Below are positions 1 to 64,000 of a stretch of DNA of 64,000 nt, one piece after another. Under the pieces are notes generated by a model that was not told the DNA's origin, made no database searches, and saw only the letters and a program-made list of their open reading frames with translations. The position numbers were made by a program, and so were the translations under genes. Each line of letters starts with the position of its first letter. The stretch's first letter is position 1. Source of the stretch: Xylographa opegraphella (taxonomy: Eukaryota); the NCBI GenBank assembly GCA_022813865.1, contig JALDZX010000041.1, forward strand, positions 62,001 to 126,000, in the 5' to 3' direction.

Positions 1-1735
1 GTTCAATTCTACCAGAGCGGAGATCTAGGGACAGTTTGGAACAAACTTAGAGTTGAAGGTGTATCGGACTTTGCTGTATCGCCCGGAGAAAACCATTCGA
101 TTGCGGTCTTCGTTCCAGAGCGCAAGGTATGACCGTCAGGGTTGTTTGTTTTGAGTTTATTGATCTGAAGATTATTACTAGGGTCAACCAGCCGCGGTCA
201 AAGTTTTCAATGTCCCGAACTTCAACGCCCCAGTCTCACAGAAAAACTTCTTTAAGGGTGATAAAGTGCAGTTGAAATGGAATGACCAGGGAACTAGCCT
301 CATTGTGCTGGCACAAACCGAGGTCGACAAGTCCGGAAAAAGTTACTATGGCGAGACTACTCTTTATCTGTTGAGTGCCAACGGAGGATTTGACTCGAGA
401 ATTGACTTAGGTATTGACAATAATATAAAGGAGAGGTATATATCGAACTAACAATCTGTAGACAAGGATGGTCCCATACATGATGTTACGTGGTCTTCGA
501 ATTCCAAAGAGTTTGGAGTTGTATATGGATATATGCCCGCAAAAACGACGATATTTAATACACGCGCGGAACCTACCCACAGTTTTGCGCTTGGTCCACG
601 CAATACCATCCTATTCTCACCTCATGGCCGTTTTGTGCTTGTGGCTGGCTTTGGTAATCTTGCTGGACAAATGGACATCTATGATCTAAGTAAAGATTAT
701 CTCAAAATTTGCACTATCGAGGCTAGTAATGCTAGTGTATGCGAGTGGAGTCCTGATGGAAAGCACATCCTTACGGCGACGACCAGTCCCCGGCTTCGTG
801 TGGACAACGGTGTGAGAATATGGCATGTTGGTGGGGGTCTCATGTATAACGAGGAACTGCAGGAGTTGTATCACGTTACCTGGAGACCACAGTCCGCAAC
901 TATGCATCCACTAGAGAACCCATTTCACCAAATGCCTACGCCGCATGGTTCAGCGTTAGCGTATTTGGGCACTGTCAAGACACCTTCCAAACCTGCCGGA
1001 GCATACCGCCCACCCGGGGCAAGAGGTACGACCACACCGCTTGCTTTCATGCGAGAGGATCAAGGCGGAGCAGCTTATGTAAGCAATGGCAGTCTTTCGC
1101 TCGGAAGTGGCGTGAATGGGTTTGGTAAACCGAGGAGGCGAGAAGTGCCGGGAGCCGAGGCTTCATCTGTAGATACTCCTGGAAATGCAGTGGACGGAGA
1201 CGAAAATTTATCAAAGGCAGCTCAAAAGAACAAGAAGAAGAGGGAGGCGAAGAGGGCGAAGGACGCCTCAGATAGAGCTGCCGGACTCACTCCTTCAGGG
1301 GAGGGCGTTCAACCAGCAGTAGCACCGAGTCCGAGCAGAAGCCCAGAGAGACGTGACAGGCGAGGTCACGAGCGGAACAGATCACGAAATGACAGTGATT
1401 TACGACCCCGATCTCAGCAAGGCCGACGCGGACATAGCCAGCGCCGTGATGGCCCACCACGAGGTTTCAATAATCCAAATGGCACGAACGGTACACACGT
1501 TGATACCTCACATCGTCCGTCTCCTTCCATGGCACCCGATCTCACCGTCACTTCTCCTGGAGGAGGCACACCTCAGGAAAAGAAGATTCGTGCGCTTACG
1601 AAGAAACTTCGCGCCATCGACGATTTGAAAATGAGGCGGGCGGGAGGGGAGATCCTTGAAGGCACACAAATAAAGAAAATGGAGACCGAGGATAGCGTGC
1701 GGAGAGAGCTCGAAGGTCTTGGGTATGTCGAATAG
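1..1735 (+). CDS. eIF2A: Eukaryotic translation initiation factor 2A (5' end outside window); introns 127-181 and 411-461
   Basis: Spliced translation gives KNFFKGDKVQLKWN, TEVDKSGKSYYGET, DKDGPIHDVTWS, GFGNLAG, ATTSPRLRVDNG and C-terminal EKKIRALTKKLRAIDDLK; GT..AG introns restore the frame. Confidence 0.95.
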
Positions 1736-2356
1736 GTTTTGCTATCAACGATTGACAATATCTTGCCAGAAAGCATATGACCTCACGGTGTGGATTCGTA
1801 CCAATGTGCTCTGCCTACTCAAGTCAGTAATCGACGAGATGTTGGAAAGGTACACTTGGTTTCTTGTGTATACTGACCATCATAGACTAGACTAGACTAA
1901 AAGCTTCAATGCCTCTACAAGCGCGTATCATGGGAGACTGCCGTTTATTGAATTCAACAAGAATTGATTGCATCACTTCATCAGCTGGTACTCAGGATAA
2001 ACCACGGGCCGAATGTAAGGTGAGGGCTACACGAACAAAGGCATTGTGATTTACTTCGGAGTCTTCCATGAAAGGGTGTCTTTATTCCTTGTTCGTCAAC
2101 AAGAGGCTTGACCACCGACGTGCTTTATTCCTCCAAGAGCAGAACCACTCCATTGTACGTTCCGCCTTGTTTACCATTGTTCTCGACATCCAATCATTTG
2201 ACTACAGAATCGCCCCTGTCTATATAGCTCGGGCTTCAAGTCCCCCGCGCGCAAACCAACCATGCATCCGCAGCGGACCCCTTTCCCTTCAATCATCGTT
2301 CAACCCCATCGATGCTGGACGTCGACAGAATCACAGTGAACCAACCTCCTTTAACC

Positions 2357-2683
2357 ATGTGCCTCGCAGTAACCATCTGCCGCTCGTGCGGCGCCATCCT
2401 CTCCATCACACACGTCTTCTGCCACGAGCCCTGGTGGTGTAATCACTCGCTCACCGACGAGCGCTACTGCACATGGGTGACGTGCTCGACCTGCAGTCTG
2501 AAACAGGCGCTGCAATGTTCGCCACGACGGCCTGGGATGGGCCGCCGCCGGCGGAGCGCGATCCGCCGCGCGTGGGTTAGGTTTGTGGGATGGTTCTTCC
2601 CATCGAGATTGGCTGCTTCTGAAAGGGAAGAGGGTGCCGGTCGGTGGCGGGGACTTGGGATGTTCTGGCCGAGAAGGCGGTAG
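2357..2683 (+). CDS. Small Cys/His-rich hypothetical protein (~108 aa)
   Basis: accATG context, TATATA at ~2220, CRSC / C-H / CSTC motifs, basic C-terminus; family not recognised. Confidence 0.35.
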   Translation: MCLAVTICRSCGAILSITHVFCHEPWWCNHSLTDERYCTWVTCSTCSLKQALQCSPRRPGMGRRRRSAIRRAWVRFVGWFFPSRLAASEREEGAGRWRGLGMFWPRRR

Positions 2684-3726
2684 GGTGTGCGAAGTTGCTC
2701 GAGATGTGGAACAGAGATGTCGGCACGTATTTCGTAGGGGCTTTTGAATTTCCACGCACGATTGTGCAAAAGCTGGAGTCCTTGGGCTCGTGTTCAATCG
2801 GCCTGACTGCTTCTTGCAAGAGTCACAGATCGAGGATGCGGTTTGGTCGCCTAAAGTGGATGACATGCAATGCTTACACTCTGTACTGACAACCTGACCC
2901 TGATGTGCGTGATCAGTATATGTAATCGAAATCGTATCTGGGACTCTGTGCGTGTTGCCGCGAAACAGCACTTGATCAGGTTTGTGTCTTCGCAGGTACA
3001 GCAACGTTTCAAACTTTATTGTTGCTCACTACCTCGAGACTGCCAATTCCGAAGCGAGATGGGAGACCCGGACGCTAAAGCGCTTTTAGGGCAAGAATCA
3101 GTAACTTTAAATAGACTTCATCCGGGACGGTTCTACGATGCATGAGAGCGAGAAATAGCCACAGATCTACCTAGGCGTGAAGGAGTACCACCGAGCGCAG
3201 GTACTGTAGCTACCAAACGAAATGCGGGCCATGGATGTGAACATCTCGAACGATAGGATAGAAACAAGGAGCTTATAATGGTACTGCCTCTTTCTTATAG
3301 CATTTCACACGGTAACCTATGCTTCTTAAATTTCAAAGTCGTTTTAAAATAATAGTTTTTGTTATTTATAACGTCGTTCTATTGAATTCTCTAGACGAGG
3401 TCAGGGGGGTGGCGTGCTTCAAATTTTCGGGTCTTATTTATTCCCGCTCATCCAAGATGTTACAATATGAAGCGCAAACCATAAGCCTGCGCGCTGGTCT
3501 TCCAGACGCCTCCAGCAGAACCACATCTACCCATTCTGAAATCTCGTCATCAAAGACTCTACGGCCGCTTAGGGGGGATCAAGCCCGAGTTGGTCCCACT
3601 TCTGCTTCTGCATAACATTCGTGGCCACCCCTAATCTGACTGGTGCCGGATCCTAGGGCGTGGAGTTCGCCGGCGCAGGATTTGCCAGTACAGAAACAGC
3701 TGGCGCAAGATCTGCCGGCGTCGAGT

Positions 3727-5084
3727 CTACCGGCCAGATGCAGGATCAGCCTGTGTATGACCCACCAGCTCGCCCGACACATGCTGATAGAACAGCATCG
3801 CACATCCCCCGGCCCAGAAATCCACGATTTTGTCCACATTAGTGGTCCGGAGCGACTTCACCGACCATGAGGGCCGTACGCTAGCGCCGGGTCATAGATC
3901 TTGAGCTGACCGCGTGGGTTGGAGGGATCATCATCGTTCCAGTAGACCCGGTGACCGCTTTCGGAGTTATCGTAGTAGACGCCTCCCAGCCAGCGGTATT
4001 TGACATGCTTTTCGCCCGAGTCCGAAAGGTAGTCGAAGCTGATGCTATCGGCAGTTGAAGCGTGGATGCTGAAGTTATTGGCTGGGGGGACGATGGTGAG
4101 GGTGGTGGGAAGCTCGCCAAGAACCATCAGGCGTTCTTCGATCTCCTGGGGAACGGTACCGTAGCTCGGGCCGCATTGATGGCGTTCCTGCGACGGGTAG
4201 GCCCGGAATTCTCGTAAGAGCATCTGTTGCATCGTTACTGCCTGGTCGACACTACCGCCCCGCGCACTAAGGGCAATGTGTGTACGGATACGGATTTTTT
4301 GTTCTGGGGTTATGGGTCTTGTAAGATTCGTGCCACAGTGGCCGCACATCCTTACAGTTATCGTCGTGAATTGTAGCTGCGGCGAGAAGGAGGTGCAAGA
4401 ATTCCACAGGCTAAAAAACGGTATATTCATACTCCTATCTAGATCTGGATTTTCGTCGAAAAACATCACGGACATGGCGTCTCGGACGATCTTGTTCCGA
4501 TTCAGCGGGCTTTTGTTCCAATTGTTTCCCGTCAGCTCCAGATAGAACATTTCGTGGAAGCGATTGAGCGAAGCAACGAACGACTCCTCTCGAGGAAAGG
4601 TTCCCCTATCCTGCGGGCCCCCCATCCCGAGCAGTAAAGCAACGCCTATGGTGCAGTCCAGAATAGAAGTATTATCGCCAGCTTCCGGACCCTTGCCGCG
4701 GACCGCAAAGCGCTTGCCTTGGAAAATATTGGCCACACAATAGTGCTGAGTCTGTTTCAGAGGCTCCGTACTCCTATCGATCGGTATGTTCCAATCCGAG
4801 GGTTTCTGACGGCCGTTAAAGTCCGCATCGCCTCTTACATACACGTTCGTATCGTAATCACCTGCGGTCTGGTCTTCGCTCAGAAAGACCATGTTATCTT
4901 CCAGAAGGAGTTCCTTCTTCCGGTTTTCCTCCTCGATCTCGTCCTGCGACTTGTCGGGCGGCGTGAATTGATCCTCGGGCCGCCATGTTTGGTGTAAAAC
5001 AGCACGGAGATTGCTTCGGGCAATACTTCGAAAGAACTCATTGTTCGTGTCCGGATATTGCGCCTGATTTAATGAAATCGGCAA
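3727..5084 (-). pseudogene. USP/peptidase C19-fold-like hypothetical protein with Ser at the Cys-box position; 3' end broken by two apparent +1 indels near 3850-3875
   Basis: 408-aa ORF with GDNTSILDC (Cys-box-like), CGHC...HQC Zn ligands, YRWLGGVYY...GHRVYW...IYD (His-box-like); a shifted frame continues DKIVDFWAGGCAMLFYQH, resembling the USP terminal AYxLFY motif. Confidence 0.5.
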
Positions 5085-5644
5085 AGATTTTCTCTCCCCG
5101 ATTTGTCACACACGCGCATGTGAAGTAGACGGCGCACAGACAGGGCAAGTAGTCAACTTCGTAGCAAACAAAGAAAGGGCGCACCAGAGTCGAGAAGGCC
5201 GGGAGCAGCAGATTGCCCAACGCGACTAACGTAGACAAAGAACCTAACATTAAAAACATGCATTACCGAGTCAAAAACAAAGCAAGATATCTATATCATT
5301 GACAGACCTACAATCGACGGGCACCTCCAACCAAATCACTGACAAGGCCGAAACAATAACCTTCTATAATACTGCGGTGGACCCACACCCGACGTCTGCA
5401 CTCCAGCCCGTCAGAAGTCGTCGTGCAAACGCGCAGCCCAGCAGCCCAAACGATCCGGGACGCTGTCTACAGGTACCAACATCGTTCCTGGCCCGCCAAA
5501 CGCAGAGTCGTCCTGCGCGTGAGCAAGGCCCCACAACACCATACCTCCTAGACTCCAACGGGAGCTCCACATTCATTCCCTCCAACCCGCAAGCCCACAA
5601 CCGCGCGACCCTCACAGCCCGTTCTGGGCCGAGGTGGGTGTATC

Positions 5645-5863
5645 GTGGTTAGGTGTACGGGCCGGGAAGGATGGGATGGGACGGGATGCAAGGGAGTGGT
5701 GGGATTTAAGATGCGGGCCGGAGCGAGGTGGAAGGTAAAGGTGATATGCCCAAACACACATCAACAAACCCCATCCACCACTGCCACGCGGGCTGCCCAC
5801 ACGACGGACCACGAGTGCTCGACCTGCAAAGGCACAGGACTGCAAGCGTGCAAGGCCCAGTGA
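5645..5863 (+). CDS. Possible last exon of a small Zn-binding protein (CxxCxGxG motif)
   Basis: Translation includes GTGCKG and HECSTCKGTG; start and exon structure unresolved. Confidence 0.25.
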   Translation: MVRCTGREGWDGTGCKGVVGFKMRAGARWKVKVICPNTHQQTPSTTATRAAHTTDHECSTCKGTGLQACKAQ

Positions 5864-6412
5864 GCTAAGTGCGGAAGGCTGGAGTGGTGCGGGAGGAGGT
5901 ATGTGGCGGGAGACATCTCGAGAGGATAGGGAGCCACTGGGCGAATGGGAGATGCTGTCGTGCGGGTGTGGGCTACGCTCAGTCCAGGATGGGGGGGGGC
6001 GGGAATTGAATGCGGATTTGAGAGGATGGGAAGTAAACAGGTCGATGAATGCGCATGGGAAACGCTTTATAAATGACTATGACGAGAAGGTCGGATTGAT
6101 ACTGCAGTAACACGTACACGGGCGAAGAAATCGACAACGTGAGTAGGAAAGTCTGCACCTGATCACGAAAAAAGCTATCAAAAACCGAGCGAGCGATAGG
6201 ACCCATCCCTCCACCTCAGCAATCGCCGAACCCCATCCGTCCGCTAAAGAGCCTCGTCCGAAAAAAACAGCACACACCTGGCAGTCTTGTAAAGTGACAA
6301 ACATGTTGAAGGTCCAAAAACAAATCAATGATAATCCCAGCAACACCCACCCACTTCCCCCAAACATAGGGAATATACTCGGTTTCTCGATCCGCAAATA
6401 GCAATCTGAATC

Positions 6413-9400
6413 TCAGTTTCTCTCCTTGTAGGCGCTCCGCTCCTCCTCGATCATGTCCATCGCGACCTCCAAGTTCCCGTTCGCCGCCTGCGCGTACACG
6501 ACCAAGCGCGCTGCGCCACCATCCTCCTCCCTTCCGAAGCCGAGGTCTTTCAACTGACCGACACAAAACTGCACAGAGCTCACGGTGGATGCGTCAAAAT
6601 GGAGTGGGGTGGATGTTCCGTCACGGGCGATGGTGTATTCGGGTGGTCGGTCCGTTCGAGCGCCGACCGGACTTGGGAACGCCTCGGTTTGTGGTGGAGC
6701 ACCGACGTTTCGTTGCACGCTTTCCTTTTCATGTCCGTCGTCAATGCTTTGAGCGAGAAGTTGATCGTGCTTATCTTGCGCTCTCGCGATGCGATTTCCA
6801 AGGAAGGAGTCCCACTCCACTCGACCATTTCCGTCAAAGTATGCGGAATAAGGCCTTCTGTTCGCTCCCGCGTATCTGTCCGGCAAGCCAATAACGGTGG
6901 CGCTTCGACGGACGCCCTCAATGAGCTGATGGCGGTGGATGGTGGCAGTTTCTGCCACAGGATCAAAGGGCTTGATGAGACGAGCGTCGAGAGGCGCAGG
7001 GTTACCGTGGGTGTTCGCGCCGGGTTGCTCAGAAGGCTCATCAAGACCAGTCATCCGGCGAAAGAAATCCCCCGAAGACTCGTTCATGCTTTCCCGCTGC
7101 TGCACCCATTCTTTCTTGTATGTTGCTGGCTTCTGGTCGGCACGCGATCCAACTTCTTGAGACTTCCTGAGATCCGCTTCCACACCCCTTTTATCCGCAT
7201 TTACACGGACCGGAATGAGTGGCTCCATGCTTGGAAGCGGTGGGAACTGTAGCACACTACGCCGATTGCTGTCCTCAAACTGCTCTAAGGTCGGAAACCT
7301 TGTTGCGACCAGTGGCGAGCTTGGTACGGCGCAGCTTACGGGTGCCTTTGTCGTAGTCAGACCGGCCAAAGTATCTAATTGTGCTCTCTTGCGGTCATTG
7401 AAGGATTTGTTTAATGTACCAAATAGTCCAGATCTTGCATCCGCGTCCCTTGGGGTTGATAAATCAAGTGGCGGAGGCGGTTTGCGTATAGCACTAAGAC
7501 TCTTCGAATGGCGCAATGTCGTTGCCTCTACCAGTCGCTTTTTGTCCCCTTCGGAGTGGACATGTGGCGGATATACCGATGTAGCTCCGAATCTCACGTG
7601 GGCTGCTTTGTTGCTGGGTCGTTGTTGAGGAAGCGGTTGATAAACCGGGGATACCGGGGTGCGAACAATTGCACCATTCCGTTCGACGTTGGGTCGTCCA
7701 GGGGCAGACCCGAGATGATGACGTCGGATTGGGAGGTTACTATGAAGCCCCGATCGTTGTACCTTTGGGTGAAGGATTTCAGATCGCTGTGGGACCGGCA
7801 TCTCGCGAGCTATACTTGCACCTGGAGACCTACTGCGTGGTCGGCTTTCTCGACGATGCTCTATCTCAGGCATTGACCTTCGCTTGTACTGCAGTGAGGG
7901 CGGTGATAGTCGATTCACAAGTCCAGATGGCAATGCTAAATTCTGGACTAGGCACTGGGGGCGACCTCGAGCAGTACCCATGGAAGCGGACGGTATTTGA
8001 CTCGGTATATAACGATATGTAATGGGTGACTCAGTGCGATGTCGTGTGGTATTTTGACCAACATAGACATCTTTGGAGTCCTCATATCCTGCAGCTTGAT
8101 TGTTCCGCAAACTTGCTGAGGGTCCTACTTTCCCAACTTGAATAGGAGCTTCGATCGTCTCACTGGGAGAAGCGTTACGTGGCACTGTGGTCTTGGCGTT
8201 GTTCTCTTCATTGAAGCCTGTGACCGCTTTCAAGGACATGTTGACCGTTTGACTCGCCTTGTGTTCTCCATGTCCTTCCCTAACGACTTGGTGAAGCGAG
8301 GAGGAATTCGCTTCATCACTATCGGAAGAGGCTTTTGAGTCCTCAATCATTCGCAAGCGCTGGCTGAATGTGTCGAAAGCGTGTGTCATTGCTTGAAGAC
8401 TTCGAATAGCAGTGGGCAGCGGAGGTTGGATTTGGAGTGTTACAGGGGATGATTTCTTGTCATCCACAGATGGTTCGACTGCGAGCGCTTCCAGAGCAGC
8501 ATCGATGCTAGACTTGAAGTCAGAGCAGGCATTACGAAGATGATACTTGATCGGAGTCGCGCGTGGACGAATCATGTGTGTTGGTATCACATCGAGGACG
8601 TGATTCTGAAGTTGGGCGCTGAGCGTTTCGACGTTGCTTCCAATCGAAGCAATCGTCTGTAAAAGAAGATTACGAGTAAATGCCTCGAGCTCAGGTCCGG
8701 ATGCGTTTGGACGGATTTGAGGCTGTTCTTGAACAACCGTCTTTTCTGGAGACGTATCACTTTTCCGCGTAAAACTGTTCTCAACGGACTCGTCGTGTTT
8801 GGCGTTCGTTATCTTGGCTAATTCGGCACGAAAGGCATGCAGTAGAGATCCTTCTGTGTCACTCACCGACTGAGTGTGCGCCATGGGGGACACGAGGAGT
8901 GGACTAGCCGGCTGAGCCAATTCAGGCGTCGGAGTGGTTGAAGAAGGAACAGTCTTAGCCGTGTTAACGGACTCTTTGCTTCCGTATTGAGCCCATCGGT
9001 TGGCATTCATCTGCTGTGAGCCGTGTCCGCCAGTCCAGTTCATTCGGAAAGCAGGATTGCTCCGCATTCGAAGTCTTATACCGGCCTCCATTGCCTAGCA
9101 TTTGTGGTTAGCCTAACTTCGCTGACGACAAGCAACAACCACCAGGGCTCGAAACATGCTGAACCAACCTACCTGACGTCTTCCTTCTGCAGTGAGGGAA
9201 CCTTCGTTGAACGAATCAAGTAACGGTGCGGTCTCTTCGCGAAATGCTTTTGCCTCATTCTCGTTATTCAGGACATCTGACACCCTCATACGAGTGTGTT
9301 GTGCAGGTTTGTCGGGTTCTTCGCTCTTCTCATGAGCGACTTGGGGAGGATTGGTAGCTGTGAAATAGAGAAGTCGTGGATCGTATTGAGAATCCGACGA

Positions 9401-11084
9401 GTAGTACCACTGGTAGGGCCAATACCTAGCAGCGTTATCGTTCGTTGTTGGCGAACTCCACACTTGACCATGAAATGACCTGATTTTGCATTCTTGCTCG
9501 AATCGCACGCAGTTCACACACCGACCGTCGGAAGATGTTGGAGCGACGCGACAACGAATCTACATACCGGTTAGAATTCTAGAATCCAAGGGCCAAGTGC
9601 AACCTACCTTGCGTCTTCGGCAGTATCTGCAAGCTCCAATAACATTCCGCCAGTTTCGTGGAGTTTCGGTTTGGCCATGACGCGGCTTCTTCTTCTGCAG
9701 GAAAGCTTCCTGGCGTTCTTCTGTACTTTCAACCACAGACAGAGGAACTTGTAGGCTCTCACAACTCTCAATTGTAGCCAGTCGTTCAGCAACATTTATC
9801 GTAATTCCTTCAGGTTCAATAATATCCGTGCCGACTAATAAGGGTACAGGCAAATTATTCACCAACCGGGCTCCGCTGTTCAGTCTGGCTGTCTGACCTC
9901 CATTGCAGGGAATGTAAAGATCGAAGAGCGCGTATTTATTGGAGCTCAAAAAAGTCTCTCCAATGCCTTGCACTGACACCGGATCGATTTCTATCAAGCG
10001 GCAGTCCGGAAGACATTTTTGAAGGAAGGAACTGTCGACAAGTGATAGGTCACAGTTAGTATCAAGACATATGTTTGCCAACGCCCCATCCAGCGATAGT
10101 CTTCCTGAGATTGTCACAAGAGAGACATTCCAATCATCGGGACTTGATATCGCTTCCAATTCTTTGAAAAGGCCCTCTTCTTTCTCTTTCTCAGTCTCTT
10201 GTGCCTCCTGCTTTAGCATTATTGCTTCCTCAAACTGTTGCTTATGATTCGAAAATTCGAAGCTTTCCTGGTTCAAGCGGCGACTACGGTTGGCAAAATC
10301 TAGGAGACCTTCTTCAGCTGTTTCAATCTCATCACTCCCTAGGCGAAGCTCATTCACGCCAAGCCGGTCCGAATGCTCCGTGGGGTACTCATCGTTGATC
10401 GTCCCAAGTTGGTTCTGTGCTTCAACATCATCCACCTTTTGCGGCGGACCATTTGTTTGGGGACAAGATGCTTCAGATAGCCTTTGGTAGTCGCACTCTA
10501 GACTCTGAAACGTACGATCTGCAAACTGTGCTTGCTGTATCATGTTATCACTTAGAGGTGTGCTGGAAAGGCTCGTGGCTACGACAGTGGATGGCTGAGG
10601 TTGTTCCGGAGTCACCGGGGCAAGAAATTGTCTGGATCGTTCCTCAATCTCCTGCCAAATCTTAATTGCATCATCTCGACGGTCTATCTCGAAAACGTGG
10701 GTGGGTTGTGACAGTGAGGTGCTTGCATTGCATACACTGGTTGCCCGACCCAGCGCTGTGGATTCATTCAACCTAGGCTTAAAGATCCTGGGAACAGGCT
10801 CATCCAGTCGCTGAGAAAGCTCAAGGCTGGTTCCGACCTTTCGAGCGATCAGACTTGGAGCGTGCTTGGATGAGAGTAACACTCACTGTAACCATTTCCC
10901 CGTCATCCTCATCCAGGTATTTCAGCTTGCTTTCGGGATGCATGAGAATGTTGTATTCGTACTCTGTTCCTCTAACACTGACGAGTGTATCGAGCGATCC
11001 GCGCCTGCTTGCCGCCGCATACGAAGCACGGTTCGGTGGGGATGTTGAACGTCGTAGGTTGCGGATGCGAAAAGGACCGAGCAT
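6413..11084 (-). CDS. Chimeric ~1498-aa protein: PB1-like domain + retropepsin-like domain + Zn(II)2Cys6 cluster + long low-complexity region + UBA-like C-terminus; exons 11084-10887, 10837-9608, 9559-9173, 9094-6413
   Basis: Three canonical introns (49, 48, 78 bp) join four ORFs in frame. Motifs: LKYLDEDDGEMVTVGTSLEL; ICLDTNCDLSLVD...LLVGTDII; ACRYCRRRKIRC-x8-RCVNCVRFEQEC; QLKDLGFG...AANGNLEVAMDMIEEER. Confidence 0.8.
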
Positions 11085-11951
11085 CTTATCTTCAGGAAAC
11101 CAAACTGCTGATACTTTGACACAGCACAAGATGTTTGCAGGTAGACAGAGAAGATCGATCGAGTGTCACGATCTGAAGTGAGGCTTAAGGAGTGAAGAGA
11201 AGAGCAAGGCGAGGCTGTCGTAAGCGTGTACGCGGCTTAGCGCAAGCCGATGCTATCAAAATGCTTTGACCATCTACCAAGAAGGTGAGTGCCGAGAATC
11301 AGGATAGGTACCCCAAGGGCCTAGTAACTACAGGTAGGGAGATGTTCGAATGGGATAGATACGCCTAGATTCTCAGTCGGGTTGAAGACGTGGAATGTGC
11401 CTGTTAGGCAGCTAGAAGGCTCGGGCGGGGGTGGTTGCCTGTGCCAAGACTTTTGAGCTCTCACAAACCGTGTACCGATGCCTCGATCAGGCTTAGGGTA
11501 GACTAGAGGTATTTTATCTCAAACACCGTGATAGAGCTTACTCGTTCCGGACAGCGATGTTCGGTCTCAACCACACCGGTAAGTACCACAGTAACCTATC
11601 GTCGCCGGACAGTTCATTCCCATCTGTTACCATCACGACCTGTGACGGTAAATGTATTGGGGAATGGGACACGGGAAATGGCAAGGGTTCACGAGATACG
11701 CTTGAAGACTCCCGTGATACTGACAGAATGTGAGTTCTGTCCAAAGTGACTATCAGATTCAGTGGATGCCGTTGTGAAACAACGCAAACTTCGTATAAGA
11801 GATAGACGTTATTTACATAATGACCGCCCGGCAATGCTCTAGCATTGTCTAAGGTATCCAACCGGCACTATGCAAACAGATCGTTTCCGCATTTCTAAGT
11901 CTTCTACTGGTAAACGCAAGATTCGTGATGCGCTTGGCCATGCCAGTGACA

Positions 11952-14900
11952 TCAGTGGACTCGTAGCCGCTTCACATTGTCGTCAAGCTGGAGATCAACG
12001 TCACGTTGTCTCTTCAGTATCGAAGGAAGGGTTAGGTCATCTACGTCGCTTGTCGCTGTCGAGTCATCCTCGCCAGACGAGCTGGCAGATCCACTGTGAG
12101 TCCTCGCAGTCGCCACCGGTGTATCCTCAAGGATGGACAGGATTCGATTCGTATCGAACTCTCGTTCCTGAGCCGCCACACTGTCAGGGTCGAATTGGCG
12201 TGCATGTGCCAGCATATCGATGGAGGAGTCATCCGAACTGGAGTCGGTGCCTTGGCGTGTCGACTCGCTCGACACGCTGTACAGATGTCTTGGTGGTGCG
12301 AACACTTCTGCCTTGACAAGCGACATCGACGAGCTGCGGCGACTGTTGTTGAATGCGGATACCGATTCATCATCGCAGTCCTCGCTGTTTGACGACGAGA
12401 ATGGGATAAAAGCATAAGACGGAGGCGGCAGAGAAGACGGAGACAGAACTGTTCTGACAGCGGAGACAATCTCGTTTTGAACTCGGTACGCAGAGAGGTG
12501 CCTGCGGTTCTGGAGGGCACGGCGGGTCTTCATATCAAGATGATGTCGGGTCCAGACGCAACTCTTCCCTGATACGTAAGAGGCGGCTTGAGGGTGTTGC
12601 GTGGGAGTACAAACATGGCGAATATTGACTTCAACCACGAAGTTGTCAGAAGGACGGACGCCTCCAATGCCCGACGCTTCGAGCTTCACGGCCGCAGACT
12701 CGGTGTAGACATTGTCAACGCTAGCGGTTGACCGAGCATCAATCTCGAGCAGCTCCATATTCTCAAATTGATCTTGCTCGCTCCAGTCATTATTGACATC
12801 ACAAGTATACATGTCAAGAGGACCTTTTGATTCTGTGAAACGGCCCGTAGAATTAGGACAGTCATCTGCCGGACAGCCCAGCACTGAACACGTAGGTTTA
12901 TCGTACTCGGGTACGTTATACGGGACTCTGCTCGCCTCTCTACTGAAGTCAGTACAGAAGCCTACCCTATCGTAGAAGATGATGGGCCCGTCTTCGAGAG
13001 TCGGACGATAGATAGCAGCACAGGCTACGTTGTCCTGGATGTGAGTCGAAGAGTGCTGAGAGTCGTGCTCGGTCATGGCATGGTCTCCATCGTATGACTT
13101 TGTTTGGTGTCTAAAGAGCGGTTGATAGTTCAGGTTTCGACCCCGTCTCGCACGATATGCGGACACAGGCACTTCGACCTTCGCTAGACCTGAAGCAGGC
13201 AGCAAGGCGTCAAACCCCGACCGGGGACTCTTGCTGAGTCCTCTCTGCTCCTCCGATCTGGATTGGCTGGATCTTCCGCGGCTTTTCGATGCTGCCTGTA
13301 GATCATCCATGGAGCTTTCGTTTTCCTGTTCCACACTACTATTACCATCCGAGCTCATGTTTGTACCTTCACGGCCTCCCCTCCATCGGATCTTACTGCC
13401 ATCGCTTGAAAGGTCGAACTTCTCGCTGACTCCTGCAACGGCCGTTCGAACAAAGCCTGGGGTGACGTTGAGCATGTGCAACTGTGCCATACCGAAAAGA
13501 AGGTTTAGATAAACCCATCGATTTCCGTCTCCAGGTGAGGGGTCAAGGTCCAAGTCTGGGGTTGCGAGGCACAAGTGCCGAATGTAATCTATGTTCTCAG
13601 ACGGAATCTGAGCACGGCAGGGATCCAGATCAATCGGCCGCGTCGGTCGCTGGTCCGAATTCGCACTGCTACTGCAGTTCATTCCGCCTGTCGCGGACTC
13701 TCCGCAGTTTGACAATGATCGCTGTCGAACGGCAGGGAGGTCAGTGCCCATGGTATCAACGAGATCTTTGGTATCATGGTATAACATTTTCGCTTCCCGG
13801 TGTCCTTCAATACTGGCAGCATGGCCACTTGCCTCCACTGCTCGCCTGTCGGCTCTAGCTGCTAACTGCGAGACCTCTTCCTGTTGCATAGATTGGCTCG
13901 ACAACTCAGACGCAGCCCCTTTACCGGTGAAAAGCTCCTCGAGCCGCTTCACCACAAGCTTCTTTCGCGATCGCTCCGTCATCTGCCGCGGGCGCTTCGG
14001 CAGAAGGCCTCGGGGAATATCCTGCAGATATGACTTGATGTTCTGCCTATTCGACAGCACGGGCTGTGAGGGCTTTAGTGTCTCCAGGTGGCTTGACTGT
14101 GGGATTGAGGCATTTCTAGGGGTCGACATAGAAGCGTAACCAGAGTCTGGCGGGTGGGTGTTGGAGGTGGTAGACGATGATACCTTTGGTCCTTTGCTGA
14201 GCGGGAGATGCTGCAGCGGTGGTTGCTGCAGGGCTTGCGGCTGATCGATCGCAGGCTTTTCGAGGTTGGCTACAAAGTCTCTCAAGGTCTCCTCCAGTTT
14301 ACGTTTTTTGGAAAGAGGCAACCCATGTATTCGAACCTCGAAGAGCTTCTCCCGTTGTAAGTGAGAAGAGTAATGTCGTTCGTACGCCTTCAGTCTCTGC
14401 TTCAGAATTTGATTCTCCACCGTTAGGTCATCAATGACGCCCCGATACTCTTCGCTTGTACTTCCGAATGAGTCCATGCGTGATAGCAAAGGTTGTTCGG
14501 AGGCTTGCAGGGTGTCGTTGTCTCGAGTCTTGGACTGGACCGCGCCCGATGTATCTTCTGCAGCAGAGGTTCGGTTTCTCAAGTAAAACGGGGGGTCACC
14601 TATGGTTGGCACATCAGAGGCCTTGAACTCGAAACGGGGAAGGGGGATATACGTACGATCTTCAAAGGAGACATTTCGATTGCGGCACACATTCTTATTA
14701 GAGTCGTCGAACCACTTCTCGGCATTGAGGCCGCCACAATTCCGTTCTGATTCCCACGAGATGTTCCTTAAACTGTCTCCACCGTCGGCAGCAGCATTCG
14801 AGGCCGCACTGATATCGACGCTCACAGTAGCACTGGAAGCACGAGCTGAACGGTAGCTGTGGGCCGACACGATCGGTGGTTGCTGCTTGGGACGTCTTTC

Positions 14901-14966
14901 GGATGTGGAGGAAGCATAACTCGCCGACAGCGCGGGTCGAGAATCGCCTGATGTACGACCCAGCAT
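11952..14966 (-). CDS. frq: Circadian clock protein FREQUENCY (~985 aa); 57-bp in-frame intron 14600-14656
   Basis: FRQ motifs EEYRGVIDDLTVENQILKQRLK, KLFEVRIHGLP, DSGYASMS, KKLVVKRLEELFTGK, QRPTRPIDLDP, WVYLNLLFGMAQLHMLNVTPGFVR, KIRWRGG, LEASGIGGVRPSDNF, LPPPSY. Confidence 0.96.
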   Translation of the reverse strand: MLGRTSGDSRPALSASYASSTSERRPKQQPPIVSAHSYRSARASSATVSVDISAASNAAADGGDSLRNISWESERNCGGLNAEKWFDDSNKNVCRNRNVSFEDRTYIPLPRFEFKASDVPTIGDPPFYLRNRTSAAEDTSGAVQSKTRDNDTLQASEQPLLSRMDSFGSTSEEYRGVIDDLTVENQILKQRLKAYERHYSSHLQREKLFEVRIHGLPLSKKRKLEETLRDFVANLEKPAIDQPQALQQPPLQHLPLSKGPKVSSSTTSNTHPPDSGYASMSTPRNASIPQSSHLETLKPSQPVLSNRQNIKSYLQDIPRGLLPKRPRQMTERSRKKLVVKRLEELFTGKGAASELSSQSMQQEEVSQLAARADRRAVEASGHAASIEGHREAKMLYHDTKDLVDTMGTDLPAVRQRSLSNCGESATGGMNCSSSANSDQRPTRPIDLDPCRAQIPSENIDYIRHLCLATPDLDLDPSPGDGNRWVYLNLLFGMAQLHMLNVTPGFVRTAVAGVSEKFDLSSDGSKIRWRGGREGTNMSSDGNSSVEQENESSMDDLQAASKSRGRSSQSRSEEQRGLSKSPRSGFDALLPASGLAKVEVPVSAYRARRGRNLNYQPLFRHQTKSYDGDHAMTEHDSQHSSTHIQDNVACAAIYRPTLEDGPIIFYDRVGFCTDFSREASRVPYNVPEYDKPTCSVLGCPADDCPNSTGRFTESKGPLDMYTCDVNNDWSEQDQFENMELLEIDARSTASVDNVYTESAAVKLEASGIGGVRPSDNFVVEVNIRHVCTPTQHPQAASYVSGKSCVWTRHHLDMKTRRALQNRRHLSAYRVQNEIVSAVRTVLSPSSLPPPSYAFIPFSSSNSEDCDDESVSAFNNSRRSSSMSLVKAEVFAPPRHLYSVSSESTRQGTDSSSDDSSIDMLAHARQFDPDSVAAQEREFDTNRILSILEDTPVATARTHSGSASSSGEDDSTATSDVDDLTLPSILKRQRDVDLQLDDNVKRLRVH

Positions 14967-15464
14967 GATGCGGTTAAGGATGGGGAAGCCGCAGGGCCAG
15001 GCGTCGAACGTGCACTCTTCGACATGCAAGCACTACTAGGGACCTTCTGGACGGACGCTGACGGCTGACCGAGTCCAGGGCGGCGAACGCCACATGCGAT
15101 TACCAAGAGCGCGGATCTTGATCGATATACCTTATGGCAGCACCCACTTGGGATCGTTATTTGGTCGACAGTGCGGGCGTGGAGTCGTGGACAGTCGAGG
15201 TTTGGATGGCGCCTTGGTACTTGCGGAGCAGTGGAGTGGCGGGCAGCTGGCCAGGCGTAAGGGGAGCGGGTGTGCCGTGGTGTGCGTGAGGAGCTGTGTT
15301 GCTGCGCTGCTCCGACGCAGAGTTTGCTGCTTTGCTGCGATGCTGCGTTTTGCACTGCTGTGGTGGGCAGGTTTGACGAACGAAGTCCGGAGGAGCGTCC
15401 TACCTACAGCGACATCGCCCGCGACTTGGGGTGGGCGTGGGCGTGCCCGCGAGTGGCACATGCA

Positions 15465-15770
15465 CTGATCGGATCGGGGAGCCGTCCACCCCAGCTGTAC
15501 GCAAGACCGGGGCGCCGAAGGGACAACTGGCCGTGCTAGCAAGGGCGACGATGAAACAACACAGAAGTGAAGAAGGAAGTGAGAGGTAGATGTCCATCTT
15601 GCGATCGATCGATGGCGACACTGGGAACTAGGGCGAACGATGCTGCTCCCAAATGCCAGATACGCGCTACCGGAGCTAGGGTGCTGGCGATCGGGAAGCC
15701 TTAAGCAGGGTCCGACAAGCAAGACGAGGCGTGTGGCGTTCCGGAGGTCTGCCCTAACCAATCATCGCCC
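15465..15770. promoter_or_regulatory. CGAT/GATC-rich region upstream of frq, candidate White Collar Complex element
   Basis: gatcggatc (~15467), gcgatcgatcgatg (15601-15614), gcgatcg (~15687); resembles the CGATN-repeat elements of Neurospora frq; function inferred only. Confidence 0.35.
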
Positions 15771-17549
15771 GAGTAACCATGGCCGTGCCCTAGCGAGAGC
15801 TCATGTGGATGACTAATGCCGGGTGCGCTCTGCCATTGGCTCCGTAGTCGCGACTTGAATGCTCGACAACCGCTTCAACATGGCCAGAGAATACCGGAGT
15901 CCAATGTATACCGACTACATGCTCTGCATGGTCGACCTCTTTATCAACTGCAGCCGTCAAAATAAAAGAGAGCATAGGTAGAGTGCCACCGTGCCGATCT
16001 CCTGTCAAACACCCCCACGTCTAACGGTTCTGCGGAGAGCGTGGAAGACCGCATCGAAGATGACCCTACCCCTACACGGAGAGTCCTACGAGCGACCCAG
16101 CTCTGCACGTATGGCTGAATGTCTCGACGATATCATTCAGCGGAAGAATACATGTCACGCTCCGTGTGGTGAGACTCATCCAAAGCACCTGCTGTGGGTC
16201 ACCAAACGCGTGTACTGCCTAATGGACGGAAAGTACATCCTCTCGGTCTTCAAAATGGGGTCCAGAGCCATGCTTCAAGGTAATCTCGTACGAACCCGCA
16301 GCTTCCGTGCTTTTCATTGGGACTTGACATGCCACTGTCCCTCAACGTGTGACCGACAATGTCGAACCGGGTGCAAGGGGTCCGGATGGACCTCCGGCGT
16401 GGATGGCAGTTGACACCTCGATTGAATGTCACACATTATCCTTCCATGACTGGGGCCCATCGCGTGAGCAGCTCGGGTAACGTACGGAAGGGAAGCCTTC
16501 CCGATCTCCGTGTTCGCGGTGTGGGATGAACCGACAACGCTTCGACCTCCGCAGCATAATATTGCGATCTCGTTGATAACTCAGATCTAGCGAGGACCAA
16601 GCCCGGTCCTCAGACTTCCCGCCGCTCCGCATCTTGGGGCAACACCACATTCGTCAATGGCTGATGGCCAGAGCCGGGGGATGCCGCCTGTCCAGTACGC
16701 TATTCCACTGAGCCCTCTGATCTAATTCGCTGGGGGCATCGAATAATGACTATCCGGCGGATTGCTTCTCGTACTGGTATGGTTATTCCTGATTGTATGA
16801 TACGAGCATAAGAGTTGTTCCGACTCATAATCTCGTTGACGGAAACGTAGTTCACGTCCACGACATGCTCTTCTGAGATGGCCGAAGAACGGGTACGTGC
16901 TGATACATGGCCAGTATCCACAGCAGACTGGACCGGATGCTGACCAGCGGTTGACTGTGTCACTCGACTGGACTGGAAACGGATACTGGGTCCAGTCTAG
17001 GCTTTTGCATAAACATACAGATATACGGTAGATGACATAAAATACCTAGCATGTTTGCATAATTCAAACCCCTGATCAGCCCTATCGAAGCGAGCTGCAC
17101 TATGGACGTCGTTTATACTTCCCCCAAATGCAAAATCATGTATTACCGTCCTTGATCAGGGCTCGTTGGAGAATCGGAGGGGAAGGTAAGACGAGAGCTC
17201 TATGGAAAATCCGTGTTTACTGTTTCACTCAGATCCATCGACAGAAGATCACAACATCCTCCACCAAAGCCGACGAGAATTCAATATGATCGCGATTGGA
17301 AGATGCCTCGGTCTGGAACATGCGGCGGCCACTCCCTTCCCATCAGCCCGTAATGACAGGAAGGAGCTTGCGAGAATCTACCTCATGGCCATACTTGACG
17401 CTGGCAAGCTACATAACATTCGCCAGTTTCACAAGTGTAGATGATCATTCACAGAGGAAACCCAAGTCTATTCGAATGATCTACGAAAGCAAATCGAAAC
17501 AAACAACCAAAACAATCCATCGTGAAGTCATCTCTCAACCGGAACCATT

Positions 17550-20500
17550 TCATTTGCCCCCGCCATCAGCGTGCGGCAGCTTGGAGACCACTTTCTCGCA
17601 CAAAGCGAGGAGGGAGGCCGCGTTGGTGATATCGAGCGTGGTCAGCTCGACGCCAAGTTTCATGCGGATCCAATTCCGCAGCTCGACCGCCGACAACGAG
17701 TCGAGCCCGTACGCCATCAGCGGCCTGCCCGGCTCCGGCTCGCTCTCGAGCCGCAGGATCTTGACGAACTGCGCGGAGATCACCTCGACGCACGCATTGC
17801 ACAAGGCAGCCGCATCGGCGCCCGACTTGTGCATCATGCGGAATTGCTTGATGGCTTGGTCGGCCTGGTCACTGCCGTCGCTGTCGTCCATACCGCCGAT
17901 TTTGTTGCCACCCCGGCTGTTGAACAAGTAACTGAACCGAGGCTCGCGTGCCAGTTCGGAGGTGTCTGCTGGGAGCGGGAAGCCGACGCCGGTAATCATC
18001 TCGGTGCTGCTGTTCGCATTGAGAGGTGCGCTGCCATCCTGCTGCAGGATCGAGTACGTCAGAATCTTACGCAGCATGCTCTCGTTGATGGGCGTCCACT
18101 GTCGCTTGTCGAACCGGACTTCCAAACCCGAATTCTGCTCAGCGACGTATCCTACATCTTCGATCAGCCCGAGGTCGACTGTGTTGGCATGGAGGCCCAG
18201 CGTCTGCCGATAGCTTGCAAAAGCGTCGAGGAATGTGTTGGCTGCCGCGTAGTTGGCTTGGCCCTTGTTGCCTATTATACCCGAGGTACTTGAGAGCATG
18301 GTGAAGAATTCGAGCGGTTGCTTCTGAAGCTCCCGCGATGCCCGGTGGAGATTCCAAGTTCCCTGGACCTTGGCGTGGATGGCTGTGTGGAAGTCGTCCA
18401 GTGTCATCAGCTCAAAGGGCTTGTCCTACAATGATTTGGCGTCAGCGTCATGCAATGGAAACCGAGACGTGGCAACCTACCCTAAGCACCATAGCGCCTT
18501 GGACAATCCCGGCGATTCTAGGATTGGCAGATTTGAACATTCGCCGGACGGCTTCGATGTCGCCGACATCGCCTTTGGCATCGACAACTTCGCATCCATA
18601 GAAGCGGCAACTGTGTACCACCCTGGCCGATGCCGCGTCACTGATGCCGCTTCTACTGCTAACGATGATGTGTCGAGCTCCGTGCTGAGCCATGTGAATG
18701 GCTAATGTTCCACAGGCACCTTTCAAACCTCCAACGATGAGGTAAGAAACATCAAGCTGGAGCTGAAGAGTGCGAATCGCCGGCCTAATGGGCACTTGGA
18801 TGTCCATCTTTTCTGCATTGGATATAACAATTTTACCAATGTGACGTCCACTCCGGATGTAGGATAGCGCAGCGATAACCTCATCGAACCCGAATGTAGT
18901 GATGGGGTGAATGGGCGTGAGATGACCGCCGTCTATCAGAATGAAGAGTTCATCAAAGAGACTAATATAGAAGTTAACACTACCAGACTGAAACACTGGG
19001 GTTCGCGCGGCAATAGGCGGGATGACGAACCTTGCGACCAGCGAGTCTTGGATGTCCTTTGTGTATGACATATCCACTGCTCGGAATGAGCAGTTCCTAT
19101 CAAACGGCTCCATCGACAAGGTGTTGCGGTCAACGATGTCCCTCTTACCGATCTCAACCATGTTGCCCCCGTCGGCGATGATCCTCCAGGAGGCGTCTAG
19201 GAGTTCCCCGACCAAGGAATTGATGATGCAGTTCACGCCGCGGCCACCCGTCTCTCGCAGTATCTCCTGTGCAAATTTTGTGTTGCGGGAGGAGAACATG
19301 CGGCTTCTGGGAATACCGTAATTGCTCTCCAGGAACTCTCGTTTTTCTTCCGTGCCAACCGTGACATAGATCTGCGTTCGTCTCAATGTTAGTCTAAGAT
19401 TCTCTCAGGGGATGGGATTGCAGGAGATCGGGGTTGTGGGTGTGCTGGGCTCACCTCTGCCTTCTTGTATTGTGCCAACTGGATACAGGCAACGCCAACG
19501 CCCCCGGTTGCTGAGTGGATAAGGACGGACTTCAACACCGTCAGCAGTCTAATCGTTCAATCCCAATGAGAAGGAGTGGGTTCTTGTTCTCACCTGACCC
19601 TCTTTCAGATTGCCCAGATGATACATCGCGTAGAGGGAGCACAAGTACACCGAGGGAATGGTTGCCGCTTCCTCGAAGCTCATCGATACCGGAATGACAT
19701 GGCAACGGTCCACAGAAACCCGAACACGATTTGCATAACTTCCTGCCTTGAGCATGCAGACACGGTCACCGACCATGAATTTTGTTACTCCCGGCCCAAG
19801 CCTCTTAACAACACCGGCACATTCGAATCCGATATTGAACTCGTTGTCTGGCACGATGCCCATGGTTATAGCGACATCCTTGAAATTAACACCCACGGCC
19901 ATCACTTCAACCTCTACCTTTCCTGCATCGACTAGAGGCTCGCAAGTTTCCGTCTCGCACCACATTAAGCTTTGCAGCGTGCCCAACCGCTCGGCTCTCA
20001 GCTGCACTTGCACCTCGGTACCATGGAATGCCTTGACGACAGGCTCAAGCCCTTCTTCCTCGGCTTGTCTGAAGCCATTCACAGCCGCGTCCGGCATGAT
20101 CCGCTGGACGTGTAGCATACCGTCGCGCTCCATGTATTCAGTCTCTACGGGGCCGTCGCGTTTCAGTAAACCCAGCACCTTTGCGATCGCCCAACTTGTT
20201 GCAGGGCTTGTGCTTGACTGGACGTCCAATGTGGTTAGCCTGGCCATCCCATCCTCTTGCCGTGCCACTCGGAAAAGGCCATTGATAAGGGCATTGTCTG
20301 GATTTGTTACTGGGTACTGAGCGCCCCTGGTGACCCAGAGGAGCGGGCTTCCGGAGCTGACGAGCCCCTTGATGGCCTCCCACTGCTTTCCATTTACTTG
20401 TGTCAATACCGGATTTGACAGCTCATCCAGGATCAAGATCACAGCCCCATCTGTGGCTTTCGAGAAGGGATATGTTCCTTGCGTGACGGTCCACCCTGAA

Positions 20501-23500
20501 GCTTCTAACGTTGCCTGGAGCTGTGGCGGAAGAGCTTCTGGTGTGGTTTCGGCAAGACGAACGACAACAAGATTCCCTTGAGATTCGGTGTTTGCTCCCG
20601 TGCCGGTGCTGCCCCACAGGTATGCAAGGCTGCTGTTGCTTGTAGCAGTAATCTCGATGACTGAGCCCGAGCCACGAGCTTTGCCAATTTCCAAGGATTT
20701 TTTAGCCACTTCATCATCCCAAGATGCGGAGCTAACAGAACTCGCCGGATCTTCCACTAGAAAGCCTGAAGACTGGGACGGTGTTCCGGGCGTTTCGGGT
20801 GAGGATGTTTGATTAAGATTATCGAAAGTTTCAGCAGCCTCGCTCTCTAAACTTGTGGTCGGTTTCTCGTCTTTGAGCCGCACCAAGAGCATGAAAGCGT
20901 CGTTGGAGAGAAGAGGCTTTAGATTATTGATCAGCTTACTCGTGAGTGTGATTTTATCTGATGCCTTGATGATGGCAAGGTCGTAAGCAGCTTCGGTAGG
21001 CAAGCCGAGGACTTCCTTATCCAGACTGATTGGGAGGAACGAAGCGTTTCCCTTGTCTTCATATTGTGTCTCAATACTGACCAACGATTTGGCACTGGAT
21101 GAGGCGAAATCATACTGAGAATATGCCGCCCTGGCTGAAAAATTACTGACTCCAAACCACATGCACGAAGTATCTCTATCGTTGAGATTGACCTCTAGGA
21201 CTTTTAGTGTCGGCTTCTTGTGTGCGATCAGGTCGATGACTGTATCGAGCTTAGTTGATGTCTTATCTGGTGTAAGATACATCATCTGGTCCTGAGTAAA
21301 GAACGTAATGTCTGGCTTCCAGGAGACGCAATGAAAAGTGTGAGGGTCAGGCTTCGAGGCCACGTCTAATTTGGTATAGTTGAGTCCGGTTATGCGCATC
21401 ACCAGTTGGCCGCTTTCAGCATCGTACACAGACGTGTTTGCGACCCAACTCTTTTCTGTCTCAAGTCGGCCACGGCCCGAATACACCGATGTTGCTTTCG
21501 ATCGTCCTTCGTGCAAACGAGCGGGGACCTTGTTGATGATAAAGTCGTCGATGAGCGCAGGGATCATCACACTTTTGACATTACTCCGCTCACATGAGGC
21601 ATTAGAAGGCACTACCGTCTGAAGACAGCCATCGAGAGCAGCAGGATGAATCGGGTAGTATGACTGAGGCGAAAATTTTCCTTCGGGCGGCGAGAGCGAT
21701 ATTAAGGTGCGACAGGCGCGCTGGCCGTTGACCGCCTCAACTTCAATCAACTTTTGGAAAGTCGGGCCAAACTCCATCCCGATCTCGCGCTGGCACTTAT
21801 ACCATAACTTGGGAGCTTGAGGTGATTTGAGCGGGGTGGCGTCCTCACCCTCCATGATCTCATCAATGGGATCCTGGATACGAGCTAGACCGGAGCAGTG
21901 CTCTGAAACGACGTCTCCCTCTAACGTAGAGATACGGAACTCATGCCAGTCCTTACTGCCTGGTACTTTCGTCAACGTGAATGTGATTAGGGCGTCTTTA
22001 CCCTCCTCGAGTACCAAGGCTCTGCTGAAGCGTACATTCCGAAAGCGGTAGCATAGGTCGTTTGAAGCAATATTAGCAGCATCATCCGGTGGAAGAAGCG
22101 CACAGTGCTTCTGATATAGCGCTTCCAATGCCATCGTGATGAATCCGGCACCAGGCATGATCGCATTTCCCCCTATTAATTGAGACACCGAAGTCAGCAT
22201 TGATCTTTGAAGCTGTCTGTGGACATCAATCATTCACGAATCCACGAAGAATAGCGAATCAGAAAGCTTTTACGGGGATACTAAACTTACCCATTCGATG
22301 ATCCATCAGGAAGGGCACGTTGGCGACGTTCAAGCGTGAGCGCCATGTTGGTGTATGCCAGGAGCTACCGAGGATCTTGCTCCCCAGCAGGTCGTGGACG
22401 ATGTACTTCCTGAATCTCCAGTCCTTGCTCGCAGCATTCTCATGCCAATACTTGACACTATGATTCCAGTTGTAGTTGGGAAGGTCGATAATAGTGCGTT
22501 CGTGGCCATCGTACTGGTTGACGACTTTCATGTCGATAGAGGCACCGGCTACGAAAAGGCGGCCAGCAACATCGAAAAGTGACTTGCCAGCATCTACTCC
22601 CCGGGACCAGGAAGCGCAGTATGAGACTTCTCCACCAACTGCCGTAGGCAGCGACTTCAAAACCTGAGACACTGGACCTGCCAAAGCTCCCGACGGGCCG
22701 ATCTCGATGAGGAAGTTAGGGGCGTCCTTGTCCTCAAGCATCGCTTTGAGTGCCCCATCGAAACGAACGGCGGAAATCATATTCGTCTTCCAATACTGCG
22801 CGTCAGCTGGGCTGGTCTTCTTGGAGACTGTGACCGACGAAAAGAGGGTCACATTGCTACTCGAGGCGGCTACGGACTCGCCGTCAAGTGTGTGAAACTT
22901 CTTCTCTGAAGTGAGGAGTTTCTCATACTCCTGGCCAATGATACCCATAAGCTCTGAGTGATAAGCCAGATTGACCTGCAACCGCCTAGCAAAGTGGCCA
23001 GCAGCTGTGATCTCTTCCCGCAATGCCTCCAGCGTCTCAATCTTTCCGGAAACGGTTACGCTGCTAGGACTGTTGAAGCACGCGATCCACGCTCGTCCCA
23101 CGTACTTGTCTAGAAACTCATTCGTAGCCTCGGCACCAAGCCCTACAGCTAACATGCCGACATCACTGTCAACTTCATCCTTGCGATTCAAGGCGGCTCG
23201 GCCTCGAAAGAATGCTGCTATGATTGCACTGGCACGGTCGAGCAGGCCAGCGGCGTACGCGGCTGCGATTTCTCCCGACGAATGGCCTACAACACTGCGA
23301 GGTTTAATGCCCCATGTCTCTAGCACAGCAATGAGACACAACTGTAACGCTGTCACTAGAGGTTGCGAGAACTCAGGCTGGCGGAGGTGCTCAGCGGAGC
23401 GGTGTTCTGTCAGTTCACTGATTAGGGACCATGATGGAGGGTCGTGCAAGCTTTGTAATACTTGATCGAGCCTATGTAAGTAATTTTGGCATTAGTTCTT

Positions 23501-25667
23501 CGGTTTGATGCGGGTATAGTAGAAAGAAGCATTTACTTACTCCTCGAGTATTTTCCGTGTCCATGGGAAGAAACGCAGGAGATCCATGCCCATTTGAGGC
23601 CACTGAGCTCCTTGACCTGTGAAGACAAAGCCGAAAGTGGGTGTCTGCGGGCTTTTCTTTGCGATCACCCAGGCTTCGGGCTTTCCATCGAGCTCCGTAT
23701 TTTGAGCCGTAATGAATGCCCGATGCCAGAGCCGTGTTCTACGCTCGGAAAGTGTGAAGGCGAGGTCAGAGAGGCTGACTTTGACGCGCGGGTTGATCAG
23801 ATGGTTACCGAGTGCCTTAATACTGGCACGGAGAGAAGCAGCATCATTCGCAGACAGGACCAGGATGGACGGCCTCGCAGCTTCCTGGTCGTCCAACGTG
23901 AACTCTTCGTCGGCAGATACATATGAGGACACATGGTGTAATCGGTTGGGGCCTTTGGCCTGCTCAATGATCGCATGGGCGTTTGAACCACCATAGCCAA
24001 AAGAATTGATACTCGCTCTTCGTGGGGAGTTCTCAGGCCAAGGGATCAGATTGCGGTAAGCTTTGACCTTATTCCCAGTAAAGTCAACTAGAATACGGAC
24101 GTCATCAGTATAGTTCCAATGCGGAATTAGTGTCCTTCCAGGCTGCACATACTCTTTGGATTGGGATTGATAAAAGTCGGGTTACCGGGGATAGCGCCGT
24201 TCTCGATAGCCAGAACGGCCTTCAGAAGTCCAGAGATACCTGCCGCTGGCTCTGAATGGCCAACGTTGCTCTTGATCTGTTGTCCATGCGTCAGTTGGGT
24301 CTTGCCACTCAAAAAGGGTTCCATAAACCGGTTATTTGAGTATGGTTAGGTTTCGGGGAAGGGACTACTGACCGAGCCAATAATGAGTGGCTTGTCTGCT
24401 GGACGCGCTGCCGCGAAGACCGAACCCACCCCACGTACTTCGGTCGGATCACCTGCCTGTGTGCCTGTTCCATGGCACTGCGACAAGTTGTTAGCGAACG
24501 GCTCTCCAATCACTCATCCTTGACAGGGGAGGAAAGATGGTGTAGGATAGATACCTCAAGGTAAGTCGTAAGATTGAGGTCGGTGATGCCAGCATGGGCA
24601 TATGCGGCTCGGATCGCCTGGGCCTGGGCCTCCGCGCTTGGGCTCGCGATCCCGGCCGTTCGTCCATTGCTGTTGGACGCGGTACCGAGCACGACGGCCC
24701 GGATCGGGTCACGGTCTCGGATGGCATCCTCCAGCCGCTTCACAATGATCGTGCTGACGGCCTCCGCTTTCACGTACCCATCAGCGGATACGTCGAAAGT
24801 GTGGCAGAGTGCGGTGGGCTAAAGATCAGAACCTCGTAGTCAGCGTTGCTCTTTTGGGGAGACTTGAGGGGGAACAGGGTGGAGTTGGGAAGTGGGGATA
24901 GCTGTGACCTCTGACATGGTCTGGAAATGGGGAACCATAGTCCAAAAAGGGGGATCACAATCTGGAAATTCGAGCCTTACCGAATGTGCGCTACCCACGC
25001 TGCCGGCATCGATGAGATGCTCCGGACTCATGTATAGGTTGCTAGTGGCAACGATGGCAGCATTGATGTCTCGCGACTGCAGGTAGCGGCAGGCGAGATC
25101 AAGACCCTGCAGACTGCCCGAACATGCCGTATCGAGGGTGACGCTGGGACCCTTGATGTTAAGGAAATGGCTGAGACGATTGGAGAGGATGGCGCGTCCC
25201 ACGCCCAGTGCATTGTTGGCAGGCCGATCTTCTGGGTCTCGATTCTGCATATCAGCGTAATCGGCTGCGTACGACCCGACAAAGCACCCGACCGGCTGGT
25301 TGTCCAGGTTCTCGAGTGGAATGCCCGCATTTTCAAGTCCTTCAAAAACGACTTCTAGCATCTGACGCTGATTTGGGTCCATCGCCACAGCTTCAGCTCC
25401 GCCAACTTCAAAGAATCCGGCATCGAAGTCGGCCGGGTCGATGTCCCCGAGGAACATGCCACCGGCCTGACGCATGGTTTTCGGCTTATGGGACCCATCG
25501 AAATGACCCTCGAAATTGAATCGTGTCTTCGGTACCGCACTCGATGCCACTGCTCCCCGCTCCAAAAAGTCCCATAGCTTCTGCGGTGAGTTGTTACCCC
25601 CTGGAAGCCGACATGCAAAGCCCACGATGGCAACCGGCTCTTGCTGATGATGTTGTGACTTCGCCAT
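17550..25667 (-). CDS. Highly reducing iterative type I polyketide synthase (KS-AT-DH-ER-KR-ACP; no intact C-methyltransferase evident), multi-exon
   Basis: [30 protein letters not shown] and [40 protein letters not shown] and [22 protein letters not shown]. Confidence 0.96.
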
Positions 25668-27134
25668 GGTTTCTCAAAGAAGAGTCGGTATCTACATGAA
25701 GCCGGCTAACGGTTGAATGGAAAAAAAAGCCTCGAAGAATTTGCTGGAGCGTTCCAAGATCTTGGGATAAGCAAAAGTAATCAATTACATAAATAGTAGG
25801 CAGATCAAAGGGAGTGTACTTTGATGCTATACTGCACATCCACGCCACCTTCAATTCGACCGCCACCGTCATGAATAATCATCTTCGCCATCAGCTCCAT
25901 CCTCCAAGCTTACTGCACACGATAATGAGCAGTCATCGTCAGCTTCTCCGTCATCCTTGCTTTTGCGGTAGCCTCCTTTACCAATTCTGTTACAACGCCA
26001 GGAAATGTCCATCTTCGATGACCGGTCTCTCAACTCCGTATCATGTTGCAGACGAACATTCCGACATCGACCAAGACACCGACACCGACCCGTTCAGGCC
26101 TAGCTCTCGCACTAGGATAAGCGACATCCAGGGGACTAACATCTGCCCGAGGCCGCCTACAGCTGAAAACGAACGTCGATGCACGGCTAGAACAAGTGTG
26201 AATGGCCATGGATGGGATGCGTCAAAGGCGATCCTACGTTTGTTCTCTTGGACCTGCGTCGTAGCAGAGTCAGCGTTGTATCTAGATGCAGATCGCTCCG
26301 AGAACATGCTGATCCTTGGAACGCTACTGCTGCAGTATTACCGTTTACGCCACTCATTCTGCACTCCGTCTGTGCTCCTTCTGCACTATTACTGTTACTT
26401 CGCTGCTTCTGCGCGATTACTTTCAACTTCGCTCCTTCTGCACTATTATTACACGTCGGTCATTTTGCATTATTGCTTTTGCTTCAGCATCATTATTTCT
26501 GCAGTTGTGCTTGGATCGCTATCCTGCATGGCGCCTCGAGCGAGTGGCTTGGGTGGCTTCTGGCTAGATCAGTATCTATGATACGAGGCTAATACGTACA
26601 GCCAGATTGCACTAATGGTATTTGATTCCCGAACGAACTTGTCACTTCTGACGTGACGGCGAAATCAGATATACTTTGCAGACTCGGCGAACTATCCGAT
26701 CAATAGGATGCGAATGCGTCGAAAAGTAAATGGCACTTGGTCCAAGCAATTGTTTGAAACTATCGTCATGTTTCTTTTAATTTTTTGGTGTACTACTTCG
26801 ATTAACTTAATCGTAATTTGATTGTGAATAAAGGTATCCCAACTTTACTTCGTAGTCGAGGAATGTTTCAGTGACCATTTGATTTTAGTACTCGTCTACA
26901 GGGCACGAGGGACTGAACTAGTGAAATCACCCATATTACTTTGACCAATTGTTGGTGTTTATTGCGAACCTGTACAACATTCCCGTCGATATCTGCTTTT
27001 AGCATGTGGAGATAAGAGCTGAGATGCTCAAGTCCGGCTTCGAGAAACAGAATGTCCCTTCAGCTACCTTACACTTGCGTGCTTCGAACTTGAAGTTCCT
27101 CTGAGCTGTTTCGTTGCCTTGCCGCCCATCACAA

Positions 27135-28179
27135 ATGCCTTCCGTTAATAAACCTTCTCTTCCTCCTCACGAGACAGTCGAATGTAAGACCATCGACGGT
27201 ATTACCCTGGAAGCATGGTTTTATGCTGTAGAGGGACCGGCGCCCGCTATTGTCATGACACATGGTGTAAATCTACACAACAATGTCTTGGTGTGTTTGG
27301 GCTCACGAGTTCCCAGTTTAATTGCGTCAAAGAAATGAGCCTTGCAGAAACGGCAGAAGGATTCCAGTCAGCAGGCTATAACGTCCTCCTCTACGACTCG
27401 AGAAGCATTGGAGGCAGTGGTGGATATCCCAGGAACCAAATCAATCCACTGCAAGTAACCGAAGATATATCGGGTCAGTCCCTGGTGTCGTTATCTTGCA
27501 GTACGGTCGAGGCTTACAGCTTCCTACCACAGACGTCGTCACCTATGTGTCATCACTACCGAGCGTAGACTCTCGGCGCATCATCCTGTGGGGCATGTCC
27601 CTGGGAGCCACCGTCAGCGCCTGCGCAGCCGCGGTCGACCGCCGAGTCGCCGCCGTCCTGATGGTCTGTCCTATCTTCAGCTTCGTCCGGCCCGATAAAC
27701 GGGCCAAGGCCTTCGCTCAGCTGATGCGAGACCGCGAATCACAACTGCGAGGCAACGAGCCCTTCACGCTACAGCCCTTCAACAGCAAAGGCGAGAACCC
27801 GATCGGCTACGCCGGCTCGGGCGGGCCCGGGGGCAAGGAAGCTTACTTCCTCATGCGGACCGCCGCCGAGCGGGGGCACCCTAACTTTCGCGACCGCATC
27901 ACGCTGCAGTCGTATCACAAGATGGCGCTGTTCCGGCCGAAGGAGCTGCTGGAGGAGATGCTGGAGGGAATGCCGCTCATGATGATGATTCCGGAGCTGG
28001 ATGATATATCCCTGCCGGACGAGCAGAAGGCGGTGTACGAGAGGCTCAATACTCCGAAGAGGCTTTATTGGGCGAAGGGGAAGGGGCATATGTCTATCCT
28101 TACTGGGGAGGGGTCGGCGGACATTTTGGAGGCTATGATAGGGTTTTTCGAAGCGGCGCTCCGGGGGGAGATTAAATAG
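27135..28179 (+). CDS. Alpha/beta-fold thiohydrolase / polyketide transferase (trans-acting PKS release enzyme), 2 introns
   Basis: MTHG-FNCVKEM, YDSRSIGGSGGYPRN, nucleophile elbow WGMSLG, PELDDIS, GKGHM; transcribed divergently from the PKS. Confidence 0.85.
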
Positions 28180-28720
28180 GGGCTGGGGATCTGTACGTGG
28201 AGTTTGAACGCTGCTATGCCCATCATATCAGTGTTCCCAAGTGGTGGCCGCTTGTACTGTCCTGGTTTCGAGCTGCTCAGGATATAAAATATAAATAAGA
28301 ACGTTGGGGTGTAAGACCACTTTCTCGGCTAAGGTTGGTATCGATTTTCAGTTTTTGATTTGTGAAACAACCCCATCATTTCTTTGGCATTCTGCAACTT
28401 ACCAAAATCCTGCTTTGACCTTGGCAGATGAAAGGGGATTCCTGACTAGATTTGGCTACAACGGCTGGCTACAACTGTATCCAAGGAGAGAGTATTAAGA
28501 ATCTCGAAGGTCTGGGTTCAATACACAAAGGCTATCCCCGAATGAGATAAACGCTCGTTCTGCACCTTACTGCTGGATAAGTTTACGATTAATTACTCGG
28601 AGAACTTCGAATGGTAAGAGGGCTCTTCCCCGGTCTATATATCTCCAAACAATTTGCCATCTACATAAGTGTTTGTGTAACGACAGCACGGCAATCTTCT
28701 TACAAGAACAAATAACGAGC

Positions 28721-30507
28721 CTAAGAAACACGACATAGCCGCCCATCACCCGCCACCTCCCAGTACGCGTCGGCCCCCACCGAGGTATGCTGCCACAGCG
28801 CAAAGCCCGGGTCATACTTCTTCTTGATCTTAAGCAGCGCGTCGTAGTTCGCGCCGAAGTAATCCGTCTTCCAACCCGGATCGTCGAACGTGGCCTCGTT
28901 CATGTAGCCTCCCCCACCCGGCGTGAGCGGGTTGAACAGTGCCTGCCAGGTGTTCATTTTCGCCTGGATAGCTTGCAGCTCCGGGGGGGGCACGTCCGGG
29001 TTGAAGCCGATGGCGAGGTTCAGCGTGTACAAGGCATCCCGCCAGGCGGGGAGGACGGAGTTCGAGGCCGGCGTGTTGCCCACGCGCTCGTGTGTCACGT
29101 TCAGGGAGATGGCGCTGATTCGGTTCGCGGCGTATATAGGATCCGTCACGATCTGACGGAACGCGGCAATCAAGCCTGTCAAGTTGTTCTGCACCGTCGA
29201 GGGCGGGATCAGTCGGCCGCCGATGGTGTTGTTGGTTGCGTATATCTCTGGAGGAAAGGTGTAGTACTCGTAGTGGTCGTAGAAGTTTGAATTATCGGTC
29301 GTGTTGAAGCTGACCAACACATTCAGCTTCTTCAGCACCTGGAGAAAGGGCGCAAAGGCGGCTGTCATATCGGCCTGCGTGCCACCCGTTAGAGTGGCAA
29401 CGTTGAGATCGAATGCATAATTATCGAAGCCCCAGGAGGTTGCGAAGCCGGGGATGGTATTGAGAACCAGGAGGTGCGTCTGGAATGCTCCCACGGCGGC
29501 CCAATACGAATCGGCGTCCGTGTTGGCGAAAACCAGCGATGCACCGGCCGTGGGTCCATCAGCATGCGCTTTCGTCGTTACCGAGAGAACTACGGCGTAT
29601 GTACCTCCTCCACCGCCACTCAATGCCCAGTACAAGTCGGAGTTCTGGGTGGGCGAGGCGATAAGGTGTCGGCCGTCAACCGTCACGACCTCAAACTCAA
29701 GCGCGTTATCCGCAGCCAGCCCATAGCTCGCTGCAAGAGGTCCGTGGCCACCACCCTGAACGTACCCACCCGCCATCCCGACGGTGGGACAATATCCACC
29801 GAGGACACGCAGGCCATGGTTAGCAGCCGCCTCATACCCTTCGAAGAACTGAACGCCGGCTCCTGCCTTCAACGCCGGGCCGGTGTAGCCAGGGCTGCTA
29901 TAGTTGAAAACGGTTATGTTTTTCAAATTGTGCATCCATAGCGCCAGGGAACCCTGGCCGTTTGATCGTCCGATGTAATCGTGCCCAGTGTTCTTGATCG
30001 AGAGTCTGATATTTTTCTCACGTGCGAACTTGAGCCCGGCTGTCACTGTGTCTGCGTTGTCGACGTTGATAGCATACGATGCAATATTACCCAAAGTACA
30101 GGATGCGTTGGGTCCCAGGAAGGGACTGCAGGAGTCGTTTAGCCAGTAGGGAGACATCACATTGACAGGATCATCGTAACTGAAGATACAGGATCAGTTG
30201 ATACGGTTTGTATGGCAGGGTCGATTGCTGCTTACTAGGTTTGGGTCAATACCCAGTCGTCCTGGACCTTGGTGCATGCAGCAGCATCGAGATGAGGCGC
30301 GACGCAGGACTGAGCCAGAGGAATCCCAAGAATAAGCCTGCCTTTGATGGTATTGTTTAGCCGACTCCAATCGTCGGTCGAAGGCCATTCCGTATCTCCT
30401 GGCAGATAACGACAGGCTTTTGCATTGTAATTGTCAGCACTTGCCAGGGGAAGTGCAGATAGTATAGCCGCAACCGCGCAGGTGCAGCTGAACACAATGG
30501 CATACAT
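28721..30507 (-). CDS. Secreted FAD-linked oxidoreductase (berberine bridge enzyme-like), 1 intron ~30180-30237
   Basis: Signal-peptide-like N-terminus, CRYLPGDTEWP, IKNTGHDYIGRS, GGGHGPL, GGGGGTY, C-terminal YMNEA..YFGANYDALLKIKKKYDP. Confidence 0.93.
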
Positions 30508-31409
30508 CGTCGATGCGTCGAAAAGCCAAAAGAGAAATCTGGAAAACGACTATGAAATAAGAGGAAATCACGCGTGCGCCGATACTTATTTGATGCTTAT
30601 CTCACCATTACTAGAGTGCCTTATACAGATACAGAGCCTGTGCCGCTTCTTCTCGAGTCATTGTATGCTAAAAACGAGGATGTGTGCCTCATCAGAGAGT
30701 CTGCCGTGTCTGTGGCGGCTCTCGCCACAGCTTGTACGTCGTATATTACTGCAGTACGAGGGGGAAATCGGCCGGAGTTGTGCCACTGCATCCTACTGGT
30801 GCAGAGACTCAACCAATACAGCTCTACGCGGCAGCGCTCGATGAGTCGAGACTAATCTCGAATGGATTCCTGTGATATCGTATCCTTGTCATATGGATGA
30901 TGGTCAGGCTGCATGATTACTGTCGCAACCTCAAGGATACGGTAAGCCTTGCATGCGGGATGCTTACATTCCGTAGCGCCACCAACAGCCTTGTCGATCC
31001 GAGCTTCAAGTCTTCAAGCTGAACTGAGCTGAACCGACTATCACACCGAAGGAGCAAGCCGGGCCCACCGTTGAGGATTTCAGGGAGTGAATTAGCTCAG
31101 GCCGATATGTCAGCCACGCATAATGGCGTTGATTGTTTGACACACACTGCAAGTGTCTGTTCCCGTTTGTTCCTGCAGAATACATCTGGCTCAAGGGGAG
31201 AGTCAGCTTCTGGGCCAACGATGTAGCGATGCCTGTGCGTGTACGATCGGCTGTCCGAATGGGCGAAGAAGTACTGCGTCCCTCGCGCTCTTCATCATCA
31301 ATGTTTTATGCTCGTATGCGACAAGAATAGTTGATTGATGTCACTCGTATGCAATCATTGCAGATTCGACTTCTTCTTTGTACTATCGTGAAGGAAAATT
31401 CTCAAAACG

Positions 31410-33578
31410 ATGTCCACTGCCGATGAATTCCTAGAGCGTTTGCTAGAAAAAGAACTGCCACTCCTCCATTCTCAATATGACTGGGAGAACCGGGCACGTC
31501 AAGGGGTCTACTTTCTCATTTTGGGATATCTTACTTGGGGCATTTGTCTTGGACTCTATCGAGGTATATGTTGTGGACATGTCTTATTCCTATAGGTTAG
31601 CTGTTAAATCCTAGATTATAGTGTCTTTACATCCTCTGGCAAACGTTCCAGGCCCAAGATTAGCTGGTGAGATGACTCGATCGATCAATGGGACGAGGTC
31701 CGGGACTGGATTGAAACGATGTCTGACGCTGTCCAGGAATGACATACTGGTACGAAATCTACTATGAAGTCTTCCTGGGAGGCAAATACTTCCGGCGAAT
31801 GGACGAAATGCACAAGCAATACGGTATGGACCACTGCTATTGGGTCTCAAGCTATGGCCCTGTTGACACAGTTATGATCCAGGTCCGGTGGTGCGTATCA
31901 ACCCCAATGAGGTTCACTTCAACGATCCAGATTTTATTGAAACGCTGTACCCGACTGGAGGAAGGAAAACGAATAAGCCGATAATGGTTGGACAGAGAAC
32001 AGGAAGTGGGCAATAGCGTGTTGCAGGATTCCCAATTGAAGCTGATTATTCCCTTCCTTTAGCCCCGAACTCCATTGTCGCCACGGTAGATCACGACATG
32101 CACCGCATGCGCCGGAACAGTATTAACGGGTTCTTCTCCAATGCGAGTATCCGTAGAGTTGAGCCAATCATAAAGGAGAAATTGGAAAAAATGTTGGCGC
32201 GCTGGAATGAACCGAACGGAAAGGATGGCAAGGTTTTGCACATGCACACCATTTTTAAGGCATATGCGAGCGACATAATCACCACATATGCTTTTGGCGA
32301 CTGTTTTCATTTCCTCGACGAGGAGGATTGGGGTATGGCGTATTTCACTTCTACCGATCGATATTTCGCACTCACCCACGTCTTCGGCCACTTCCCTATA
32401 GTTATGAGGCTGGTCAACAACATGCCAACCTGGGCACTTAAAATATTCATCCCGAATTTGACCGAGATGTCGGGAAAGCAAATGGTAAGAGAGTCCTCGT
32501 GTTCTCATTTTACATCTTCTTCTTTCTGCTGCAAATACCTATGAGTTTGTAAGAGCGCGGAGAGAACGCCTCTTTACACATGTTTGTTTCGGTGCATACC
32601 GTAGATTATCGCAAAACAATGACATGTATCTTTTTGTCTCTTGAAAAATGTGGAGGCTGAACGGTGCTGATGGACAATAGTGGTGGATCAACAGAGTCCG
32701 CCAAATCAGGCGGTCTCCGAATCCAGAGGAAATCAAGAGCACGATATTTGAAGGCATCTTGAGTAGCTCGCTACCAGACGAAGAAAAAACCGACGCAAGA
32801 ATGGCCCACGATGCACAGCTGATCGGACTTGCCGGCGAGGGCACAACTGGTTCGAGACTACCTTATTCGTATCAAGTTGACGGCGCTGATGTTTGAGGAT
32901 ATAGCATACACACTCAGCGCCACCCTGTTCGAGCTTCTCGCCCATCCTGTCGAACTCCAGAAAGTGAAAAAGGAGCTCGCGGCAGCCATTCCTGACAAGA
33001 ACATCGTTCCGTCTTACTCGGAAGTCGAGACTTTGCCCTACTTCAACGCGGCTATTCAGGAGGGCCTTCGTCTTCACCCAGGCGTCATGTCTCGGATGGC
33101 TCGGATCTCTCCCGAGGTGGAGATCGTGTACCATGACAAGCGCCGCGACCGGACGTACCAGATTCCGCCAGGCATGTGGACGAGCATGTCAACATTTATC
33201 ACCCACACGGATCCCGAGGTATTTGAAGATCCTTACGAATATCGTCCTCAGAGGTGGATCGATAATCCCTTGCTGAGTCGGTCGTTCATCGCATTTGCTC
33301 GAGGATCCAGGAACTGTGTTGGGTAAGGTCCTCGGCGTTCTCGTAAATCAATCAAGGCTCGCTGACTGTCGTACCACAGCCAAAACTTTGCGCGTCGGGA
33401 AATGGGTATGGTATTGGCAACTATACTCAATAGATACGACGTCTACCGCGGCCAAGAGGGACGTACGCTCGAACTGTACGACACGATTCGCGAAAGGGAT
33501 ATAGTCGCGAGCAGTGAAATGATTATTCCCGTGCCCGCCAAAGGCAGTCAAGGGCTTCGGATCAAGGTCAGGCACTGA
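31410..33578 (+). CDS. Cytochrome P450 monooxygenase, multi-exon
   Basis: HPLANVPGPRLA, I-helix AGEGTT, EGLR (ExxR), YRPQRW, heme motif FARGSRNCVG. Confidence 0.95.
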
Positions 33579-34763
33579 ATAGCATGGCGGCGGTTCATCG
33601 CCACCTCGGAACTGAAACGAGATTGTCGAGACAGAGCATAGAAGCCGTGTTACCAAAGATAGGGGAAGTGCTGGTGGGACTGAATAAATAGCTGGATCCG
33701 TAACGTATGGCTAAATGTTACTACAACAACAACACGAAGTTAAACTTTGCAACGTGCTGTCGTGGTAGCACCCTATTAAGGCTAGCCCAGGGCCCTTTCC
33801 ACTTAGGGCACCTTACTGTACTGAATCTAGCTTAACACTCCAGCAGCCCTAGCCGTCGACGGAAAACACCAGAGCATGGTACCGAGGTAATGTTCAACTA
33901 GCCCGTAGCCTTAGAAGTACTCTACGTGGAACTCTATTCACACGTTGTCTCTTTAAAGTGAATTGTCGTATACTTACTTGTGAGAGCATAACATAAAATA
34001 CCGTCGTAGTATGATAGGATATAGGGGCAACCTTTGCCGTCACGATCACCCATATGATGCTGATACTCAACAATCGATTTCAAGGACGCTCTGGCAAGCC
34101 AAGCTGGAGCAAGCCTCTTGCGTCAGCGTCACAGTCGGCAAACTTCTGCAGCTCGTAGATAACTGGCCCCTGAGTCGGGCAGGCTGATTCAGGCTCCCTA
34201 TCGACTATGGATACGAGAGCCGCAGCTTTCACAGTTGTTCCGAACACGACCCACCCTTCGGTTGCTGGCTTGAGAATGCGATCCGGGTTTATGATCTGCA
34301 CCGTTACTGTCAATCGTTCCTTGGTCTTCTGACACCCTCTCTGATGCCGTGTAACCTGACAAGAACAGGAACGGTCCAACATTCGAACGAATCCGTCGGG
34401 ACAATCGGCCTCGGAGGAATAAACTATCCGAGCACTCCGGGAAGGACGAAAAGGGATGGTCTATAATTCACTATTCGCGTCCAGACTTCCACTACTCAGC
34501 TAGAGTATGTAACGCGTGCTCCAGATCCTCTATCATGAGCATCGGATCGTGTTAATCGTGACTGATCCAGTCTATGAACCTGACGAGGTACTTTTCTCTA
34601 CTCTATCCACATGCTCGCTACTCTCCCGCTCACTCACTCGCAACCCAGTCACAACACCAACTTCTTCTAATGACAAATTCTAAACACTTCGACTTTTGAA
34701 TCGGAGAGAAACTCAAATCTTTCATTCCTTGCAGCACCTAAATCCATTTTACTTCCTACGAAA

Positions 34764-35612
34764 ATGTCGAACCCTAAGCGAACAGTCCTCATCACAGGCT
34801 GCTCCGATGGTGGCATCGGCGCCGCGCTTGCAATCGCTTTCCACGAAGCCGGCCTGCACGTATATGCGACGGCTCGAAATCCTTCGAAAATGGAACTCCT
34901 CGCCGCTGCCGGCATTCAAACGCTGACACTCGACGTGCAATCCGAATCCTCGATCGCGGCCTGTGTCAACTCACTCTCCAGCCTCGACATCTTGGTGAAC
35001 AATGCCGGCGCCCAGTTCCTCATGCCTGTGGTGGATGTTTCGATCACCGAGGCCAAGCAGACGTTCGATCTTAACGTGTGGGCGCATATCGCCATGACGC
35101 AGGCATTCTTGCCGTTACTTATGAAGTCATCCAAAGGCATGATCGTGAATCAAACTTCGGTTGGGGCCGTCACTACGCTTCCATTCCAGGCCGTCTACAA
35201 CGCCTCCAAAGCAGCCTTCGCAATGTTTTCGGATTCGCTCCGGCTCGAGCTTCAGCCATTCGGCATTACCGTCGTCGATCTGCGGACGGGAGTTGTCAAG
35301 ACCAACCTGATCAAGAACTCCAAGGAGTTGAAGCAACCTTCGTTGCCCAAGGGGTCCATTTACGAGCCCGCGCGAGAGACGGTGGAGAAGGTGATGCGCC
35401 AAGAAGGATTCGAGAACACGGGAATGCCAGCGCAGCAGTGGGCGAAAGCGGTGGTGCAGGACCTGTTGAAGATGAACCCGCCGCCGGTCATCTGGAGGGG
35501 AGAATCGGCGTGGTTGACGCGCCTCGCGGCCGTGCTGCCTTTCGGGATGTTTGATGGAATGGTCAAGAAGTTGACGGGCTTGGACATTGTGGCTCAGATG
35601 GTACGGAAATGA
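34764..35612 (+). CDS. Short-chain dehydrogenase/reductase (Ayr1-like subfamily)
   Basis: TGCSDGGIG, NNAG, YNASK catalytic motif; intronless, 282 aa. Confidence 0.93.
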   Translation: MSNPKRTVLITGCSDGGIGAALAIAFHEAGLHVYATARNPSKMELLAAAGIQTLTLDVQSESSIAACVNSLSSLDILVNNAGAQFLMPVVDVSITEAKQTFDLNVWAHIAMTQAFLPLLMKSSKGMIVNQTSVGAVTTLPFQAVYNASKAAFAMFSDSLRLELQPFGITVVDLRTGVVKTNLIKNSKELKQPSLPKGSIYEPARETVEKVMRQEGFENTGMPAQQWAKAVVQDLLKMNPPPVIWRGESAWLTRLAAVLPFGMFDGMVKKLTGLDIVAQMVRK

Positions 35613-37259
35613 GGACATCAGATGTTCACGTGGACCAGCTGGCCTACCGTATCACGTTGCTGGAGGGAGTGCAAAGGAGTGTTTGGATTTGGTATCGGAG
35701 TACCTAAATACCCGTTTCCCGACTCCCAAATCATGGTAGCTATGTATTTGTAGACGATCACAAGAGTTTGCTACACCCTTCCTCCGAACAGTCACAACCA
35801 ACACGGCTTGGAAAACACTTCCTGATGACTAAAAGCTAGTAGTGCTAGCATGGCCGGTAGCGCGTCCACATTTTAACGTTACCGGGAGTGTATCAATTGA
35901 CTAAAAAGTGGCTGCCGATAAAGCGAGCCGCGAGCGTGCTTCTCCCGGGGCTAGATGCGCCGCTAAAGATAGCGCTCGATACCACGTCCCGTTGTAACTG
36001 TATTATCCTAGTAAATCCAAACCTGAATCAACACTTCTCCATTCCTTCCTGCTGGAAGTGAAATGGAATGCAGAAGTAGTAAGACCTACGCTGAGTCAGG
36101 TTAAAGATTGACGTCTTGGCATAAGGGTGACGACGAAAGGATCGGCTCGACCTGCCGTGTCTCATATGCTCCGAACTGCACGTGGGCCCAACTCTTTGGG
36201 CGTGCAACTCAGACCGATGATGGAATATTCCCTCATCCGGAATAGGCTCATCGCTGCCACGACATTCTTCTCATTTACCGAGAGACCCTTGTTACTGGTT
36301 TCGCTTGTCGATCTCGTGCCTGCTTCCTCTCCAGCGTCTCTGCCGTTTCTGGGCGATAATCATCACGCGAACACGAGGCAAAGAGATAGCCGTTGGTGTT
36401 TCATGCCGCCAGCGCTACTGCGTTCACGGTGTCGTCCCCACCGTGCTACGTGCCTGTGCTATCGCCTCTCGGGAAAGCAGTACCTAAGTCGGCCCCGTCT
36501 CTTAAAGCAATCGTATACGCTGACCTACATTCGAGAGGCGTAGCCCAATGATCATGGAGTGATCCGCCCGTCAGACCACTCCAAACGGCTTGGACCAATA
36601 TAACCCCTGAGGATTGCTGGAAGCACTGCGGGCGATTCAATTAGAAATGGGGGAATACTAAATGTCCGTCGACGTTCCGCCTTGGCTGTAACAAATCAGA
36701 TTCCATCCTTGGCATTGTTCACTTGGTGGATGTAACCAGGCTGTGATCACCACCATAGCTGCATTCGATTCGTTCAAGATAAGTACAACGATACCGAACA
36801 AGCTAAATCCTGACCCCAAAGGGAGAACTACGTTCTGTCAAAGGATCCTGCGCAACGCACCGAATCTTCAGCCAAGAAGTCCCAAGAACCAAACGTCACT
36901 CATAGCTCGAGGGAATCTGGCAAGCTATCAGGTATCGAATAGCTCCGGTGTTTCAAGAGGCATCATGTAACGGTCAACCCTGGCTTCTGTCCGTCGCATC
37001 GTGCCTCTCACTGAGTATCGGCTCTCAAGACGAGCTGGGACCTGATGGAAATGCGGTCACGATCAGGTGGGGTGAAGCCCCAGCTATATAGGGTGTAGGA
37101 TGCTGGTTGTCACACCCTGACCGACCGTATTCAGGGTCCTTCGGCCAGCCTCGTTGTTGCTGTGCATATAGCTGGGATCGTTCCCGCCTGTCTTCATGGT
37201 AAGTACCATCATGTTAAAATGCATGTCTCGACATCCTTCCGGCCTAACATTGGTTTTCG

Positions 37260-38305
37260 ATGTCAAAGGAATTGATGGACCCTAATGTTGAGGATGCTCT
37301 TGAGCGCCGGCGGATACAGAACCGTATGGCCCAGCGCAGGTTTCGTCGTGAGTGAGACCCGTCAGCATCATATATGGTGGTGGCATCAGCTAAGCCTGGG
37401 ACTGATCTAATGTTTTATATATCGTAGGGAATCAAAGGCTACAGAATTCCGTCGACTGGACCGAAGTCAAGGAAGATGCATATAATTCCATGTATCTAGA
37501 CTTGCAGTCCCAGGGATTGTCCTCTGGTGATGCCTACCTCTCACCTGGACCGTACCCCAACTCGTCCATCAACTCCGCCGTTCGGTGTCTTGATACGCTT
37601 GCCTCCTCACATGGCCACGATTTACTTCTGGATGACATCAGTTTCCTCGAACACAGTTCCGCCGTCTCGACCCAAGACCGGGACCCCACCTTCTCAAGTT
37701 TGCAGACATCACCAAGCAGCCCCACGGTCGTGGAGCAGTTCTCCAACAGCGTACCCAATAGCTCACCCATGAATCATTCTCTGGTTCCCCTGGGAAGCTT
37801 TACAGGGACCGCCCAAGGATCGTATAGCTTGAGTCCAAGTACACCAAGTGACTGCTCATCGACTCCGTCAGTAAGAAGTCCATGCGGCTGGTTGAGTCCG
37901 CTGCACATTGCAGCGCAGAAAGGGCATGATCGGATCGCACGCATATTACTACAACACAACATCGACTGCAACGAGAAAGACAGTGACGGCCTCACGCCCA
38001 TCGCGCACGCGGCCATTGGGGGCCATGAGGACGTGGTCCGCTCTCTGCTCCTACATGGTGCCCGTATCGGCAACGTTGACGGGCAGCTACGTCCATCGGC
38101 TCTCCACTGGGCTGTGCTACACCGCCGCGAGACATCACTGAGGGTCTTGCTGAACCACTGCTCGGAGGAAAAAGCACTGATCGATAGCTATGACGATGTC
38201 GGACGGACTCCCTTGCATATCGCCATCGACACCGACTTCGAAACAGGCGTGCTCATGCTCCTCCAGTTCGGGGCTAACCCCCAAGGGAAGGCTCGGAAGC
38301 CTTAG
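37260..38305 (+). CDS. bZIP basic region + ankyrin repeat transcription factor (bANK / TOXE-like), intron ~37348-37427
   Basis: Exon 1 ERRRIQNRMAQRRFR; C-terminal ankyrin repeats SPLHIAA, TPIAHAA, SALHWAV, TPLHIAI. Confidence 0.88.
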
Positions 38306-39006
38306 AGCCCGGCGGATTTAAAATATATCTATAGACTAGAGTCGTGCTTTCCGAACATTAAGGATCCATCGCCGGAAGCTGCACGGGGTGGGGCCGCAGA
38401 TCGGGACATATGATGGTGCGTGGCAGGAATCGGTCGTGCAGATGAGCGTTTTTCGGAAGCCCGGCCTTAGATTTGCTGTATCATCTACATCAATTAGCTT
38501 ACACATCAGAGTAATATACTTCAGCCTTCAACTGCATACCTATCCTCCTTGGAATAGCACTTGTCGTCTGCGGCTCATGCCGGGGATGGCACGGACCGTC
38601 AGGTAGCTCGTGTCAGAGATTATACCGGGACGGCACAATCCGTCCACGCTAACTCCCTAGTGTAGGATGGACGCCAAAAGCGGGAGGCGGCGCAATAGAG
38701 CGCCGTCCCTGGGCAGCCGAGCGCGGCTACGATTGGCTGAGGCTCCAATCGGCTAGATTATTGCGCCGAGCGACATTTCTTCGACCCACCCCTACAAGGC
38801 TTTCGCGGTGATCTCGGGACTGTCTGCATGTTTCAACCTCCATCAACACTGCAGCGTTCCTCTGCGGTGGATTACTCACAGGTCTGGGGCTCTTGGGTCC
38901 CCCTCGGCTGGCATCATGTCCCATTCACTCGCCTCTCGCGAGCCTCACGCAGGTTCCGCTTCGGCCACGACCACCATTTGCTACTTCCACCGCCTCATCG
39001 ATTACC

Positions 39007-40913
39007 ATGTCTACCGACTCTACGCCAGAGGCTCTACGCTCTGCGATGAAGAGTGGCCCGTCGCTGATGGAAGCTGGCAGCGCGTCCAAATCTAACAACG
39101 AAGCTGTCGGCGGTCCGCCTCTTGCACTTCCACCCGCTTTCAAACCCGGACGAGACTTCCTTTTCGCGTTCATCTCGATTTGTATCATCACGCTGGCGGC
39201 CGCCCTGGATGCCACTTCGCTCAGTATCGCCTTGCCCATCATCACGGGGAAGCTCAACGGGACCGCGATTGAAGCTTTCTGGGCCGGAACGTCGTTTTTG
39301 CTCACTTCGGCCGTCTTTCAGCCCGTGATCGCTGGCTTGAGCCATATCTTTGGGAGGAAGAATTTGGTCATTATTTCTTCGCTGTTTTTCGCAGTGGGGG
39401 CAATCGTCGCCGCTGTGGCGACGAACTTCACCATGATGTATGCTGGAGAAGGTGCTCCCCATTTTGGGCAACACGCTCACACCGTTCTAGGCTTGTGGGA
39501 CGATCCATCCAAGGTATCGGTGGAGGCGGCATATTGACGTTGGGCGAAATCATCATCACCGATCTTGTTCCCCTCGCGGCTCGAGGCAGTAAGTCATGAA
39601 TGGCTTCCTCCACGAACCCGGTGGTAACCTATGTCAGCCTGGTTCGGTTACTTTGGCTCCTGCTGGGCTTTGGGCGCCGTGACTGGCCCGCTGCTTTCTG
39701 GAGCTCTCGCGCAGAATGGGGCATGGCGCTGGATCTTTTGGATCAACCTGCCTATCGTTGGAGTGGGGCTCATTGCCATCCTCGTCTTCTTGAAACTTGA
39801 CAAACTTCCGGGGAAATTATCGACCAAGGTCCGCACATTCGACTGGATTGGTTCCGTGGTCTTCATTGCTTCAACAGTCTCTTTTTTGATCCCTGTGACT
39901 TGGGGTAACTATCTCCGCCGCTTCCCGGGCTTCAGCCATCTTCTCTGACATGGCCAATAGGTGGTGTCATGTACCCCTGGAACTCCTGGCGGACCCTATT
40001 GCCCCTCTTGGTAGGAGTGGCTGGTGTGGTCGGCTTCGGCATATACGAATCGAGGCTCTCGAAGCACGCTTTCGACGCCAACGGCAAACCACTCCCAGGC
40101 GACAACATCGAGCCCATCATCCGCTTCAGCATCTTCACCAACGCGACCCTGATGATCACATACTGCGAAACCATCATCCACGGCATCGTGCTCTGGTCCC
40201 TCCTCTACTTCCTCCCCCTCTACTACGAAGCCGTGCAAGGCTACTCGCCCATCATCGCCGGCGTCGCCATCCTCCCCGAAAGCGGCCTCGTGGCCCCCGT
40301 CTCCATCGTCGCCGCCATCCTGTGCACCGTCACCGGCCGCTACCGCTGGGCGCTCTGGACCGGCTGGACGCTCACCACCGTCGGCTCCGGCCTGCTCTTC
40401 CTGCTGCAGCCGCAGACGCCCATCGCCGGCTGGATCTTCCTCAACGTCCTCGTCTCCCTCGGCACGGGCATCCTCTTCCCCGTCATGGGCCTCGGCGTCC
40501 AGGCCGCCTGCCGCCCGCAGGACTCCGGCCACGCCGCCGCCTTCTTCTCCTTCCTGCGCACCTTCGGCCAGTCCATCGGCGTCGCCATCAGCGGCGTTGC
40601 GTTTCAGAATCAGCTGCGGAAGACACTGCTGACCTATCCCGCCTTCGCCGGGCTTGCGGACGAGTATAGTAAGGATGCTACGGGGTTGGTTAACATCATC
40701 AAGGGCATGCAGGAGGGGCCGCCCAAGGCGGATCTCGTGCGCGCGTATTCGGATAGTTTGAGGGTTATCTGGTTGTTGATGACGGTGATTAGTGCGTCGG
40801 CGTTAGCGTCGAGTTGTTTCACAAAGGAGTTTACGTTGGTGCAGGTGCATGATACGAAGCAGGGGTTTAACAGGGAGAGGATCGGGGATAAGGAGATAAG
40901 GGGGGGAAGGTAG
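39007..40913 (+). CDS. MFS drug:H+ antiporter (14-TM DHA2 type), multi-exon
   Basis: LDATSLSIALP, WAGTSFLL, GRSIQGIGGGG, WRWIFWINLP, FLRTFGQSIGVAI. Confidence 0.93.
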
Positions 40914-41459
40914 TCCTTGGCGGGGCCAGGTGGGGGGATGTGGGGATGTGCTATACGATGACTATGACATGAAAGAGGGCTCTTTGATTCGGAGCTTTGA
41001 TTTCCGGATAGAGATAGGCTCATTGCGTCTTGAGCGTCATGTGACAATAAATCAAGGATACAGCTTGCGACATGTGATTGGGGAAAATAGAATAGAATTT
41101 CATATTGTGCACTCTTGTGCTCCGTGGCTGATATTTAACGTCGTTGCCCACGGCCAAGAAGGCCGATTCTTGCAAGATTTTGCCGATAGACTGTAACACC
41201 GAGACTATGAATTGCACCTCAGCATCGCCTATAAGCGTTGATCTGTACGTGGTCGCCCTTGATCCGCATGTGTCATGCAATGGTTGAGCCTTACTGGCTC
41301 TGCGTAGGTAGATAGGATCGGACATGGGCATAGTCGCCCCAGTCATTTCACCCGGCGTTCTGGTCAGGGTGTCACTGTAGAGAGCTGTTACGGACCAAGG
41401 TATGCGTTACTTTCAAATATTCACATTGAATGCGGAGAGACGAAGTAGCAACACAAGAA

Positions 41460-41994
41460 TCATGTCATCCTCAACGAGCCTTTCCACTTATTGATCTGTC
41501 TCTGAAACCACGACCTCGTCGGCGCTTCCTCCAGCTCTTTTACGAGGTTGTCGTAGTATTGGGGGTTTGATTGTGGCTTCAGGAGGTGGTCGGAAAGGGG
41601 GTACTGGATCGCATCAGTCGTCACATCCACTTTTCACGCATATGGACCTATCCTCAGTACCTGCTTGGTGTAGCGGTTTTCGAGGAATGAGTATAGCACG
41701 TTAACCTGCTCCATCTCCGCCTTCTCATCAAATCGTGCTGGAGCGGGCACCGTAGTGAGTGCATCGTTGGCAATCACGTTTGCGGCGCGGTCTCCCGGCG
41801 AGGGCGAAATTCGGCGATCAATACGTCGTTGCATGGCATTCTGGAAGGAGACGTCGGGGCGGAGGATGTCCTTGGGCCATTGGGCAAGCGCACGCTGGTA
41901 GTGTTTGTATACAACCTAGAAAATCATGCTCAGCTATGTGAAGCACGGTCGGTTTGACCGGGAGCGAGTTGCTGGTACTTACGGACTTTGACAT
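41460..41994 (-). CDS. cbp6: Cytochrome b translation/assembly factor Cbp6 (UQCC2-like), 2 introns
   Basis: Spliced MSKS-VVYKHYQRALAQWPKDILRPDVSFQ...LYSFLENRY..YPLSDHLLKPQSNPQYYDNLVKELEEAP. Confidence 0.75.
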
Positions 41995-42405
41995 TGTGCT
42001 ATGGTGAGTTTGGGATCACCTCGCGGTACATTGCGTTGCAGGGAACGATCAAAGGGGTTCTCGTGCATGTAAGTTGATCATGGAAGCCAATCCTTGACAT
42101 CACCGATCAAACTCCGCTTTTCCCCATTCGGTCAAGCGTCGGAGGCATCTGGGCCGAGCCGGGGCTGAGCGGCGAGTCCAACCCCAACTGCTGCATCGCA
42201 ACCTCATCTTATCATTCCACAGAGCACTTTCGGCTTCTAACCCCAGATCGTGACCTTGTACGACACGTTATTTGTTGCTATACTGCGTGTTCTTTCGACA
42301 AAGATTTACAGTATCCTGCTTTTTGCTGAATTTGACGACAAGTGCCTTCGGCGTTTACATTAGGCAGGCGAGTTCATCAAGGACTCCGAGCCATCAGGCT
42401 CAGCC

Positions 42406-43644
42406 ATGGGTGCTCAACGCTATGAAAAAGTACGTTCACGACAGTATTCTATGCTCGTCGCAACAGGGTCCGAAAGCGTCCGTCATTTATACTAATGACA
42501 TGAATCAGGTACCAGGAAACGATGCCGAAACCCCTTCCACAATAACGCAATCCTACGACTCTCAACTGATACCCTCGTCTCCACCGCCCTCGTTCCGTTC
42601 GCGCGCCTCATCTCCTACTTCTCAGCGCCTCATTCCCCGCGAACAGAGCACCTCGGATGCCGAACGAACATTAGCAGATACCTTTGATGACGGGCAAGCA
42701 TCAGATGATGAAGGCGACAACGAAGGCGATGACAGGCAACGATTGATGCACAGAACAAGTGCTGCTCAGGAAAATGCTGCGACGATTCGGCCGATGACAT
42801 CGCAAACACAGACGACAAGCGGAGGACAGGCCAACTCTGTGATAGCAAACAATCCAGCTCCGTCCGTGCGTGCGGCTTCCACTGGCGCAGCTTATGCCAC
42901 TTTCTCATCTTCGAACGATGGAGTCTTTGCAAATCTTGATGCAAAGCCAGAGCGTGGGGAGAAGACGGAGGATCAGCCACCGGTATGTCCGATATCCCGG
43001 TCTTCGTATCCCGAAACTTGGCTAATCAGAGACAGTCCTACGAACAAGCGGCGGCAGACGCGACACCCCCGTACTGGGAGACGACCATCCTCACGCCGGG
43101 GATGGTATCGGACGAGGTATACGTCGACGGCCTCCCCGTCGGCTCGCTTTTCTCCTTTGTGTGGAACGGCATTATATCGATGTCCTTCCAGCTCGTCGGC
43201 TTCCTCCTCACCTACCTCCTCCACACCACGCACGCGGCCAAGAACGGCTCTCGCGCCGGCCTTGGCATCACGCTCGTCAACTACGGTTTCGTCATGAAGA
43301 GCTCCGCGTCCGCGCGGCGCGGCAACGCCGACCAGCAGTACGGCCCGCCGCCCGATCCCAACAGCCACGACTTCGACCCCTCGACCGTGTCGGACTCGGC
43401 CGCCGCCGCCGTGGCCTCGATGGCGAACGCGCAGGGTGGTCAGGAGGCGGCGGCGGGGCGGGCGGCGTTTGCGAGCGAGTGGATCGCGTACACGCTCATG
43501 ATCGTGGGCTGGTTCCTGTTGATCAAGTCGGTGACGGACTTCATCAAGGCGCGGCGGCACGAGCAGTTGGTGCTGCAGAGCCCGGACCGGGGGTTGAATG
43601 TGCCTGTGGTTGCGGAGGGTGAGGCGGTGGAGACGACGGTGTGA
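42406..43644 (+). CDS. bsd2: Metal homeostasis / Rsp5 adaptor membrane protein Bsd2, 2 introns
   Basis: NDGVFANLDAKPE, PPSYEQAAADATPPYWETTI, DGLPVGSLFSFVWN, HAAKNGSRAGLG. Confidence 0.9.
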
Positions 43645-43954
43645 GGTGGAAGGGTGGGGATGGATGGAATAGGAATGGGGTGGGGATGGGTGGAATAGGG
43701 ATGGGGTGGAGTCGGTAATCGTGATTGTAGTTCTCCGTGTTGTCTTTTGTGCCAAGCCGAGCGTTGGGGGAAGGGGAGGGAAGGGAAGGGAAGGGATTGT
43801 GGGGTACTACGTAGGTAGGTAGGTTACTCGAGCTTAGCCTACTTGCATAATTGGTCTTTGTGTCACTTGTGGTCGATGTGTGTGGTGAGGTTGTGGTGTC
43901 TGGCCTTTGCTGGTCCCTGATGAGCTGGTAAGCTGGTCTTTGGTTCCTGGTTCC

Positions 43955-44165
43955 TGGTCCGTGATCCGTGATCCGTGATCCGTGATCCGTGATTCGTGAT
44001 CTATGTTGCGTGAGGTGGGAGGTGGGAGGTGGGGGGCGGTACTATCTATCATCCCTTACCTCACCTCACCTCACCTACCGTACCTTATCTCCTTACTAGG
44101 CAGCTTATAATCTCATCCCATCCCATCCCATCCCATCCCATCCCCTCCCCTCTATACCAACCATC
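43955..44165. repeat. Simple repeats (CCGTGAT)n, (CCTCA)n, (CATCC)n in the convergent bsd2 / LOV intergenic region
   Basis: Tandem arrays read directly from the sequence. Confidence 0.85.
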
Positions 44166-44982
44166 CCATCCCAACCATACCCCACCAATCTTCCCCTCAA
44201 ACGCGAAAGAAAAGCCGTAGCGTTCCCGTGGCGGGCTATGTAGTGCACGCTCGCATGGGGAGGGTGGGGAGGAGAAGTTGGGGTTTTTGTGCTGGGCTGA
44301 TAAGATGGGCTGATGAGATGGGGCTGGAATAGGTACTGAAAAATAAAACGAAGAGGAGAGGAGAGAAGAAGGGGAGGCCTTTGGCTCACGATGAAGTTTA
44401 CTGTTGGATTGTTGGACTGTTTTACTACGGTACTACACCGTACCTGGCTAGAATTGAGAGCATGCTAGGTAAATACCTAGGTAGGTAAACATCCCGTCCC
44501 ATCTATCACCAATCAGTCGACAGTTCAGCAGGTCGCCAGGTCATCATCGCCAGTTCGCCAGGTCATCCTCGCCAATTGTACAAGTCACTAGGTCGCCAAG
44601 TCTGATGGATCTCAACGGATAATGGCGGTAGTCGTCGTTGGTGATGCTAACGTTTGATATCGTCGACGGGAGGAGATGATTGAGACGAGAGGAAAAGGGA
44701 TAAGATGAGATGAGATGAGAGGAATGACGTCGGCGCCGACCGGGAGTTTTGGAGGTTAGGACGGACGGGGTGGTGCATGGGATGGAAAGGGGGAAGGGGA
44801 TGCGTATGGATGAATAGATATAAATATGGATACGGATACATTGTCTGCATGATCGACGTTGCCTCCCTCTTACTCCTGTGTCTCCATTATCCACCATCCA
44901 ACAACTTCCCTTTCATCCCATCAATTCCCATTTTCCCCTCTACCCACCTCCCTCTCCCCCTCCAAACCCCCTCCCACCCCAA

Positions 44983-46234
44983 TCATCTCCCCACATCCGC
45001 CAAAAAGCCCACAATATAAACTCTCCCCTCCCTGCCCTCCCGCCCCCCACCCCCCCACCTCACCGGCACCGTCGTCAACAGGTTGACAAACCTCTCCCCG
45101 CCCTTCCGATAATTGACCAACGTCGTCTGCGCCTCCTCGAGTGCGTACAGGCGCTGCTTCAGCGCGAAGACGGCGGCGTCGGAGACGTGGGTGCGGCGCA
45201 CGCCCGGCTGGACGGCGCCGTCGGGGGACTGCAGGAACCGGCAGTTCAGGCCGAGGATGTCGGCGGCGGCGTAGCCGGTCAGGCGCTCAAAGGCTTCGGA
45301 GCAGTAGAGGATCGGGTGGTCAGCTTTGGCGGCGTCGCAGAGGAGGAGGGCGCACGAGGCGTCGATGGGGCCGAGGGGGATGCGCGGGTTGGGGCGGAGG
45401 GCGACTGCGACCTGTGGGGGTGAATTAGAGTGTGTGGTGGGAGGTGGAGGGGTGGTGTGAGGTTGTGGATTGGGGGTGTGAGGGAGAGTGAGTTGGAGTG
45501 TGCGGGTGGAGTGGGTGGTGGTGGTGGAGGGAGGTGGGAGGTGGAGGGGTGGTATGAGGTTGTGGGTTGGAGCATGAGAGGGGAAGTGAGGGATGAGACG
45601 GGATGGGAGAGGTGTTGTAGTGGGAGAAAGGTGTGGGATGAGGTGGTAGAGGTGTGGTAGTGGGGAGAAGATGTGGTATGGAGTGGTGATTGGAATATTG
45701 GAAGAAGAGGTGGTGGAAAGACTGACGAGGATGCTCATCATGTCGAAGCCGCTCGGGGCGTAGAGGCCCGGGTAGATGAGGTTGGCGGTGTAGTCCCGCG
45801 GCGGCGCCGGCGACACCGTCTCGGGCGGCGGTGGAGGCACCTCTGTTTCAATCTCGTGCGTCGTCAGCGGGCACGAGGCAGCGGGAGGTGCAGGAGCGGG
45901 AGCGGGACAGGGGGGGCCGTCACGCACCTGCCGCCGGCTGACTCGTGCGCGGACCGATCACGCGGCCTGCGAAACACAATCAGTGGCCGAGCCTCGGGGG
46001 GGTTCGATGGTCTGGATTTGGATATTCCCATCTACCTGAGGCTGAGCGTTTCAAGATGGCACGACCGGGGTTTCGCCGCTCGGGGCTTTGGACGGCGACG
46101 GTGCTCGCTGCTCCATTGGGTGCCTCCGCCGAGATTGCGGTGGCCTCTGTCGGGGACGGGGTTGTAGAGACCGAGGACAGTGTCCCGGTCTGTGGCACGT
46201 GGCTGTCGGCGGCGACGCCGTTTTCGGGAGGCAT
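44983..46234 (-). CDS. vvd: VIVID/ENVOY-like single-LOV blue-light photoreceptor; introns ~45413-45725, ~45844-45927, ~45968-46036; start uncertain
   Basis: YPGLYAPSGFDMMSIL N-cap, RPNPRIPLGPIDASCAL, photoactive GLNCRFLQ, VNYRKGGERFVNLLT. Confidence 0.85.
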
Positions 46235-47930
46235 GCTGGCCCAGGAGCGATGGATGTCGGAGGAATATCTCGATTGGGAGGACAAAAGCTCATCCACCAC
46301 GGACGGTACCCCTCACGAGATGACCGGCCGTTTCGGAGAGGCTGTTGAAAAGGCCACGAGCCTCAGATAGTAAAGGTGAGGCCTGAGACTGCCATGGCCG
46401 GATGGTGAAGACGGTGGCCCTTCTGCTGTGCAGTATGTCAAATGTACTTGACTTCGGAAGCCAGACCGAGATCAAACGTGTGGCTGCTTGGTCCGAGCGG
46501 GGGGAGGGGGCGGACGAGGTCAGGTCGTCGGCGGCCGTTGAAGCTGATAAGCGCTCTCCAATGACGAGGGAACGGGAGTGCGTGGAGTGTGTGAGTGTGT
46601 GCGTGAGGAGGGTGTGGGGGCAGGTGGAAGCGATGCATGTCCTCGAGAGCACATGCACCAGAGCGAAGTTTCGGGACTTCTCCTCTGACCTAAACGTGGG
46701 GTTTTTTCTTTTTTCGGCGGGTCGAGCGTGTGGCAGACGTAGTTAAGGTAGGATAGGGGGGGGCTAAAGGAGGCGTCGACGTAGATAGCTTCATTATCGT
46801 TGTTGTTGTTGTTGCTGGTGTTGCAACTCCCGAGCCTGGTGGCGGTGGAGGGCCCACGATCTCCGGCACTGTCCCGCCGGCGCTCTCGATCGAGGCTGTT
46901 GGTGGAGAGTTTCGCACGTCAAGATGGCGCACATCATTTATTGTTTGATGCAAGCAAGCGAAGGGGCACGATCCGAAGTAATTCTTCCCTTACCTGACCT
47001 AGCTCCGTCATCAGCCCCTGGCCGAAGAATTGTGCCTGATCTGGCGGGCAAAACTGTCGATGGATGGCCCGCTTTCACTCTGGCGTGATGAAGGCTGACC
47101 ATCTTCAAGCTCGGTCGCATCGGTTTCATCTTCTGACTGTTATTCTAAGTATACTGTTCTTCGTAACTCTGCTGTAGCTTCGTCCGGACGAATGCCGTCA
47201 GATGAACGCTTTCTTCTTGCGCGATCAGATCCCGATCTCGCATGCAGGAAAAAGGCTGCGGTGCGCCGTCGCTTGCTCGAGGCCGGCCAATGAGGATGGA
47301 AGGATCACCAACTCCACCAATGACCGTTGGCGAGGTATTACTTCTGTTTCATACACACAATACGGTGTGAGCGACAAACTCTTCATGCTGACAAGGACTG
47401 AAGCTGTTCGAGCTCTGCGGATGGAGTAGAGAGCGTTGACCGAGTCTTCACCGACTGCCATGGGATGAATACATCAGACCCGCAGAGTTGGAATGCAGCA
47501 GGGCGATTATCAGTGGATGGACCCGATCATACCGGATGGAAGACCCTATACCTATCACGTCGCCGAGACCAATTGCAACAAAGGTCCTATGCGCAGTTGA
47601 TGTACACCCTATTGCTCATAAACCATCCTACCAAATTATGACACCGCCACGCTCTTCCGCCGATCTAGACTCGTTCTTCAGACGTCTCTCAGCTGACAAC
47701 CGCAGTATCATCCGCTCCGCCGCCTGCCCGTCCGTTCCGCCTTCAGTGGTCCGTTGCACCACAATAAATCAATTTCTGCAGCCTGCCAACAAGAAGAAAA
47801 CGCTGATGACAACAGATTCCCCAATCATTGCCTGCCCTTTCACGTCAATCTCACAGGAATTCATCGGGATAAAACCCTCAACCTTATACAGGACGCCGTC
47901 TTGGATATACTAGATATCAAAAGGACAGAG

Positions 47931-48070
47931 TCAATTATAGAGTATGTGTCTGATTTATAGAGCATCCGACTAAATTATAGAGTATATGTCTGAACTATAA
48001 AGTATATCACTGAATTAGAGAGTATATGACTAAATTATAGAGTATATATCTAGATTATAGAGTACACGTC
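47931..48070. repeat. AT-rich minisatellite, 7 x 20 bp (consensus ~TAAATTATAGAGTATATGTC)
   Basis: Exact 20-bp period across seven degenerate copies. Confidence 0.9.
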
Positions 48071-49347
48071 AGGCATCAACACTCCAATGCCCGCCGTTCC
48101 TTCCTAGATCAGGAACCCAAAGGCCAAACTTGCTACGCCTGAGAGCCTTGCCGCAGTACTGACCTGTGAAAACCCCTGCTCATACGAATGAATGCTATTG
48201 GTGGAGAAGACCCGATATCACCGAGCCAATCAGGTATGAGGGCAGTTAGGCCTCGAATATGACTGGACGGTGAACGCAGGATGGGCCAGTGAAATGACGC
48301 AGAACACGAAATGTACCTGAGCGAACGAGACAAGGTAGTAAGAACGAAACGGCGTGGGCGGTGACTGGCGGTCCTGTCATTATGGTGAACGACGGGTCAG
48401 CCAGCGTTCGTGACCCCTCCCTGAACGGACTCTGCTGCAGACCACCAACAAGGACCTAGTAAGTACTCCGTACGGCTTCTCGATGTGCTTTTTGATCGAC
48501 GTCGTTTGCGGCGCGTATGGCTGTTGATAGGTCCAGTCGAGCTCCGCTTCCAGGCTCTAGAGCTTCGGGCCACCCCGCAAAAGATGAGCTGCAGAGCTGC
48601 AGAGCTGCAGAACATCCTTCCTGCTGGCCGGCCCCCGCCGTTGCCGCTCGGCATTTCCTCAGCTCGGAGTGACGTCGCATCTCCCAGCGTTGCATTTACT
48701 CTTCGTTCAAACTCCAGTCTGGTCTTCCGCCATCGAAGTGCCATCTGTGGCCCAGGACGATGGAACTCTGCTGCCTCGTACCCGTCGATGACTGATGAAT
48801 GATGGTTGTGCCTCCTTTGCAGAGCCGTACACGCAGCTGTTGTTGCTATCCGATGCCAGTCGCCCATCCCTGTACCCTTGATATGCATTCTGCAAGTGCA
48901 GCTCACCTTGTTCTCTTCTTCTGCTATGGACCATTCAGGTACTGTTCTTCGGTCTGTGCGACCCGCATCCATCCACCTCCGAGCATAGGCAGCGGGCATC
49001 CAGCATATACCCCTGCTTGATGCTGTGGATCCAATTGATCCGACTTTCCTCGCTTTCGCTGACATACGCTGCTTGACGACGGTGGGGACGGACGAGCTAG
49101 ACATCCATCCATTTTGGAACCTGTGAGGCACTGTTTTATCTTCATAGGATATTCCCACGGCTTTGGTCTGAAACGCAGAGCTACATATAGTGGCATTTTC
49201 CATATTCAGGCTCACGTTATCTGATGGTGTGCGCCCACTCATCCTGCTGCATTGAACCTTTCACCGTTCTGTCCTTCCAACCGGTCCCGGTCCTTACTTT
49301 CTACCCAGCGAGCTGTTCAGCCTCTTGTTGAAGAAATCACTCATAGC

Positions 49348-50418
49348 ATGACCCAATCCAGCACCGCCGCTGCCCGAGAAGCTGGACCTGTACCCATCAT
49401 GTCCCAAACCGAGAGTACCCCCAACGCAATCGCCCAAAGTGCCCCTCCTACACCCCCTCGCCTCGATAATAAAGTCGCCCTTATCACAGGCGCCTCCTCT
49501 GGCCTTGGCCGTGCGATCGCTCTGGCCTTCGCCTCTCATGGCACCAAGCTGTAAATACTTGACGCTCCCAGCACCTCTCCTTCATTCCGCCACTCGCAAC
49601 ATGCGCACACGATGACTTGACCCTCCATCCAGCTTGTAAAGCAAAGCTAACTTCACCTTTTGCTCAGCATCGTCTGCGCCGACCTAGTCCCCAGCGCCCG
49701 CGCCGAGATCTCCTCCGAAGCCAGCCAATCCACCCACGACCTGATCTGCGAGCTCCACGGCGCGAACAGAGCCATCTTCGTCCAATGCGACGTCACGCAG
49801 GCCTCGAAGGTCGCAGCCGCCGTCACCGCCGCCGTCACCACCGGCGGGCGCCTGGACATCATGGTCAACAACGCCGGCGTCGGGGTCACGGAGCGGGACG
49901 CCGTCATCCACCTGCTCGACGAGGTGCGGTGGGACGAAGTCATGGCCGTGAACCTGCGCGGCGTCTTCCTCGGCACCAAGTACGCGATCGCGCAGTTTCT
50001 GCGGCAGGACCCGCTCCTCGCACCCCCCAGCGCGGGCTCCCCACCACCACCACCACCGCACCGCGGGTGGATCATCAACCTCAGCAGCATGCTCGGCCAC
50101 GTGGGCATCGTGGGCGGGGCGGCGGCCTACTGCGCCTCCAAGGGCGCCGTGCTCAACCTCACCCGCCAGGTCGCGGTCGAGTACGCCAAGGACCGCATCC
50201 ACTGCAACGCCCTGTGTCCGGGCTTCACGCGCACGGCGATGATGAAGGGCCTCATGGACAGCGAGGCCGTGGCGCCGCTGCTGCTGGGTGCGACGCCGTG
50301 GGGCACGTGGGGCGAGGTCGGGGATGTGGCCAAGGGGGCGGTTTTTTTGGCCAGTGAGGATGCGGCGTGGATTACGGGCATTGGGTTGTCGATTGATGGG
50401 GGGTTTTTGGCGCAGTAG
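49348..50418 (+). CDS. Classical short-chain dehydrogenase/reductase (FabG-like), 1 intron ~49551-49668
   Basis: TGASSGLG, NNAG, YCASKG, NALCPG, IDGG. Confidence 0.92.
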
Positions 50419-51076
50419 ATTGGGTTGGGGGGTGTTTATATCAGTTGGGGGGCGAGGGAGAGGGGGCGGGCCGGGTTGGATTTGCTTCTTGGGTATATCA
50501 GTGACATAGCTAGGCCGGGCAGTTTCACGGTGCAGGCAAGTAGTGTGTTTTGGGGGGAGCAAACAATATGCATGATCTAGATTCTTGGTGTTTGATGATT
50601 TGATGTAAAAAGGGGTATGCCTCGTTTGAGGTTGGTAGGGACTTGTCTGCTTCTCCATGCGGCTATCCGGGCATAGTCCTAGTTGTCGAGGTGAAGTTGG
50701 GGACGGATCATCGTGGTGCAGTGCGATGCTCTTTCGTGGAGTGGTGGACATAGGCCGATGCTGGGTTGGATGTGCTTTTGGGAGCCTGAGGCTTGATGTC
50801 GCTTCGAGGAAAGACGCACTTTTGAGCGCTGGATGTTTTATCGGCCGATGTTTGATACACATCTCGGTAACAAGCGGATAAGCCCTAGGGCAAGGCCAAG
50901 GCTGTGCCTCGGCCTATTAAAAACCTTGGCACCAGTGATCACGCAACACTGAGCCGGGTACCCAGAATGTCTTGCTCGTTCCCTGTTCCTGGCTCCGGAG
51001 ATGCGGCGCTCTGTTTTCGAGCAATGAGGCCTTTACCTGACATCTGTTCCAGCACGAGGTAGGCAAGCCGGCAGTG

Positions 51077-53622
51077 ATGGAATCGGCGGTACCCCCAAGC
51101 TACGAAGAAGCAACGACTCGGGACTATTGGACGATTATTGCCCAGTATATCAGAAGCCCTGACTTGTGTTCAGCTTCGCTGGTGTCGAAGAGGTGGCACG
51201 CCATATTCGCTCCTTGTCTGTGGGGCAACCCAGCGTCGCATTTTGGCACGGAGAACGATCGGGTATATGGTAAGCCGACCTTCCACCGCGCAAGACGGAC
51301 ACACCGAGTGCTCACCATCACGCCCAAGTTGCACTCACGCGTTTCAAGCGGACTCTGCCACGAGTGCGACTGGCGGTCCGTCAACTGACACATACTCTGC
51401 ATCTGCCACCGGCGCAATCGGAGATCTATGATGGGCCCCACCCCGAATGGCTTCGAGACGTTCTCGAACAACTTCCGCATCTACAGTCCCTGATCGTGTC
51501 TCAATTACCCTTCTTCGACCATGCGGCGTTATCCGTCTTACGCCAGCAAAGTGTCGAGAGGTCGTCGGCCGAGGATTTCCCAATCTTCCTTCTCAGACTA
51601 CTCATCGCCACGCGATGCAACAATACCACCTCGGCCAGCCTGGCCGAAGCTTTCCTGCATTGGCCGAACCTCGTCTTCCTCGATCTGTCCGATACGGTGG
51701 CTGCACGAGACAACGCAGTGCTCTCGAGCCTCCACTTTATGAACGCGCTTCAGATCCTAAAGCTCCGGAACATTCAGTTGAGGGATGAGAACATTGAAGT
51801 CCTTGCGGATGCGATCGGCCTTCGGGTGCGAAGCCTTGATATAAGAGACAACAAAGTCACCGACACGAGCGTCAGGATCCTGCTGAACAAGTGTGTGCAC
51901 ACCACCAGAGACATCCAGGCTCTGCAGAGCCGCACGAGTAGAGGTCTCAACGGGGCGGGTGAGGAGGATTGGCCATCGGGAGTGGCACGGCCGGACTTTC
52001 ATCTACTGAATGAATTTCGCGGCGAAGATATCGACGAACGCTTTCTCAGACGCCTGACGCAAGGAGTCGTTGATCGACTTCCTAGCGAAGATCTCCCGAG
52101 TACGGGCCTGACTCATCTTTACATTGCGAACAATTTCATCACGGTAGAAGGAGTCGCCAGTCTCGTGCGATCTCGGAATCTGCACCTGCTGGATGCTGGA
52201 ACTGCCGATACTGTCAAAGCGCTTGGGGTGCCACGGACGAGGAGCTCTTTCTCCCAGCCACCTGGCTACTCGATGGGTTTACCGGGCGCCGAAAAGCTGG
52301 CACCTGTTCTCGAACGCTTTGCGTCCAAGAATCTGACATATCTACGTTTGCACCACGCAGTCGTCACAGAGACGGCCCTTTACAAGGACGATGTCTTGCT
52401 CCCAACCGAACTCCCGGCAGACAACGCTGTAACGGCAGAGTTGGATAGTGCGGAGAGCAGTCGGTACGAGCTGGACGGAGAGGCGCCGGTGTACGAGCTC
52501 GCCGCGTCGGGAGTGGCCACGCCACGGTACGAGCTACCGGGCGATTCAATGCATGTTCTGGTATCTCCAGCCATTGGGGATCCTCCGGTGCCGAATTTCG
52601 AGGAACTAGCCATATCCGGAATGCGCCGAGGACCCAGTTTTGCTCCGGAAGTACTGGAAGGGCCGGAATTTGCTGAGAGGGAGGAAGAGCCTGTCGTCCT
52701 CACTGCAACCGGTTTGGGCAATCTGGCTCAGGCTGTGAATGGTATCGGTGGCCGGGGCACAGGCGATGGTGGAGAATCACTGTCCACAGAACCGCTTACG
52801 AATTGTGGGGATTCCGGTGACGGAGGATACATGGCCGCTCGCATTGCCGCCATCGAACAACAGAGGCGCGACCTACGAGCCCACAGCTCCGAGAACCCGC
52901 AAGGCCTCTATCCTGGCGCTCTGCCCGCGCTGCGCACTCTGGTGCTCACGGACGTGCCGTGCGTGGATAGGAAGCAGCACGTCGTCACCAGCCTGAAGCG
53001 GTTCATCGCCGACTGCGCCACCGAGCACAGGCTCGCGACCATCCAAGCCTCGCTCGAACAGCCCCGCCTCTATGTGCCGGGCAAACCCCGCTCCGCCCAC
53101 CTGCAGCACCGCACGCGCGAGCTATTCGCGCTGAGGCGCCTCGTTCTCGAAATGGCGCCCCCCGTGCCGGGAGCAGTGGCCACCACCACGAGCTCGTCCT
53201 CCGGCGTCGACACGCCCACCTCGCCGCGCACGCCCACGCCGCAGCGCACCTGGTCCCTCAACCGCTCCTCCACCGAGGACGCCGACACGGAAGCCTTCTG
53301 GGCCGCGCAGGCGCACGACTTCTCCTTCTTCGGCGACGAGGAGTGTGGCCTGCCCGCCGCCGAGCCGGGCTTGCGTCTGCCCATGTCGGAGGAGAAGATG
53401 GTCCCCGCCCCGCTGCAGCAGCGGCCCGAGCGGGCCGATCCCGAGGGTGGGTTTGATGTCGTGCGCGTGTTGGCGCAGTGGAGGAGGGAGAGGAAGGGGG
53501 TTTTTGAGGGTGGGGGGAGGGGCGGGGGGAGGTTTGTGGATGGGTATTGGCCGGGGGAGGTTAGGGTCGTGAGGAGGGAGGGGGGGAGGAAGGGCGGGGG
53601 GCTGGTAGGGGGGTTGTCGTGA
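51077..53622 (+). CDS. F-box-like / leucine-rich-repeat protein, 1 intron ~51270-51328
   Basis: DLCSASLVSKRWHAIFAPCLW (F-box-like); LRR units LVFLDLS, LQILKL, VRSLDI, LTHLYI. Confidence 0.75.
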
Positions 53623-53916
53623 GATTGAATGGGCGTGTATAGGCAAGGGGAGGGGGGATTGAGCCAGGACCTCCAATAATGGCCACGGGCCCTACGTCGC
53701 TCATGTGCGATGCGGATTCCGACGGCGGACGCTCATGAGCACTAGGTTACCACCACCGTCTCTGCTTGCTGGTTCTGTGGTCCGGTCCTGAGCGCTCTCC
53801 CGCCCTTTGGCGAAGGGTGCGGTCTCAACTAGCTGCTCTTCGCGCTCGGCCGTTGCAGCAACGACTCGATGCGAGAGCCGTCTGGCTGGGGTATATCTCG
53901 AGCGCCGTTTTTTGGG

Positions 53917-53935
53917 AGAGAGAGAGAGAGAGAGG
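53917..53935. repeat. (GA)n microsatellite
   Basis: Read directly from the sequence. Confidence 0.9.
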
Positions 53936-54674
53936 GAGGGTACTTGTCAGCTTCAAGTTACCTGGAAGGAGGGACTGGTGGATAGATCGCTCGTGCGTGC
54001 TGGCGCGCTTGCTGGTGGTTGAGATGGTTGAGAATAGGGTGAGTGGTTTGATGGGCTTGGTGGGTTGGTGGGACGGAGGGAGTGGGAGAATGGTTGTGGC
54101 GAGCTTGGGGGGAGATGTAGTAACTTAGGAGTTGGGATTGAGGGTGAGATGCACTGCCTTAAGATTACTGATCAAATTATATCATAGCATTACGGCTGCG
54201 ATCTGGGTCGTCTACCTTATGTGAATATCTGTTGATAGACCACTCCACTCGCAACGGCTCAGGCGCACGAGACGAGTTTATCTCGAGATACCTTTTCCTG
54301 TCTTCTCGTCTGGATGATAAACTGGTGGTTTTGGCTTGTTCGTTGATTTATTCTTTTGGCTTGGCTCGGGGGGGTTTGGTATCGAACGTGTCTATGATGG
54401 TGTGATATACGAAGTATGAGATACAGTATTCTATACGGAGGGTTTGAGCGGGGCGGGTTTTGTCTGGAGGTGTCATTATATTTTATGGGGTATTTGGGTA
54501 TTTGGTTGTTTGCTTATTTGTCACTTTCGATCGATTTGCTCGGGTGTTGTTGAGCCACGAGGGGGGTTAAGAGAGGGAGGGGTGGATGGTGTGGGTTTGA
54601 CGGTGTATAGGTTTGGGATTTGTTGGGATTTGTTGGGATTTGGAGTCGGGGTGAGTGGGGTGGGGTGGGGATGG

Positions 54675-55010
54675 GTGATTGAGGGTTGTTGATTATTGGG
54701 GGTTATTGAGTTATTGAGGGTTGCTGGTTATTGAGGGTTATTCGTTATTGAGAGTTATAAATTATTGAGGGTTTGAGTTATTGAGGTTATTCGTTATTGA
54801 GGGTTTGAGCTATTGAGGGTTATTAATGATTACTTATTAAAGGTTATTGATTATTGAGGGTTTAAATTATTGAGGGTTAGTAATTATTAAGGGTTATTGG
54901 CTACCGAGGGTTATGAGTTATTGACGATTACTGAATATTAAGGGTTTGGGTATTGAGCGTTATTGGTTATTAAGGGTTGTTGACTATTGAGGGTTATTGG
55001 TTATTGAGTG
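54675..55010 (+). repeat. Degenerate G/T-rich minisatellite built from TTATTGAGGG / GGGTTATT units (telomere-like)
   Basis: Many imperfect copies of ttattgaggg; nearly C-free on the + strand; one gagggttag. Confidence 0.85.
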
Positions 55011-55632
55011 TTGTCGCTCTATTGGAACTCGCTTATTAGGGCTCCGGATCCGATCCGATCCGATCAAGAAGTTCGCGACTACTACCGCGAACGAGCTTGT
55101 CTGGGAGTCTGGGACGGGGTGTGGTGATGTTCTCTACACACATGGCCGACCGGCGCACGCCATGTTGTTTGCATGGTGGTCGTTGGTGCTCCTTACTCTC
55201 ATCTTCAATATCTCACAGCATCATCGGGTGAGAGGGTACCGGAAGCACTGATTATGAAGCCGTGGCCGGTGAGGGACTTTGACTCTGAAGTAGCCGTCAT
55301 GGTGGTACTTGATACGGGGAGAATTTAAGCGCTGGGGTACACGTTTTGCTTAGGATGTGGGGGTATGGGTTGGGTGGTCGTGTTGATATCCTGACTGGAG
55401 GGTTGAGTGCATTTCCAGCTCTCCTCCGCAGGTAGTCGTGAGTGGTCGAGTGCCTGTTGTTGGTATGGTGCAGAGTTGAGCATGTTGAGCACCACGAGTG
55501 GCATCCAGGACTGATATCAAACGGAATAGACGTGTCGTTGGATTCCAGGCTACGTCTCTCACACCTCCCATCGACCAAATCTCGCTATCTATCGCCCATC
55601 CCTTCGCGCAACACCCACTAAACCACACCGCC

Positions 55633-57413
55633 TCACCACCCCTCCGCCGACGGCACCAACCCTGCGAAATACGCCCGCAGCGCCGGATCGCACACGTACA
55701 CAAACGTGCCCCGCACCCCCCTCGTCAGCAGCACGGCATACACGTTCCGCACGAAACGCAACAGGTCCTCGTCGCCGTACTTCCGCCCCAGCCGCGGATT
55801 ATTCTCCTTGCCCTTCTTATCGAAGTAGGACCCCCTGGCGACGAAGAGCCGGCCGGCGGCGGCGTCGTAGCGAAGGTCTGGGCCGACAATCACGCCCGCG
55901 TAGTTGAGGTCGTAGCCCTGCACCGTGTGCACGGAGCCGACCTCCTCGAGCGAGCCGCGCGAGGCGATCCAGTCCGTCTGCGTGTTGTTCCACCGCAGGC
56001 GCGCGTCGTCGATGGCGATGTCGATGGCGCTCTTGTCCTGCTTCGTGAGCCACGGCCACGCGTAGCCGGCCACCAGCCGCGCCAGCCCGTGCTGTGCGTC
56101 CTGCCGCCGGATCTCGGCGTGCATGTCCGCCACGCGCGCGAACAGCCGGAAGTTGTAGCCGGGGAAGTGCTGGCGGGCTGCTGCTGCACCGCCCTCTGCG
56201 CCGAGCAGTATCCGCCGGATGTAGCCGACGTAGTCCGAGCCTGCGTGGACGCGCATCTGGGAGGTGAGGCGGTGGTGGCGGCTCTGGGCGGTGGCGGTGG
56301 CGACCAGGTGGTCGAGAAGCTCGGAGGGGACGTCGGCGGGACGGATGCTCTGGGCGGGGTCGAGGAGGAAGATCTGGTGTTTGCTCTTGGCGGCGATCCA
56401 GTCGAGCTGGGTTTTCGTTAGGTCGTCCGCCCCGAAGAGCGCTTGGGTGATGAGCTCGAATTTCTTGTTCTGCGCCGCCGACGGCTGGTTAGCGCGCTGG
56501 TTGAGCCGGTGCGCCTCGTCGACGACGAGGACGTCGAACGCCTCGGCGCTCTCGCCCACCTCGAATGGCGACAGCACCATTCCGCGTGGAGGCCGGGCGT
56601 CTTCTGGAATACCTTCGTGATCGACTTCCGCAGCGACTGCTGAGGCACCACGAGCCCCAAGCGCGTCCGGGCCAAGGCCTCTCGGTTGGCGTCGGTGAAG
56701 AAGGCGGAGAACATGGAGTCGCGGTCCATGTCGTCCGGGGAAGCCTTCGTGGCGATGTCCACGAGTAGTTTGAGCATGTAGATCGCCACGACCGTCTTCC
56801 CGGTCCCGGGGTCCCCTTGAACGACAATCGTGCTTCGCCGGTCGGCTTCGACGTCGGCGAAAAGACCACGGAGGATATCCTCGACGGCGATGGCCTGATC
56901 TGGCGTCAACGCCTTGAACGGCGACAGTTTAAACAAGTCGCTGTTCTCGATCTGCGGGACCGTGCGCGTGAAGAGCTTGTCCTCCTTCAGCCGCTCGAAA
57001 ACCTCCCTGAAGGCCCCTTGATACGCTGCGCGATCGTAATACTCCGCCTCGGTGACACCGTCGTTGCGGTTCAGCACCTTGTAGACGCCGTCCCCGGCCA
57101 GCATGCGGATGAGATAGGCCTCGAGGTCGAGGCAGACGGACTTGTTGAACGTGTGCCCGACCACCACGCGCACGGTGCGGAGATGCTTCTTCTCCTCGGC
57201 CGCGAGATGGCGGCGTATGCGCGCTGCCGCGTTCACCGTTTCGCCCACATAGACGTCGCGGGCGAGGGCGTCCTTTCGCTGCGAGGGCAGCTCGCGGCCG
57301 TCGCCGTCGAGGATGTAGACGACCGGCCAGTTCGCGTGGCGGGGATCGAGCAGCATCCAGGTGTTGACGGCATCGTGCTCGAAGGGGAGCCGCTCGATAC
57401 GGAAGAGCGCCAT
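55633..57413 (-). CDS. Bacterial-type GIY-YIG nuclease fused to DUF2075 (Schlafen group 3-like) helicase, ~593 aa; intronless; single-base frameshift at ~56581
   Basis: WPVVYIL...VYVGETVNAAARIRRH, FNKSVCLDLE, VLNRNDG; Walker A GDPGTGKT; Walker B VLVVDEAHRL; LTSQMRV; EVGSVHTVQGYDLNYAGV; NVYAVLLTRG. Adding one A to gcggaatg gives GLHAE-MVLSPFEVG. Confidence 0.85.
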
Positions 57414-57910
57414 GCTGCATGCATGACAGCCAGTTCTTCAATGCGTTCAGGTCGGTGATCAAGCTTCCTGAGAACGTTTCTCGAGTTGAGAAACCCCGAT
57501 GCCGTATCTACTCGGTCTTCACGTCCAAAGTCTTGAGTCCTGGAGCTTAAAGGACTCATCGCTCGTGGACAAAGTGCTTCAATCCAGAGGTACTTGTCTA
57601 GCTCGACATGACTGCGCCCGGAAAGCGCGGCGCAGCAGTGTGTGTCTGGAGCCTACCTTAGCACTGCGTTCTGAGGATCGCCCATAGCATGAGCTCTTCC
57701 GTTCAGAGCATTCAAAATGGGATGAAACATTTCAATTCAAACCATGATAGGTGGACCTGGAATGCTGGAGACATAGAATCATTAAAAATCTGTCTAAATC
57801 CATCTAAAGCCCGGATCCGCTCGGATGCGCGAACCGCAAAGCCGTGAGCGAAGGATCTCTAGATACTGTTTCAACTTCATACAGACCTCCAAATTAACCA
57901 TCTTTCCCAT

Positions 57911-58879
57911 CTACATGACAACACAAGCCACCGCTCCCACCAGGGCACTCGCAACGCCACTGATGACTCCCCCAAACGCCTGTTTGGCCACCGCCCCCAC
58001 GAGCGCCTTGACGAACCGCTTCCCCCTCGTCGCCCTCGGCACCTCATGCTCCACCTGCTGCGTCGTGAGCGCCCGACAGCTGATGCCGTGGTCCGCCAGC
58101 GCCGCTTCCAGCTTGGGCCGGTACGCCAGCGGCACCTGGAACACGGCCGTGTTGTCAGCCAGCAGCAGGAAGAACTCGCCCACGCGAAAGGGGTTCAGGG
58201 CCAGGAACTGTGCGCGCGTGGGTGGGTGAGCTCTACGTATCGGACCGAGGGGAATTCCTTCGGCATGGGGATAGGAAGATCACCTACCTCGATGTCGCCG
58301 TGGCGCAGGTCGCTCATGATCTCGTCCAGGGCGTCGTAGTTGCCGCGCAGGTCATACCAGAACTTCCCGTCCGTCTGCAGCACGAAGCACGCGTCGTCGA
58401 CGCCCACGCACGCGACTTCGATCCGCGATCGTCCCTGCACGAGGTCGAAGGCACCGGACGGATAGCATTCTGCCAGCCGTCGAACGTCGACCACGCGACG
58501 TAGTGCCCGTTCTGCCCGAAGGCCACCCGGCACTTTGTCTCCCCTTCATCGAGGAGTTCCGAGCAAAGCATCTCGGACTCGGTCTTCATGGTGCTGTTGA
58601 TCCCTTCGGATGAAAAAGTCAGTCGGAGACGTCGTAAAACACACGACGCACAGCTGGAACGGACTCACACGACCACCTCTGGCCATTTGCATCCTCGTAT
58701 ACGAGGAATATCTCCCCGCCCGCGTGATCGTTCATCGCCAAACACCGGATCTGACCAATCTTGTCGTCCCCGATCGCATCCCAGACGGCGTCGGGGATGC
58801 CAGAACTGCAGCGACCGTTAACCCCGCGACCTCGATGCCCTCGGAAAGGGCGCGTACCATTTGTAGGACTGCGGGCCAT
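57911..58879 (-). CDS. Hypothetical fungal protein ending in a CaaX box (CVVM); introns 58604-58668 and 58208-58287; one frameshift ~58455-58480
   Basis: Canonical introns join the ORFs in frame; repeated beta-rich units (VAFGQNGHYVAW, ACVGVDDACFV, LALNPFRVGEFF); terminal ACVVM-stop. Confidence 0.6.
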
Positions 58880-59814
58880 CGAAGATGAACGCCCTGTTGG
58901 GCCCAAAGGCGAAGTAGATATCTCGCATCTCGAAGTCAATTGACGTGGAAAGCGAGACACAGGCAGAGATGACCTTCCCTCTGGTGCTGGTGGGAGATCG
59001 TGCACGCTTGCGTTATTATCTCGAAGAAAGTGGAAGCACGACCTCCTCTCCATGTTCGAAGCCACACAGCCGCGCGAGGCAGTCAATCAGGCCGATTCGT
59101 ATCATTATTGCCCCACTGGAGGCCAAGTACCTTACATAGCAAGTTAGTCAGTACCTAGGCACAGTAATCAGGACCAAATGCAGCCAGCACAGGCAACAGC
59201 TCGGCCTAAACCGTGTCCGGCATGCTGGTAGATTTCAAGTAACAGCACTTCAGCCTCGTACTGGCTGTTGGCAACTCGCGGATCCCCAATGCTAGCTACC
59301 AAAGCTGATCAATGAGACCCATACAGAACCCGAGCTGTGATCAATTCCCCCCCGTTTCATGATGCCCAGAACTAAAGTCTGCATAGCTAGAACAATCGCT
59401 GAGATTTGATTTCACGATACTGCGTTCCTCGGAAGTGATAGAGCAAAGGGTTAGCGCGAGGGGATCACCCGCTAAAATGTACAGCCTGATGGCCATCATG
59501 GACGGCGGCAAGCGATACAACAATGACGGCCCCAGATGCGAATCCGGTCCTGAATAACAAGACCTAGGTAGTCCGTAATTACGAAAAGGATATTCAATCC
59601 CTACTACGAGTAACGTGGTACGTAGCAGGTCACAGTGACAGAAACTAGAAGCGCAAAGGATTTGAATCGCCGGCCGAGCGCGCTTCCACGCTGAACCGCA
59701 CAACCGCTCTTCTGCATTACGTTCTGTGAAGGGAGAGGAAGAGACACCGGGGGAGAAACGGAAACGCCACGCTATGCTCTGGCCCCTTTCATAATAGGGT
59801 ATCGAACCATTCCC

Positions 59815-61304
59815 TCACGCGCCCTCGCTGCCGAACTCCGCCGTCCACTCCTCGCTTCGCTTGATATCTTCCTGACTGACCGTCGGCCGCGCCCCCTTGA
59901 CGGCCTTGATAAAGTCCTTGAGATTCAGTGGCGGCTCGAGAAGCTTGTCGGAGTCCACCTCCGTCCACGTCATCTCCATCGCCCCAGCGTCGCCCGGAGA
60001 GCACGGCGTCAGCTTTTCGACCCCATCTACCTTAACCTGCATAAGGGACTTAGCGAGCGGACCACGCACGGCCTCGCGGACAGGACATACCTTTTTGTAA
60101 TGCGTGGCGGTTTGGATCTTACGCACCGGCTGCATCAGCGCGTCTTGCACCGCGATGCTGATATCACTTCCTGAATACCCTTCGCTGATCTGGCCTAGCG
60201 TCTTGAAGTCGGTGGGCTTCAGATCGCACGGAGTCGTCCCGACCGACATTTCGAACATTCGCATCCGGCCGGGGAGATCGGGCAAGCTGATGTGGACTCT
60301 TCGCTGAAAACGTCTTCGGATAGCTGCGTCCAGTTGCCAAGGGATGTTCGTGGCTCCTAGTATCAGGACCCCCTTGGAGTCGCGGCCCACACCATCCATT
60401 TGCACAAGCAGCTCTGTCTTGATGCGACGTGAGGCTTCCGACTCACCCTCTCCTCGAGGACCGCAGAGAGCATCTATTTCGTCGATGAATATGATGGACG
60501 GTTTGTTCTCACGAGCCATGTTGAACAGTTGCTTGACCAATCTGTGCAATTGTTGTCAGCTCCGTACCGCTCGAGTAAAGTAGAAATCATGAATGATACC
60601 TTTCACTCTCACCCATCCACTTGGAAACCAAGTCACTACTGCTGACGCTGAAGAATGTACTGTTTGCTTCGGTAGCCACCGCTTTCGCTAGATATGATTT
60701 ACCAGTACCAGGGGGACCGTAAAGCAGTATGCCCTTCCACGGCTGGCGCTTTCCAACGAACAGATGCGGAAACTTGATCGGTAATATAACGGCCTCCTTC
60801 AACGCCTCTTTCGCTGCTTCAAGACCAGCTACATCTTCCCATTTGATGTTAGGCTTGTCGGTCAATATAGCCCCAGCCAGGGCGCCTCGAAGTTTCTTCG
60901 CTTCCGGGTCCTGCTCGTCATCGTCTTCATCATTCCTAGCAAATATGAGCCTTCGTTCCACAAAAGCATCAAGGATCCGCTGAAGCCCGCGCGAGAACTC
61001 ACTTCCCCTTCCCACTCCCATTAGCGACTTTGCCATTCGAACCCACAGCAGCTGGCTTCCTCTTCGACTTATCCCCCTCCGCCAAGTGGTTCTTCAGCTT
61101 CTCCGCCCTCTCCATATACTCCCCCGCCTTCGCCCGTATCATCTCCTTCGACTTGGCATTCTTCTCCCATTTGATGGCGAGCATGAATAGCTCCAGCGCT
61201 TGATAGTAGAGCTGATATGCCTTCTCATAGTCCCCGCTGGTGTCATTCTCGATGGCCTTCTTCACAACTTCAATAGCTCGTCCTAAGAAGTCGGTGTTGC
61301 TCAT
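59815..61304 (-). CDS. vps4: Vacuolar protein sorting AAA-ATPase Vps4, 3 introns
   Basis: MIT domain [56 protein letters not shown]. Confidence 0.97.
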
Positions 61305-61840
61305 GCTGCAGGCTGGAATGGTCGAACCTGGGTGCTGGGCAGTCAAGCACGAGCAGAAGCTTCAAGGAAGTCGCGGTAGTCTCGGAGTGAAACCTGCAAT
61401 GCAAGAACTTCGTATATCTAGTAGGTCGACTTTCCTTGTAGGGGCTTGGAGTGACTAATCACAGGGCCTCGAACGCACAGATTATATAAAGCCGTAAACA
61501 GAAAGTCGTTGGTCCTCGTTTGCAGCTTAAGGGTCAAAGCCCGTTGTCTCTTGCCTGATGAGAAACTCTCTCACTGGATCTCAGAGCAACGTGATCAAAA
61601 TGTCGATAACACAGACAATGTAGGTAGGTAGACGGTGATATGTTTCCGATGATAAACAAGGCGCTTGTGTATGAATCCAGCTGGACCTAGATACCTCATC
61701 GCGGGATCTCCCCACCAAAATCCCCCCTGTTACTAGGTCGTAGTTAAGGTAGACTAGGATAGTCTACAACAACTAGCCCAATTCTAATCAATCTCACATA
61801 CGTAGTAGTACCATCCCGACGTCCGCACAACAGCAACAGC

Positions 61841-62455
61841 ATGGCCGACGAGCAAAAGCAGCTCCAAGCCCTCTCCGACGAGTACCAAAAGCTACAAACC
61901 GGTAACCCCCTTAGCCCACCCTGCCCACAAACCAGCCCGCTAACACCCCCCCCCGGCAGACCTGCAAACCAACATCGACGCGCGACAGAAGCTCGAGTCG
62001 CAGCAGCAGGAGAACAAGGGCGTGCAGCAGGTACACACATCCCCCTCAAACACCAACGGAGATCTCCCTCGCTGACAAAGGAGGGAACTCGTAGGAGTTT
62101 GCACAGCTGGCCGAGGACGCGAACATCTACAAGCTCATCGGGCCGGTGCTCCTCAAGCAAGACCGGGCGGAGGCCGTGCTAGCGGTGGACGGGCGGCTGG
62201 AGTTTATTGAGAAAGAGATGTAATTTGACCCCTTTTTGGTGGGAGCGTGGGAAGAGAGAAGGCACTGATCTGATGTTTTTTTGTTTCAGCCAGCGCGTGG
62301 AAAAGCAGATAGCGGATATTCAGAGTGAGAGTGAGAAGACGCGGATGGCGGTAAGTGCCCCACCCCCGTTAGGAACGGAGGCTTATTGCTAAGTATATTA
62401 GGTCTATCAATTGCAGACGAAGATGCAGCAGCAGCAGGGAGAGCCTGTTGCTTGA
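61841..62455 (+). CDS. pfd6: Prefoldin subunit 6 (Yke2/Gim1), 4 introns
   Basis: ARQKLESQQQENKGVQQEF, IYKLIGPVLLKQD, VDGRLEFIEKE. Confidence 0.9.
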
Positions 62456-62658
62456 GCACACGTCTACAGATGTGTAGTCCATGGGCCACTACCGCCATCA
62501 GTCCATCCATTGAGGAGTTCTGCATACCGAGCTGAACACAGTCTTGAGAAGCTAGGACGACGTCTCTGTCTTTCTATGGAGCCATCACCCTCTAGACCGC
62601 AAGCTACTCTAGTTTAAGAATACAGAAGCCCGATTCAAATGTACAACGAATGGACTCC

Positions 62659-64000
62659 TCAGGCTTTGATCAACAAGCTTGTTCCACCCATCTCTTTTGG
62701 CTGCTCCAAACCCATAGCCTCCAAAATCGTTGGTGCCACATCACCCAACACGCCGTCCGCTTTCTTCAGACTCCAGCCCGAGGGTGCATTGGCCATCACG
62801 AAGGGGACATTGTTCGTTGTATGCGAGGTCTTCGGTTTGCCCTCTTCATTGAGCATCTCCTCGGCATTTCTGAAGCAATTAGCATCCTAGGATATCACAT
62901 TCCATAATGACATGACATACCCATGGTCTGACGTCACAAAAAGGACATAGCCTTCCTTTTTGCATTGTTCGAATATTTGTCCAATGGCCTTGTCTGTGGC
63001 CGTGACGCCTTGGATGGCTGCTTTGTACACCCCAGTGTGGCCGACCATGTCTGGTGGAGCAAAGTTGTTCATCAGGAATTCGTATTTACCTTCGCCAATC
63101 CTCTTGCACAATTGGTCTGCCACACCAGCAGCACTCATCTTTGGCTCGAGATCGTAGGTAGCGACTTTCGGTGAAGGGACCATGTCTCGATCTTCTCCGG
63201 GGAATTGCTTCTCCACCCCTCCATTGAAGAAGAACGTCACATGCGCATACTTCTCGGTCTCTGCGACATGACACTGCTTCACATCCTGCTTGCCAAGCCA
63301 CTCGGCGAGGACATTGCCCATGTGTTGCGGTTCGAAGGCGATGGGAAAGGGGTAATCGGTCTTGTACTGAGTCATGGTGGTAATGGAAATGTTTTTCGGA
63401 TATGGAAAGTCGGGTTTGGGAGACCGGTCTACGTCACCCATTAATTGGGTAATTTCTCGAACTCGGTCAGATCGGTAATTGAAGAAGAAGAGGGTATCGT
63501 TGTCTGTTCGCTATGTCAGCTTATCAATTTCAATGCCGAAAGGATATCTGACCTTGAACTCGAGCGTCCTTTCCGCCGACTACAATCGGCTTCAGAAACT
63601 CATCGTTCTCCCCTTTCGAATATCTCTCTTCTATAGTCGCGACCGGATCTGTACTGTCCTCTCCTTCTCCAGTCACCACCCCTTTCATCCCGATCTCAAC
63701 TCGGTCCCACCTCTTGTCACGATCCATGATATAGTATCGACCCACGACAGTCGCAACCTGCCCGGTCCCCAACTCCTTCATCTTATCCACCAATTCCTTG
63801 ACATAGCGAGCGCCGGACTTCGGATCCGTGTCCCTCCCATCTGCGAAGCAATGAACAAACACATGCGGCACCTTCATCTCCTTCGCCACCTGCAGCAGGC
63901 CGTAAAGATGCTTGTTGTGCGAATGGACGCCCCCGTCCGAAACCAAGCCCAAGAGGTGCAGTCTCCCATTCGTATCCACTGCCCTCTGGAAGCAGTCGGT
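62659..64000 (-). CDS. gpmI: 2,3-bisphosphoglycerate-independent phosphoglycerate mutase (5' end beyond window)
   Basis: LVSDGGVHSH, DGRDTDP, GRYYIMDRDKRW, FNYRSDR, AETEKYAHVTFFFNGG, PDMVGHTG, TSDHGNAE, SHT. Confidence 0.96.

Follow-up and report, generated by a model that had tools for sequence, protein, structure and literature searches.

The minus strand of the window, the 64,000-nucleotide stretch of Xylographa opegraphella DNA analyzed here, contained four stop-to-stop open reading frames (10821-11165, 9560-10882, 9113-9559, and 6413-9094). A scan for GT..AG boundaries gave one set of exons, the translation of which was identical, letter for letter, to the database protein P0001, a 1498-residue protein annotated as hypothetical in X. 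opegraphella. The single gene proposed in an earlier note on this DNA, with four exons and three canonical GT-AG introns, was confirmed.

Gene structure

All of the features described below are on the minus strand. Exon 1 (10887..11084, residues 1-66) starts at the first ATG in frame, and the N-terminus that it encodes, MLGPFRIRNL, was conserved across all of the orthologues that reach that end. It is followed by intron 1 (10838..10886), 49 nt in length, with the boundaries GTGAGT...AAG and an upstream CTGAT. Exon 2 (9608..10837, residues 67-476) encodes the end of an OPCA-like region, a conserved HVFEID-helix block, an acidic linker, a protease-like domain, and the first two cysteines of a zinc cluster. 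Intron 2 (9560..9607, 48 nt, GTAGGT..TTCTAAC..TAG) splits the zinc cluster between RRRK and IRC. Exon 3 (9173..9559, residues 477-605) encodes cysteines 3-6, followed by the conserved ancestral block YF.A.NPPQ...EGNLTAEGKRQ, while intron 3 (9095..9172, 78 nt, GTAGGT..GGCTAAC..TAG) carries an in-frame stop codon. Exon 4 (6413..9094) encodes residues 606-1498, which extend to 6416, and the stop codon (6413-6415). Most of this part of the protein was disordered or of low confidence; it also contains short conserved blocks and a C-terminal helical bundle.

The length of intron 1 is not a multiple of three, and read-through leads to a frameshift and a stop codon; an in-frame TAG is present in both intron 2 and intron 3. 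Since each retained intron brings a stop, the removal of all three is required. The annotation of X. pallens reads through a 16-codon stretch homologous to intron 2. Over codons 141-537, the coding frame had no stops while the other two frames had 20 and 29, indicating that the open frame is not due to chance. The published Xylographa annotation was made ab initio, by funannotate with Augustus, snap, GeneMark-ES, and GlimmerHMM (PMC9098629, in the available excerpt), so that its agreement with the gene model in the earlier note is not transcript evidence.

The N- and C-terminal regions

An OPCA-like acidic motif was found in the region that spans intron 1 (10805..10937, residues 50-77). The OPCA motif is defined, in the available part of the source (PMC7051960), by a D-x-D/E-x-D/E core located after a conserved tyrosine in β3. 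The sequence Y56-L-D-E-D-D-G-E has this arrangement with one residue extra, and Y56, D58, D61, and G62 were invariant in all eight N-termini. However, there was no Pfam match to PB1 (PF00564) at E ≤ 1 in the 8 and 38 family proteins scanned, nor even at E ≤ 10 when the 151-residue N-terminus was scanned alone. When a profile of the N-terminus was compared with the PDB at E ≤ 10, the only matches were five Cdc24 PB1 sequences, which fell on the acidic motif with a nonsignificant E of ~0.7. The AlphaFold2 model of this region, made from 10 sequences, had a mean pLDDT of 44.9. This low-confidence model consisted only of a helix-strand-strand-helix at residues 39-77 and a helix at residues 120-138; its top structural match had a Z-score of 2.3 among 48,161 chains, and a PB1 fold was not obtained. 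The ESM Atlas clusters nearest to the N-terminus were PB1 clusters (0.80-0.82), which is a lead only. The conserved β1 lysine of type B and AB PB1 domains was absent, in that no lysine before the motif was invariant, the invariant basic residues being R8 and R12. If the N-terminus is a PB1 domain, it would therefore be at most type-A. Thus, the acidic motif on which the earlier note based its PB1 assignment was found, whereas the assignment itself did not hold up in the Pfam scans or in the AlphaFold2 model.

The most conserved linear blocks in the C-terminal part of the protein (6800..7081, residues 1277-1370) were ESSGDFFRRMTGL, PFDP.AETATIHRHQLIEGVRRSATV, and NRRPYSAYFDGNGRVEWD; the structure model had low confidence over these residues. 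The UBA-like end (6416..6601, residues 1437-1498) was modeled as a three-helix bundle with a pLDDT of ~90 or higher, the helices being located at positions 171-186, 196-206, and 211-228 of the 229-residue C-terminal model. UBA domains have a conserved hydrophobic-Gly-Phe loop following helix 1, and in this family an L-G-F-G loop was invariant or nearly so among 49 sequences. The loop following L-G-F-G is ~9 residues long, whereas the canonical UBA loop is shorter. Pfam UBA (PF00627) matched the 69-residue end alone with an E of 0.0031 and 17.7 bits, compared to a cutoff of 22.4, and gave a weak match (E 0.17) in 1 of 38 other family members. Foldseek with the C-terminal model returned no matches at E ≤ 0.001. 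In the VIA comparison, 10 of the 41 rows listed had UBA or SOUBA titles, with Z-scores of 4.3-6.8 (for example, the UBAP1 SOUBA, Z 6.8, rmsd 2.2 over 52 residues, and the Ubqln2 UBA, Z 5.1, rmsd 1.6 over 45 residues), although all of the VIA Z-scores were below 8, a range described by the tool as common among helical bundles. The C-terminus is thus predicted, with confidence, to be a three-helix bundle that is UBA-like, as had been proposed, with a sequence score below the Pfam threshold.

The protease-like domain

The retropepsin-type domain described in the earlier note was located at 9701..10147 (residues 297-445). A HMMER search of 1.84 billion representative sequences gave 416 matches at E ≤ 1e-3, including 80 at E ≤ 1e-10, with the lowest E being 1e-24. 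The relatives were Gag-Pol polyproteins of Ty3/gypsy chromoviruses: of the 11 long matches scanned, all had RVT_1, most had a Chromo domain, and RNase H and integrase-type domains were present in 10. The matched stretch was located 215-307 residues upstream of the reverse transcriptase in all 11, and in two relatives (P0113 and P0052) it coincided with Pfam Asp_protease_2, a family found in 8 of the 55 members of the protease domain alignment. Conversely, when six Gag-Pol-type relatives were compared with the window by tblastn, the sole matching stretch was 9638-10204. The X. opegraphella region itself had no Pfam match even at E ≤ 10. By homology to the Gag-Pol protease region, the domain is evidently derived from a Ty3/gypsy (chromovirus-type) element.

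The best PDB matches of the alignment profile were the retropepsin domains of DDI1 and DDI2, with E-values of 0.055 and 0.13 that are not significant, and these were limited to the C-terminal part of the fold, the last ~40 residues. The Ddi1-type Asp_protease and ubiquitin families had no Pfam match in the proteins scanned. The Ddi1-type ancestry that had been suggested for the domain was therefore not borne out, since its significant relatives are Ty3/gypsy polyproteins.

The active-site triplet is degenerate. The sequence at 10055-10063 was DTN in X. opegraphella, DPN in three other species, and SPN in one, so that the glycine of the D-T/S-G motif was replaced by asparagine in all five Xylographa species, the threonine by proline in four, and the aspartate by serine in one. 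Among the transposon relatives, by comparison, the aspartate was present at 118 and the glycine at 114 of 133 aligned positions. Noncatalytic motifs of the fold were retained in Xylographa, for example LLVG.DI..PEGI, with the G-x-D of the LLVGTDII motif at 9824-9832. The protease is most likely catalytically dead. The loss of the glycine in five of five species, and of the aspartate in one, makes the DDI2-like cleavage envisaged in the earlier note unlikely.

The zinc cluster

The complete six-cysteine GAL4-type cluster noted previously, split by intron 2, has the correct spacing. It is located at 9488..9631 (residues 469-500), and its cysteines, CX2CX6CX10CX2CX6C, fit the PF00172 pattern CX2CX6CX5-12CX2CX6-8C. 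The same pattern was present in P0002 and P0006, and in P0004 when the read-through intron is discounted, but was broken in P0008 from X. trunciseda, where two of the six cysteines, along with the protease aspartate, were lost. Consequently, neither module can be a strict requirement in X. trunciseda. The Pfam Zn_clus score was 19.5 bits in X. opegraphella, below the cutoff of 21, while two orthologues scored 23.5 and 22.7 bits. The fungal transcription-factor middle homology region had no Pfam match in the proteins scanned. The cluster is in the middle of the protein and no coiled coil was evident after it, which is atypical of working GAL4-type factors.

Distribution and conservation of the insert

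The protein belongs to a family found in lichen-forming Lecanoromycetes that is without Pfam annotation, and a PDB search with the full-length family profile gave no match at E ≤ 10. The acidic linker, the protease-like domain, and the zinc cluster constitute a Xylographa-specific segment (9377..10588, approximately residues 150-537, including intron 2; the borders are approximate). The protease and zinc cluster segments were matched in all five Xylographa proteins and in none of the 44 other family members compared, which indicates that they were inserted, at the level of the genus, into a scaffold that is older within the Lecanoromycetes. In orthologues outside Xylographa, the N-terminus was OPCA-like and the end UBA-like, while the protease and the zinc cluster were both missing. 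Both ends were present on one protein in Lambiella P0010, Trapelia P0011, Icmadophila P0038, and P0049 (967 residues), and Lambiella, which belongs to the same family as Xylographa (Xylographaceae), is without the insert. The lineage-specific accretion suggested earlier, for which a comparison of orthologues had been proposed, is in agreement with this distribution. To judge from the sequences compared, the insert is a domain capture restricted to the genus Xylographa.

The mean pairwise identity among the five Xylographa species was 0.70 for the protease, with no gap columns, and 0.77 for the zinc cluster, compared to 0.49 and 0.38 for the linkers that flank the modules. A stretch found only in Trapelia (alignment columns ~940-1100) is an unrelated insertion in a variable region, and other lineages also have insertions of their own.

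Discussion

We consider it fairly probable that the locus is a single gene encoding a mostly disordered scaffold, into which a dead transposon protease and a zinc cluster were inserted in the Xylographa stem and have been kept as a module. The ancestral layout would have consisted of a type-A PB1-like acidic (OPCA-like) motif, conserved short linear blocks, and the terminal UBA-like three-helix bundle. In the stem of Xylographa, a segment that carries a GAL4-type Zn2Cys6 cluster with its own intron, along with a protease domain from an LTR retrotransposon of the Ty3/gypsy (chromovirus) type, would have been inserted in frame into a variable linker, and the protease was most likely kept as a noncatalytic folded module. 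The C-terminus may bind ubiquitin or ubiquitin-like partners, and the acidic motif could pair with a basic PB1-type face. A retropepsin-type homodimer of the dead protease, beside the zinc cluster, could in Xylographa bring together two clusters for DNA binding. We infer only that the Xylographa protein may be expressed, dimerize, and bind DNA and ubiquitin. It is rather unlikely that the scaffold was converted to a DNA-tethered regulator in which the dead protease dimerizes the captured Zn2Cys6 cluster; if true, this would add a new class to the transcription regulators of fungi, one partly built from transposon protein, that links ubiquitin or autophagy-type signaling directly to promoters.

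A possible alternative, though not the likely one, is that the insert is a tolerated passenger, an exonized transposon fragment and a stray zinc-cluster exon that are translated, functionless, and slowly decaying, and that are kept only because a frameshift or misfolding would harm the host protein. The degenerate catalytic motif in all five species, the loss of two cysteines and the aspartate in X. trunciseda, and the location of the insert where the protein is least conserved are consistent with this interpretation, as are the unrelated insertions that other lineages, such as Trapelia, hold in their variable regions. However, the protease (without a single indel) and the cluster are better conserved than the adjoining linkers, in which 30-60% of the positions differ, and the fold motifs that are not involved in catalysis were retained. 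It is quite improbable that the fusion is an artifact of the gene model, with the segment spliced out as a larger or alternative intron, or with two or more genes fused by the ab initio predictors. Every annotation is ab initio, and two introns were read through in the X. pallens model, but the conserved ancestral blocks bound the segment within exons 2 and 3, so that the annotated introns cannot skip it. Moreover, the 397-codon frame is open here, in contrast to the 20 and 29 stops in the other frames, and is open in all five species despite a 30-45% divergence of the protein, and the stretch shortly upstream of the cluster has no methionine from which a separate factor could begin.

An active ubiquitin-dependent aspartic protease resembling Ddi1 or DDI2, which cleaves itself or releases the part with the zinc cluster as a transcription factor, is highly improbable. 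The layout resembles that of Ddi1, with a retropepsin domain between a start that is putatively ubiquitin-like or PB1-like and an end that is UBA-like, and DDI1 and DDI2 were the top PDB matches of the protease profile. However, those matches were partial and not significant, the close relatives are Ty3/gypsy polyproteins rather than Ddi1, and the D-T/S-G motif has been altered in every species.

Most of the documented cases in which a retrotransposon protease domain has been exapted come from mammals, and a literature search for fungal examples found no fungal case, the cases found being all mammalian. With the insert in all five Xylographa species and missing in Lambiella, the sister genus, the Xylographa locus would be a fungal case that can be dated. 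Although predicted to be without catalysis, its protease is better conserved than its surroundings and adjoins a putative DNA-binding cluster. The locus also defines a Lecanoromycete family that is marked by an OPCA-like motif at the start and a UBA-like bundle at the end. A functional module would show how parts of a transposon and of a host can be combined into new regulators within one genus, while a functionless one would be a well-bounded example of neutral exonization. On the basis of the sequences, the case is probably best regarded as a moderately interesting variant of transposon-domain exaptation, a clean domain capture.

Comparison with known systems

The layout of Ddi1 and DDI2 consists of a ubiquitin-like domain, a retropepsin domain, and a UBA domain, with Ddi1 also having a helical HDD. 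The Xylographa protein resembles them in the order of its modules, in which a start that may be beta-grasp-like is followed by a retropepsin fold and then by a UBA-like end, but is not a family member: its protease is of transposon origin (E to 1e-24, compared to 0.055 for DDI1) with a degenerate site, and it has ~1000 extra disordered residues and a zinc cluster. The GAL4-type Zn2Cys6 factors (PF00172) share the CX2CX6CX10CX2CX6C spacing and the basic RRRK between Cys2 and Cys3, but the Xylographa cluster occupies residues 469-500 of 1498 instead of a position close to the N-terminus, the protein is without the middle homology region by Pfam, and the cluster has decayed in one species.

An N-terminal OPCA-type motif and a C-terminal UBA-like bundle on one long polypeptide are also a feature of p62/SQSTM1 and NBR1 (PMC7051960, PMC9582228, PMC9233695, in the available excerpts). 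The correspondence to the p62/NBR1 layout drawn in the earlier note does not extend further, since the signature ZZ and NBR1 FW domains had no Pfam match in the 46 family members scanned, there was likewise none to PB1, and the PB1 fold was not obtained. Nor is the family among the four fungal PB1 families, Bem1, Cdc24, Mug70, and NoxR, listed in the available part of PMC7051960.

A further parallel is to mammalian PEG10, RTL1, and ASPRV1/SASPase, in which an LTR-retrotransposon retropepsin likewise resides inside a host gene and is conserved between species; as described in the available portions of the sources, these proteins keep the D-S/T-G site and process themselves (PMC3406341, PMC7212762, PMC11402058). 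In contrast, the Xylographa domain is without the catalytic glycine, the captured fragment is limited to the protease, without Gag, and the domain lies midway in an unrelated host protein, adjoining a zinc cluster, in a fungus.

Gene structure

The gene was predicted in the earlier note to consist of four ORFs joined by three introns into a frame of about 1498 residues. Four stop-to-stop ORFs were found at 11165-6413 on the minus strand, and when exon boundaries were scanned, with only GT..AG introns considered, a single exon set translated exactly into the database protein P0001, a 1498-residue entry from Xylographa opegraphella labelled "hypothetical protein". The exons, all on the minus strand, were located at 11084-10887, 10837-9608, 9559-9173 and 9094-6416, with the stop codon at 6413-6415. 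The introns were 49, 48 and 78 nt long, with GTGAGT or GTAGGT donors, CTGAT or CTAAC-type branch sites and AG acceptors. All three must be spliced: retaining intron 1 would shift the reading frame so that it ends at a stop, and in-frame TAG codons lie in the other two. The predicted model was thus the same as P0001. The available text of PMC9098629 describes the annotation pipeline as ab initio, so the match represents the agreement of two predictions, not transcript evidence.

In the public model of the X. pallens orthologue (P0004), the counterparts of introns 1 and 2 were kept as 16 extra in-frame residues each, which looks like an annotation error; the read-through masks the zinc cluster from Pfam.

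The neighbouring upstream gene, also on the minus strand (11952-15032), is homologous over its full length to the circadian clock protein FRQ (Pfam FRQ, E 3.9e-127, profile positions 22-963 of 983). Consecutive ORFs at 17550-22233 (-), with KR, PP-binding, enoyl-reductase-type ADH and PKS dehydratase domains, look like one intron-split highly reducing polyketide synthase gene, and an ORF at 452-1735 (+) matched the eIF2A translation initiation factor domain (E 9.8e-58).

The protein family and its two ends

With the final 229 residues of P0001 as query, 49 proteins were found at E<=0.001, the named members of which were all from lichen-forming Lecanoromycetes (five Xylographa species, Lambiella, Trapelia, Circinaria and Icmadophila). 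None of the 49 had a precomputed Pfam domain, and the full-length family profile had no match to PDB sequences at E<=10. Among 46 members scanned with Pfam, there was Zn_clus in three Xylographa proteins, a single weak UBA match (P0015, E 0.17), weak C2H2 matches in P0036, P0039 and P0041, and otherwise isolated chance-level matches. Conservation was concentrated in four places: the N-terminal 140 residues, about 538-640, 1196-1240 together with 1277-1370, and the last 62 residues. The N-terminal region and the C-terminal bundle were both present in the Lambiella (P0010), Trapelia (P0011) and Icmadophila (P0038) proteins and in a 967-residue member (P0049), so the two ends shared one polypeptide before Xylographa arose.

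The variable middle had other additions. P0011 (columns ~940-1100 of the family alignment) and P0038 had long insertions of their own, with no Xylographa counterpart and no Pfam match. A single C2H2-type zinc finger occurred in the distant members P0039 (residues 1065-1087), P0036 and P0041 (E 2.8e-4, 0.028 and 0.36, respectively), and zinc-finger modules may have joined this scaffold more than once.

The C-terminal end was modelled by AlphaFold2 with a 229-residue query and 49 sequences. Query residues 168-229 (1437-1498 of the protein) formed three helices with a pLDDT of about 90 or higher, while upstream of 1437 the pLDDT was below 60 except in a short helix at 10-18 (1279-1287 of the protein; mean 81 over a ten-residue block). 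Foldseek gave no match at E<=0.001, but when 62 Foldseek candidates were re-aligned with VIA-align, UBA-type domains came out on top, with UBA or SOUBA titles in 10 of the 41 entries listed. The best was the UBAP1 SOUBA domain (Z 6.8, rmsd 2.2, 52 aligned), and Dsk2 (Z 5.2), Ubqln2 (Z 5.1, rmsd 1.6, 45 aligned) and p62 (Z 4.7) also matched, every Z being below 8, the range that the tool rates as common for helical bundles. The Pfam UBA profile scored 17.7 bits (E 0.0031) on the 69-residue end alone, below its cutoff of 22.4. An L-G-F-G loop was invariant or nearly so across the 49 sequences, and the loop that follows LGF is longer here than in canonical UBA domains. The UBA-like end that had been proposed is therefore upheld as a predicted three-helix bundle with UBA and SOUBA domains as its best structural matches, although it falls short of the Pfam and Foldseek thresholds; a UBA-like C-terminus is probable on the model.

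The N-terminus had been read as a PB1 domain. Pfam PB1 had no match in the family scans, nor at E<=10 with the N-terminus alone, and the AlphaFold2 model from 10 sequences had a mean pLDDT of 44.9, its only elements being helix-strand-strand-helix at 39-77 and a helix at 120-138. A structural search of 48,161 PDB representatives with this model gave a best Z of 2.3 and listed no PB1, but a model of such low confidence makes that result uninformative. A profile of eight N-termini had exactly five PDB matches at E<=10, all of them the Cdc24 PB1 domain, in an alignment that runs on P..K.KY.DE.DG..V..GS (E ~0.7, 13 bits), and the nearest ESM Atlas entries were PB1 clusters (0.80-0.82), which serve as a lead only. 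Within the acidic motif, Y56, D58, D61 and G62 were invariant. The OPCA-like acidic motif is real at the level of the motif, but a full PB1 fold goes beyond the data. The other invariant stretches, F5-R12, Y42, H113-I117, W127 and I130, could in principle supply the PB1 strands across two long loops.

Transposon origin of the protease-like domain

Residues 285-466 were used as the HMMER query against 1.84 billion representatives, giving 416 matches at E<=1e-3 and 80 at E<=1e-10, the best after a Xylographa orthologue at 5e-24. Pfam analysis of 21 of these divided them into 11 long proteins (1297-2188 aa) and ten short ones. RVT_1 was present in all 11 long matches; RNase H, integrase zinc-binding or core domains and Tf2-1 SH3 were found in ten, and a chromodomain in most. 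In all 11 the matched stretch lay 215-307 residues ahead of the RT, which is the protease slot of a Ty3/gypsy chromovirus polyprotein. Pfam Asp_protease_2 coincided with the matched stretch in two of these proteins, P0113 and P0052, the latter being the sole short match with any Pfam family, and was matched by 8 of the 55 members of the domain alignment. Against PDB sequences, the profile of that alignment had six matches at E<=10. Four of them, the best ones included, are retropepsin domains, from DDI1 (E 0.055), DDI2 (E 0.13) and a Ddi1-like protein of Leishmania (E 1).

Within the window, transposon homology was confined to 9638-10204, with no remnant of an RT or integrase. When the whole of P0001 was compared with 149 transposon-like proteins by local phmmer, nothing matched beyond the protease domain apart from two chance-level alignments (E 0.35 and 4.4). 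A metagenome scan with the protease domain gave one locus (L001, 6001-6276, 34% identity), not an orthologue and presumably a transposon copy.

The transposon relatives have C-L-D-T/S-G-C at the catalytic position, with D in 118 and G in 114 of 133 aligned positions. The corresponding triplets in Xylographa were DTN in X. opegraphella, DPN in three species and SPN in X. trunciseda, and these degenerate triplets make catalysis by the module very unlikely. The second retropepsin motif, LLVG.DI..PEGI, was retained and the fold has probably been kept. A homodimer prediction scored 0.00 with the alignment unused by the tool and speaks neither way.

The zinc cluster

Residues 469-500 had the spacing of a GAL4-type cluster, CX2CX6CX10CX2CX6C, with a basic RRRK stretch, and the cluster was split by intron 2 at RRRK|IRC, as the earlier note had described. 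Pfam Zn_clus scored 19.5 bits in X. opegraphella and 23.5 and 22.7 in two orthologues, against a cutoff of 21; Pfam on the raw, unspliced ORFs gave nothing relevant since the intron breaks the cluster. The X. pallens model retains 16 homologous codons at this site, so the position of intron 2 is common to both species. Elsewhere in the 64-kb window no contiguous Zn2Cys6 pattern was found.

On these data a common origin of the cluster and the protease is rejected, because the six-Cys pattern occurred in none of the 149 transposon-like proteins. The cluster was probably not part of the arriving transposon protein.

Insertion and possible function

By local phmmer, all five Xylographa proteins had the protease and zinc segments, and the 44 other members of the family had neither. 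Orthologues outside the genus have both ends without either segment, which bears out the proposed lineage-specific insertion. Lambiella is classed in the Xylographaceae, the same family as Xylographa, and since it lacks the insert, a single gain in the Xylographa stem is the simplest history.

The analysis establishes the structure of the gene, the derivation of the protease from a transposon, its dead site, the genus-level insertion and the relative conservation of the insert. The ancestral protein would have been a ubiquitin-binding scaffold with a PB1 partner, and in Xylographa the dead protease would act in dimerisation or peptide binding, next to a cluster that would bind DNA. The chief alternative is that the insert is a tolerated passenger, for which its decay in X. 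trunciseda, where two cysteines of the cluster are lost, is the best evidence. Mean pairwise identity among the five species was 0.70 in the protease, with no gap column, and 0.77 in the zinc cluster, and it was 0.49 and 0.38 in the flanking linkers (residues 141-296 and 446-466) and 0.57 at residues 506-537. Codons 141-537 had no stops in frame 0 versus 20 and 29 in the other two frames. The open frame and these identities argue that the segment is translated and constrained. No RIP-type mutation bias was seen in the insert (TpA/ApT 0.67; (CpA+TpG)/(ApC+GpT) 1.26-1.35).

Comparison with known systems

Searches of open-access text found nothing on this protein family, no fungal retropepsin domestication and, among the matches listed, no paper joining Zn2Cys6 with exaptation terms. 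The order of the modules echoes Ddi1 and p62/NBR1, the layouts originally suggested, but on the tests applied the protein belongs to neither family. The closest known cases are host proteins that took over a Ty3/gypsy protease domain, such as PEG10, RTL1 and ASPRV1. These proteins, according to the available text of PMC3406341, PMC7212762 and PMC11402058, retain an active D-S/T-G site, whereas the D-T/S-G of the Xylographa domain is degenerate.
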